From the NCBI GenBank assembly GCA_964555055.1, contig CAZKQW010000001.1, positions 329,196-393,195 on the forward strand: 64,000 nt of DNA, read 5' to 3'. A program made the position numbers and the translations under genes. Under the pieces are notes generated by a model. The model saw only the letters and a list, made by a program, of their open reading frames with translations, was not told the origin of the DNA and made no database searches. Shown in pieces: positions 1-64,000 of the stretch. The stretch is from an uncultured Pseudomonadota bacterium. GTDB taxonomy: Bacteria > UBA10199 > JACPAL01 > GCA-016699445. How positions within the stretch are numbered: the first letter of the stretch is position 1; every line of letters begins with the position of its first letter.

Positions 1-1
1 G

Positions 2-817
2 ATCCAGAAAAAGAAGGCCTTGGGCGAAAAGATCACGATGGTCACCTGCTACGACGCGACCTTCGCGCGTCTCGTCGACCAGGCCGGGATCGACCTGGTA
101 TTGGTCGGGGACTCCTTAGGCATGGTGATCCAAGGCCAAAAGAATACGCTTCCCGTCACCCTTGAGGACATGATCTACCACACCGCAGCCGTATCGCGCG
201 GGCTCTCGAATCCCGTTATCGTCGCGGACATGCCCTTCATGTCGTACCAGGCCGAGTTCGGCCTCGCCCTCAAGAACGCGGGGACACTCATGAAGAAAGG
301 CCATGCGCATTCCGTGAAGATCGAAGGCGGACTGGAGATCGCCGAGTTGGCCTACCGCATGTCGCGCGTCGGCATACCCGTCATGGGACACATCGGTCTC
401 GAGCCTCAAAAAGTCCATGCCTACGGGGGCTTCAAGGTCCGCGGCAAAGCCCTCTCCGAAGAGCGCAAGCTCGTGAAGGACGCAAAGGCTCTTGAGGACG
501 CGGGTTGCTGGTCGCTCGTGATCGAAGGCGTCCCCAGCGAAGTCGCGGAGAAAATCACCCAGTCCGTTTCCATCCCGACCATTGGGATCGGGTCCGGGCC
601 GGATTGTGACGGGCAAGTCTTGGTCCTCTACGATCTTTTAGGCCTCGACCCGAGTTTCAAGCCGAAGTTCGTCAAACGCTACGCCGATTTGGCTACGGCC
701 ACGACGGAGGCCCTGCGCGCCTATGTCGACGAGGTGAAGACGAAACGCTTCCCGGCGGAGGAGCACCAATTCCACCGTCTTTCCCTCGTCACGCCCTTGA
801 AGAAGAAACTCTCATGA
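2..817 (+). CDS. panB: 3-methyl-2-oxobutanoate hydroxymethyltransferase, 5' end cut by window edge
   Basis: Frame is open back to base 2. 'ITMVTCYDATFARL' and 'VLVGDSLGMV' are PanB family motifs. 4-nt overlap with panC. Confidence 0.9.
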   Translation: MQKKKALGEKITMVTCYDATFARLVDQAGIDLVLVGDSLGMVIQGQKNTLPVTLEDMIYHTAAVSRGLSNPVIVADMPFMSYQAEFGLALKNAGTLMKKGHAHSVKIEGGLEIAELAYRMSRVGIPVMGHIGLEPQKVHAYGGFKVRGKALSEERKLVKDAKALEDAGCWSLVIEGVPSEVAEKITQSVSIPTIGIGSGPDCDGQVLVLYDLLGLDPSFKPKFVKRYADLATATTEALRAYVDEVKTKRFPAEEHQFHRLSLVTPLKKKLS

Positions 818-1647
818 TCGTGCTCGCCAGCCGCGCCGAGTTGGACGCCTGGAGGGACCGTGTGACAACCTCTCTCGCCTTCGTCCCGACCATGGGAGCC
901 TTGCACGAAGGCCATGCGTCTTTGTTCCGCGAAGCGAGACGGCATGGAGGCACGGTAATCGTCAGCATCTTCGTCAACCCCACCCAGTTCAACGACCCCA
1001 AGGATTTTGAAAAATACCCGCGCACCTTCGACGCCGACCTCGAAACATGCCGGGCCGCCGGCGTCGACGCCGTGTTCGCGCCGACGGTCGCGGACATGTA
1101 TCCAGCAGGCGCATCCGACCCGTCGATCCCCCTGCCCGCCGTCGCCCTTCCGTTGGAAGGGGCTTTAAGGCCCGGCCATTTCGAAGGCGTCGTGACGGTG
1201 GTCGCCAAACTCTTCCGGCTCGTGCGGCCTACGGCGGCGCTTTTCGGCTTGAAGGATTACCAGCAAGTCCGGGTCATCCAAGAGATGACGCGGAAGCAAC
1301 GGCTTCCCGTGACGATCATCCCCTGCCCCATCGTTCGCTCCACGGAAGGACTCGCCTTGAGCTCGCGCAACGCCCGTCTCTCGCCAGAAGGACTCGTCAA
1401 GGCCTTACGGATTTCCGCAGCGCTCCGTCTCGCCCAAAACCTTTTCGCGAACGGCACGAAGGATGCATCTTCTCTCGAAGGCCGGTTACGGGATTTCCTC
1501 TCCCAAGATTCGGCCCTCAAGATAGACGCGGTGGACGTCGTCGACGCGGAAACGCTGCGGACCCCCCGCCCGGGGAAGCCCCTCTTGGTGGCCGTGGCGG
1601 TGTTCGTGGAGGGCGTCCGCTTAATTGACAATTGTCTTCTCGGATGA
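814..1647 (+). CDS. panC: pantoate--beta-alanine ligase
   Basis: 'FVPTMGALHEGHASL' and 'IFVNPTQFNDPKDFEKYPR' are typical PanC motifs. Translationally coupled to panB. Confidence 0.92.
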   Translation: MIVLASRAELDAWRDRVTTSLAFVPTMGALHEGHASLFREARRHGGTVIVSIFVNPTQFNDPKDFEKYPRTFDADLETCRAAGVDAVFAPTVADMYPAGASDPSIPLPAVALPLEGALRPGHFEGVVTVVAKLFRLVRPTAALFGLKDYQQVRVIQEMTRKQRLPVTIIPCPIVRSTEGLALSSRNARLSPEGLVKALRISAALRLAQNLFANGTKDASSLEGRLRDFLSQDSALKIDAVDVVDAETLRTPRPGKPLLVAVAVFVEGVRLIDNCLLG

Positions 1648-1669
1648 ATTCAACTAGGCAGGCCCGCTT

Positions 1670-2935
1670 ATGACTTCTTTGAAGGCCTATGCCGCTGATT
1701 TCATCCTCCCGATCACCTCAAAACCGCTCGCTAACGCCGCGATCGTGGTGGAAGGCCGCGAGATCATCGACATCGACGCGAAGGAAGAAATCGTCCAACG
1801 CTACCCGTCGCTCGACCTGGAAGATTGCGGGCAATCCGTCCTCATGCCGGGACTCGTCAACGCCCACACCCATTTAAACCTCCTGTTTTTCGACGCGGGC
1901 AACAGGGACGGCGCGAAGCCGGCCTTCTTTGAATCCCTCATGGGAAGTTGGCTCTTTCAAAAAGGCCAGACCCTCACCGACAGGCGCCAAGCCTTGGAGG
2001 AGGGCCTCCAGCAATTGGCGCGCTCTGGCACCACGACGGCGGGCGACACCGGCCAGTTCTTCGGCCTCGTGCCCCAAGCCATCAACGCGCCCCTGCGCAT
2101 GGCGCTTTTTCCCGAAATCCTCACGGGCGGGGACAACCAAATTCAGGAAGCGTACGAGGCGGCGTTCACCCAAGTCGACGAGATCCAGGCGTCGCGCGTG
2201 AATAAGGTCACGGCGGGACTTGCCCCCTACGCGGGCTACACGCTTTCCAAACACCTCCTGAAGATCGTCTCGCAACAAGCCTCACAAACGCCCTTAAAGA
2301 TCCATGCGGCCGAGACGTTTGCCGAGATGCAGTTCTTCTACGAGTCGTCGGGGGAAATCGCGGAAAAACTCTTCCCCCAGATGGGTTGGGCCGATCACCT
2401 CCCCCCTCCCCATCGGAAAACGCCCGTCCAATACCTCCATTCGATCGGCGTCTTGGATGCGGCTCCGGCTTTGATCGGCGGCAACCAGCTTTCCGAGACC
2501 GATCTGGAGCTCATCGCGAAGACCCGGACGAAGATCATCCATTCGCCGCGCTACAACGCCCACTTTAACCTCGGCAAACCTCCCCTAAAAAAACTCCGGG
2601 AACTCGGAGTCCCCGTCGCCCTAGGCACGAACGCCTTGGCTTCGCTGTATTCCCTCTCCCTCTGGGACGAAATGAGGTTCCTCAAGGACCGTTCCCCGGA
2701 GAACGACGCCCCGACACCGAAGGACATCCTAGAGATGGCGACGATCGAGGGAGCCAAAGCCTTGAGCCTGGATCGTAAGATCGGTTCATTGGAGAAGGGA
2801 AAGGACGCCGACTTCATCGTCGTCCACATTCCGAAGGACATGGCGGCCGGCGACTTGGCGACCTGGCTCATCGATCATGTCACCGCCCGGGAGATCACCT
2901 CCGTGTTCGTCGAAGGGAAGAAAGTAAAGCTCTAA
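1670..2935 (+). CDS. amidohydrolase-family protein (MtaD/deaminase-like)
   Basis: 'LMPGLVNAHTHLNL' metal-binding HxH motif. The 421-aa length and C-terminal 'GSLEKGKDADFIV' are typical of the amidohydrolase superfamily. Confidence 0.7.
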   Translation: MTSLKAYAADFILPITSKPLANAAIVVEGREIIDIDAKEEIVQRYPSLDLEDCGQSVLMPGLVNAHTHLNLLFFDAGNRDGAKPAFFESLMGSWLFQKGQTLTDRRQALEEGLQQLARSGTTTAGDTGQFFGLVPQAINAPLRMALFPEILTGGDNQIQEAYEAAFTQVDEIQASRVNKVTAGLAPYAGYTLSKHLLKIVSQQASQTPLKIHAAETFAEMQFFYESSGEIAEKLFPQMGWADHLPPPHRKTPVQYLHSIGVLDAAPALIGGNQLSETDLELIAKTRTKIIHSPRYNAHFNLGKPPLKKLRELGVPVALGTNALASLYSLSLWDEMRFLKDRSPENDAPTPKDILEMATIEGAKALSLDRKIGSLEKGKDADFIVVHIPKDMAAGDLATWLIDHVTAREITSVFVEGKKVKL

Positions 2936-3396
2936 TGGCTGAGAAAGGCGAAAAGGTCGTTTGCTCCAACCGCCAAGCGGGTTTTCGCTACGAGCTCCTC
3001 GACAAGATCGAAGCGGGCCTGATGCTCGTCGGCAGCGAAGTGAAATCCCTGCGGGACGGCCACGCCCAGCTCACCGACGCTTACGTGACGCACCATCAGG
3101 GCGAGTTCTTCCTCTATAAGGCTCACATTTCGCATTACCCGCCGGCCAACCAATTCAACCACGATCCCACGCGCACGCGGAAACTCCTGCTGCATCACCA
3201 TCAAATCGAGCACCTGATGGGAAAAATCAAAGAGCGCGGCCTCACACTCATTCCCACGAAGATCTACTTTAAGGCCGGAAAAGCGAAATGCGAAATCGCC
3301 CTCGCCCGCGGCAAGAAAACGATCGACAAGAGGGAGACGATCAAAAAAAGGGATCAGAAACGGGAAATTGAGAGGACGTTAAAAAGACACCGATAG
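2935..3396 (+). CDS. smpB: SsrA-binding protein
   Basis: 'NRQAGFRYELLDKIEAGLMLVGSEVKSLR' and 'LIPTKIYFKAGKAKCEIALARGKK' match SmpB along the full length. Confidence 0.92.
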   Translation: MAEKGEKVVCSNRQAGFRYELLDKIEAGLMLVGSEVKSLRDGHAQLTDAYVTHHQGEFFLYKAHISHYPPANQFNHDPTRTRKLLLHHHQIEHLMGKIKERGLTLIPTKIYFKAGKAKCEIALARGKKTIDKRETIKKRDQKREIERTLKRHR

Positions 3397-3497
3397 AATA
3401 TTATCGGCATCGAATTAAGCTTACGCCACGTTTGGAAGAGCTACTTTCCATGTCTATGATGCTTTGATTCATCACATGATGCATTATGAATCCTATA

Positions 3498-3526
3498 TTG
3501 ACATCATTAAAATAGATTTTTATTAT
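3498..3526 (+). promoter_or_regulatory. candidate sigma-70 promoter of the toxin-antitoxin pair (TTGACA-17 nt-TATTAT)
   Basis: TTGACA at 3498-3503, a 17-nt spacer, TATTAT at 3521-3526, then ATG at 3535 (near-leaderless). An inverted repeat GATTCAT/ATGAATC (3466-3472/3486-3492) lies just upstream. Confidence 0.35.
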
Positions 3527-3534
3527 ATTTGATT

Positions 3535-3786
3535 ATGGATGCCATCACCTTACGTAATTTCCCTCTTAACTTAAGAAAAATGGTCGAGCAAAAAGCCAAG
3601 ACCGAGAAACTGAGTCTCAATAAGACCATCTTGAAAATCCTCGAAGCGGCTTTCTTCATCTCTAAAAAGAAAAAAGAATACACGGATCTGGACGAGCTTT
3701 TCGGGGTGATGGACGACCGAGAACATCGGAAGCTATCACAAGCCCTGCAGAAACAACGAAAGATCGACCCCAAACTCTGGTCATGA
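3535..3786 (+). CDS. antitoxin (VapB/ribbon-helix-helix-like) of a type II TA pair
   Basis: Small ORF whose stop overlaps the start of the PIN-domain ORF by 4 nt. The N-terminus 'ITLRNFPLNLRKMVEQKAKTEKLSLNKTILKIL' looks RHH-like. Sits in an AT-rich island. Confidence 0.55.
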   Translation: MDAITLRNFPLNLRKMVEQKAKTEKLSLNKTILKILEAAFFISKKKKEYTDLDELFGVMDDREHRKLSQALQKQRKIDPKLWS

Positions 3787-4187
3787 AGCGTATCCTGATC
3801 GATACCTCCGCTTACTCCAATTATCTTAGAGGTCATGCTGGCATCCGAGACATCATCAAAACGGCGGATGCCATATACGTCAACTCCATTATCCTCGGGG
3901 AACTGTTAGCTGGTTTCGCTCATGGCAAGCAGGAAGAAAAAAACAGGGCCTATTTAGAAAAATTTTTGGCATCCGACAGGGTGCATGTGCTCAGCGTCAC
4001 GGAAGTCACGGCGGAACGCTATGCAGCCATTTTCAAGTCCCTAAGAGAATCGGGGAAGCCGATACCTACCAACGATGTCTGGATTTCGGCCTCCGTCATG
4101 GAGCACGGTCTTGAATTGATCACGTGCGATCGCGATTTTGCCGTCGTCAAACAAATCATCGCCCATATCCTTGACACGAACGACTGA
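3783..4187 (+). CDS. vapC: PIN-domain ribonuclease toxin (VapC family)
   Basis: 'ILIDTSAYSNYL' carries the N-terminal acidic residue and 'NDVWISASVMEHGLELITCDRDF' the C-terminal PIN motif. Length is 134 aa. Confidence 0.75.
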   Translation: MKRILIDTSAYSNYLRGHAGIRDIIKTADAIYVNSIILGELLAGFAHGKQEEKNRAYLEKFLASDRVHVLSVTEVTAERYAAIFKSLRESGKPIPTNDVWISASVMEHGLELITCDRDFAVVKQIIAHILDTND

Positions 4188-4221
4188 TGGATTGATGGGG
4201 ATCCTAACTAAGGAGACAGCC

Positions 4222-5061
4222 ATGTTCCAAAAAGACCTTTTGAAGAATAAGACCATCCTCATCACCGGCGGCGGGACGGGGTTGGGCAAATCGATGGCGC
4301 TGCGGTTCGCGGAACTCGGGGCCAATATCGTCATTACCAGCCGTAAAAAAGACGTCCTGGAGGCCGCCGCCCATGAGATCGAGAAAAAAGGGGCTAAGGT
4401 CTATGTGCAAATATCCGATATCCGCAAATATGACGAGATCGACGATGTGGTGGATAAGGCATGGCAGCATTTCGGCACCATCGACGTCCTCGTCAATAAT
4501 GCCGCGGGCAATTTCATCACGCCCACCGAGCTTTTATCCCCGAACGCCTTTAATTCCGTCGTGGGCATCGTCTTGAACGGCACCTTTCACGCCACCCAAG
4601 CGGTCGGCCGGCGCTGGATCAACAACCAACGCGGGGGCCGCGTGCTCAATATGGTCACGACCTACGCTTGGACCGGGTCGGCTTACGTCGTCCCTTCCGC
4701 GTGCGCTAAAGCGGGTGTTCTCGCCATGACGCGGTCCCTCGCCGTAGAATGGGGTAAATATAAAATTCGGCTCAATGCCATCGCTCCTGGACCCTTCCCT
4801 ACCCAACAAGCCTGGGAGAATCTCGTTCCAGATGGATTCGAAGAAAAGTGGAAAAAGCGCATTCCCTTGGCTCGTTCTGGGCGCCACGAGGAGTTGGCTA
4901 ATCTCGCGACCTATCTGGTCTCCGATTTCGCGGATTACATTAACGGTGAAGTCGTCACGATCGACGGAGGCGAATGGGTCTCGGGAGCGGGTGAAATGAA
5001 CATGCTCACCGAGATGACGCCGGAAGATTGGATGAGGATGGCCGAAAGGTTTCAAAAGTAA
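4222..5061 (+). CDS. short-chain dehydrogenase/reductase, 2,4-dienoyl-CoA reductase-like
   Basis: AGGAG RBS before the ATG at 4222. 'ITGGGTGLGKSMA' Rossmann motif and 'NNAAGNF'. The longer track ORF (start 4138) overlaps vapC and was rejected. Confidence 0.8.
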   Translation: MFQKDLLKNKTILITGGGTGLGKSMALRFAELGANIVITSRKKDVLEAAAHEIEKKGAKVYVQISDIRKYDEIDDVVDKAWQHFGTIDVLVNNAAGNFITPTELLSPNAFNSVVGIVLNGTFHATQAVGRRWINNQRGGRVLNMVTTYAWTGSAYVVPSACAKAGVLAMTRSLAVEWGKYKIRLNAIAPGPFPTQQAWENLVPDGFEEKWKKRIPLARSGRHEELANLATYLVSDFADYINGEVVTIDGGEWVSGAGEMNMLTEMTPEDWMRMAERFQK

Positions 5062-5062
5062 C

Positions 5063-5923
5063 TCAAAGACTACGCCTTAACTTCTTGGGTTTTCTTTGTT
5101 CCTTGATGTTTTTAATCCTCTCGGATTGGCGCCGCTCTTCCTCTTTTTCTTCGACGATCCTCACTTGTTCTTCAACCACGGGAGATGGCCTAAAGCTGTC
5201 CATAAAACGTTGATGATTGAGTTCCTGTCGTTTTAAAGCGGCGGCATCGGGTTCGGGATGCTTCATGATGTGCTCGTTCCTGACTCTCGATATGTCCGGC
5301 TTCGGTTTGGGCTGGGCTAACTTTTCCAGATACTCTTCCTCGCCTTTTTCAATCACGATATCCTTCTCGGGGTTTAAAATCCTCTCAAGCTTCTTCTTCA
5401 GTATGATCTTATCCTGACGAATCCTCTTGATCTTGAGGTGAGCCTCTAATTCTTCGGCGGCCCTCGCCTCAGCCCTGCCATTGATTAATTTCTCGACTCT
5501 TTCCCGATCTCTTTGACGTTCTAATTTCCCTAAAAAGTCATGAAGGGCCCGATCGATGGAATCCCTATTCCGTGTTTGATTCGTCAAATCGACTTCGGAA
5601 AAATCGTTAAAAGCCACGGGCGCCTGATCCAGTGCGCTTTTTTCATCGTCGGGAGGCGCGAAGCTTTCGAAATCTGCTTCCATTTCATCTTTAAGCAAAC
5701 GATGAAAATCTTGGGCGAGAGTCGCCATTTTGTGCGCGGAAGTGACGTATTGGTTCATGTTCTGCACGATGGGAGACGTGGCTGCGGACCAAGCTTTTCC
5801 CAAATCTATCACATCCTTCGCCGCGCGGGGACGTGGCTCGGGAACCGAAGAAAGCTTATTCGGATCTCTCGAAAGGTCGACTTTTTCGCTGAGATGTTCC
5901 CCTGAAATATGGCGGATCGCCAT
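5063..5923 (-). CDS. hypothetical highly charged coiled-coil protein downstream of the flagellin-like gene
   Basis: GGGAGG RBS before the ATG at 5923. The C-terminal half is Lys/Glu-rich. No recognisable domain. Confidence 0.5.
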   Translation of the reverse strand: MAIRHISGEHLSEKVDLSRDPNKLSSVPEPRPRAAKDVIDLGKAWSAATSPIVQNMNQYVTSAHKMATLAQDFHRLLKDEMEADFESFAPPDDEKSALDQAPVAFNDFSEVDLTNQTRNRDSIDRALHDFLGKLERQRDRERVEKLINGRAEARAAEELEAHLKIKRIRQDKIILKKKLERILNPEKDIVIEKGEEEYLEKLAQPKPKPDISRVRNEHIMKHPEPDAAALKRQELNHQRFMDSFRPSPVVEEQVRIVEEKEEERRQSERIKNIKEQRKPKKLRRSL

Positions 5924-5950
5924 AAAGGCCTCCCGACTCCCCGGCACCTC

Positions 5951-7703
<1,753 letters not shown>

Positions 7704-7708
7704 AAACT

Positions 7709-8341
7709 ATGTCAGAAAATTCCAACTCCACGTTTCTCCTGAAACGTTTGATGTCCATCACGGGCCTGTTGCCCGTGGGGGGCTTCCTCCTCCAACACCT
7801 CTTCGGAAATTCTTTCATCTTCACTTCCGCTGAAACCTGGAACGAACACGCGGAGTATCTCACATCGCTTCCGATGGTGCTCTTGATAGAATTGGGCGCC
7901 ATCTACCTACCAATTTTCCTCCACGCCGGTTTAGGCGTGGCCATCATCTATAAGAGCCAGAACAATTTCACGAGTTACAGCCTCTTCCGGAATTGGATGT
8001 TTTTTTTCCAGCGCCTGACCGGCGTCGTCGCCTTGGCCTTCATCGCGACCCATAGCTATACGACGCGCATCACGAGCTACGTGCAAGGCTGGGAAATGAC
8101 GGCGGCTCACATGACCCATGTGCTCCAAGACCCGGCTTGGTTTTGGTTCTACATCGTCGGCGTCGTGAGCGTATGCTTTCACTTCGCGAACGGCATATGG
8201 AGCTTCCTCATCACCTGGGGCATCACCATCGGCCGCAAAGCCCAACAGATCTCGTCCGCGTTGACGATGGGATTGTTCGTCCTTTTATCCCTGTGGGCCG
8301 TCGCGATCCTCATTAAATTTTCGTCGTTACCTCTTTCATAG
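7709..8341 (+). CDS. sdhC: succinate dehydrogenase/fumarate reductase cytochrome b subunit (single 5-TM type)
   Basis: A 210-aa polytopic membrane protein with conserved His residues, immediately upstream of sdhA-sdhB. Confidence 0.75.
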   Translation: MSENSNSTFLLKRLMSITGLLPVGGFLLQHLFGNSFIFTSAETWNEHAEYLTSLPMVLLIELGAIYLPIFLHAGLGVAIIYKSQNNFTSYSLFRNWMFFFQRLTGVVALAFIATHSYTTRITSYVQGWEMTAAHMTHVLQDPAWFWFYIVGVVSVCFHFANGIWSFLITWGITIGRKAQQISSALTMGLFVLLSLWAVAILIKFSSLPLS

Positions 8342-8348
8342 GACACTT

Positions 8349-10097
8349 ATGGCAGCTCCAAAAATTATCGTTGTGGGTGGTGGTCTGGCGGGCTTGATGA
8401 CGGTCATCAAGGCCTGCGAATCGGGGGCCGCCGTCGATCTCTTCTCCGTGGTCCCGGTCAGGCGTTCCCATTCCGTCTGCGCCCAAGGCGGCATCAACGC
8501 CGCCGTCAACACTAAGGGCGAAGGCGACTCCACCTACCAACATTTCGACGACACGATCTACGGCGGCGACTTCCTCGCCAACCAGACTCCCGTGAAGAAC
8601 ATGTGCGAAGCGGCACCGGGCATCATCTTCCTCCTCGACCGCATGGGCGTCATGTTCAACCGCACGCCCGAAGGCCTGATCGACTTCCGCCGCTTCGGCG
8701 GCACCCTCTTCCACCGCACGGCCTTCGCCGGGGCGACGACGGGCCAACAACTCCTGTACGCCTTGGACGAGCAAGTGCGCCGCTTCGAGTCCGAAGGGAA
8801 AGTGAAGAAATACGAGTCTTGGGAATGCATTTCCATGGTCCAAGACAACCAACTCAATTGCCGCGGCATCGTCGCCATGAACATGAATACGCTGGAGACC
8901 GTCGCCTTCAAAGGTGACGCCGTCGTGCTCGCCACCGGAGGCCCTGGCCTTATCTACGGGCGCAGCACCAATTCCGCGATTTGCACCGGAAGCGCCGTGA
9001 GCGCCGCCTACCAGCAAGGAGCCCACTACGCGAACGGAGAATTCATCCAAGTGCACCCGACGGCGATCCCGGGCGAGGACAAGCATCGCTTGATCTCTGA
9101 ATCCGTCCGTGGCGAAGGCGGACGCGTCTGGGTCTATAAAGACGGCAAGCCCTGGTACTTCCTGGAGGATTGGTACCCTAAGTACGGAAACCTTGTCCCT
9201 CGTGACGTCGCCACGCGCGCCATCTTCAAGATCGTCTACGAACATAAGCTGGGCATCGACGGGAAAGCCCAAGTCTACCTCGATGTTTCCCATATCGATC
9301 CGAAACGCCTCCAAGAGAAATTGGGCGGCGTCCTGGAAATTTACGAGAAATTCGTCGGCCAAGACCCGAAGAAGGTCCCGATGCGCGTCTTCCCGGCCGT
9401 CCACTATTCTATGGGCGGGCTTTGGGTGGACTTCAACCAGATGACGAACATCCCCGGACTCTTCGCCGCGGGAGAATGCGAATACCAATACCACGGAGCC
9501 AACCGGTTGGGCGCCAATTCCCTCGTTTCCTGCATCTACGGAGGCATGGTCGCCGGGAAGACGGCGGTCAAATACGCGAAGGACCAGACGGGAACGAACT
9601 CTAATGACGAAGCTGTCTTCTCCGAAGCCTTAAGACGCGAGGAGGATTTGACGAAGAAGCTCTTGGCGTCTTCCGGCAAGACCAACCCTCACCACATCCA
9701 TGAGGAATTAGGCGACGTGATGACCGAAAACGTCACCGTCATCCGTTATAACGACAAGCTGAAGAAAACCGACGAGAAGCTCCAAGAACTGATCGAGAAG
9801 TATAAGGACATCGTCCTGCCCGACACGACCGACTGGGCCAACCACGAGATCCTCTTCGCGCGCCAGCTGAAGAACATGCTGGAATTGGCCCGCGTCATCA
9901 CCTTGGGCGCGTGGCGTCGGAATGAAAGCCGTGGCGCGCACTACAAGCCGGATTTCCAGGACCGCGACGACGCCAATTGGCAGAAGACGACCAAGGCGAA
10001 GTTCACGGGCCACGGGAACGAACCCGAATTTAGCTACGAGGAGATCGACCTGCAGTACATTAAGCCTCGACCGCGCCGTTACGATATGAAATCATAA
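8349..10097 (+). CDS. sdhA: succinate dehydrogenase flavoprotein subunit
   Basis: 'VVGGGLAGL' FAD motif, 'RSHSVCAQGGINAA' with the covalent-FAD His, and 'HYSMGGLWVD'. Confidence 0.95.
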   Translation: MAAPKIIVVGGGLAGLMTVIKACESGAAVDLFSVVPVRRSHSVCAQGGINAAVNTKGEGDSTYQHFDDTIYGGDFLANQTPVKNMCEAAPGIIFLLDRMGVMFNRTPEGLIDFRRFGGTLFHRTAFAGATTGQQLLYALDEQVRRFESEGKVKKYESWECISMVQDNQLNCRGIVAMNMNTLETVAFKGDAVVLATGGPGLIYGRSTNSAICTGSAVSAAYQQGAHYANGEFIQVHPTAIPGEDKHRLISESVRGEGGRVWVYKDGKPWYFLEDWYPKYGNLVPRDVATRAIFKIVYEHKLGIDGKAQVYLDVSHIDPKRLQEKLGGVLEIYEKFVGQDPKKVPMRVFPAVHYSMGGLWVDFNQMTNIPGLFAAGECEYQYHGANRLGANSLVSCIYGGMVAGKTAVKYAKDQTGTNSNDEAVFSEALRREEDLTKKLLASSGKTNPHHIHEELGDVMTENVTVIRYNDKLKKTDEKLQELIEKYKDIVLPDTTDWANHEILFARQLKNMLELARVITLGAWRRNESRGAHYKPDFQDRDDANWQKTTKAKFTGHGNEPEFSYEEIDLQYIKPRPRRYDMKS

Positions 10098-10124
10098 GCA
10101 CCGTCGGTTTATTAGGGATCACTT

Positions 10125-10871
10125 ATGTCGAAAACCATCTTATTAAAGATCAAGAGACGCGCCGCCCCGGAAAAGGACGCCTATTGGGAAGAGTTCGAAG
10201 TCCCGTACCGCCCCGCCATGAACATCATCTCCTGCTTGATGGAGATCGAGAAGAATCCCGTCACCGCCAAGGGCAAGACGACGAGCCCCGTCGTCTGGGA
10301 GGCCTCCTGCCTGGAGGAAGTGTGCGGGGCCTGCACGATGGTGATCAACGGACGGGTGTGTCAAGCGTGCTCGACCTTGGTGGACAACCTCCCCCAACCG
10401 ATCACCGTGGAACCCATGACGAAGTTCCCCAACATCCGCGACCTTAAGGTGAACCGGCAGTTCATGTTCGACAGCTTGAAGAAGGTAAAGGCCTGGGTCC
10501 CCATCGACGGCACCCATAACTTAGGCCCCGGCCCCCGCATGAGTCCCGCGGACCAACAAGTGGCCTACGAGCTCTCCCGCTGCATGACGTGCGGCTGCTG
10601 CCTGGAGGCTTGCCCGCAAGTGAACGACCGTTCGGACTTCATGGGCGCCGCCATCATTTCCCAAGTACGACTGTTCAATATGCACGAGACCGGCAAGATG
10701 TACGCCCACGAGCGCCTCGACGCCATCACCGGCAAGGGCGGCATCGGCGACTGCGGCAACGCCCAAATGTGCGTGGAAGTCTGCCCCAAGGACATCCCCC
10801 TCACCATCTCCATCGCCGAGGTGGAACGGCAGTCCACGAAGCACATGTTCAAGAAGCTTTTGGGGAGCTAA
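10125..10871 (+). CDS. sdhB: succinate dehydrogenase iron-sulfur subunit
   Basis: Cys clusters 'CLEEVCGAC', 'CMTCGCCLEACP' and 'CVEVCPK' typical of SdhB/FrdB. Confidence 0.93.
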   Translation: MSKTILLKIKRRAAPEKDAYWEEFEVPYRPAMNIISCLMEIEKNPVTAKGKTTSPVVWEASCLEEVCGACTMVINGRVCQACSTLVDNLPQPITVEPMTKFPNIRDLKVNRQFMFDSLKKVKAWVPIDGTHNLGPGPRMSPADQQVAYELSRCMTCGCCLEACPQVNDRSDFMGAAIISQVRLFNMHETGKMYAHERLDAITGKGGIGDCGNAQMCVEVCPKDIPLTISIAEVERQSTKHMFKKLLGS

Positions 10872-10897
10872 TCACTTAAAGTTTAGACGCTTTACAC

Positions 10898-13081
10898 TTA
10901 GGCATCACCCTGAGCCCCTACGGGAATCCATTCGCCGATTAAAATTCGGTTCACCTCTTCATCATCCAGATCTACCCAATCTATGAAGCCCAATAAACGT
11001 CTTTGAGCATCAGGATCCTGGCAGTACTGCATAACCGCATGTCCGTATACCTCCAGCTTATACGGAGGTAGAGAACTCGCAAAACCGTTGAAAATCGTTC
11101 TAAGGCGCCTCCAATCTTCCTCAGGAAGCTTTATTCCGGCGGCCAGAACACCCAGGAGAAGCGTTTCATAAAAACTCTGAAAGTTCAGGGATTCCATGTA
11201 TCGCCAAATTTCGTCTTTTGAAACACCGCGGATACACGCCGCCCTATAGCATAACACCGTAAAAGTGGTACTATAATCGGGCTGCTTGAGGGATTGCAGC
11301 TCCATTTTGCCATGGAGAAACTCTAGAAGGAAATCCAGGTCAGGGCCGTTACGGCTTTGCAGGAGACGATCGAATTTCGCGAATCCCTCCTCGGCAAGAC
11401 TATCGACTCGCCGCACCGAGCTTAACACCTGATCAATCTTTCCCAGAAGGGGGGAGCCATGGACCCGCATTTCCAGAAGATAGATAAGCTCCGTCAATGG
11501 GATAGAGTCGCTTTTTCTGCCTTCATAAGCTTCCAGGACTTCCTCGCGATGTTTTTCCGAGTGTCCTTTATCCATCAACCACCGCACCAAAGATGCGGGC
11601 GAAGATGCTTTCGCTTGTTTCAAGAGCAACCCTTCGATTTCCCCATCGGAAGGCCGTGCGGGAGCTCGCCCCCGATAGCGGAGATGGTCATATGCCACTA
11701 AAACAACGGAATCCGGCCTTGTTCGGGGGCCTTTTGGAAGTCCCAACGACTCCCGGAGGATACGAGGTTCGATATCGGCACCACGGCAAGCGTTAACGTA
11801 ATCGACGACTTCTTGCGCGTCTTCCAGTTTTTTTAAAGGACGCCCTTGTCCATAAGAAGGACTCCTCCGTCCTTGGGGGAATACGAACATTCTAAAAGCT
11901 TCCACCGACGCATCGACGGCGCAGGCTTTGTTGGCCTGGGCTTCCGTCGCTCTCAGGAAAGCCTGGCAGAACAACAGCCTTTCGTCGCTTATGTCCGGAT
12001 CATAGTCGAAATCCCGCGGATCCATCCCGACTTCAAACATAACCTCCGGGAAAGCGCCGGGATACGGGCAAGGTGGCATTTCCCTTTCGTAGATCCTCGC
12101 CGAGACGAAACGCATTCCCCCGCGATGCAAAGCGATAAGCTCGTTTAAAAAAGTGCCTAATGAAAGCACCTCGACACCGTCTTTCACGTAAGCGACGAAA
12201 GCTTTACTCGTAGGATCGGCAAGGGGCACAAAAAAAGATTGGAGTTGATCCACAGAGTCCGCCCGTCCGTCTTGTCCGTTCCCGGAAGGCCTCATCGCTA
12301 ACACAAGATTTTGCCCCTGGCCCAAAGATCGAACGATATCGATCGGCCTTAAAAGGAATGTTCTCTGGACCGCTAGTGGCGTCGTCACTAGCCCTTTTTG
12401 ATCACGCTCAAGTCGCATATCCAACAAGAGTCCGGAGCATAAGTTCGCTGCCATCATCGTATGCAAACCTTCACTAGCAAGCGTGGCATGATCACGCATG
12501 ATTGCGCTAAACGCCGCCTTACAAACCATGTCGACATAACCCAAAACTCCGGGGATCAATCCAAAGCCTACCCGTCTCTGGGTATTGAGAAGAACCGATC
12601 GGAGGGCATGGCACGCGTCTGGATCTTCCATCAAATGATCCAACGTACAAGTTTCCACTTCTGGCAAAGCAATTGAGAAGCGAGCTCCCACATGAGGAAG
12701 GGACAGGGAACCGAGGGTTCCGTGAGCATCGCAAACCATACGCTCCTTTTCCGTCTCAAGACAGAGAATAACACCATGTAGAGAGGGCATAGCATGCCCT
12801 ACGACATACCCTTCGGCGTGCAAAACCGCCCTAGCCACTTCAAGAAGGGGCGTTTCCTCTGCTAAATCCTCTATTTCGAACTGACTACCATTAGGTCCTT
12901 GAGCAAAAATACGGTAAAAAGGTCCCGGCCCTGAGGGGAGAACTGGTATTGTCGACTCAACACCTATCGGCCTAGAAATACCATCTGTTAAATTATGCTC
13001 AAACGGCGCCATAGGCGTTGGTGCCACTGGGTTTTCTGGCTGCATGATCTGATTGGCAGAAAATAATATGTTAACTTTCAT
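10898..13081 (-). CDS. hypothetical 727-aa protein, no recognisable domain
   Basis: Long uninterrupted ORF on the opposite strand between sdhB and sucC. No motif recognised. No clear RBS at either candidate ATG (13081 or 13045). Confidence 0.6.
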   Translation of the reverse strand: MKVNILFSANQIMQPENPVAPTPMAPFEHNLTDGISRPIGVESTIPVLPSGPGPFYRIFAQGPNGSQFEIEDLAEETPLLEVARAVLHAEGYVVGHAMPSLHGVILCLETEKERMVCDAHGTLGSLSLPHVGARFSIALPEVETCTLDHLMEDPDACHALRSVLLNTQRRVGFGLIPGVLGYVDMVCKAAFSAIMRDHATLASEGLHTMMAANLCSGLLLDMRLERDQKGLVTTPLAVQRTFLLRPIDIVRSLGQGQNLVLAMRPSGNGQDGRADSVDQLQSFFVPLADPTSKAFVAYVKDGVEVLSLGTFLNELIALHRGGMRFVSARIYEREMPPCPYPGAFPEVMFEVGMDPRDFDYDPDISDERLLFCQAFLRATEAQANKACAVDASVEAFRMFVFPQGRRSPSYGQGRPLKKLEDAQEVVDYVNACRGADIEPRILRESLGLPKGPRTRPDSVVLVAYDHLRYRGRAPARPSDGEIEGLLLKQAKASSPASLVRWLMDKGHSEKHREEVLEAYEGRKSDSIPLTELIYLLEMRVHGSPLLGKIDQVLSSVRRVDSLAEEGFAKFDRLLQSRNGPDLDFLLEFLHGKMELQSLKQPDYSTTFTVLCYRAACIRGVSKDEIWRYMESLNFQSFYETLLLGVLAAGIKLPEEDWRRLRTIFNGFASSLPPYKLEVYGHAVMQYCQDPDAQRRLLGFIDWVDLDDEEVNRILIGEWIPVGAQGDA

Positions 13082-13169
13082 AAGTAACTCGTTCCATTAG
13101 CGTTTTCGATTTTAGGGCCAAAAAGTTGCTTGCCCCATAAAACTTTTTACTGATAGTCCCGCCCAACTT

Positions 13170-14324
13170 ATGAAAATCCATGAATACCAGGGCAAGGAAG
13201 TCTTGCGGGCGTATGGCGTCCCGACTCCGGAAAATCGCGTCGCGTTCACCGTCGAGGAGGCCGTCAAGGCCGCCAAAGAGCTCGGATTCCCGGTCGTCGT
13301 GAAGGCCCAGATCCACGCGGGAGGGCGCGGTAAAGGCGGCGGCGTGAAGCTCGCGAAGACCCTCGAGGAAGCCGAAGCCCACGCCAAAGCCATCCTCGGC
13401 ATGACCCTGGTCACCCATCAGACGGGTCCCGAAGGGAAACTCGTCAAAAAACTCCTCGTCGAAAAGGGCTGCAACATCGCCCGCGAACTCTATTTAGGCG
13501 TCGTCTTGGACCGTGCGACCTCCCGGGTCACGTTCATGGCCAGCTCCGAAGGCGGCATGGAGATCGAGGAAGTGGCCGCGAAGAATCCGGAAAAGATCTT
13601 CAAGATCGCCGTCGACCCCGCGAAGGGGGTGGATAAGGCGGAAACGATCGCCGTCGCCCAAAAGTTGAACCTCACCGGAGATCTTCCGGAAAAGTTCTTC
13701 GGTTTCGTGTCGGCCCTCTACGAAGCCTATATGAAGGGTGATTGCTCGCTCGCTGAAATCAATCCCTTGGTGGTCACCGGCGACGGGAATCTCCTCGCCT
13801 TGGATGCCAAGATCAATTTCGACGATAACGCCCTCTTCCGCCATCCCGACTACGAAGCCATGAGGGATTTGGATGAGGAAGATGCCGCGGAAATCGAAGC
13901 GAAGAAGTACGATTTATCCTATATCAGCTTGGACGGAACGATCGGCTGCATGGTGAACGGAGCCGGCCTCGCCATGGCGACGATGGACATCATCAAGCTC
14001 AGCGGCGGCGAACCCGCGAACTTCCTCGACGTCGGCGGCGGCGCGACGGCCGAAAAGGTCACGGCGGCCTTCAAGATCATCCTCGCCGATCCCAAAGTGA
14101 AGGGCATCTTGATCAATATCTTCGGCGGCATCATGAAATGCGATACAATCGCGAACGGCGTCGTCACGGCCGCCCGCGAAGTCCAGATCAAGGTCCCCGT
14201 CGTCGTCCGCCTGCAAGGCACAAACGTGGACCTTGGGAAGAAGATCTTGGAAGAATCGAACCTGCCGCTCGTGTCGGAGGACGATTTGTCGAAGGCCGCT
14301 GCGAAGATCGTCGAGATGTCCTAA
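13170..14324 (+). CDS. sucC: succinyl-CoA synthetase beta subunit
   Basis: '[18 protein letters not shown]' and '[19 protein letters not shown]' are canonical SucC. Confidence 0.95.
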
Positions 14325-14356
14325 TAGCCTCCATAGCTTAAAGATAAGGAAAGATT

Positions 14357-15229
14357 ATGTCCGTTCTCGTGAACAAAGATACGAAGGTCATGACCCAGGG
14401 AATCACCGGAAACACCGGCCAATTCCATACGCGCCAATGCCTGGCTTACGGCACCCAGATGGCGGCCGGCGTCACGCCGGGCAAGGGTGGGCAGGATTTC
14501 GAAGGCATTCCGATCTTCAATTCCGTCAAGGAAGCGAAGGGGAAGACGGGATCGACCGTCTCGGTGATCTACGTGCCGCCCAAGTTCGCAGCCGCGGCCA
14601 TTAAAGAGGCCGTCGACGCGGACCTCGACCTCGTCGTCTGCATCACCGAAGGCATCCCGATCACCGACATGATCTTGGTGAAACGCTACATGCAGGGCAA
14701 GCGCACGCGCTTGATCGGTCCCAACTGTCCGGGCATCATCACCCCCGGCGAATGCAAGATCGGCATCATGCCCGGCCACATCCACCGCCCTGGCAAGGTC
14801 GGCATCGTCTCCCGCTCGGGGACGTTGACCTACGAAGCCGTTGATCAAGTGACGCGCATGGGCTTGGGCCAATCCACTTGCATCGGCATCGGCGGCGACC
14901 CCGTGAACGGGACGAACTTCATCGATTGTCTCGAGCTCTTTAATAAGGATCCCCAAACCGAAGCCATCGTCATGATCGGCGAGATCGGCGGTTCGGCCGA
15001 AGAGGAAGCCGCGGACTACATTAAGAAGAACATTAAGAAGCCCATGGTGAGCTTCATCGCCGGTATTTCCGCGCCCGAGGGCAAACGCATGGGCCACGCG
15101 GGCGCCATCATCGCGGGCGGCAAAGGCACGGCCACGGAAAAAATGAAGGCCTTGACCGCGGCGGGTGTTAAAGTGGTGAAGAGCATCGCCGAGATCGGCC
15201 AAGGCTTGAAGGAAGTCTACAAACCGTAA
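14357..15229 (+). CDS. sucD: succinyl-CoA synthetase alpha subunit
   Basis: '[15 protein letters not shown]', 'SRSGTLTYE' and 'GHAGAII' (phospho-His loop). Confidence 0.95.
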
Positions 15230-15246
15230 TTTCGAAAGGAACTTTT

Positions 15247-15657
15247 ATGTCCAAAGAACGCACTCTATCCATCATCAAGCCCGACGGCGTGAAGAAGAAC
15301 GCCATCGGCGACATCCTCGCCCGCTTTGAAAAGGCCCGTTTACAAATCGTGGGTCTGAAGATGCTCAATCTGACCGAAGCCCAAGCCCGTGAATTCTACG
15401 CCGTCCACAAGGAACGTCCCTTCTATAACGACCTCGTCAAGTACATGACGTCGGGCACCGTCGTCGTCTCCGCCCTCGAAGGCGAGAACGCCGTGGTGAA
15501 GAACCGCGAAATCATGGGGGCCACCGACCCGAAGAAGGCCGCGGCCGGCACGATCCGCCATGACTGGGCCGAATCCATCGACGCGAACGCGGTTCACGGT
15601 TCCGACTCGGTCGAGAACGCCCAGAACGAAATCAAATTCTTTTTCCCTGAATTATAA
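15247..15657 (+). CDS. ndk: nucleoside-diphosphate kinase
   Basis: '[12 protein letters not shown]' and 'NAVHGSDS' active-site motif. Confidence 0.95.
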
Positions 15658-15672
15658 GCGGTAATCCCCGTC

Positions 15673-16095
15673 TTACTTGAGGTCGGACGCGCACTGCGCG
15701 CAGCGAATCGCCTGGAGCGGAATGTTCGAGAGGCAATAGGGGCATTCCTTCGTCGTCGTCGCCTTTTTGGGTCCGAGACGGTTGATTTGCTTGATCACGA
15801 GGAAAATCGCGAAGGCGACGATCAGGAAATCGATCACCGTATTGAGGAAAAGACCGTAATTGATCGTCGGCGCCCCGGCCGCCTTGGCTTGGGGCAAGGA
15901 AGCGTAGCCGTTCCCGGATAAATCCACGAAGAGGTTCGAAAAATCCAGCCGTCCCAACAGCAAGCCCAGAGGCGGCATCAGGATGTCGTTCACGAGCGAC
16001 GTGGCGATCTTGCCGAAGGCGCCCCCGATGATGACGCCGACGGCCATGTCGATGACGTTCCCCTTCATGGCGAATTCCTTGAATTCCTTGAGCAT
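15673..16095 (-). CDS. mscL: large-conductance mechanosensitive channel with C-terminal zinc-ribbon tail
   Basis: '[26 protein letters not shown]' is the MscL signature. The C-terminus carries 'CPYC...CAQC'. Confidence 0.9.
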
Positions 16096-16122
16096 ATATT
16101 CTCCTTAATGGGCCGACCGAAT

Positions 16123-18090
16123 CTAGGTCATTACGCGCACGGGCAGCACCATGCCGTTGAGGCCCGCGAATTGAAGGCGTCTTTGGATTTGGAAAGCCGT
16201 CTCGTTATGGAGCAGGCGTTGGTACCACTTCTCCTGCTCGAAGATCAGCTTTCCCGCGAAGCAGATGGATTGGGGGAACTCCTTGGAGACTCTTTGGCAG
16301 ATTTGGATGGCTTCTTCGACGGCTTCGATGCCCACGCTCATCCGGTAATCCGCGGACAATCCCAGCCGGTGAGCCAATGAGACGTATTCCTTCAAGGAAC
16401 TTTCCGTTTTCTCCCTTACCTGCTCCACTTCCTCGTGCCCCTGCATGGACGCCGAATCGATGACGCCCACCGAGACGAAGATGAAGTTCTTGAAGTAATC
16501 GGGGAACAATCGCTGGACGGTCAAGAGAGCGTGGATGCCCAAGCCGCCGTAACCGCCGACCATGAGGATAGCCGTTTGCTCCCGGGGATTGACGGGCGGC
16601 GGGAGTCCGCCGATCGGCTCCTCGGGCAAGGCGTTCATGATTTCATCGAGGCGTTTAAGGTTCGTCTGCACTTTTCTATAGTGACGTCGGATCAAGAAAC
16701 ACACGCCGATGAAGAGGGACGTGATCCCGAGCGTCATCCAGCCTCCCTCCGTGAACTTCTCGTAGACGACCATCATGAGGATGGACACGCAGAGGATCAA
16801 CGCCACGAGATAGACGCGGATATTCTTCTTCCATTGGGGGTCGGTCTTCCGCTTGTTGTACCAGAAGCGGCACATGGCCAACTGCGTGATGGAGAAGGTC
16901 ACGAAGACATTGATGGAATACATCGTCACCAAGGCCGTGATGTTGCCGCCCGTATAGATCAAGGTGAGCAAGGACGCGCCTCCGACTAAAATCACGCCGT
17001 CCTGGATCGTCAACCGGTCCGATAATTGGGAAAACCGGTGAGGAAGCCAGGAATCCGTCGCCATATTCGCCATCACGCGAGGACCCGCGATAAACCCCGC
17101 TTGGGCCGCCACGAACAAAAGCGCCGCTTCGGTCGCCAAGGTGACGACTACGAAGAAATGCCCCACCGGGATCCCGAAGGGAACCCACGACCCGCTGAAG
17201 TTTTGAAGCAGGACTGCGTTCATCGTCTTCCCTTCCTCGGGGAAGACGTCGTACAGAAGGTAGCAAATGATGATGCCCGCCACCGCGACGGCCAGCGAAA
17301 CCGTCATGTAGAGCATGGTCTTCCGGCCCGTCTCGATCTTGGGTTCGCGCATGATCTGCAAGCCGTTCGAAACGGCTTCGATCCCCGTATACGTGCCTCC
17401 GCCCATCGAATAGGCGCGGGCGAGGATGGCGAGCATCCCGAGGAGGCCGACCGTTTGATAGCCTGTGACAAATCCGGTTTTTACTTCCGCAACCACTCGG
17501 GGGATCTCAAAAAGGTGAGAAAAGATCCCTCCCCCAATGACGATTAAATGACATACGATAAATAAAGCGAAGACGGGGGCAAGAACTGTGACCGACTCTT
17601 TTACTCCGCGCAGGTTCATGATAACTAAAAGGAGGATGACGATGGCTTCGACAATTAATTTGTATTGACCCCAATGAGTGGGAAGGACGCTGAACACTTG
17701 GTCTGCACCACTGGCGATCGAAACAGAAACAGTCAAAATATAATCCACGATCAAAGCAGAACCCGAGATGACACCGACATTTGGCCCCAATAGCTTCGTC
17801 GCCACCATGTACCCACCACCACCATAAGGGAATTGTTTAATTAGGTGAGTATAAGAGATGGAGATGATGACGACCGTTAATGCTGTCGCAATGGCTAAAA
17901 TGATCGCCAAGTAAGTATGAGAACCTAAGGCTCGGAAGGCTTCGTCGGGTCCATAAGAAGCCGATGAAAGTCCGTCAGCCCCTAGACCTACCCAAGCCAA
18001 CAAGGCCACCAGCGAAATGGAGTGATAAGTTTTAGGATCGCTTAAATTCCGAGGCGCGCCAAAAATCCAACGTTTCCAACGACTTGACAT
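16123..18090 (-). CDS. APC-superfamily amino acid/polyamine permease with C-terminal cytoplasmic domain
   Basis: About 12 predicted TM helices over roughly 450 aa with APC-like glycine-rich helices, then a soluble tail of about 180 aa. Confidence 0.75.
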   Translation of the reverse strand: MSSRWKRWIFGAPRNLSDPKTYHSISLVALLAWVGLGADGLSSASYGPDEAFRALGSHTYLAIILAIATALTVVIISISYTHLIKQFPYGGGGYMVATKLLGPNVGVISGSALIVDYILTVSVSIASGADQVFSVLPTHWGQYKLIVEAIVILLLVIMNLRGVKESVTVLAPVFALFIVCHLIVIGGGIFSHLFEIPRVVAEVKTGFVTGYQTVGLLGMLAILARAYSMGGGTYTGIEAVSNGLQIMREPKIETGRKTMLYMTVSLAVAVAGIIICYLLYDVFPEEGKTMNAVLLQNFSGSWVPFGIPVGHFFVVVTLATEAALLFVAAQAGFIAGPRVMANMATDSWLPHRFSQLSDRLTIQDGVILVGGASLLTLIYTGGNITALVTMYSINVFVTFSITQLAMCRFWYNKRKTDPQWKKNIRVYLVALILCVSILMMVVYEKFTEGGWMTLGITSLFIGVCFLIRRHYRKVQTNLKRLDEIMNALPEEPIGGLPPPVNPREQTAILMVGGYGGLGIHALLTVQRLFPDYFKNFIFVSVGVIDSASMQGHEEVEQVREKTESSLKEYVSLAHRLGLSADYRMSVGIEAVEEAIQICQRVSKEFPQSICFAGKLIFEQEKWYQRLLHNETAFQIQRRLQFAGLNGMVLPVRVMT

Positions 18091-18148
18091 AGTGTCGGAC
18101 GCGATTGCCCCACACTCTACTCAAATGCAAGATTATTTACCGAGTTCT

Positions 18149-18529
18149 TTATAAGGAAGAGCCGGTGGTCATCCCCGACTTTTTTTCGGCGAATTCGGCG
18201 ATAAACGGAATGCGCCAACGATCACCTTGATAGGCTTTAATAAGGCTAACAAACCAAATGATGAAAGCTCCTAAGAAAACCGGAAATATCAAGAGGCTCA
18301 CGATGATACCTAAAAAACTCCAAATTTTGCCAAAAATACCTGCCACGATATAAATGAGGGTGATCAAGAGAAGACAGCCGACCCCGAAGGCCGTCCCTTG
18401 CCAGGCATGGTATTGCACTTCTTTATTGTCCTCCTCTAACAACATCATAATGATACTGGAGACGGGCATCACGATATAGCAAAGAGCGTTCGCCAGGTTT
18501 TGCGCTAAGCCGGTTCCTTTGGTTGTCAT
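18149..18529 (-). CDS. small integral membrane protein (DUF4870-like)
   Basis: 126 aa with 3-4 TM helices. 'NKEVQYHAWQG' resembles the DUF4870 motif. Confidence 0.5.
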   Translation of the reverse strand: MTTKGTGLAQNLANALCYIVMPVSSIIMMLLEEDNKEVQYHAWQGTAFGVGCLLLITLIYIVAGIFGKIWSFLGIIVSLLIFPVFLGAFIIWFVSLIKAYQGDRWRIPFIAEFAEKKSGMTTGSSL

Positions 18530-18580
18530 AAAGACCCTTTCATTTCCAAAAATGGCAGAAAGCCGAGCTTACACATTTTT

Positions 18581-20413
18581 TTATTCTTGGTAAAGATTCT
18601 CGATGACGTCCCGGTATTTTTCGTTCACGAATTTCCGCTTCACCTTCAGGGTGGGGGTCAACTCCCCCGTTTCCTGGCTGAAATCGTTCGGGAGGATGGC
18701 GAACCGCTTGATGCTTTCGTAGGATGCCAGAGTCTTGTTCTTTTCGTCCAAAATCTGGTGGAGCCACTGGTGGGTGGTGGGGTGCTTGACCAATTCATCA
18801 TACGTCTGGACTTGAAGGCCCATCTTTTGAGCCCATTCCTCGAGGACATCCTTAGTCAAGGTCAACAGGGCCGCCAAGTATTTGCGGCGGTCGCCGATGA
18901 TGACGGCTTGGCTGATGACGGGAACCGTCTTGAGCTGGTTTTCGATGTTTTGAGGGGCGATATTCTTGCCCCCCGCCGTGATGATCAGATCTTTCTTCCG
19001 GTCAGTGATCTTCAAATAACCCCGGGCGTCGAATTCTCCGATGTCGCCCGTCTTAAACCACCCGTCTTCGCTCAAGACCTCGCGGGTCGCCTCCGGGTTC
19101 TTATAATACCCCTGGAAAACCATCGGTCCCTTGACCAGGATTTCCCCATCCGGGGCGATCTTTTCCTGGACACCTTTGACGGGGAGTCCCACCGTGCCGA
19201 AGGCGTAGTGCGAAGGGCTATTGCAATTGACAGCCGCCGTGGTCTCCGTCAGGCCATAACCTTCCAGGATCAAGATGCCGGCGGCATGGAAGAATTGGGC
19301 GATTTCCCGGGAGAGGGGCGCCCCCCCCGAAACGGCGTACATCAAACGACCCCCAAGGCGTCGTCGGAGCTTTCCGAAGACCAACCGGCTGGCGATTTTG
19401 CTTTGTAACCAGAGGCCGGGAGATAAGGATTGCCCCTTTTGGACCCGTCGGCTCACTTCCCCGCCGACGACGACGCCCCACTTGAAGATCGATTGTTTGG
19501 TCGGACTCCCCGCCTCGACTTGCTGCAGAATCTTCTCGTACACCTTTTCGAAGATACGGGGAACGGCGACGAAGAAATGGGGCCGTATCTCACCGAGGTT
19601 ATCCACCAATTTATCGATGCTTTCGGCGAAGGCTTGGGTGAACCCCACCCGTAAATGGTAGAACTGCATTTCCCGCGCGAGGATATGGGCTAAAGGCAAG
19701 AATAAAAGGCTCGTGTCCTCTTCGGAAATGGTGAATAAAGCCGTGCACGCGTCGATTCCGGAGAGGAAATTCCCGTGGGTCAGGATGGCCCCCTTCGGAG
19801 GACCCGTCGTTCCCGAGGTATAGACGAGGGTCGCCGTTTGGTTCGGCTCGATGGCCTCCAGACCTTCCCTCCACGCGGCCTCGTTCCCTTCCTCGACGCC
19901 GAGCTTCTGCAGCTCCTCTAAAGTCATCTGCATTTCATGGGCTTCTTTTTTACCGTGGAAAAGGACGATCCTCTGCAACTGGGGCAGATTCGGCAATTCG
20001 GCCTTGATCTTCTTCAAGAGGTGGGTGTTCTCGGCGAAAACCCAACGCGATCCGGAATTGTTCAGGATATAAGCGACTTGGTCGGGCGTAGTGGACTGGT
20101 AAATAGGCACCGAAACCGCGCCTAAGGACAGAATCGCCAGGTCCGAGACCGTCCACTCCATACAGGTATTCGAAAAGATAGCGACCGTGTCGCCTTTTTT
20201 CACGCCTAAGGCGCTGAGTCCTAAGGCTACTTCCTTCACCTTTTCCCCGACATCCAGCCATGACAGGGAGATCCAGGCACCGTCTTTTTTGTGCTTGAAG
20301 CAAATGCGATGGCGGAATTTTTCGACGCTTCTATAGAAGTCGCTCGCGAGATTGGAAACGGAATTTTTTGAAGGCATGCGCGCCGAGATAACGAAGGCTT
20401 TTTTAAGAAGCAA
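18581..20413 (-). CDS. long-chain fatty acid--CoA ligase (AMP-forming)
   Basis: 'LVYTSGTTGPPKGA' AMP-binding motif, 'GYGLTET' and 'TGDIGEFDARGYLKITDRKKD'. The start is either TTG at 20413 or ATG at 20377. Confidence 0.85.
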   Translation of the reverse strand: MLLKKAFVISARMPSKNSVSNLASDFYRSVEKFRHRICFKHKKDGAWISLSWLDVGEKVKEVALGLSALGVKKGDTVAIFSNTCMEWTVSDLAILSLGAVSVPIYQSTTPDQVAYILNNSGSRWVFAENTHLLKKIKAELPNLPQLQRIVLFHGKKEAHEMQMTLEELQKLGVEEGNEAAWREGLEAIEPNQTATLVYTSGTTGPPKGAILTHGNFLSGIDACTALFTISEEDTSLLFLPLAHILAREMQFYHLRVGFTQAFAESIDKLVDNLGEIRPHFFVAVPRIFEKVYEKILQQVEAGSPTKQSIFKWGVVVGGEVSRRVQKGQSLSPGLWLQSKIASRLVFGKLRRRLGGRLMYAVSGGAPLSREIAQFFHAAGILILEGYGLTETTAAVNCNSPSHYAFGTVGLPVKGVQEKIAPDGEILVKGPMVFQGYYKNPEATREVLSEDGWFKTGDIGEFDARGYLKITDRKKDLIITAGGKNIAPQNIENQLKTVPVISQAVIIGDRRKYLAALLTLTKDVLEEWAQKMGLQVQTYDELVKHPTTHQWLHQILDEKNKTLASYESIKRFAILPNDFSQETGELTPTLKVKRKFVNEKYRDVIENLYQE

Positions 20414-20419
20414 CCGGAT

Positions 20420-20863
20420 TCAATACCCGTAAGCCAAATCGAAGGCGTGCTCGATCCACTCGATCTGCGGCGTTTCGGAGTCCGCCCAGTCGATCAGCAA
20501 GGCGCTAAAGGCCGCCGAAACGTCCCCTCCACGCTTCGCCAGATACTCTTGCGCGGTCTTGGAGATTTTCCTCTGTTTGGAATACGGGATGGATTCCCGG
20601 GGCGAGACCACGTCCCCCCGATGGCGGGTTTTAACTTCCACGAAATGGACCGTCGCGCTCGGCTCATGCTCGACGATCAGGTCGATTTCGCCGACCCGGG
20701 AGCGGTAGTTACGGACCAGTATTTTGAAACCTCTGGATTGGAGGTAACGGGCGGCTAAATCCTCGCCGTCGGCGCCGAACCGTTTCCGGGCGGCGTCATT
20801 GGAAGTTTCATGGGAAACGCCACGAGAAAAGGCTTGCTTCTTCAGGGGCCGTCCTATAGCCAT
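20420..20863 (-). CDS. yraN: YraN-family (UPF0102) endonuclease-like protein
   Basis: '[34 protein letters not shown]' is the YraN core. The start was set at ATG 20863 so that it does not run across rpmB. The start remains uncertain. Confidence 0.65.
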
Positions 20864-20884
20864 GCCGCCTTTATCGGAGGAATT

Positions 20885-21076
20885 ATGGCCCGTAGTTGTC
20901 ATTATTGTAATAAAAAGAGGCTCGTCGGGAATAACGTCAGCCACGCCAACAACAAGACCAAGAAGATCTCGCTGCCCAACCTTCAAACCGTCCGCGCCCT
21001 CGTGAAGGGTTCCGTCCAACGCGTCTACGCCTGCACCCGCTGCATCCGTTCCGGTTTCGTCACGAAGGCCGCTTAA
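20885..21076 (+). CDS. rpmB: 50S ribosomal protein L28
   Basis: GGAGG RBS. '[27 protein letters not shown]' is canonical L28. Confidence 0.9.
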
Positions 21077-23045
21077 CCAGCGTCCCCCATTCGCTCTCGG
21101 TCATTATCTTCACTTTTCCGCCTTTGGATTGGATCTTTTTCGCTTTTTCCAACTTACTTCCAGCCCCTCCACCATCGCCGATCACGAGATAGTCCGTGTC
21201 CTGGGTCACGCTATCCTGAGACTCACCGCCCTGAGCTTCGACAAGCTTCTGGGCTTTGGCGCGCTCCATCGAAACGAGCGTCCCGGTGAAGACGAACTTT
21301 TTTCCTTGGAGGGGCCCCGCGGATTCTCTTTCCGCACCGGAAGTGACCGGAGCCGCTTCGACGGCCACCTGTTTCAATAACTTCTCGATAAGACCCGACT
21401 TCTTTCGCAACCCCTCCACCACTTCCCGAGCGATCACGGGACCCACGGTATGGATTGCGGAGAGGGCCTCCTCGGAGACGGAACGGACCTTCTCCAAGGT
21501 GCCGAAGTTTTGGGCGAGAATCTTCGCCGTATGCTTGGCCAATTCCCGGATCCCTAAGGATCTCAGGAAAAGGTCGAGAGGGAGTTTGCGCTTGGCTTGG
21601 ATGTTCCCGATCAGTTTGGTCGCAAGCACGTCTCCCATCCTCTCGAGCTCCAGGAGGTTGTCCTTGGTGAGCGTGTAGAATTCGGCGGGATCGAGGACGA
21701 AGCCGTTGTCGTAGAGCTTCTCGATCAGTTTCTCCCCAAAACCGTCGCATTCGATCACTTTCATGAAATGCTCGAGCTCTTGGATCTTGGCGTGCCGACA
21801 GCCGGATTTATTCGTGCAGTAGAGGAAATCGTCCCTGACCTCCGTGGGTTCTCCGCAGGAAGGGCAATGGGAAGGGGGCGCAAAGGGCCGTCCCTTCCCG
21901 GCTTCCGCCACCGATTCGAGGTTCGGGATGACGCCCCCGCGGCGCATCATCACGACCTTCGAGCCGTGGCGAAGTCCCAGTTTTTGCATTAAGCCTAAAT
22001 TATGGAGAGAAACGCGTGAGACCATCGCTCCCGAGAGCTCGACGGGCTCCACGAGGCCTACGGGCGTGATCACACTGGTGCGGGAGACGTTCCACTCGAC
22101 GTCATCCAGCGTTGTGACGCCCGAATCCCCCTGGAATTTATAAGCGATCGCGTAGCGCGGGTGGTGGGCGGTCACGCCCAGGCGTTTTTGCTCGGAGACT
22201 AAGTTCGCGCGGTAAACGACGCCGTCGGTCTCGAAATCCTCCTCCGCCCTCTTTTTCAGGAAATAATCGTAGGGTTGGGAAAGACGGTCGCGATCGACCT
22301 TGAGGCTTTCGACCACGGGAAATCGGTTCTTACGGAGGAAATCCCTCTTTTGCTCTTCCGTCTCGAAATCCCTCCCCAGGACGTCGTATCCGAAAAAAGA
22401 AAGCCGGTATTCCCGGGCCTTGTGCGCTTCCTTTTGCTTCACGGCGCCGGCGGCTAAATTGCGCGGATTGGCGAATTGTTCTTTATAGGTACGGAACACG
22501 GAAAGCCGCATATAGACTTCGCCGCGCACTTCGATCCCCTCTTTTGCTTCCCAAGACGCGTTTTTGGGATTCTCAGTCTCGGGGAGAGCGATGCGTGCCG
22601 GGATGTCGTCGATCATCCGGACGTTTTCCGTGATATCTTCTCCCTCCAAACCATCTCCGCGAGTCGCAGCCAAGGTTAGGAACCCTCGGGCATCATAACG
22701 GATCTCGACGGCCAATCCGTCGATCTTAGGGGAGGCGACGAAATCCCCGGAAATCTTCTCGGCCCAACTCGCGAGATCCTCGTCATGATAGCATTTGTCG
22801 AGGGAGAGCATTTCGGAGCGGTGCCGGACTTTCTTGCCGGAACGGCGGACATCCGAGCCCAGTTCCAAAAGAGCTTCCGAATCGGGCGCGAGCGTCTTAA
22901 GGCGTTCAACTAGACGGTCGAATTCGTAATCGGAGATCTCGGGACGGTTGAATTCGAAGTAGAGCTGATTGTGCCGTCGTACGGCCTCTTCGAGCTCCGG
23001 AACCGATAAGCTTTCCAGAGACGAAGTAGCGCTCTTTTTTTTCAT
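21060..23045 (-). CDS. ligA: NAD-dependent DNA ligase
   Basis: 'MLSLDK' adenylation Lys motif, Zn-finger '[20 protein letters not shown]', and a C-terminal BRCT region ('KKFVFTGTL'). Confidence 0.95.
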
Positions 23046-23072
23046 GGGAACCTAGACGGAAATGGAACTCCG

Positions 23073-23726
23073 CTATTTCTTCTTGGATTTCAGGAATTTA
23101 TTGTTCTCGTCGGTGATTTCAAACACACGGCCCACGGTGACGGCGCAATTGATGGACAAGACACGGGCTCGTTCCGCCTCGAACTGCAATAAAGATACAG
23201 CTCCGTTATCGACGCGGAATTTATGGAGATCGTTCAGATCCAACTCCATGTAGTGGATCAAAATCGACTTGATCACGTCCGCATGGCTTACGACGACCAA
23301 CCGGCCTTCCTTATGCTTTTTCCGGAGGGATTCGATGAAAGAGGCCCCGCGCTTGATGACCTCCGTCATTTTTTCACCGCCGGGCGCCTGGGCGTCCTTC
23401 GGATTGGCGTAATACGTCTTGAACATCTTCTCCCGGCTGATGTCCTCGAATGTCCTTCCCACCCATTCTCCGTAGTCGATCTCCTGGATTTCCGTCACCT
23501 TCTCCACTTTGACACTGCGTCCCCTCGAGAGAATACGCGAGGTCTGAAAAGCCCGCATCAACGGGCTCGTATAAATGATGTCGAACTCCACATCCGATAA
23601 CAGCTGGGCGAGCTGGGTAATTTCTCTTTTCCCTTGAGTATTCAAAGGGATAGGGCGAGCCCCCATCACGCGACGGTCTCGATTCCAATCGGTCTGGCCA
23701 TGGCGGACAAGGATGATTTCTAGCAT
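23073..23726 (-). CDS. histidine phosphatase family protein (phosphoglycerate mutase-like)
   Basis: 'ILVRHGQTDWN' RHG motif and 'VVSHADVIK'. ATG at 23726 is preferred over TTG at 23765. Confidence 0.75.
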   Translation of the reverse strand: MLEIILVRHGQTDWNRDRRVMGARPIPLNTQGKREITQLAQLLSDVEFDIIYTSPLMRAFQTSRILSRGRSVKVEKVTEIQEIDYGEWVGRTFEDISREKMFKTYYANPKDAQAPGGEKMTEVIKRGASFIESLRKKHKEGRLVVVSHADVIKSILIHYMELDLNDLHKFRVDNGAVSLLQFEAERARVLSINCAVTVGRVFEITDENNKFLKSKKK

Positions 23727-23931
23727 AGGGGGGCCCACAATGACGGGATTTTGAAATGAAATCAATTTGTTTTTGGCTTTTTTCCTCTTAACTGCTTGTC
23801 ACCCTTATAAAAAACGCTATACTCGTCTCTGCTTTTCGCACTTTTGAGAGTTTTTAGTTTCTTTGCTTTTAGCGTCAAATAAAGCCGTACATAAAGAATC
23901 ACCACCAGATCGTACAAACAAAGGATACTCT

Positions 23932-26472
23932 ATGCAGAAGCCCTTGGTGGCCACTTTGTCTAACGGGTTGCGCGTCATCTTGATGGAAAAACACGATGCC
24001 CCCGTGGTTTCCTGGAATCTTTGGGCGAACGTCGGCAGCGCCAACGAAACGGACCAAGAAGCCGGACTCTGCCATTTAATCGAACACATGCTCTTCAAAG
24101 GAACATCGCGTCGTGCCGTCGGCCAGATTGCAGGAGAGGTCGAAGCGGCCGGGGGCGATATGAACGCCTATACGAGCTTCGACGAGACGGTTTTCTACAT
24201 CAACATGTCGGCCAAGAACCAGGACGTCGGCCTGGACATCCTTTCGGATGCCGCCATCGACCCGACTTTTGATCCAGATGAGCTCGCGAAAGAGAAGGAA
24301 GTCGTCGTCGAAGAGATTTCTCGTTCAGAAGATAATCCCTCTCAAATGGTCGGCCAGGATCTCTTTGGGAAGGCTTTTGAAGTCCACCCGTACGGACGTC
24401 CTATTGCCGGTGATCGGAATACCGTACGCGGAGTCTCGCGTGAATATCTCATGGCTTTTTACCGCAAATGGTACGTGGGCTCCAACCTCCTCTTCATCGG
24501 TGTCGGCGATTTCGACGCTCAAGAGACCTTGAAGAAGGTGGACGCTCTCTTCTCGAAAATCCCGGCTGGTAAAGCCCCACTTCAGGAGATTCCCGTCGAA
24601 CCGGAGCAAACTTCCCCTCGTTGCGTCACACGCGCCATGGAGGTGGAAGGACGTTATATGGATTTCGCCTTCCCGATTCCGGCCATGGATCATCCGGACG
24701 TTCCAGCTCTGGATGTCTTAGGTCATATCCTAGGTGGAGGGGACAATAGCCGCTTGGAGATGGCGGTGAAGGAAAAGGCGGGACTCGTCACGTCCATCGG
24801 AGCCTATGCCTACACACCGAAAAGCCCATGCCTCTTCATCGTCGGGGCTGTACTTAAGGAAAAAAAATTAAAGGAAACTTCCTTGGCTATTTGGCAAGAG
24901 ATCCGAAAAATATCCGAAGAGCTCCCCTCGAGCTTCGAAGTTTCACGTGCGAAGGACAGCATCCGCAGTTCGCGTATTTATGAAAAACAAACTGTCGAGG
25001 CTTTAGCGCGCAAACTGGGTTATTACGCCGGAGTGGCTAACGACTTGGATTTCGAAGAACGTTATTATTTGGCGATCGATCGCGTCACGCCTGAGGATAT
25101 CGTTCGAGTCGCGAAGGCTTACTTAAAGCCCCAACGCATCACCATGGCTCTTTGCCACCCGAAAAAGGAAACCCATACGGACGCGCAACTCCAAGCCTTG
25201 TTAAAGGGTTTGGAGGCCTCTTCCGCTCCACAGCGGGTGAAAAAACCTGATATTCATTATTTTAAACTCTCCAACGGCGTCCGCGTCGTCGTTAAGGAAA
25301 ATCGAAACCTCCCTCTCGTGGCCCTCCGGAGCGCGTCCTTAGGCGGAATCCGGCATGAGAATCCGAAAATCAACGGCATCACTCACTTGATCTCGATGAT
25401 GCTGACTAAAGGAACGAAACACCGCACGGCACGCGAAATCGCCGAAGCCAGTGAAAATCTGCTTGGTCATGTCGATGCTTACATGGGCCGTAACATCCTA
25501 GGCGTCCAATCCACCTTCCTTTCCGAAAAACTCTCCGAGGGCGTCGAGCTCTTTTTCGACATCCTCTTGAATCCGAGCTTCGACGAGGAAGAGATCAAAA
25601 AAGAGAAGAGCATCACCCTAGCCGCCATCAAGAACGAGGAAGATTCCCTCGGCCATTTAGCGATGAAGAAGTTCTTACAAGGGCTTTACGGCCACCATCC
25701 TTATGGATTGTCTATCCTGGGGCCCGCCAAAAACGTGAAGGCTTTTAAGAGAAACGACCTCTTCAAGTTTTACGAGAAAATCGTCCAACCTGCGAACCTA
25801 GTACTCTCGGTGGTGGGTGACGTGAACGCCGAAGAAATTCGGGAACGCTTCGAAGAAAAAATGAAGCACTGGAAAGCGAAGAAAAGCTCCCTACCCAAGC
25901 CTCCGGCCATCAAAAAAGTGGCTAAGCCAATCGAAATCGTCACCCATAAGAATAAGATCCAATCCCACATCGTTTACGGTTTTTTGGGGACCACCGTCCA
26001 AAGCGTCGATCGCTTTCCGCTTGAGGTCCTAAACTTCGTCCTCTCCGGCCAGGGAGGACGGCTCTTTCTCGAGCTTCGGGATAAGCAGGCGTTGGCTTAT
26101 ACGGTTTCGGCAAGTTCTCAAGAGGGTGTCGAGGAAGGTTATTTTTCGGTCTATATGGGGACCGATGCCTCTAAGTTGGATACGGCTCTCGCGGGCATCA
26201 AAGCGGAACTCCGTAAAGTCTGCGAAGAACCCATACCGGAAGCGGAAATCGAGCGATCAAAGCGATTCATCATCGGAAACTACATCCTCGATTTACAACG
26301 AAACGCCTCGGTAGCTTCCCTTTTAGCCATGCAGGAGATCTACCATATGCCTAAGGGCGAATTGCACCGTTTCATCGATCAAATCGAGAAAGTGACGCAG
26401 CAAGACATACTTCGGGTCGCCAAAAAATACCTGCGCCCCGCGCACTCCGTCTTGAGTGTCATACGACCTTAA
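23932..26472 (+). CDS. M16-family (pitrilysin/insulinase-like) zinc peptidase, duplicated two-module form
   Basis: 'GLCHLIEHMLFKGT' HxxEH zinc motif in module 1. A second inactive-type M16 module begins after about residue 430. Confidence 0.85.
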   Translation: MQKPLVATLSNGLRVILMEKHDAPVVSWNLWANVGSANETDQEAGLCHLIEHMLFKGTSRRAVGQIAGEVEAAGGDMNAYTSFDETVFYINMSAKNQDVGLDILSDAAIDPTFDPDELAKEKEVVVEEISRSEDNPSQMVGQDLFGKAFEVHPYGRPIAGDRNTVRGVSREYLMAFYRKWYVGSNLLFIGVGDFDAQETLKKVDALFSKIPAGKAPLQEIPVEPEQTSPRCVTRAMEVEGRYMDFAFPIPAMDHPDVPALDVLGHILGGGDNSRLEMAVKEKAGLVTSIGAYAYTPKSPCLFIVGAVLKEKKLKETSLAIWQEIRKISEELPSSFEVSRAKDSIRSSRIYEKQTVEALARKLGYYAGVANDLDFEERYYLAIDRVTPEDIVRVAKAYLKPQRITMALCHPKKETHTDAQLQALLKGLEASSAPQRVKKPDIHYFKLSNGVRVVVKENRNLPLVALRSASLGGIRHENPKINGITHLISMMLTKGTKHRTAREIAEASENLLGHVDAYMGRNILGVQSTFLSEKLSEGVELFFDILLNPSFDEEEIKKEKSITLAAIKNEEDSLGHLAMKKFLQGLYGHHPYGLSILGPAKNVKAFKRNDLFKFYEKIVQPANLVLSVVGDVNAEEIRERFEEKMKHWKAKKSSLPKPPAIKKVAKPIEIVTHKNKIQSHIVYGFLGTTVQSVDRFPLEVLNFVLSGQGGRLFLELRDKQALAYTVSASSQEGVEEGYFSVYMGTDASKLDTALAGIKAELRKVCEEPIPEAEIERSKRFIIGNYILDLQRNASVASLLAMQEIYHMPKGELHRFIDQIEKVTQQDILRVAKKYLRPAHSVLSVIRP

Positions 26473-26489
26473 GGTTATACTGATACCTC

Positions 26490-26687
26490 ATGAACTGGAA
26501 GACACATATCATCTCGTTCCTGATCTTCGCCATTTCGTTCGGAACTTTAAAACTGGTGTGGGACAACCCGAAAATCATTCTCTACATTATTTTAGCGGTC
26601 ATTGGAGTCATCGCGTATGGAGCGATTTATTTAGTCGTCAAAGCGAAAATGGATAACCGACGTCATCTTACGGAGAATCCCCGCTAA
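26490..26687 (+). CDS. small 2-TM membrane protein (hypothetical)
   Basis: 65-aa ORF with two hydrophobic helices. No homology recognised. Confidence 0.3.
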   Translation: MNWKTHIISFLIFAISFGTLKLVWDNPKIILYIILAVIGVIAYGAIYLVVKAKMDNRRHLTENPR

Positions 26688-26950
26688 TCGTTTTCCGTCA
26701 TCCTTTTCTTATAAAAGCCACGTAGGACATCGACTTCCCATCGGCCATCGAGACAATCGACATCGACGATTCCACGCCACCGAGACTCCATCCGAGCCCG
26801 ACAATCTTTCGCCTCGGGCACTTTCTCCTGAATGACGGAAAGGCCTTTCCGCAAGTCGCCTTCGTCGAATTTTTCTTGAAGGAAACTTAAAGCCGTCAAT
26901 CCCGCCACGAAAACCAAGGCGGCGGCCGCATATCTCAAAAAACCGTTCAT
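26684..26950 (-). CDS. hypothetical small membrane-anchored protein
   Basis: 88 aa with an N-terminal hydrophobic helix. ATGA overlap with the upstream ORF suggests an operon. Confidence 0.4.
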   Translation of the reverse strand: MNGFLRYAAAALVFVAGLTALSFLQEKFDEGDLRKGLSVIQEKVPEAKDCRARMESRWRGIVDVDCLDGRWEVDVLRGFYKKRMTEND

Positions 26951-27288
26951 TTTTCGTTCTGTTTCCTCAGCACCTTTTCCAACTCCCGGACTTCGTCCTC
27001 TTTCAGGTTCTCCAACGGCTTACGGTCGGAAGGCGTTCCCGTTTCCCTCTCGGCTTCGGTCCGCTGGGCCTCTCTCGATGGATTCGTCGCTCTCTTCCTT
27101 TCAAGGTCGTCGACGAAGCCTAAAAGGGTATTCTTCGCGGCATCGACGACGCTTTGGACGACCGGCGTTTCATAGAGAGCGACGACGTAATCCTTCAGCG
27201 GATGTCCTTTTACTTCGACCTGCATGAGAACAAACACGAGAGCGGCCAGCACCGCCAACGAAAAAATCTTACGGATCAACCAAAACAT
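26947..27288 (-). CDS. hypothetical small membrane-anchored protein
   Basis: 113 aa with an N-terminal TM helix and a charged C-terminus. Coupled to the downstream ORF. Confidence 0.4.
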   Translation of the reverse strand: MFWLIRKIFSLAVLAALVFVLMQVEVKGHPLKDYVVALYETPVVQSVVDAAKNTLLGFVDDLERKRATNPSREAQRTEAERETGTPSDRKPLENLKEDEVRELEKVLRKQNEK

Positions 27289-27386
27289 ACGACAACCTCC
27301 GGACCGCGTTTTGAACCTGCCTGGGCCGTGAATTCAAGGAGTTTTCTTTGGACAGGCTCCTTTTCTGCCTATACGATACGCTCCTT

Positions 27387-28364
27387 ATGCACTCAGTCAG
27401 CCATCTTTTTAACCATAAACCCCGCATCCTCATCGTCGATGACATTCCCACGAATATCGACCTCATCCGCATGCAATTGCACCAAACGGACTATCTTTTC
27501 GAATCCGCGAACAATGGATTGGACGCCCTGGAAAAAGTCCGTACATGGAAACCCGATCTCGTTCTCCTCGACCTAATGATGCCGGGGATCTCAGGCTACG
27601 AAGTTTGCAAGACGATCAAGAATGACAAGGATATGCGTTTCATTCCGGTCATCGTCATCACGGCTCTCCAAGAAATCGACGATAAACTAAAGGCCATCGA
27701 CATGGGTGCCGATGATTTTCTGATCAAACCCTTCAATAAAGTCGAACTCGCCACACGTATCCGCTCCCTTCTTCGCCTCAAAGCGCTTTACGACGATCTG
27801 GATACGAGTGAGAATATCCTTTTTTCCCTTGCTAAGGCCATCGAAGCCAAAGATCCGTATACGCGAGGCCACTCGGAACGCGTCGCCCGTTACTCTCGCA
27901 TAATGGCCAAGGGACTTTCTCTATCGGAGCTTGAACAAGAACACATCTGGCGAGGAGCTCTCTTACATGACATCGGGAAAATCGGCATCGTCGAGACGAT
28001 CCTCCATAAGCCGGGACCGCTCAACGAAGAGGAAATCGAGCATGTGCGTCAACACCCGCTTAAAGGCTATGAAATTTGCAGTCCGTTGAAATCGCTCGCT
28101 CCTTGCCTGTGTGTGATCAAAAACCACCATGAACGCTTCGACGGATGTGGTCATCCCGACAAGCTTGAATGCGAGCATATTCCGCTCATGGCACGTATCG
28201 CGTCCATTTCCGACGCGTTCGACGCCATGACGACCAACCGTCCTTACCGCCAAGGGATGCCGTTCGATCAGGCGCTCCAGATCCTGGATGGAGAAAAAGA
28301 TTCCGGACAATGGGACCCTAGACTTGTGGCGGAGTTTGTGAAAATCATGAGGGATGCCGTCTAA
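27387..28364 (+). CDS. response regulator with HD-GYP-type phosphodiesterase domain (RpfG-like)
   Basis: REC domain ('ILIVDD', 'DLVLLDLMMPG', 'KP') followed by 'GALLHDIGKIGI' and 'HHERFDGCGHPD'. Confidence 0.85.
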   Translation: MHSVSHLFNHKPRILIVDDIPTNIDLIRMQLHQTDYLFESANNGLDALEKVRTWKPDLVLLDLMMPGISGYEVCKTIKNDKDMRFIPVIVITALQEIDDKLKAIDMGADDFLIKPFNKVELATRIRSLLRLKALYDDLDTSENILFSLAKAIEAKDPYTRGHSERVARYSRIMAKGLSLSELEQEHIWRGALLHDIGKIGIVETILHKPGPLNEEEIEHVRQHPLKGYEICSPLKSLAPCLCVIKNHHERFDGCGHPDKLECEHIPLMARIASISDAFDAMTTNRPYRQGMPFDQALQILDGEKDSGQWDPRLVAEFVKIMRDAV

Positions 28365-29085
28365 GGAAACCCTCCTCACCACCCTTCTCAACCGACCTTA
28401 CGTCTTCGCCTTTCTCATCGCATTCTTGATCATCGGGTACCTCAATAGAGGCGTCTTGCGTACATTTCTCTTCTTGGCTTTGGGCACGTCCATCGCCTAC
28501 CTGTCGGAATACGCCTCCATCCGCGTCGGGTTTCCTTATGGGATGTACCATTATATCCCGGAAGCAATGAAAGGGGAATGGATCGTGGGGGGCGTGCCCG
28601 TTTGGGATTCCCTCTCCTATTCGTTTCTAGCTTACGCGGCCTACGAGACGGCCTCCTACTTCTTGCCGGCCGATGCCCAGAGCTCATGGCATCTCCCCTT
28701 ACTCTCGTCCCTTCTCATGGTCATGATCGATATCGTGGTGGATCCGCTCGCCGTGCGCGGCGACCGATGGTTTTTGGGTGAGATCTTCTATTACCCGAAC
28801 GGTGGGTCTTATTTCGGAGTCCCGTTGACGAACTTCGCCGGTTGGCTCTTGGTCGCTTTGGCCATCTTCTTTTCCTACCACGTTACCGAGCGGAAACTCT
28901 TTTCGTCCCCACCACCGCGACGGCGTCCTGACTTAGGCGTCCAATTCTATTGGGGCATCTTAATATTTAACTTCGCGATCACATTCTGGATCCGGGAATG
29001 GGTCTTGGGATTGGTGGGATTGGGGATGCAGCTCTGTGGCCTCGGCGTTTTGAAGCTTTTCTCTAGGAAACCGCCTGGTTCTTAA
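28354..29085 (+). CDS. polytopic membrane protein, carotenoid-biosynthesis-protein (DUF422)-like
   Basis: About 7 TM helices. 'VGFPYGMYHY' and 'VPVWDSLSYSFLAY' recall the DUF422 family. Overlaps the response-regulator stop by 11 nt. Confidence 0.45.
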   Translation: MPSKETLLTTLLNRPYVFAFLIAFLIIGYLNRGVLRTFLFLALGTSIAYLSEYASIRVGFPYGMYHYIPEAMKGEWIVGGVPVWDSLSYSFLAYAAYETASYFLPADAQSSWHLPLLSSLLMVMIDIVVDPLAVRGDRWFLGEIFYYPNGGSYFGVPLTNFAGWLLVALAIFFSYHVTERKLFSSPPPRRRPDLGVQFYWGILIFNFAITFWIREWVLGLVGLGMQLCGLGVLKLFSRKPPGS

Positions 29086-30556
29086 ATTCCTTACCGTCGT
29101 AGGAAAACAATCGTTTACCCTCATCCATGATAGTTTCCAAGTGAACGGGGCGCTTCCAGATCCTTTGGAGGTTCTTTAATGTCTCTTCGGCCCAATCGAT
29201 TTTGAGATCCACGCCGTCGTGTCGGTGCGTTAACGTCAACTCGCCACGGTTGGAGGTATTGCCATCGACCACTTCGATGATGGCCTGGCCCTGGTTCGTC
29301 ATGCGGGCGAGTAAGGCCGCCTTGACCTTGCGGAAATCGCGGTCGACGATCTCGTATTGGCGGGTCATCGTGTTGTAACCGTACATGAACATCTTCTGGT
29401 CGTGGCAGAACTCCTCGGTCAGAAAGGCGTCCAGAAAGGTCACATCGTTGTAGATCTTTCGGACTTCGAAGATCTTCTGGCGGCCGAGGCCGAGCTTCCT
29501 ATCCCAGCTCTTCTTCTCCCTTAAATCGTCGCAGGCTTCGTAGTCCGCCCCAAACTTTCCCTTGTTCCATCGGTCTTCGATGTCGCGGAAGAGTTCGATG
29601 CCGAGCTTGTAGGGATTCAAGCGCCCCGGGTGCGGCGCCACGGTGCCCGCATGGTGGTCGGCGTAGTCGATGATCTCGGAGTCCTTCAGCACCTTCGTCG
29701 TCATGATCTGGGAATGATGGTAGGCGGCCCAGCCCTCGTTCATGATCTTGGTTTGGGCTTGCGGCGCGAAATAATAGGCTTCGTCGCGGATAATCGACAG
29801 GACGTCGTGCTCCCACTTTTCCAACGGCGCGTGTTCGAGAAGGAATAGGAGGATGTCGCGCTCCGGGTGCTCGGGAAAGTTGCGGTGGCGCTTCTCCTCG
29901 TCGTCGATCTTCTTCTGCTGCTGGTCGAGGAAGGATTTCGGGTTCACGAACTTGTCCATGTAATCCTTGCTCTTGAGCTTCTTCACCAGCTTCTCGTCCT
30001 CGTGATTCTCCTCCAGGTCCTCGCGGGCGCTCGGCGGCTTAGGGGCGAACCCGACCTTACGGCTGTCGATGAGATTCTCCAACGAGAGACAGTTATCGAT
30101 GAAGGTCTCCACGGTCTCCAGGCCGAGCTTATTGATCAACCGCACCACGCGCGTACGGTGGTTGCCCATCTGGTCGATCATCTTGCGGTTGGTGCCGGCG
30201 AAGTAGACGTTGTTCTTGAAGAAGTCGGAATGGCCGTAGACGTGGGCCATGACAAGCTTTTGATCCACTTCCATATTGGAATGCAGGAGGTAGGCGTAGG
30301 AGGGGTCGTTATTGATGACCATCTCGTAGATCTTCGAGAGCCCGTAGGCGTAGCTCTTGCTGATCTCCTGATACTCCATCCCGAAGCGCCAGTGGGGGTA
30401 ACGGTTGGGGAAGCCGCCGTACGCGGCCACGGCGTTGATCTGGTTCCAATCCAGGACTTCGAAGATGACCTCGAAAAAGTCGAGCCCGGCGTTCACCGCG
30501 TGTTGTCGGATCAAGTCTCTCCAGCGTGCCAGCTCAGGCGAAAGCTCTGTCCCCAT
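29063..30556 (-). CDS. SpoVR-family protein
   Basis: 'AAYGGFPNRYPHWRFGMEY' and 'MNEGWAAYHHS' are SpoVR hallmarks. Third gene of the prkA operon. Confidence 0.9.
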   Translation of the reverse strand: MGTELSPELARWRDLIRQHAVNAGLDFFEVIFEVLDWNQINAVAAYGGFPNRYPHWRFGMEYQEISKSYAYGLSKIYEMVINNDPSYAYLLHSNMEVDQKLVMAHVYGHSDFFKNNVYFAGTNRKMIDQMGNHRTRVVRLINKLGLETVETFIDNCLSLENLIDSRKVGFAPKPPSAREDLEENHEDEKLVKKLKSKDYMDKFVNPKSFLDQQQKKIDDEEKRHRNFPEHPERDILLFLLEHAPLEKWEHDVLSIIRDEAYYFAPQAQTKIMNEGWAAYHHSQIMTTKVLKDSEIIDYADHHAGTVAPHPGRLNPYKLGIELFRDIEDRWNKGKFGADYEACDDLREKKSWDRKLGLGRQKIFEVRKIYNDVTFLDAFLTEEFCHDQKMFMYGYNTMTRQYEIVDRDFRKVKAALLARMTNQGQAIIEVVDGNTSNRGELTLTHRHDGVDLKIDWAEETLKNLQRIWKRPVHLETIMDEGKRLFSYDGKEFKNQAVS

Positions 30557-30558
30557 TC

Positions 30559-31671
30559 TTATTTTCCTTTGCCTAAAAATTCCTTGATCGACTTGTAAAT
30601 ATCGTCCCTGGACGCGATCTTAGAAGTCACGACGCGGTTGTCCTGGCCGAATTTTTCGGTCAAGTCCCGCAGGAACTGGCCGCTGCCGTATTCGCTCTCC
30701 ACTTGTCCGTAGAAGAAGGCGTTGCACTGGGGCAACAACTGCTCATGGATCAGCTTGAGGCATTCCTGCGTGTCGCTTCCCGACCAGTTGTCGCCGTCGG
30801 AGAAGTGGAAGGGGTAGATGTTCCAGGAGGCGGGATCGTACTTCTCCTCGATCATTTGAAGGCAGAGCTTATAGGCGGATGAAATGATCGTCCCTCCCGA
30901 CTCGCGGATGCGGTAGAAGGTCTCCCGGTCCACCTCGCGCGCCACGGCGTCGTGCACGATGAAACGCGTCTCCACGCCCTTATACTGGGCCCGCAACCAT
31001 GTATCGATCCAAAAGGATTCGCGTCGGACGATTTCCTTTTGCTCCGCCCCCATCGATCCAGACACGTCCATCATGTAGATGATGACGGCGCGGGTCTGGG
31101 GTTGGATGACGGGATGGCTGACGCGGTAACGCTTGTCCTCGCGGATGGGGACGATGATCGGCTTTTCGAAATCGTACGTGCCCGAGGAGATCTGACGTTT
31201 CAACGCTTGGCGGTACGTGCGTTTGAAGTGGCGCAGGGATTCCGGCCCCGCGGTGTTGACGCCGGTATAGCGCGGTTTGGAGTTCTCGAGATTGGATTGT
31301 CCCTTGGGTTGTATCTTCGGAAGCTCGAGCTCTTCGGCCATGATCTCCGCAAGCTCTTCGTAATTCATCTCGACGTCGAGGTAATGCTCCCCGGGATCGG
31401 AACCTGCCTTCCCCTGCCCCGAACCGTCTTGGTCGCCGTCCTTGCCCAGCGGCGTGCCGACGTCCCCCTCGCCTTGACCGACGCCTTGCCCCTTCCTAGG
31501 ATCGCGGACGAAATGCGGGATGTCGATCTGGGGCAATGGGATGCTGACGAGGTCCTTGCCCTGGCGGCCGATGAGCTCGCCTTGGCTCATGAACTTCTTG
31601 AGCTCCTTGCGGATCTTACCGCGCACGATCTGCTTGAAGCGGGACTCGTCTTGATCGATCTTGACGAACAT
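30559..31671 (-). CDS. YeaH/YhbH-family (DUF444) protein
   Basis: 370 aa with a vWA-like '[10 protein letters not shown]' motif. Sits between prkA and spoVR as in the conserved operon. Confidence 0.85.
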
Positions 31672-33725
31672 TATTGTCCTTTAATGTCTCCCCTGGCGAA
31701 AATGCTGGCGACGAAGGTCAGCACGTCCGTTGCACAGATCTCGCAATACCCGTTGTTCTTGATGAGGCGACTTTTCACGATGTCGATCTTCTCCTGCGTC
31801 TGCTTGTCGACGACGTTCGTGACCAGGCTCGTGAGCTTGATCGAATCCTTCTGGTCTTCGAAGAGCTTCAGTTCCAGGGCCTTGTGTAAACGCTCGTTCG
31901 TCTTGTAGTTGAAGCTCTTCCCTTCGAGGGAGAGGGCGCCGATGTAGTTCATGATCTCGCGCCGGAAGTCGTCCTTGCGGCTCTCTGGAATGTCGATCTT
32001 CTCCTCGATCGAACGCATCAAACGCTCGTCGGGCTCCTCATACTGGCCGGTGTATTTATTCCGGACCTTTTCCTTCTGCGTGTAGGCCTTCACGTTGTCG
32101 ATGTAGTTGGAGCACAAGCGGCTGATACCCTCTTCGTCCGCGGAGATCGCGCGCTGGACCTCGTTTTTCACGATGTCCTCGTACTCGTCCTTTACGACCG
32201 TCAAGAGCTCGCGGTAACGCTTGCGCTGGTCCTCGCCCCGGATCAAGGAATGGTGCTTGAGGCCGCTTTCCAATTCGTTGATGACCATGAAGGGGTTGAC
32301 GCAGCCTTCGTTCCGTTCGGAGACCAGGGAATTCGAGATCTTATCCTGGATGTAACGGGGCGAGATGCCGTCCAAGCCCTCGCGCACGGCTTCCTTGCGC
32401 AATTCCTTCACGTTGTCCTCGGTGAATCCGGTGAGGGTCTTGCCGTCGAAGAGTTTCAACTTCTGAAGCAGCGTCAGGTTCGCCTTCTTCGGCTCCTCCA
32501 AGCGCGTGAGTATGCCCCACATCGCCGCGATTTCGATGGTGTGCGGCGCGATGTGCTTGCCCTTGATCTTCTTGGCGTTAAAGTCCCTCTCGTAGATCTT
32601 TTTTTCTTGGGCGAGCTTGGTGATGTAAGGGATGTCGATCTTCACCGTCCGGTCGCGCAAGGCCTCCATGTATTCGTTGCTTTGGAGCTTTCGGTACTCC
32701 GCTTCATTCGTGTGGCCGATGATGACTTCGTCGATGTCGGTCTGGGCGAATTTCTTCGGCTTGATCTTATGCTCTTGGGAGGCTCCGAGAAGATCGTAAA
32801 GGAAGGCCACGTCGAGCTTGAGCACTTCGATGAATTCGATCAAACCGCGGTTGGCGACGTTGAATTCGCCGTCGAAATTGAAGGCGCGCGGATCCGAGTC
32901 GGAGCCGTACTCGGCGATCTTCCGGTAATTGATGTCGCCGGTGAGCTCGGTGGAGTCCTGGTTCTTCTCGTCCTTCGGCTGGAACGTCCCGATGCCGATG
33001 CGGTCCTTCTCGGACAGGATCATCCGACGCACTTTGATGTGGCCCATCACCTTATTCCAGTCGCCCTTATAATGGATCATCATTTCCTTGAAGAGGTAGC
33101 GGCACGGAGGGCAGAGATCCCCGGCCACCTGGATCGTCTTCTCCTCGGGAAGGTTCTCGTTCAAGGAAGCCAGGATTTTCGAGCGCGTGGATTCCGGGAT
33201 CAAACGCAAAGGTTCTTCGTGCATCGGACACGGGATTTCGTTCGCGTTCCCGAAAGCCGGGTGTTCGACTCCGTTACGCTGCCAAATGAACGTGTAGAGG
33301 GCGCCGCTTTGGGTCTTGGAATAAGCTTCGAGGCCTTTCTTCAGCAGACGCGCGATCGTACTCTTCGAGCTTCCGACCGGTCCGTGCAGGAGAATGACGC
33401 GTTTTTCAGGACCGTAACCATGGGCTGCAGCCTTTAAGACATTCACCAATTTCATCAGGGGGATATCGAGACCGAAGACCGCGTCGCGGCCGTTTTCGAA
33501 GGGGTCGTCGAAGAACTTGTAGCGATTAATCTTCTTCTTGTATTCGACGTACTCCTCGACGCCGAAGGACATGACCATGTCGTAGATTCTTTGGAAGGCG
33601 TTCCGAGCGATGGAGGGATCTTTTTGCACCAACGAAAGGTAATCCTGCAGCGAACCTTCCCAAGTCAGGTCTTGGTAAGATTTCGTATCCTGCAGTTCTT
33701 GGATAAGCGCATTGATATCCTCCAT
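31671..33725 (-). CDS. prkA: PrkA-family serine protein kinase/AAA protein
   Basis: '[15 protein letters not shown]' Walker A motif. Length 684 aa. PrkA N and C regions are recognisable throughout. Confidence 0.92.
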
Positions 33726-33936
33726 ACGTTTCCCCCTTCTGCCCCGTGGGCTTAATCATAAGATCGATCTTTTTAGATAAAACGATTCGATGTTTTGGAT
33801 GAAATTGGCGCTGACAAAGAACGGAACATCAGCCTGCGACGAGATCTACCGTGGGAACTACCCTCTGTGCGAAATCTTAAAAATTATAACAAGAATTTCA
33901 AAGCATTGTCCAAACGGAATTCTATTTTTCAAAAAA

Positions 33937-34782
33937 TTATTTTTGACGCGCGGGGACATCAGTGTTTTTTTCGAGGCCCGATCCGGCCTCTTTTTCAAGC
34001 TCTAAATCGCGGATGCGGCTTCGGATCACGTGACGCAAAAGGACGTTGCGCTCTAGCTTCCCGAAGAGTCGTCTTAAGTCTTGGTAAACGCTGGGATCGG
34101 CGATCAAGGCCCCGATCGTTCCTTGTCCATGATTCACCTTTGTCAGGATTCCCTTCAATTCAGTCGAGGCAAGACGCACTTCCTTCATTGCCTGTTGGAC
34201 ATCCGCGTTGAGAGTATTCTTTTGGCCCCCGTTGGTTTCGTCATAGATCAATCCGTGGACGAGACCATCGCCGGATTTGATCTCCTGCAGGATGTCCACG
34301 AGGATGCCGGAGGCTTTCGAGAGGTTTTTGACGGCGTCTCCGCCTTCGCCGAGCATCGACAACAAGCTCGGCTGTTCCGTCGTCTGGAGCCAATCGCCGT
34401 CCTGAAGCTCCCTGCTTTCGGGACTGCCCGGGGAGATGCTAATGACCTTGTCCCCCAATAATCCTTGAGTGCTGACCATCGCGAACGAGTTTTCGCGGAT
34501 CCGGTCCTGGTATTCCTTGTCCAAGCTGAGGGAAACGATGACACGCTTATCCTTCAGTTCGTCGGAAAAGCGGATTTGGTCGACCATACCGATCGGCAGG
34601 CCCGCCAGCTGAGCTTGAGCGCCGACACGCAGGCCGCTGATATCGGTGAATTGGGTCTGTAAGCGGTACTCTCGCCGAAAGAGTTGGTTGCGACCGCCCA
34701 AGAAGAAAATGGCCATCACTAAAAGGAGGACACCCATGAAAATAAAAACCCCCACCTTCATTTGAGTTTTTTGATGGTCCAT
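33937..34782 (-). CDS. mlaD: MlaD/MCE-domain substrate-binding protein
   Basis: N-terminal TM helix, then the MCE core 'FTDISGLRVGAQAQLAGLPIGMV'. Follows mlaE-mlaF. Confidence 0.8.
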   Translation of the reverse strand: MDHQKTQMKVGVFIFMGVLLLVMAIFFLGGRNQLFRREYRLQTQFTDISGLRVGAQAQLAGLPIGMVDQIRFSDELKDKRVIVSLSLDKEYQDRIRENSFAMVSTQGLLGDKVISISPGSPESRELQDGDWLQTTEQPSLLSMLGEGGDAVKNLSKASGILVDILQEIKSGDGLVHGLIYDETNGGQKNTLNADVQQAMKEVRLASTELKGILTKVNHGQGTIGALIADPSVYQDLRRLFGKLERNVLLRHVIRSRIRDLELEKEAGSGLEKNTDVPARQK

Positions 34783-35540
34783 TAAAAAGATCTCCTCGCC
34801 CTCTCGTCCGGAATCTCTCCCGTGATGAAGCTTCGGATAAGGGCGTTATCCGATTGCTGTATCTCGTCTTTCGTCCCCAAAGCTTCTATTTTCCCTTTAT
34901 ATAGAAAAGCCAAGCGATCGCTGATGCGGAACGCCGAGTCCATATCGTGGGTCACGACGATCGATGTCACCTTCATCTTCTCCTGGATGGAGCGGATGAG
35001 GTTGTCGATGCGCGTCGTATTGATGGGGTCCAAACCTGTCGTCGGCTCGTCGTAAAGGACCACCTCGGGATCGGTGGCGATCGTGCGGGCCAACGCCACG
35101 CGCTTCTTCATGCCTCCCGAAAGATCAGCGGGATAGCTTTCTTCGATGCCCGGCAGGCCAACGAGCTCGAGTTTGGTCTTCACAATGTCGCGGATCTCCT
35201 CTTCCGATTTGTCGAAGTGCTCGCGCAAGGGATAAGCGATGTTCTCCGCCACTGAAAGCGAGTCAAAGAGGGCGCCGCCTTGGAACACCATGCCTACGCG
35301 CCGCCTGAGGGCGGTGAGCACATCCTCTCCCATTTGGACGATGTCCTCTCCTTCAAAGAGGATTTGTCCCGAGTCGATGTTGAGCAATCTCAAAAAGGCT
35401 TTGAGCAAAACCGTCTTACCGGATCCGCTTCCTCCTAAGATCGTCATCGTCTCGCCTTTGCGGATAGATAAATTCACCCGGTCCAGCACCCTTTTCTTAC
35501 CGAAGCTCTTCGAGACGTTTTTGTAGACGATGAAATCCAT
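34782..35540 (-). CDS. mlaF: ABC transporter ATP-binding protein (MlaF-like)
   Basis: 'GGSGSGKT' Walker A, 'LSGGMKKRVALAR' signature and 'VLYDEPTTGLD' Walker B. ATG at 35540 lies directly after the mlaE stop. Confidence 0.88.
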   Translation of the reverse strand: MDFIVYKNVSKSFGKKRVLDRVNLSIRKGETMTILGGSGSGKTVLLKAFLRLLNIDSGQILFEGEDIVQMGEDVLTALRRRVGMVFQGGALFDSLSVAENIAYPLREHFDKSEEEIRDIVKTKLELVGLPGIEESYPADLSGGMKKRVALARTIATDPEVVLYDEPTTGLDPINTTRIDNLIRSIQEKMKVTSIVVTHDMDSAFRISDRLAFLYKGKIEALGTKDEIQQSDNALIRSFITGEIPDERARRSF

Positions 35541-35541
35541 A

Positions 35542-36369
35542 TCAGAAGAGGATGAAAAGCTTCGTGAGGAAGAAATCGGAAATGAAGACGACGAGCGACG
35601 AGTAGACCACGGCGTGGGTGGTGGCTTCCCCGACGCCGACCGTGCCACCCTTGGTTTGAAGGCCGCGGTAGCAGGAGATGATGCCGATGAAAAAACCGAA
35701 GAAGACGGACTTCGACAGACCGGAAAAAAAGTCGTCGATGGCGACCGTGCGTTGGACTTGTTCCAGATAATACCGCGGCGTCACGCCCGCTTCGATGTAT
35801 GCGATCCACATGCCGCCAAGGACGCCGATGATGTCAGCCGCCACGACGAGGATAGGCGTCATCCATGTCGTCGCCAGGACACGGGGCAACACGAGTTTAT
35901 GGACGGGGTTGGCCCCCAACGCCTCGATTGCCAAGACTTGTTCGGTGACCACCATGGATCCTAATTCGGAGGCGATACCCGAGCCTACCCGCGCCGCCAC
36001 CATGAGGGACGTCAAAACCGGACCCAACTCGCGGATGATCGAGACGCCCACGACTTGGCCGACGTATGTCTTTAACCCGAAACGCTCCAATCCGACGGCA
36101 AATTGCAGGGCCAGAACCATCCCCGTGAAGAGGGCGATGACGCCGATGAGGTTCAGCGAGCGCACGCCGACAAATTCGCAGGCTTCCAGAAAAGGCTTTA
36201 AAGGAAACCGGTACCGGAACAACGACCTGAGGGTCTGGAGCGACATCAAGGCCATGCCGCCCAAAGATTCCAGGAAATCCAAGGCACTCTGGCCGATGTT
36301 CTCGAAGAACCCGCCTAAAGTATCCTCGACCTCCTTCTCGATCTTACCGAGTTCGGAACCCTGAGACAT
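35542..36369 (-). CDS. mlaE: ABC transporter permease (MlaE-like)
   Basis: 275 aa. MlaE-type topology and the motif 'IIRELGPVLTSLMVAARVGSGIASELGSM'. Confidence 0.85.
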   Translation of the reverse strand: MSQGSELGKIEKEVEDTLGGFFENIGQSALDFLESLGGMALMSLQTLRSLFRYRFPLKPFLEACEFVGVRSLNLIGVIALFTGMVLALQFAVGLERFGLKTYVGQVVGVSIIRELGPVLTSLMVAARVGSGIASELGSMVVTEQVLAIEALGANPVHKLVLPRVLATTWMTPILVVAADIIGVLGGMWIAYIEAGVTPRYYLEQVQRTVAIDDFFSGLSKSVFFGFFIGIISCYRGLQTKGGTVGVGEATTHAVVYSSLVVFISDFFLTKLFILF

Positions 36370-36862
36370 AATCCTTAAAATCCTTTTCTGCGGCCGGGAA
36401 ATGCTTAGGCGGCGCGAACAAAACGAAGTCGTAAAGGCAAAAATCCTTCTTTAACACCACCACGGCCATCCCCATGGGGACTCCGTCTAAAGCACCCTCT
36501 CCCATTATCCGGTAGGCATTGCGCCCATCCAAGACAAAACCGTTTTCCGACTTCACGTGAGCTTTCTCTAAAGGTTCAAAGAGATCAGCCGCGAGACGCT
36601 TTAAAGGAGCGTCTTCGAATTTCTTCCCACACAGGGCATCCGTCACGATGGTCGCTTGCATTCCTTCATGGGTATAGACAGCTTGCTTTAACTGGTTGTG
36701 CGGCGGGCTCCATTCCACTGGAAGTGGCCCAACCTCAAAAGCCCTCACACCATTGTGTAGAGTTCTACCCTGAATACCCGCGATCCCTCCGCGACGGCTC
36801 ACGCTAAAACAGGAGATGGTGAGGCAGGAAACAACGAGCATGAGAAGAGATTTAATCCGCAT
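36344..36862 (-). CDS. hypothetical lipoprotein upstream of mlaE
   Basis: Signal peptide with a Cys ('LVVSCLTISC'). 26-nt overlap with mlaE. No domain recognised. Confidence 0.45.
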   Translation of the reverse strand: MRIKSLLMLVVSCLTISCFSVSRRGGIAGIQGRTLHNGVRAFEVGPLPVEWSPPHNQLKQAVYTHEGMQATIVTDALCGKKFEDAPLKRLAADLFEPLEKAHVKSENGFVLDGRNAYRIMGEGALDGVPMGMAVVVLKKDFCLYDFVLFAPPKHFPAAEKDFKDYVSGFRTR

Positions 36863-36924
36863 CGAAATTGAGGCTGTATCTTAAGTATTGGTTTCTTTCA
36901 ATGCCGATAGTATGAATTCCATAC

Positions 36925-37599
36925 ATGATCGCGGAAAACTTAAAAAGAATTCGTCGCATCCTCTCACTTTATCCAGGAACGCGCGTAATCTGCGCCGTCA
37001 AAAGTCAACCCCTCGAAAAAATCATGGAAGCCATAAATGCGGGTGAAACGGAATTTGGAGAGAACTACGCCCAAGAATTGGTGGAACACGTTACCGCTTT
37101 GGGCGAAGGGAAAAAAATCGCGTGGCATTTCATCGGTCACTTGCAGAGAAACAAAGTAAAAACCATTATCCCCTTCGTAAGATGTATCCATTCGGTGGAC
37201 TCCCGTGAATTAGCCTCGGAAATCGACAAGCGATCGCGATCCCTGGGAAAGACGACCTCCGTCCTCATTGAAGTGAATCTCGATGAGGAGACTACGAAAA
37301 CCGGTGTCTCACCCTCCTTCGTGGAAGGCTTGGTCATTTTTCTAAATAGCCTGGAACACATTCGGCTGGAAGGGTTCATGTGCCTCCCCCCGATCCAGCA
37401 AGACCCGGAGAAGACGCGTCCCTATTTTCGTCGTCTAAGAGAGATTCGGGATGCAATTAATGGTAAAAAAATTTATAAACGACCTCTTACGGAACTTTCC
37501 ATGGGCATGAGTCAAGATTTTGAGATCGCCCTGCAAGAAGGGGCGACGACGGTGCGCATCGGAACGGGAATTTTTGGAGAACGCCATGCCAAAGGCTAA
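36925..37599 (+). CDS. yggS: YggS-family pyridoxal-phosphate homeostasis protein
   Basis: 'VKSQP' (PLP Lys), 'FGENYAQE', 'WHFIGHLQRNK' and 'LSMGMSQDFEIA'. Confidence 0.88.
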   Translation: MIAENLKRIRRILSLYPGTRVICAVKSQPLEKIMEAINAGETEFGENYAQELVEHVTALGEGKKIAWHFIGHLQRNKVKTIIPFVRCIHSVDSRELASEIDKRSRSLGKTTSVLIEVNLDEETTKTGVSPSFVEGLVIFLNSLEHIRLEGFMCLPPIQQDPEKTRPYFRRLREIRDAINGKKIYKRPLTELSMGMSQDFEIALQEGATTVRIGTGIFGERHAKG

Positions 37600-38413
37600 A
37601 AAGATCACATTAGGTTTGATCGGAGGCGGCAATATGGGGGCCGCCATTGTCGAAAGCCTCATCCGTAGGAAGATCATAGCTCCGCGATATATCGGCATTT
37701 CGGAACCGGACGCCAAAAAACGGGCTCGACTGAAAAAAAAGTTTGGGGTCGTACTTTTCAACAACAATTTAAACCTAGTGGCAGCTTCGGAAACCGTTTT
37801 GCTGGCGGTAAAACCCCAGCAGATGAGGGAAGTCTTAACCGAAATCGCCCCGGTCGTGACCCCTTCCCACCTTTTCCTCTCCATTGCCGCCGGTTTGGAC
37901 ACGGAATTCTTTGAAAAGCATCTGCCGCCGCGGACCCGCTTTATCCGCATCATGCCTAATATGGGAGTCATGGTGGGACTCGGAGCTTCCGGTCTCTTCG
38001 CGGCTTCAACGGCTAAGCCATCAGACCGCAAAATCGCCCTCAAAATTTTTTCCGCCGGCGGAGATGCCCTTTTCGTACCGCGCGAAGATTTATTGGATAG
38101 CGTCACCGCCGTCTCGGGAAGCGGACCGGCATTCGCTTTCTTATTCATCGATTCGTTGATTCAAGCGGGTCTGCAGGAAGGACTCTCCGCGGACGTCAGC
38201 CGCCGGTTAGTCCTGCAAACCCTGCGGGGAGCCATAGAAATGGCTAGTCTCTCCCGCGAACCCTTGACGGACCTGATCCAAAAAGTCGCGTCCAAGGGCG
38301 GGACGACCGAAGCTGGGTTGAAAACGCTTCATGAGGGAGGCTTCGCCCCTCTGATTCATCGTACTATAATGGCCGCGAGCCAACGCGCCAAGGAGCTTCG
38401 ATGCATTTCCTAG
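37586..38413 (+). CDS. proC: pyrroline-5-carboxylate reductase
   Basis: GGAGA RBS. 'LGLIGGGNMGAAI', 'VSGSGPAFAFLF' and 'VASKGGTTEAGL'. Confidence 0.9.
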   Translation: MPKAKKITLGLIGGGNMGAAIVESLIRRKIIAPRYIGISEPDAKKRARLKKKFGVVLFNNNLNLVAASETVLLAVKPQQMREVLTEIAPVVTPSHLFLSIAAGLDTEFFEKHLPPRTRFIRIMPNMGVMVGLGASGLFAASTAKPSDRKIALKIFSAGGDALFVPREDLLDSVTAVSGSGPAFAFLFIDSLIQAGLQEGLSADVSRRLVLQTLRGAIEMASLSREPLTDLIQKVASKGGTTEAGLKTLHEGGFAPLIHRTIMAASQRAKELRCIS

Positions 38414-38712
38414 GACTGATTCTTTTAGCTATCGCCCGCGTATTGGATATGCTGATCAATCTCTACACCTTCGTCGTCGCCTTCGCTTGTATCATCACGT
38501 GGGTCAATCCCGATCCTTATAACCCCATCGTCCGCTTCTTAAATCAAGCGACCCAACCCGTTTTCCAACGCGTCCGCCGTTTTCTTCCCCAGGCCCTGTT
38601 TCGGACGGGTTTTGATGTAACTCCCATCGTTGTTTTTATCGTTTTAATAGTGATAAATACGGTTCTAGTCGGTACCCTTTTTGATATCGCCCATTCATTG
38701 CGCTCACAATAA
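38401..38712 (+). CDS. yggT: YggT-family membrane protein
   Basis: 103 aa with 'ITWVNPDPYNPI'. Canonical yggS-proC-yggT order. Confidence 0.75.
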   Translation: MHFLGLILLAIARVLDMLINLYTFVVAFACIITWVNPDPYNPIVRFLNQATQPVFQRVRRFLPQALFRTGFDVTPIVVFIVLIVINTVLVGTLFDIAHSLRSQ

Positions 38713-38825
38713 GTTCAGCAACCATCTCGAATTCTTTAAAAAAAGCCTTGCGGGTTTACAGACACCATGCTTAAATGGGGTATTCTGTCACCAATAGGTG
38801 ACCAGACCAGAGGAACCAAGTCACC

Positions 38826-41447
38826 ATGACTGAAAACGCTCCGAATTTTGAACCCAAACCTTTTGGACGCTATGTCCTTCTCAACAAACTCGCTGTGGGC
38901 GGTATGGCGGAAATTTACAAGGCCAAAACCTACGGAGTTGACGGATTTGAGAAAGTCTTGGCGGTTAAGCGCATCCTCCCTCACTGTTCGGCGGATCGCG
39001 AGTTCATTAATATGCTGGTGGATGAGGCGAAACTCACTGTCCTCCTCTCCCATGCCAATATCGTCCAAGTGTATGACCTCGGAAAGGTCGGTGACGACTA
39101 CTTCATCTCCATGGAGTACATCTTCGGCACCAACCTCCGGGAATTCATGAACCGATTTCAGGAGAAGAAGAGCCGCATCCCGGACGAGATGACGGTCTAT
39201 ATCATCAGTGAGATGTGTAAGGGATTGGATTACGCCCACCGCAAGACCGATACCCAGGGGAAACCCTTAAACATCGTCCACCGCGACATCAGCCCCCAAA
39301 ACTTGCTTATTTCGTATGAAGGTGAAGTTAAAATCGTGGATTTCGGGATCGCCAAGGCTGCGATGAACGTGTCTCACACAATGGCGGGCATCCTAAAAGG
39401 CAAAGTCGCCTACATGTCGCCAGAACAGGCTTTAGGAAAACCCATCGATCACCGAACGGACATCTTTTCCGCTGGTCTCGTGCTTTACGAAATGTTGACA
39501 GGAGAAAAGCTTTTTACCGGCGAGACACAATTCGAAGTCTTGAACCAAATCCGCACCACCCGCGTCAACACTCTCATGCTTCCGGATACGATTCCAGGAC
39601 CTTTGAAAGCGATCATTGCGAAGTCTTTGGCTTATAATCCCAAAGACCGCTATCAGAGCGCCGGCGACTTCCAACTCGATCTTACGAAATTTCTCTATTC
39701 CTCCTATGTCGATTTTTCACCTCGAAACCTGGCCTCTTTGATGCATCAAATGTTCCAAGGAGACATGAAGAAAAAAGAGGCCCCGGTCGTCGTCGATGAA
39801 AAAACAAACTCCGCGATCATCAAACAGATCCAATCCTCCAATCCGGAGGATATCCTTGCGCACGCCAATACTTCGAAATCTCTCAGTGGCTTAGAAGTGA
39901 AGCCGGAACTCCCCACAGACCGCGTTCAAGCGCCTTCGACGACGCCTCATACGTCGACGGAGATCCGGATACACGACGATACGTTAATAAAAAAATTCGA
40001 GAACACGGCGCCTTCCATTACCGTGGGAAAGTCAGATAAAAAAACCAAGAAAAAACCACTGATCGCAGCCGTGGGTATACTCGTCGTCTTAGGGATCGCA
40101 GGCTTCTTCAGCTATAAATTCATCAAGAAACCGACCCCTCAAGCCCTGCCCATCCCACAACCGATGCCCCCACCCAACCAACCTCAAGTGGAAGTCAGCA
40201 GTATCGTGATCCACACAACGCCATCCGGCGCTAAAGTTTACCTGAACGGAAATCTCACCCAACTCGAAACGCCGGCGACTCTCGAGAAGTTAGAAACGGG
40301 ACGCGAGTACCAAATACGATTGGTCAAAGAAGGCTTTGAGGATTTCACAAAAGTCGTGCCGCTAACCAGCACAAGCGCCTTTAAAATCGAAACTACGCTT
40401 GTCGCCATAAAATCTCCAACGCCCCCACCTCCATCCCCGCCCTTAAAAGGAAGTCTTCAGATTACTTCATCCCCGACGGGGGCCAAAATCATCATCGATG
40501 GACACGAGATGGCTCAAACCACGCCAGCCGAAATACGAGAGCTGGAAATAGGGCGTAAATATTCTTTCAAGCTCCAACTTCCCAGTTATTCCGAATGGGC
40601 TTCCGAGGTTGAGGTTAAGTCTGCGGATCCGATGACAATTCAAGCTGCGCTCATACCCATTTCTCCACCCACGCCTCTGCCTCCGACTCCAACTCCCGTT
40701 CCACAACCCGTTCCGCCTGTGCTCGGATCGATCAACATCACTTCCAAACCAAGCGGCGCTAAAATCACCTTAAATGGAAAATACACCGGCAAGACGACCC
40801 CGGATACCTTGAAAGACCTGACCGCCGACCAAAAGGCCACGATTACCTTATCGAAAGAAGGTTATCAGGATTGGAGCAAGACGGTCACGGTCGTCGAAAA
40901 CCGCGCCTTGGACGTCTCGGGATTTTTGAAGGAAATTAAAGCACCGGAACCAACCGTTAAAACTCCAGACAAGCCAAAGGAGCCGACACCGCCACCCACG
41001 GAGCCTGAATCGCCCCAAATAAGCGGCACCGGCAGCATCGTGGTGAGTACCGAACCCTCAGGCATGGAAGTGTATGCGAACTCTGAATTAAAGGGACAAA
41101 CACCTCTCACCATATCGAATCTCCCCGCCGGAAACGTAAAGCTAGTTTTCCGTAAGGGAAACCTTCAACCCTTCGTGAAAAATGTAAAATTAGGTTCTGG
41201 AGAGAGTAAAAATTTAGGAACTATAGCCCTTTACGGGGAAGTAAAGATCGTCACCATGCCTCCGCGAGCGACGGTTATATGGAATGGAGTGGATGTGGGC
41301 GAGAAGAGCCCGGTGACTTTAAAAGGTTTCCCTCGGGATAAGGCTTATCCGATCAAGGTTATGTTGGATGGGTTCAAACCTTGGGAAAGCAATGTAAGTC
41401 TGGATAGTGATACTAAAAAATTAGACATCGAATTGGAGAAAGACTGA
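38826..41447 (+). CDS. Ser/Thr protein kinase with TM helix and five extracytoplasmic PEGA domains
   Basis: Hanks kinase motifs ('GGMAEIYKAK', 'VAVKRI', 'HRDISPQN', 'DFGIAK', 'YMSPEQ'). TM helix 'LIAAVGILVVLGIAGFF'. Five 'T.PSGAK(V/I)..NG...TP' PEGA repeats are separated by Pro-rich linkers. Confidence 0.88.
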   Translation: MTENAPNFEPKPFGRYVLLNKLAVGGMAEIYKAKTYGVDGFEKVLAVKRILPHCSADREFINMLVDEAKLTVLLSHANIVQVYDLGKVGDDYFISMEYIFGTNLREFMNRFQEKKSRIPDEMTVYIISEMCKGLDYAHRKTDTQGKPLNIVHRDISPQNLLISYEGEVKIVDFGIAKAAMNVSHTMAGILKGKVAYMSPEQALGKPIDHRTDIFSAGLVLYEMLTGEKLFTGETQFEVLNQIRTTRVNTLMLPDTIPGPLKAIIAKSLAYNPKDRYQSAGDFQLDLTKFLYSSYVDFSPRNLASLMHQMFQGDMKKKEAPVVVDEKTNSAIIKQIQSSNPEDILAHANTSKSLSGLEVKPELPTDRVQAPSTTPHTSTEIRIHDDTLIKKFENTAPSITVGKSDKKTKKKPLIAAVGILVVLGIAGFFSYKFIKKPTPQALPIPQPMPPPNQPQVEVSSIVIHTTPSGAKVYLNGNLTQLETPATLEKLETGREYQIRLVKEGFEDFTKVVPLTSTSAFKIETTLVAIKSPTPPPPSPPLKGSLQITSSPTGAKIIIDGHEMAQTTPAEIRELEIGRKYSFKLQLPSYSEWASEVEVKSADPMTIQAALIPISPPTPLPPTPTPVPQPVPPVLGSINITSKPSGAKITLNGKYTGKTTPDTLKDLTADQKATITLSKEGYQDWSKTVTVVENRALDVSGFLKEIKAPEPTVKTPDKPKEPTPPPTEPESPQISGTGSIVVSTEPSGMEVYANSELKGQTPLTISNLPAGNVKLVFRKGNLQPFVKNVKLGSGESKNLGTIALYGEVKIVTMPPRATVIWNGVDVGEKSPVTLKGFPRDKAYPIKVMLDGFKPWESNVSLDSDTKKLDIELEKD

Positions 41448-41454
41448 GGCCACC

Positions 41455-42858
41455 ATGGAAAACGCGATAAAAGAATTCGACACGCAGTTAATGAGAACGG
41501 AAGAGCAGAAAGACGTTGTCTTCCAGCGCAAATGTCAACTCGTCGTCCTAGACGGCGTTAAAAAGGGGGCTAAGATCGACCTGAACCGGCCCCTCATCCG
41601 AATCGGCAAGCGCGAGGACAATGATTTCGTCCTTGATGAGAAGACAGTCTCTCGAAACCACCTCGAAATCGTCCAGACCGAGGACCGATACCTGTTGAAG
41701 GACCTAGAAAGCACCAACGGCACCTTCATCAACGACATCCGCGTCAAGGAAGCTTATCTATCCCCCGGCGATATCGTTCGTCTGGGGAACATCAATGCCG
41801 AGTTCGTCGCATTCGATGAAAAAGTGCATATCGAGCCGTCGACCCAAAACCAATTTGGTCCCTTGATGGGTCGTTCGCGTAAAATGCGGCAGATCTTCAG
41901 CGTCCTGGAAAAAATCTCCCCCACGAATGCCACCGTCATGATCGAGGGCGAGACGGGGACGGGGAAGGATGTCGTCGCAAGGGCCATTCACGAAAATAGC
42001 TCCCGCAAGAATAAGCCCTTGATCGTCTTTGACTGCTCCGCCGTCGCCGAGAATCTCATCGAAAGCGAACTCTTCGGGCACATGAAGGGTTCGTTCACCG
42101 GAGCCGTCTCCACCCGCAAAGGAGCTTTCGAAGAGGCCAACGGAGGAACGATCTTCTTGGATGAAATCGGTGAGCTTTCCCTGGAACTCCAGCCAAAACT
42201 CTTGCGGGCCCTCGAACAGCGAGAGATTAAAAAAGTAGGTTCCAATGAGTCGATTCCTATCGATGTTCGCGTCATTTGCGCCACGAATAGAAATCTTAAG
42301 AAAGAAGTCTCCGAAAAAAGATTTCGCGAAGACCTCTATTATCGTCTCTCGGTCGTGAAAATTTATATCCCGCCTTTACGGGAGCGGCCCGAGGACATTT
42401 CGTTTCTGATCGAACATCTTTTGACACGCGGCAAATTCAACCTACAGCCGGATAATACATTGAAGGTCACCCGCGTGGAAGACGATGCCCTAAAAATGCT
42501 TTCGCGTTATCAGTGGCCTGGAAACGTCCGTGAACTCGTGAATATCCTCGAACGTATCGTCCCTATGGTGGACGGAAACTCAATCACAGGCCAGCAAGTA
42601 GGCTACGTCTTCCAAGAGCTCGAGCGCGAGGACGAGGAAGCCACCGAAAAAATGATGGTCGACATGGCCTTACCTTTCAAAGAAGCGAAGCAAAAGGTCG
42701 TGGAGCAATTCGAAAAGGAATATCTCTCGAGCTTGTTACGCCGTAACCATTACAACATCTCTAAAACCGCCCGGGAAGCCGGAGTAGATCGAAAGCATAT
42801 CCGGAATCTCCTGAAAAAATACGGGATTCTCGACGACAATCTGACGGACGACGAATAG
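41455..42858 (+). CDS. sigma-54-dependent transcriptional activator with N-terminal FHA domain
   Basis: FHA ('IRIGKREDNDFVLDEKTVSRNHLEI...STNGTF'). AAA+ ('GETGTGKD', 'GSFTGA' sigma-54 contact loop, 'GGTIFLDEI'). C-terminal HTH ('NISKTAREAGVDRKHI'). Confidence 0.9.
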   Translation: MENAIKEFDTQLMRTEEQKDVVFQRKCQLVVLDGVKKGAKIDLNRPLIRIGKREDNDFVLDEKTVSRNHLEIVQTEDRYLLKDLESTNGTFINDIRVKEAYLSPGDIVRLGNINAEFVAFDEKVHIEPSTQNQFGPLMGRSRKMRQIFSVLEKISPTNATVMIEGETGTGKDVVARAIHENSSRKNKPLIVFDCSAVAENLIESELFGHMKGSFTGAVSTRKGAFEEANGGTIFLDEIGELSLELQPKLLRALEQREIKKVGSNESIPIDVRVICATNRNLKKEVSEKRFREDLYYRLSVVKIYIPPLRERPEDISFLIEHLLTRGKFNLQPDNTLKVTRVEDDALKMLSRYQWPGNVRELVNILERIVPMVDGNSITGQQVGYVFQELEREDEEATEKMMVDMALPFKEAKQKVVEQFEKEYLSSLLRRNHYNISKTAREAGVDRKHIRNLLKKYGILDDNLTDDE

Positions 42859-42862
42859 GAAT

Positions 42863-50475: not shown

Positions 50476-51306
50476 TCAAGGCTGAGCCAAGAGACGTAGG
50501 ATATGCTTCACTTGATCAACCATCTGGAAAGAGTACTTGGCCATCTGATCACTGATTAACCCTGAGGCCAAAAAATACATCAGAACACCTAAAACACCTC
50601 GTAGAATGAAACCCAACTCCCATACATGGATGGCTGGAGCCGCCTTATTCATGACGGCCATGACCACATCCGCAATGAAGATAGTGATCAAAATGGGGGC
50701 CGTCAGCTGTAAGGCCAAGACTAAGACATATCCCGACGTTTTCATGAAATCGTCCAACATCATCAGTACGTTCGGCTGGGCCTTAGGAAATTCCAAAATC
50801 GGCAGGAGTTCGTAGCTTTCGATCACCGCCTTCAAAAAAATCACATGTCCGCCTAAGGACAGGAAGATGGCGATGCCGAAGAGGTAGCTGAAATTCCCAA
50901 AAATCGAACTCTCCGCCGCCAAGGCCGGGATCAAAAGACGCGCCTGAGCCGCGCCGCGTTGGTTGTCCACCATCGCCCCGGCCGCTTCGAATGCATGAAA
51001 CATCAGCGAGGCCGCAAGCCCGATTGCCAACCCGTAGAACATCTCCTTCATGTAGATCATAAGCGTGAGCACCGGGGCGACGGGCACCGAGGCTTTATTT
51101 TCCGGAGCTAAGAACGGATACAAGAAGACCGTCATCGTCACGGCGAACCCCATGCGGATCATATTCGGAACAGGCTTACCGACGAGGAATGGGATGACGC
51201 TGGACATGACGATGAGACGCGCCATGATCAGGCCGCTGAACGAAATCAGGAAGCTCCAATCCGGCACGCCGACGATTTGGAAGGCTTTTTCGAAGGTATC
51301 GTGCAT
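50476..51306 (-). CDS. sctT: T3SS export-apparatus protein SctT (FliR/YscT family)
   Basis: 276-aa polytopic protein following sctR-sctS. FliR/SctT-type helices, e.g. 'AAGAMVDNQRGAAQA'. Confidence 0.85.
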   Translation of the reverse strand: MHDTFEKAFQIVGVPDWSFLISFSGLIMARLIVMSSVIPFLVGKPVPNMIRMGFAVTMTVFLYPFLAPENKASVPVAPVLTLMIYMKEMFYGLAIGLAASLMFHAFEAAGAMVDNQRGAAQARLLIPALAAESSIFGNFSYLFGIAIFLSLGGHVIFLKAVIESYELLPILEFPKAQPNVLMMLDDFMKTSGYVLVLALQLTAPILITIFIADVVMAVMNKAAPAIHVWELGFILRGVLGVLMYFLASGLISDQMAKYSFQMVDQVKHILRLLAQP

Positions 51307-51319
51307 GTTCTCTCATCAC

Positions 51320-51347
51320 TTAGTGGGACATAACGCTCTCCCACTAA
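51320..51347 (-). other. perfect 9-bp stem / 10-nt loop hairpin between sctS and sctT
   Basis: ttagtggga (51320-51328) pairs with tcccactaa (51339-51347). Located in the 80-nt sctS-sctT gap. Confidence 0.5.
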
Positions 51348-51386
51348 AACCCCTCTGAAGTTACAGAAATACGGAAATAGTTACGT

Positions 51387-51653
51387 CTATTTAATAACAG
51401 TCCCGAACGAATCCATGAGGGAGTTGGTAAAATTCACCAATTGTACCATCGTCCAAGGACCGGTGATCACCAACATGACGATGACGGCCACCAGCTTGGG
51501 CACAAAGGTCAGCGTCTGCTCCTGGATCTGTGTCGTCGCCTGGACCAAGCTGACCGCCAAACCGACCAGCATCGCCGCCATGACCGTAGGCGCCGTCAGG
51601 ATGAGGGTTAAGTACAAGGCCTGCTTCGTAATCGAGATGACGTAAGATTCCAT
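51387..51653 (-). CDS. sctS: T3SS export-apparatus protein SctS (FliQ/YscS family)
   Basis: 88 aa with two TM helices. 'LVQATTQIQEQTLTFVPKL' is the FliQ/SctS signature. Confidence 0.9.
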   Translation of the reverse strand: MESYVISITKQALYLTLILTAPTVMAAMLVGLAVSLVQATTQIQEQTLTFVPKLVAVIVMLVITGPWTMVQLVNFTNSLMDSFGTVIK

Positions 51654-51668
51654 TTTTAAATGATACTC

Positions 51669-52448
51669 CTAAACATAACCCATCACGAGACCTTTCGCGA
51701 TTAAATGCCAGCCGTCCACCATAACGAAGAGGAGCAGCTTAAACGGCAAGGCAATCGTCACTGGCGAGACTTGGAACATGCCTAACGACAATAAGATGTT
51801 CGTCACGACGATATCGACGACTAGAAATGGCATGAAGATGATGAAGCCGATTTGAAAGGCCTCCGAGAGCTCCGAGATGACGAAGGAAGGCACCAAGACC
51901 TGAAAGTCGGTTTGCAGAACGGAATCCTTATCTTCGGGCGAACGCATTTTACGGGCGAGATTAAGGAAAAGGTCCGTTTCCTTCGGGTGGGCATGCTTGG
52001 CCAGGAACTTCTTCATCGGGTCCTTGGCTTCACCCAATCCCTTCACGAGGAGGTTGACGGTTACCTGCGAGAGCAAGGGTTGGTTCGTCCCTTGTTGCAA
52101 AGTCTGCTGGGTCGATTTATAGATTTCCAGACCCACCGGCGTCATGATGTAGATCGTCATGATGAGCGCCAAGCCCGTGATGACGGTGTTCGGAGGGATT
52201 TGCTGGGTTCCCAACCCGTTGCGCACCAGCCCTAAGACGACGCTGATCTTCACGAAAGATGTCGACATCATTACGACGATCGGCAAAAGTCCCAAGCCCA
52301 CCAGAACGAAAAGCAGGACTAAGGGTTGCGATAGGCTCTGTTCGGGTTGGTTCCCGACGACGCTCGGCACGACCGCCGTCTGCGCGGATACGACCGCCGG
52401 CAAGGCGGTCAGAAAAAAGAAAAATAGAAAAGACTTAGCTTTTTTCAA
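51669..52448 (-). CDS. sctR: T3SS export-apparatus protein SctR (FliP/YscR family) with FliP-like N-terminal signal peptide
   Basis: 'MSTSFVKISVVLGLVRNGLGTQQIPPN' and 'FLVVDIVVTNILLSLGM' are FliP/SctR signatures. The N-terminus 'MKKAKSFLFFFFLTALPAVVSAQT' looks like a cleavable signal peptide. Confidence 0.9.
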   Translation of the reverse strand: MKKAKSFLFFFFLTALPAVVSAQTAVVPSVVGNQPEQSLSQPLVLLFVLVGLGLLPIVVMMSTSFVKISVVLGLVRNGLGTQQIPPNTVITGLALIMTIYIMTPVGLEIYKSTQQTLQQGTNQPLLSQVTVNLLVKGLGEAKDPMKKFLAKHAHPKETDLFLNLARKMRSPEDKDSVLQTDFQVLVPSFVISELSEAFQIGFIIFMPFLVVDIVVTNILLSLGMFQVSPVTIALPFKLLLFVMVDGWHLIAKGLVMGYV

Positions 52449-52734
52449 TGGCTCTCCCCTCTTCTTGCGGGATCTCCGCGATTAAATTCACGGACGCTTC
52501 CGAAACCCCTAAAGCCAAATAACGGCCCGACAATTTCACCAGATAGACCGAGGATTTCGCCGAAATCGGGATCCGGTCGATGACGTCCAACCAAGAATGC
52601 TTGCGCATTTTCGAGAACCTCAAGCGTGGCAACGCGTACTTGAGGAAGACGAAAGCCAAGGCGATGACGACCGCTAAGACAACCAGCATCTTAATGAACA
52701 TCCAGGTGAAATCGGGAGCCGTGGCGGTTTCCAT
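52435..52734 (-). CDS. FliO-like small single-pass membrane protein
   Basis: TM helix 'MLVVLAVVIALAFVFL', then 'LDVIDRIPISAKSSVYLVKLSGRYLALGVSEASVNLIAEI'. This follows the FliO pattern (TM, then ...V.V.gr.llLGVt...i.lL). Sits directly upstream of sctR, overlapping it by 14 nt. Confidence 0.65.
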   Translation of the reverse strand: METATAPDFTWMFIKMLVVLAVVIALAFVFLKYALPRLRFSKMRKHSWLDVIDRIPISAKSSVYLVKLSGRYLALGVSEASVNLIAEIPQEEGRAIEKS

Positions 52735-52735
52735 A

Positions 52736-53242
52736 TTATTTAAAGAGTTTCAAAACGCGCACGCCCAAGCGGCCATCCACGACGACAAGTTCGGCCTTCG
52801 CGATCACTTTTCCGGAAACGACGATATCCAAAGGATCGGCGGGTTTTCGGTCGAATTCCACGATATCTCCCGCCTTCAAATCCAAAAGATCCTTCACGGT
52901 CGCCGATTTTCGTCCCATCATCGCCGTCAATTGGACCGGAACGTCCGGCGCCAAATGTAAAACGTCCTCCGCCAAGGGTTGGCCTTGATGATCGAGAGGA
53001 ACGAGGTCTTCCGCATAGAAAGTCTCCCCTACTTCCGTAGCGTCCTCTAAAGGCAACGGGACGGAAGGGGCCGGCATTTCGTGCATGAGAGTTTTTTCCA
53101 AGCTCGAATCCGGGAACCCTTGGTCAGGCGCGATGGAAGGATCAAAGTGATTCGGATCCGGTTGCGCTTCCGAATTGAAGTCGTCGCTAAAGCCATCCAA
53201 CCCGTCAATATCATCCAAACTATAGGGATCTTTCTCGGACAT
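52736..53242 (-). CDS. SpoA-domain sorting-platform/C-ring protein (FliN / SctQ-C-like)
   Basis: C-terminal 'VPVQLTAMMGRKSATVKDLLDLKAGDIVEFDRKPADPLDIVVSGKVIAKAELVVVDGRLGVRV' is a SpoA (FliN/YscQ) domain. The N-terminus is acidic and probably disordered. Confidence 0.85.
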   Translation of the reverse strand: MSEKDPYSLDDIDGLDGFSDDFNSEAQPDPNHFDPSIAPDQGFPDSSLEKTLMHEMPAPSVPLPLEDATEVGETFYAEDLVPLDHQGQPLAEDVLHLAPDVPVQLTAMMGRKSATVKDLLDLKAGDIVEFDRKPADPLDIVVSGKVIAKAELVVVDGRLGVRVLKLFK

Positions 53243-53275
53243 AAATCTCTCCTTCGTTCATTGCCATTTCGCTGA

Positions 53276-54184
53276 TTAAAATAAAGCTTGGATAGCCTCG
53301 ACTCGAATTCTCACTTTATCGGCATCATTGACGAGAGTCCCGACGATCTCGCCATGTTGGCCTAACCCCACGCGCAAAGGAATTTTTCCAACGACTTGGC
53401 GCCCTCGAAGGCGTGCGGAGCTTTCCAATAAAATCACGTCCCCCGACTCTAACGCGTTCACGTCGCCCGCTTTTAGGGAAACGCGACCGATTTCCGCCCA
53501 GAGGGACGTCGAGACATCCTCATAATTCCGGACTCGGGCCGATAGGTATTCCCGATCCGCGGCCGTCTCCTCAACGGACTCTAAAATGGACCCTGGCACG
53601 TAAATCCTCACGAAACCCGACTTCTTGCCGAAAGTCACACGAAAATAGAGGGAAACAAAATCGGATTTTTGCGTTTGAAGACGTTCGGCCAACTCATCGC
53701 TCGAGCCATACAGAGCTTCGAGACGAAAATGAAATCTCGCCGACGTACCTGATTTCTCAAAAATCATTGCCAGAACTTTCAAAATCAAAAACGAAAGAAC
53801 ACCATCCTCGATCTCGGTCAAACCGCGCAAAGCGTTCGGTAATTCGCCAGAGCCTCCCATAAGCTTATCGACCGACCAAAAGGCCAGCAAGGGATCGATC
53901 TCGGCCACTAACTTATCGGTCGAAGGATTGAGGCCAAGAGCGGCGAAAATTCCCTGAGGCGGTAGGCGTTTCACCAAGTCTGATTGAATACACACATCAA
54001 TCTTTTCTCTTTTAATCAATACACTCTCACCGAGCTCTTTAGTGAGAAGCTGCGAAATATGCGTCGCCAATTTTTGAGAAAAACCGAGGCGCGGGAGGCA
54101 TGCTACGGCATCTTGTACGAGACGGGCGTCTTTTTGCGAATATTGGGGAAGCAGATCGAATGGGAAAGGCTTAATTTGGCTCAT
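53276..54184 (-). CDS. sctQ: sorting-platform protein SctQ (FliM/YscQ-like) with C-terminal SpoA domain
   Basis: 302 aa. C-terminal 'LWAEIGRVSLKAGDVNALESGDVILLE...IPLRVG' SpoA domain. Located between the ruler and the FliN-like gene. Confidence 0.75.
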   Translation of the reverse strand: MSQIKPFPFDLLPQYSQKDARLVQDAVACLPRLGFSQKLATHISQLLTKELGESVLIKREKIDVCIQSDLVKRLPPQGIFAALGLNPSTDKLVAEIDPLLAFWSVDKLMGGSGELPNALRGLTEIEDGVLSFLILKVLAMIFEKSGTSARFHFRLEALYGSSDELAERLQTQKSDFVSLYFRVTFGKKSGFVRIYVPGSILESVEETAADREYLSARVRNYEDVSTSLWAEIGRVSLKAGDVNALESGDVILLESSARLRGRQVVGKIPLRVGLGQHGEIVGTLVNDADKVRIRVEAIQALF

Positions 54185-54189
54185 GAATT

Positions 54190-55098
54190 TTAGGAAAATA
54201 TCACATTGAGAGACGAGACTACAATGCCTTTTTCCTCCAAACTCTTTGTAATCTCCGCCTTTTGCGACTGGAAGAGATTCCTCACCGCATCGGAGTGGGT
54301 GATGAAGGTCGCCATGACTTTTCCTTCTTTGACACGAACCCTCAAACGTAAACCTTGAAACACATTTTCCTTCAACTGCAGCTCCATCTCCTTATCCCCA
54401 TCGGTTTTCGTCATGATACGGGCGTATTGCACCACCTGGTCGAGGACGGCTTTATTCAAAGCGCGCGGCAGTTGCGCGTTTTTAACTTCGGTATTCCCCG
54501 GTGTCGTACCGGCTTGAGGCACATCGATATGAAAAGCGGTTTTATCGCTGCGCTGTGGTTTGGGCTCAGCCGCTTGGGTGCCTGCTTTGTTGGTTATAAA
54601 ACCCTTCTGTCGACGCGACTGTTGGTTCATGCCGCTTTCCGCGCTTCCGTGGCCACCCTGGCCGCTTTTACCGCCTTGACCCGATTGGCCGTTCCCTTCC
54701 CCTTGTCCTTTGCGCCCCTCCTCGCGGCCATCCGAGGATTCACGACCTACAACTTTTTTCTCCGCTTGGCGCGCGCGCGCGGCACCGTCGCCCCGGGAAT
54801 GCACATTTTTCTTCTCGTCTGAATCCTGTTCCTTCTCTTGCAACTTCTCCTGAAAGCTTTCCTTTTCCTTGCCGAACTTTTCTTGCTGAGAAGCCGCGGG
54901 TTTCACCGCTTCGCGGGTGGCCGTCGTCGCGTTCGAGAGATTGGGATTGTTATTCAACTGGAACTGCCGATCCTCCATCACCTTGTCGAAGGCGGATTTC
55001 TGGGTATTCCGATCGGAAGCGGGGTTACGCACGTCATTGCGCGCGCGAGTGACTTCGCGGTTATAGTCCCGCCGGGATTCGCCGACGCGATCACTCAT
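54190..55098 (-). CDS. sctP: needle/hook-length-control protein (SctP position) with FliK-type C-terminal domain
   Basis: Disordered Gly/Gln/Lys-rich centre ('GQGEGNGQSGQGGKSGQGGHG'). C-terminal 'EMELQLKENVFQGLRLRVRVKEGKVMATFITHSDAVRNLFQSQKAEITKSLEEKGIVVSSLNV' fits the FliK Flg_hook pattern. Confidence 0.65.
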   Translation of the reverse strand: MSDRVGESRRDYNREVTRARNDVRNPASDRNTQKSAFDKVMEDRQFQLNNNPNLSNATTATREAVKPAASQQEKFGKEKESFQEKLQEKEQDSDEKKNVHSRGDGAARARQAEKKVVGRESSDGREEGRKGQGEGNGQSGQGGKSGQGGHGSAESGMNQQSRRQKGFITNKAGTQAAEPKPQRSDKTAFHIDVPQAGTTPGNTEVKNAQLPRALNKAVLDQVVQYARIMTKTDGDKEMELQLKENVFQGLRLRVRVKEGKVMATFITHSDAVRNLFQSQKAEITKSLEEKGIVVSSLNVIFS

Positions 55099-55624
55099 AA
55101 GCGGCCGACCTTTCGTTCTGGTGGTGCTGCATGCCCTTCAGTTGATGGATGACGTTTCCGAGTTCGTCCATTTCCTTTTCCTCTTCCCTCGAAATCTCCT
55201 TCTGGATCTTCTTTCTCCAGAGGTCCTTGTGTTTTTCCATCACGCGCACTTCTTTGACCGCATCCACGTAATCGCGCTTCGCCCTCTTCAACCGGATCTC
55301 GCACTCCTCGATGTGGCGCTTTTGGTCCTCGATCTCCTTCTCTTTGTCCTTCTCGTCGTCCTCGAGCTTCCTTAAGTAGTTCATCCGGATATGGCCCTCG
55401 CGGGCTTGCGACTCGCCGGCTAAGAGCTTTTTATGCATGTCTTGACGGCATTCTTTTCTTTTGCGGATAATTTCTTCCTTTTCCTCTTCTAATTTTTTCA
55501 GCTTCTTCTTTGCGTCTTCCAGGGCTTTAAAGGCCTTCGCAAGGGCGATCTCGGCCTTCTGCTTCGCCCTCTGCTTCATGATCAAGAGGGGCTGCAGACG
55601 GTATTTGAGGAGCGCCTTTTTCAT
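55091..55624 (-). CDS. sctO: T3SS stalk protein SctO (FliJ/YscO family)
   Basis: 177-aa all-coiled-coil Lys/Glu-rich protein directly downstream of the ATPase gene. Confidence 0.7.
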   Translation of the reverse strand: MKKALLKYRLQPLLIMKQRAKQKAEIALAKAFKALEDAKKKLKKLEEEKEEIIRKRKECRQDMHKKLLAGESQAREGHIRMNYLRKLEDDEKDKEKEIEDQKRHIEECEIRLKRAKRDYVDAVKEVRVMEKHKDLWRKKIQKEISREEEKEMDELGNVIHQLKGMQHHQNERSAAYE

Positions 55625-55634
55625 GGGTTAACCC

Positions 55635-56954
55635 CTACGAGAACATGGCCTTCAGCTGGGCGACGGACTCCTCGAAGTCGATCTTTTCGTCCACGCGTTG
55701 CTTCAGGAACGTATTCACCTCTTCGATCTTCTCGATCGCGTAATCGACCTTAGGATCGCTTCCCGACTCATAGGCGCCGATCAAGATCAGGTCCCGCTCC
55801 TTTTCATAGGAAGACACAACTTCCCTCAGTTTACGCGCTGCCTCCAAGTGCTCCTCGTCCACAACGGCGCTCATGACCCGGCTGACGCTCTCCGAAACAT
55901 CGATGGCCGGGTAATGCCCGCGGCTCGCCAAATCGCGCGATAAGACGATGTGTCCGTCCAAGATGGAACGAACTTCGTCCGCCACCGGCTCGTTCATGTC
56001 GTCCCCAGAAACCAGTACCGTGTAAAATGCCGTGATAGAACCCTTGTCGGAGTTTCCGGACCTCTCAAGCAACCGCGGCAACGTGGAAAAAACCGACGGC
56101 GTAAAGCCTTGGCGCGCGGGAGGCTCTCCCACCGCCAAGCCAATCTCGCGCAGAGCGCGTGCAAAGCGCGTGACGGAGTCCATCATCAATAAAACTTTTT
56201 TTCCCCGGTCTCGGAAGTATTCCGCGATGGCCGTCGCGGCATAAGCGGCCTTAGCACGTACCAAAGAAGGCTGATCGGACGTCGAAACCACCACGACGGA
56301 CCGGCGTAATCCCTCTTCGCCGAGATCTTGCTCGAGGAAGTCCCGGAGCTCGCGACCGCGTTCTCCGATCAGCCCAATCACGTTGATGTCGGCGTCGGTG
56401 TTCCGGGCGATCATACCCATCGTCGTACTTTTGCCTACGCCTGCAGCGGCGAAAAGTCCGACGCGTTGCCCTTCTCCAGTCGTAAGTATCGCATCGATCG
56501 CTTTCACACCGACCGAAATCGGACTTTTCACGCGACGTCGTGTCAACGGGTCCGGAGGCGTGTTGTGCACCGGATAAAACTCTTGAGAGACGAGAGGACC
56601 TTTCGTATCTGTATCCATCGGGTCCCCTAAACCGTCCAAAATGCGCCCTAAAAGTTGTTCACCGACGGGAACCTTCAGACAATCTCCCGTCGAAATAACT
56701 TCGCTTCCCGGGGCGATGCCTTCGAGATTGCCCAAAGGCATGAGCAAAACCTCGTTATCGCGGAACCCTACGACTTCAGCTTTAATCTTATGAACCTGAC
56801 CGAGAGGTTCGATCATGCAGAGATCGCCCACCTTCACACCTGGAATCACGGCCTTAGCGACCAGACCGACCAGCTCCGTAACCCGACCCTTGATCTGGAC
56901 CGTCGTGGTCTGGTTGAGATTTTTCTGGTATTTTTCAAAATTGATGACGGACAT
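55635..56954 (-). CDS. sctN: T3SS ATPase SctN (FliI/YscN family)
   Basis: 'GLFAAAGVGKST' Walker A, 'VLLMMDSVTRFA' Walker B, 'GSITAFYTVLV'. Length 439 aa. Confidence 0.95.
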   Translation of the reverse strand: MSVINFEKYQKNLNQTTTVQIKGRVTELVGLVAKAVIPGVKVGDLCMIEPLGQVHKIKAEVVGFRDNEVLLMPLGNLEGIAPGSEVISTGDCLKVPVGEQLLGRILDGLGDPMDTDTKGPLVSQEFYPVHNTPPDPLTRRRVKSPISVGVKAIDAILTTGEGQRVGLFAAAGVGKSTTMGMIARNTDADINVIGLIGERGRELRDFLEQDLGEEGLRRSVVVVSTSDQPSLVRAKAAYAATAIAEYFRDRGKKVLLMMDSVTRFARALREIGLAVGEPPARQGFTPSVFSTLPRLLERSGNSDKGSITAFYTVLVSGDDMNEPVADEVRSILDGHIVLSRDLASRGHYPAIDVSESVSRVMSAVVDEEHLEAARKLREVVSSYEKERDLILIGAYESGSDPKVDYAIEKIEEVNTFLKQRVDEKIDFEESVAQLKAMFS

Positions 56955-57580
56955 TAGAGACCCAACGCGTTTCTGATGGCTTTGAGTTGTAGCTCGAGGC
57001 GGGCATCGACCGTCCCGAGCTCCGTCTCCACGATACAGCCTCCGGGGCCCACGGACTCGTCCTCACGCACGGAAATCGACCGTCTTTGATCCAGGGCACT
57101 CACCAACTCCTGCTCCCGCGCCTTCACGGTTTCCCAATCCTTCGGATGGATCTTCACGGTGATTTTCTTACCGGAAGATTCCTCGATGGTTTTCTTGATA
57201 ACTTCGACGACCGCACCCTTTTCGACGGCGCGACCGATCACTTTTTCGGCAATGTCCATCACCATACGGATGATTTGAGGTTCGGCGTCCTGGAGCATCT
57301 TTTCCTTGGCGGTCGCCGCCTCCATCAACTTCTGAGACCATGTGCCGCGGCCTTCTTCCAAGCCATCCTCGTAACCTCTTTGGCGCTCGTCTTCGTAATC
57401 ACGCTCAGCATCCTGGAGGACCTCACGGGCTTTCGCTTTAATATTTTCCGCATCCTGCTTGGCTTGACGAAGAAGAGCTGTGGCTTGATCCGCCGCCTTC
57501 ATCGCACGAAATTTCACCACGGGCCCACTGCTTAAAAGAGGTTCGAATTCCGGATCGAATTGGAGTCGCTTAATGATCAT
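56954..57580 (-). CDS. sctL: T3SS stator protein SctL (FliH/YscL family)
   Basis: 208 aa. Coiled-coil N-terminal half, then the FliH-type C-terminus 'GGCIVETELGTVDARLELQLKAI'. 1-nt overlap with sctN. Confidence 0.8.
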   Translation of the reverse strand: MIIKRLQFDPEFEPLLSSGPVVKFRAMKAADQATALLRQAKQDAENIKAKAREVLQDAERDYEDERQRGYEDGLEEGRGTWSQKLMEAATAKEKMLQDAEPQIIRMVMDIAEKVIGRAVEKGAVVEVIKKTIEESSGKKITVKIHPKDWETVKAREQELVSALDQRRSISVREDESVGPGGCIVETELGTVDARLELQLKAIRNALGL

Positions 57581-57614
57581 AAGTTTAAATTCTACACGCT
57601 TTACGTCGCTGTGG

Positions 57615-58502
57615 CTACCGGGCTTTCCAATAGCGGCGAATCCTCTTTTGGTCCGCTAAATCTACGACCGTCGCCAAGATACTTTCCCTCTCACGCTGAA
57701 GTAAGCCTTTTTGTTCCGAGCGGTTTTCAAAATAATCTCGTTTTAAGCGATATCCCATCAAAGGAGGAAATTTTTGAAAAATCCACTCCATCCATTTTTC
57801 GTCGTCGATGGAAGTAGCTTTCATGAAAACCGCTATCCCGATGTCGTGCATGATCTCATCGTGGTTTTTTTCATCTAAGGAAAGAGAGAGAATGTTTTTT
57901 TGAGCCTTCGACCGCTCAACTTCCGAAAATTTGGATCCCGGCATCTCGATCCGCCGCCGGAGATCCGTCGCCTCCTTCAGCGAGAACCGCGCGAAAAAAG
58001 GTTTCAGGATTTTATGCGGGACGCCTTGGAAGGCTTTGATAATTTCCCGAACACCCAACTCGTGGAAAAGCACTTTGAGCTCGTCTTCCTGCAGCCAGCT
58101 CATGTTTTCAAAGCCAAAACTACCTTGGGCGGGTACTTTTTCGGGCAAGTCGATTTTCCGCTCGACGAGCCTCCAGACGATCTCGGAAAGTTCCGCAGAC
58201 ATGCGACTCTCCTTTCCGGACCAACGTTCATTGACAAACTTCAAGACGCGAGGAGATTCTCCCTCTAGTTTTTCTAAAATCCATTCGGGGTGGATTTCGT
58301 TAAAAGGGGATGTTTTTGAGGATTGGGCGATCTTTAAGAGTTTCTCTTTGATTTGACGTCGAGTGAGCTTCGCGCTTGGGTTCGCGGGTTCTTGAGCCGT
58401 TGCCGTCAAGAGCTCTTCGTCGGAAGAAAATTTGAAGAGGGATCGGCCTTTTTCGCCGTCGAGAAGACAAAGGGCCGAAATCATTTCATGGCGGAGTGAC
58501 AT
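57615..58502 (-). CDS. FliG_C-like protein at the SctK/FliG position
   Basis: 'FENMSWLQEDELKVLFHELGVREIIKAFQGVPHKILKPFFARFSLKEATDLRRRIE...SEVERSKAQKNIL' resembles the FliG middle/C-terminal pattern. Sits immediately upstream of sctL. Confidence 0.5.
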   Translation of the reverse strand: MSLRHEMISALCLLDGEKGRSLFKFSSDEELLTATAQEPANPSAKLTRRQIKEKLLKIAQSSKTSPFNEIHPEWILEKLEGESPRVLKFVNERWSGKESRMSAELSEIVWRLVERKIDLPEKVPAQGSFGFENMSWLQEDELKVLFHELGVREIIKAFQGVPHKILKPFFARFSLKEATDLRRRIEMPGSKFSEVERSKAQKNILSLSLDEKNHDEIMHDIGIAVFMKATSIDDEKWMEWIFQKFPPLMGYRLKRDYFENRSEQKGLLQRERESILATVVDLADQKRIRRYWKAR

Positions 58503-58508
58503 ACGGAT

Positions 58509-59045
58509 TTAGCCGCTGGCGCCTTGTTGAAGGACCTGCTTCGTAGAGGACGCGCCGGTTTCGACGACTTTACTCGTTATCTCGAGTTGGAATACCTTTT
58601 GGCTCAAACCCGCCTGCATGGCTAGCAATTCAGCCGGCGTAAACTTCTGACCCGACGTCGCCAGGGTGATCATGTCTTCCATTTGATGCGCTCCGCGATT
58701 GACTTCCGTAAGGATGTCCATGACTTTCCCATGCGTGCGGATCTCCTGTCCTGCGCGAATTTCCGTCGGCGAAATGTCCAAGCCTTGGGCCGAAATCGCC
58801 CCGATTTTCTTCTCAGGGACTAAACCGAAAGATTCGAGAACTTGGCTGTTGAGCTTACCATGGGAAGGCGAAGAAGAGGTCGACACCGTTGTGGCTTCTA
58901 CTTGACTGGCCAAAACTTGGGCGAACGGAGATTCCTGCGTCTGCCCTACAATGGAGCCCGAGTTTTGACTGAGCCCGCCGGTCCCTGTTTCAGAGACCAT
59001 CTTTTCGGTCAGTGTGCTGGCAATTTGTGAAACAATTTCCGACAT
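58509..59045 (-). CDS. sctI: inner-rod candidate, SctI (YscI/PrgJ)-like C-terminus
   Basis: C-terminal 'ELLAMQAGLSQKVFQLEITSKVVETGASSTKQVLQQG' parallels YscI '...LMLMQWSLIRITIQEELIAKTAGRMSQNVETLSKGG'. At 178 aa it is longer than typical SctI. Confidence 0.5.
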   Translation of the reverse strand: MSEIVSQIASTLTEKMVSETGTGGLSQNSGSIVGQTQESPFAQVLASQVEATTVSTSSSPSHGKLNSQVLESFGLVPEKKIGAISAQGLDISPTEIRAGQEIRTHGKVMDILTEVNRGAHQMEDMITLATSGQKFTPAELLAMQAGLSQKVFQLEITSKVVETGASSTKQVLQQGASG

Positions 59046-59052
59046 AAAACCT

Positions 59053-64000: not shown

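Follow-up and report, generated by a model that had tools for sequence, protein, structure and literature searches.

FliO and a predicted signal peptide on SctR in a probable non-flagellar type III secretion gene cluster of a wastewater bacterium

FliO has long been cited as the clearest difference in components between the export gates of flagella and those of virulence type III secretion systems (T3SSs), and in the earlier textbook view it was specific to the flagellum (PMC5542435, PMC5542437). In the stretch of DNA analysed here (64,000 nt, hereafter the window) a FliO-like ORF adjoins the gene of an SctR protein that starts like a FliP precursor. Which kind of machine does such a cluster encode, and how would its export gate be assembled? 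We consider it likely that the window carries a non-flagellar T3SS cluster of a deep-branching family, closest to the Myxococcota-type systems, which keeps the flagellar way of export-gate assembly; this family is found in uncultured MAGs labelled 'Deltaproteobacteria'. On sequence grounds, the cluster of this wastewater bacterium retains two flagellar traits, FliO and a predicted signal peptide on SctR.

The apparatus genes and what they encode

The apparatus genes form a tightly packed run, all on the minus strand (Table 1), in which the flagellar-type gene order G-H-I-J-K-M-N-O-P-Q-R is recognizable. An earlier note on this DNA had described the operon as otherwise injectisome-like, a description that falls short of its content, as FliG_C-, FliM-, FliN- and FliK-type (Flg_hook) genes as well as a sigma-28-like gene are present in flagellar order. 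On the 3' side of the run follow substrate-sized ORFs and TPR chaperones, reaching position 42863. Past window base 64000 the contig continues with a gene for an FHA/TPR/PEGA SctD-like protein, followed after about 8 kb by the FHIPEP (SctV) gene; in the coordinates of locus L001, SctV (FHIPEP, 709 aa) occupies 1122-3251 and a 719-aa FHA/TPR/PEGA SctD-like protein 7834-9993. The window and the 10 kb past its end showed neither sctU nor a gene for the outer-membrane secretin SctC. The FliG_C match in the SctK slot recurs in the relatives L003 and L088.

Table 1. Coordinates of the apparatus genes and of further features in the window
Feature	Position	Strand	Remarks
C-terminal part of SctD-like protein	63345-64000		ORF running off the window end
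SctJ-type gene	60830-61894	minus	YscJ-type, short (354 aa), unlike FliF
sigma-28-like gene	59053-59889	minus	
SctI-like gene	58509-59045	minus	
FliG_C-like gene, in SctK slot	57615-58502	minus	FliG_C 30 bits, cut-off 23.3
SctL/FliH gene	56954-57580	minus	
SctN gene	55635-56954	minus	
SctO/FliJ gene	55091-55624	minus	
FliK-type ruler gene (Flg_hook)	54190-55098	minus	
FliM-like gene	53276-54184	minus	PF02154 FliM 57 bits
FliN-type gene (SctQ C-terminal domain type)	52736-53242	minus	PF01052 76 bits
fliO homologue, 99 aa	52435-52734	minus	PF04347 and TIGR03500
Shine-Dalgarno sequence GGGGAG	52454-52459	minus	5 nt before sctR TTG, within fliO 3' end
sctR (FliP family), precursor of 259 aa, TTG start	51669-52448	minus	PF00813 223 bits
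SctR codons 1-22, encoding a predicted Sec signal peptide, MKKAKSFLFFFFLTALPAVVSA	52383-52448	minus	rule-based test
SctR residues 23-41, predicted periplasmic N-tail of the mature protein, QTAVVPSVVGNQPEQSLSQ	52326-52382	minus	phmmer alignments
SctR F205	51836-51838	minus	position of Salmonella FliP F190
sctS/fliQ	51387-51653	minus	PF01313 99 bits; TIGR01402 and TIGR01403 both above cut-off
sctT/fliR	50476-51306	minus	PF01311 159 bits
Orphan minimal flagellin-family gene, 229 aa	5951-6640	minus	Flagellin_N 65 bits, Flagellin_C 31 bits

Is the cluster then a flagellar or flagellum-derived export apparatus rather than a relative of the injectisome, in which case FliO and a leader-bearing FliP would be expected? 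Besides the gene order and the sigma-28-like gene, the Pfam matches to FliM, FliN, FliH, FliG_C and Flg_hook, a match to the FliI_clade2 model TIGR03497 (647 bits, cut-off 630), the FliQ model TIGR01402 passing its cut-off and the presence of a flagellin-family gene elsewhere in the window all speak for a flagellar origin. Against it stand the short YscJ-type protein, the FHA (Yop-YscD_cpl) domain of the SctD-like protein, a needle-like gene, TPR chaperones of class-II type next to translocator-sized substrates, and further parts that match YscO-like and HrpE/YscL families best. The SctN and SctS models are passed as well, and about 30 kb of sequence contained none of the genes for rod, hook, Mot or FlhF/G proteins.

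The flagellin-family gene is separated from the T3SS cluster by about 36 kb and has housekeeping genes as neighbours; no sigma-28-type promoter was seen by eye upstream of it. Its product could be a substrate of the T3SS or belong to a flagellum whose genes lie elsewhere.

FliO and the precursor form of SctR

The 99-aa ORF, to which the earlier note had ascribed the FliO architecture and for which it had proposed a Pfam profile search, does match the FliO profiles of Pfam (PF04347, E=1.2e-11, 45 bits, cut-off 22) and NCBIfam (TIGR03500, E=7.3e-16, 58 bits, cut-off 55.25) and, judged by these matches, is a genuine FliO. Its best 19-aa hydrophobic window spans residues 13-31 (mean KD 3.0), placing a TM helix at about residues 11-32. 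As this helix is flanked by a short acidic N-terminus (charge -2) and by a basic C-terminal stretch (+6), the positive-inside rule predicts an N-out/C-in orientation. In the AF2 model (38 homologues, pLDDT 83.6) a helix at residues 9-42 is followed by a sheet of four strands (49-56, 62-68, 71-77 and 82-88), and this predicted fold matches the published FliO core, which consists of a TM helix and an antiparallel sheet in the cytoplasm (PMC12403147, Fig. 3 legend). Neither a sequence search of the PDB nor Foldseek returned a meaningful match, and no solved FliO structure was found.

The fliO ATG lies 1 nt past the fliN stop codon, and fliO overlaps the sctR gene directly downstream by 14 nt (52435-52448), in agreement with what had been noted before on coordinates and strand. 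The position of the sctR Shine-Dalgarno sequence inside the end of fliO suggests that the two genes are translationally coupled. Orthologues of the FliO protein share 78, 77 and 54% identity with it; one of them is annotated as FliO in the closed 2.75-Mb MAG CP064976.1, where the locus has the same layout as the window cluster. The window-clade relative L088 shows the complete layout of the window between the sigma-28 gene and the TPR chaperones, with FliO and a leader-bearing SctR, and shares the PEGA kinase and the FHA-sigma-54 activator as well.

Sequence of the cluster is found in wastewater and activated-sludge metagenomes. Moreover, four wastewater metatranscriptomes contain contigs of at least 99% identity over the apparatus genes (window 50400-55200), which tile fliN, fliO and sctR including the fliO/sctR junction. 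This suggests that the T3SS is expressed in situ and makes transcription of the fliO and sctR genes probable, DNA carry-over being possible in contig data of this kind.

Might the FliO-like ORF nevertheless be a decaying relic that has no role in the system? FliO is dispensable in Salmonella when FliP is overproduced (PMC5542437) and has been lost from canonical injectisomes, so that such a fate is conceivable. However, the ORF is intact, tightly spaced between its neighbours, conserved among its orthologues and covered by the metatranscriptome contigs, and nearly all related non-flagellar T3SS loci contain a FliO, all of which pass the Pfam profile. We therefore regard the decay of this gene as extremely improbable.

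The downstream gene product belongs to the FliP family (Pfam, E=3.5e-66) and starts at a TTG. The N-terminus of this SctR, MKKAKSFLFFFFLTALPAVVSA followed by QT, has a hydrophobic core behind a basic n-region and then a V-S-A site, with the cut predicted after VSA; in the AF2 model residues 2-22 form a helix. Leaders were called here by a simple home-made rule that combines n-, h- and c-region features with a -3/-1 test. By the same rule 97 of the 112 full-length SctR homologues from a large protein search (about 87%) carry a similar leader. Among these homologues, position -1 is Ala in 95 and position +1 Gln in 59, most start at ATG, and a median of 18 residues separates the cut site from the first gate helix. 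The likeness of the SctR N-terminus to the FliP leader, pointed out in the earlier note, is thus borne out by the rule-based test in the window protein as well as in its homologues.

It is also conceivable that this N-terminus is never cleaved, either because translation starts at an internal TTG (codon 16, 244 aa) or because residues 1-22 are kept as a membrane anchor. The public gene call P0002 (244 aa) indeed takes the internal TTG and excludes the leader, and the start that we propose is itself a TTG. Yet the upstream TTG is preceded by the Shine-Dalgarno sequence GGGGAG, whereas none lies ahead of the internal one, and both the upstream TTG and its Shine-Dalgarno sequence are identical in the 91%-identical relative L003 (CP064976.1). 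Compared with this relative, the 22 leader codons have accumulated 5, 4 and 13 substitutions at the first, second and third codon position, respectively, a pattern expected of coding sequence. Leader length, basic n-region, hydrophobic core and an A-x-A site before Gln are kept in the 97 leader-bearing homologues, and the same arrangement is found in FliP, whose cleavage has been demonstrated (PMC5542437, PMC12403130). Both alternatives are thus very unlikely, and we infer that the signal peptide of SctR is cleaved.

Cleavage would leave a mature N-tail of SctR that sits where FliP has a beta-hairpin of the beta-cap. In phmmer searches against the PDB, FliP aligns through the N-terminal region of SctR but SpaP only from query residue 44 on. 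In mature FliP of Salmonella, the beta-cap that covers FliPQR on its periplasmic side is made of beta-hairpins contributed by residues 22-41, and leader and beta-cap have been described together (PMC12403130). By analogy, the SctR tail may contribute to a beta-cap too. The AF2 monomer, in which residues 22-38 are disordered, lends no support to a hairpin, and counts of the pattern 'hydrophobic-Pro-x-hydrophobic' in the tail are noisy, as they also hit the leader, and are of qualitative use only.

Phylogenetic position of SctR and distribution of FliO and the leader

SctR passes the SctR equivalog TIGR01102 (229.7 bits, cut-off 208.6) and NF009438 (249.4 bits, cut-off 179) but fails the FliP equivalog TIGR01103 (194.4 bits, cut-off 217.45), which argues against a flagellar assignment. 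Compared with PDB structures, on the other hand, it scores slightly higher against FliP (150-155 bits) than against SpaP (136-142 bits). Trees were inferred under LG+G4 and LG+C20 PMSF from 80 genomic loci collected with the family profile plus three FliP sequences from the PDB; the reference set stems from a pattern-biased scan and includes few proteobacterial FliP sequences. Six groups were distinguished: flagellar FliP (Firmicutes, one deltaproteobacterium and the PDB sequences), Acidobacteriota non-flagellar, the window clade, Myxococcota-type, Sphingomonas/Caulobacter/Burkholderiales-type, and canonical injectisomes. Look-ups of the genomic context of neighbouring loci confirmed that the neighbouring tree groups are non-flagellar.

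The window clade joins the Myxococcota-type group with support of 93 (LG+G4) and 87/86 (PMSF). SctR of the window is thus sister to the SctR of Myxococcota T3SSs, has FliO in its operon as they do, with FliO adjacent in most members of the group, and lies outside the canonical SctR clade. A constraint that joins the window clade to canonical injectisome SctR proteins only is rejected by the AU test (p-AU 0.0035); a placement of SctR among the FliP and SctR clades had been suggested in the earlier note. Of the outcomes by which that note would have been refuted none came about, the leader being judged by the rule-based test. The AU test does not reject a tree that unites the window clade with the flagellar one (p=0.20), nor one that unites it with the canonical and Sphingomonas-type clades together (p=0.34), so that the trees fix no deep order for SctR. 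While the former value and the PDB scores leave some room for a flagellar affiliation of the cluster, the best trees join SctR to the T3SSs of non-flagellated Myxococcota. Together with the equivalog results and the gene content described above, this makes a flagellar or flagellum-derived export apparatus unlikely, and a non-flagellar T3SS remains the reading that we prefer.

With a local HMM, FliO ORFs were detected in half of the loci (40 of 80), in most cases immediately before fliP/sctR, and all 38 FliO ORFs that were collected (35 from the surveyed loci, the rest being the window ORF and orthologues) pass the Pfam FliO profile. Flagellar and Acidobacteriota loci possess FliO, as do the window clade and the Myxococcota-type group; some members of the Sphingomonas-type group have it about 1 kb upstream of the FliP-family gene, and it is absent from the canonical injectisomes among these loci. 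Leaders were called in 5/6 members of the window clade, 5/5 Acidobacteriota, 9/16 Myxococcota-type and 8/13 flagellar proteins. The earlier note's statement that injectisome SctR proteins lack a leader proved right, as none was called in 28 canonical and 17 Sphingomonas/Caulobacter-type sequences (0/45 together).

The Acidobacteriota non-flagellar T3SS locus L086 combines needle_F, YscJ, YscO, FliO, a 255-aa FliP-family gene, SctS/T/U/V and TPR chaperones. Its needle_F protein has 190 aa, its FliO 170 aa and its SctR a leader, and at 7133-8707 (plus strand) of this locus an FHA (Yop-YscD_cpl) domain is fused to an SctQ/FliMN_C protein. One Myxococcota locus carries FliO-P-Q-R-FlhB. In a Myxococcota MAG (L087, 8811-12203) the other T3SS genes lie apart from a fliO-sctRST-flhB block, which directly follows rpoA-rplQ at the end of the ribosomal protein operon.

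But do FliO and the leader depend on one another? At a stricter leader cut-off of 3.5, 20 loci have both, 20 have FliO without leader, 2 have a leader without FliO and 34 have neither, and several Myxococcota-type systems and, where FliO is present, all those of the Sphingomonas type possess FliO without a leader. Only 5-6 phylogenetically independent contrasts are available, in which no signal of coupling was seen; with so few, we do not claim a functional coupling. The most suitable reading of the co-occurrence is that ancestral traits were retained in common; statistically it is inseparable from shared ancestry. Likewise, the positions by which Salmonella FliP contacts FliO (F150, R152, S156 and P158, also R143) fail to separate FliO-bearing from FliO-less SctR proteins. 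Alone among the positions compared, that of F190 tracks FliO, being Phe (rarely Tyr) in every FliO-associated clade and Tyr in 28/28 canonical sequences, a pattern that may be phylogenetic inertia only. In Salmonella FliP this is the site of the fliO-bypass mutation F190L; SctR of the window has F205 here.

In August 2025 FliO was reported in vT3SS operons of Myxococcota, including both T3SSs of M. xanthus, and of several Pseudomonadota orders (PMC12403147, PNAS). The flagellum-specific status that the earlier note had ascribed to FliO is therefore outdated; the core point is known and the window locus is a further example of it. What is new is that an uncultured lineage and an Acidobacteriota lineage carry FliO in a non-flagellar T3SS, and that, as far as sequence comparison can tell, a predicted FliP-type leader and the N-tail persist together with FliO in three deep non-flagellar groups. 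SctR leaders are not discussed in PMC12403147, in which the term 'SctR' occurs 0 times. The exceptions of 2025 to the long-cited component difference are thus extended to Acidobacteriota and to a widespread, probably transcribed, uncultured lineage from wastewater.

Proposed assembly of the export gate and comparison with known systems

[quoted passage not shown] For the window genes, the analysis directly supports homology and gene arrangement, their conservation, the place of SctR in the trees and probable transcription, and it is from their homology and identical arrangement that we infer the corresponding steps here. According to this proposal, fliO would be translated in coupling with sctR and yield a bitopic membrane protein, N-out and with a cytoplasmic beta core, that assists the assembly of SctR as a chaperone or scaffold. 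By analogy with FliO of Salmonella, it would protect SctR molecules that have just been inserted, serve as a scaffold while they oligomerise into the SctR5-S4-T1 gate and then leave the finished complex. SctR would be made as a precursor whose 22-residue Sec leader is cut after VSA, thereby exporting a tail of about 19 residues to the periplasm as the equivalent of the FliP beta-cap segment. Canonical injectisomes would have lost FliO, the leader and the N-tail.

A bolder version of this proposal, which we consider possible but doubtful, holds that the machine of this lineage is a living intermediate between flagellum and injectisome, with a gate that is both built and capped the flagellar way. 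If so, FliO would assist SctR assembly, the leader would be Sec-cleaved and a FliP-like N-terminal beta-cap would template the first axial subunit, a scheme that would fit the FliG/FliM/FliN-type parts, the FliK-type ruler, the sigma-28 factor and perhaps the orphan flagellin as a substrate. FliO, leader and N-tail would then be ancestral to non-flagellar T3SSs as a whole, and their joint loss would fall on the stem lineage of canonical injectisomes. As a testable set of traits, the three may help to put in order the simplifications that the flagellar export gate underwent in injectisomes, and tractable models such as the M. xanthus T3SS* are indicated for studying the roles of FliO and the leader outside flagella.

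How does the window cluster, read as a non-flagellar T3SS, compare with known systems? It is closest to the FliO-containing T3SSs of Myxococcota and Pseudomonadota, with which it shares a Pfam FliO beside a FliP-family gene in a non-flagellar apparatus operon (PMC12403147) and, for Myxococcota, the sister position of SctR. It differs from them in its host, an uncultured wastewater lineage labelled 'Deltaproteobacteria', and in being richer in flagellar-type parts (FliG_C, FliM, FliK-type, sigma-28).

With the FliO-FliP pair of Salmonella and E. coli it has in common the order fliN-fliO-fliP-fliQ-fliR and a bitopic FliO with a cytoplasmic beta core, as predicted here. In these species the FliP leader has about 21-22 residues, the cut lies before Gln and about 20 residues of periplasmic tail come next, and the window SctR is predicted to be alike. 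However, the window SctR fails the FliP equivalog cut-off and passes that of SctR, and the Trp38 that stabilises the beta-cap in FliP is replaced by Leu/Val. FliO of Salmonella and E. coli has about 121-125 aa, whereas that of the window is minimal with its 99 aa. Moreover, instead of rod, hook and motor genes the cluster has SctJ, SctD-like, needle-like and translocator/chaperone genes. Finally, canonical SctR proteins (YscR, SpaP/Spa24, EscR, HrcR), which have about 215-225 residues and neither leader, N-tail nor FliO partner (0/28), differ in all of these respects from the window SctR, which nevertheless shares with them the FliP-family fold, the presumed role in an SctR5S4T1 gate and the matches to NF009438 and TIGR01102.
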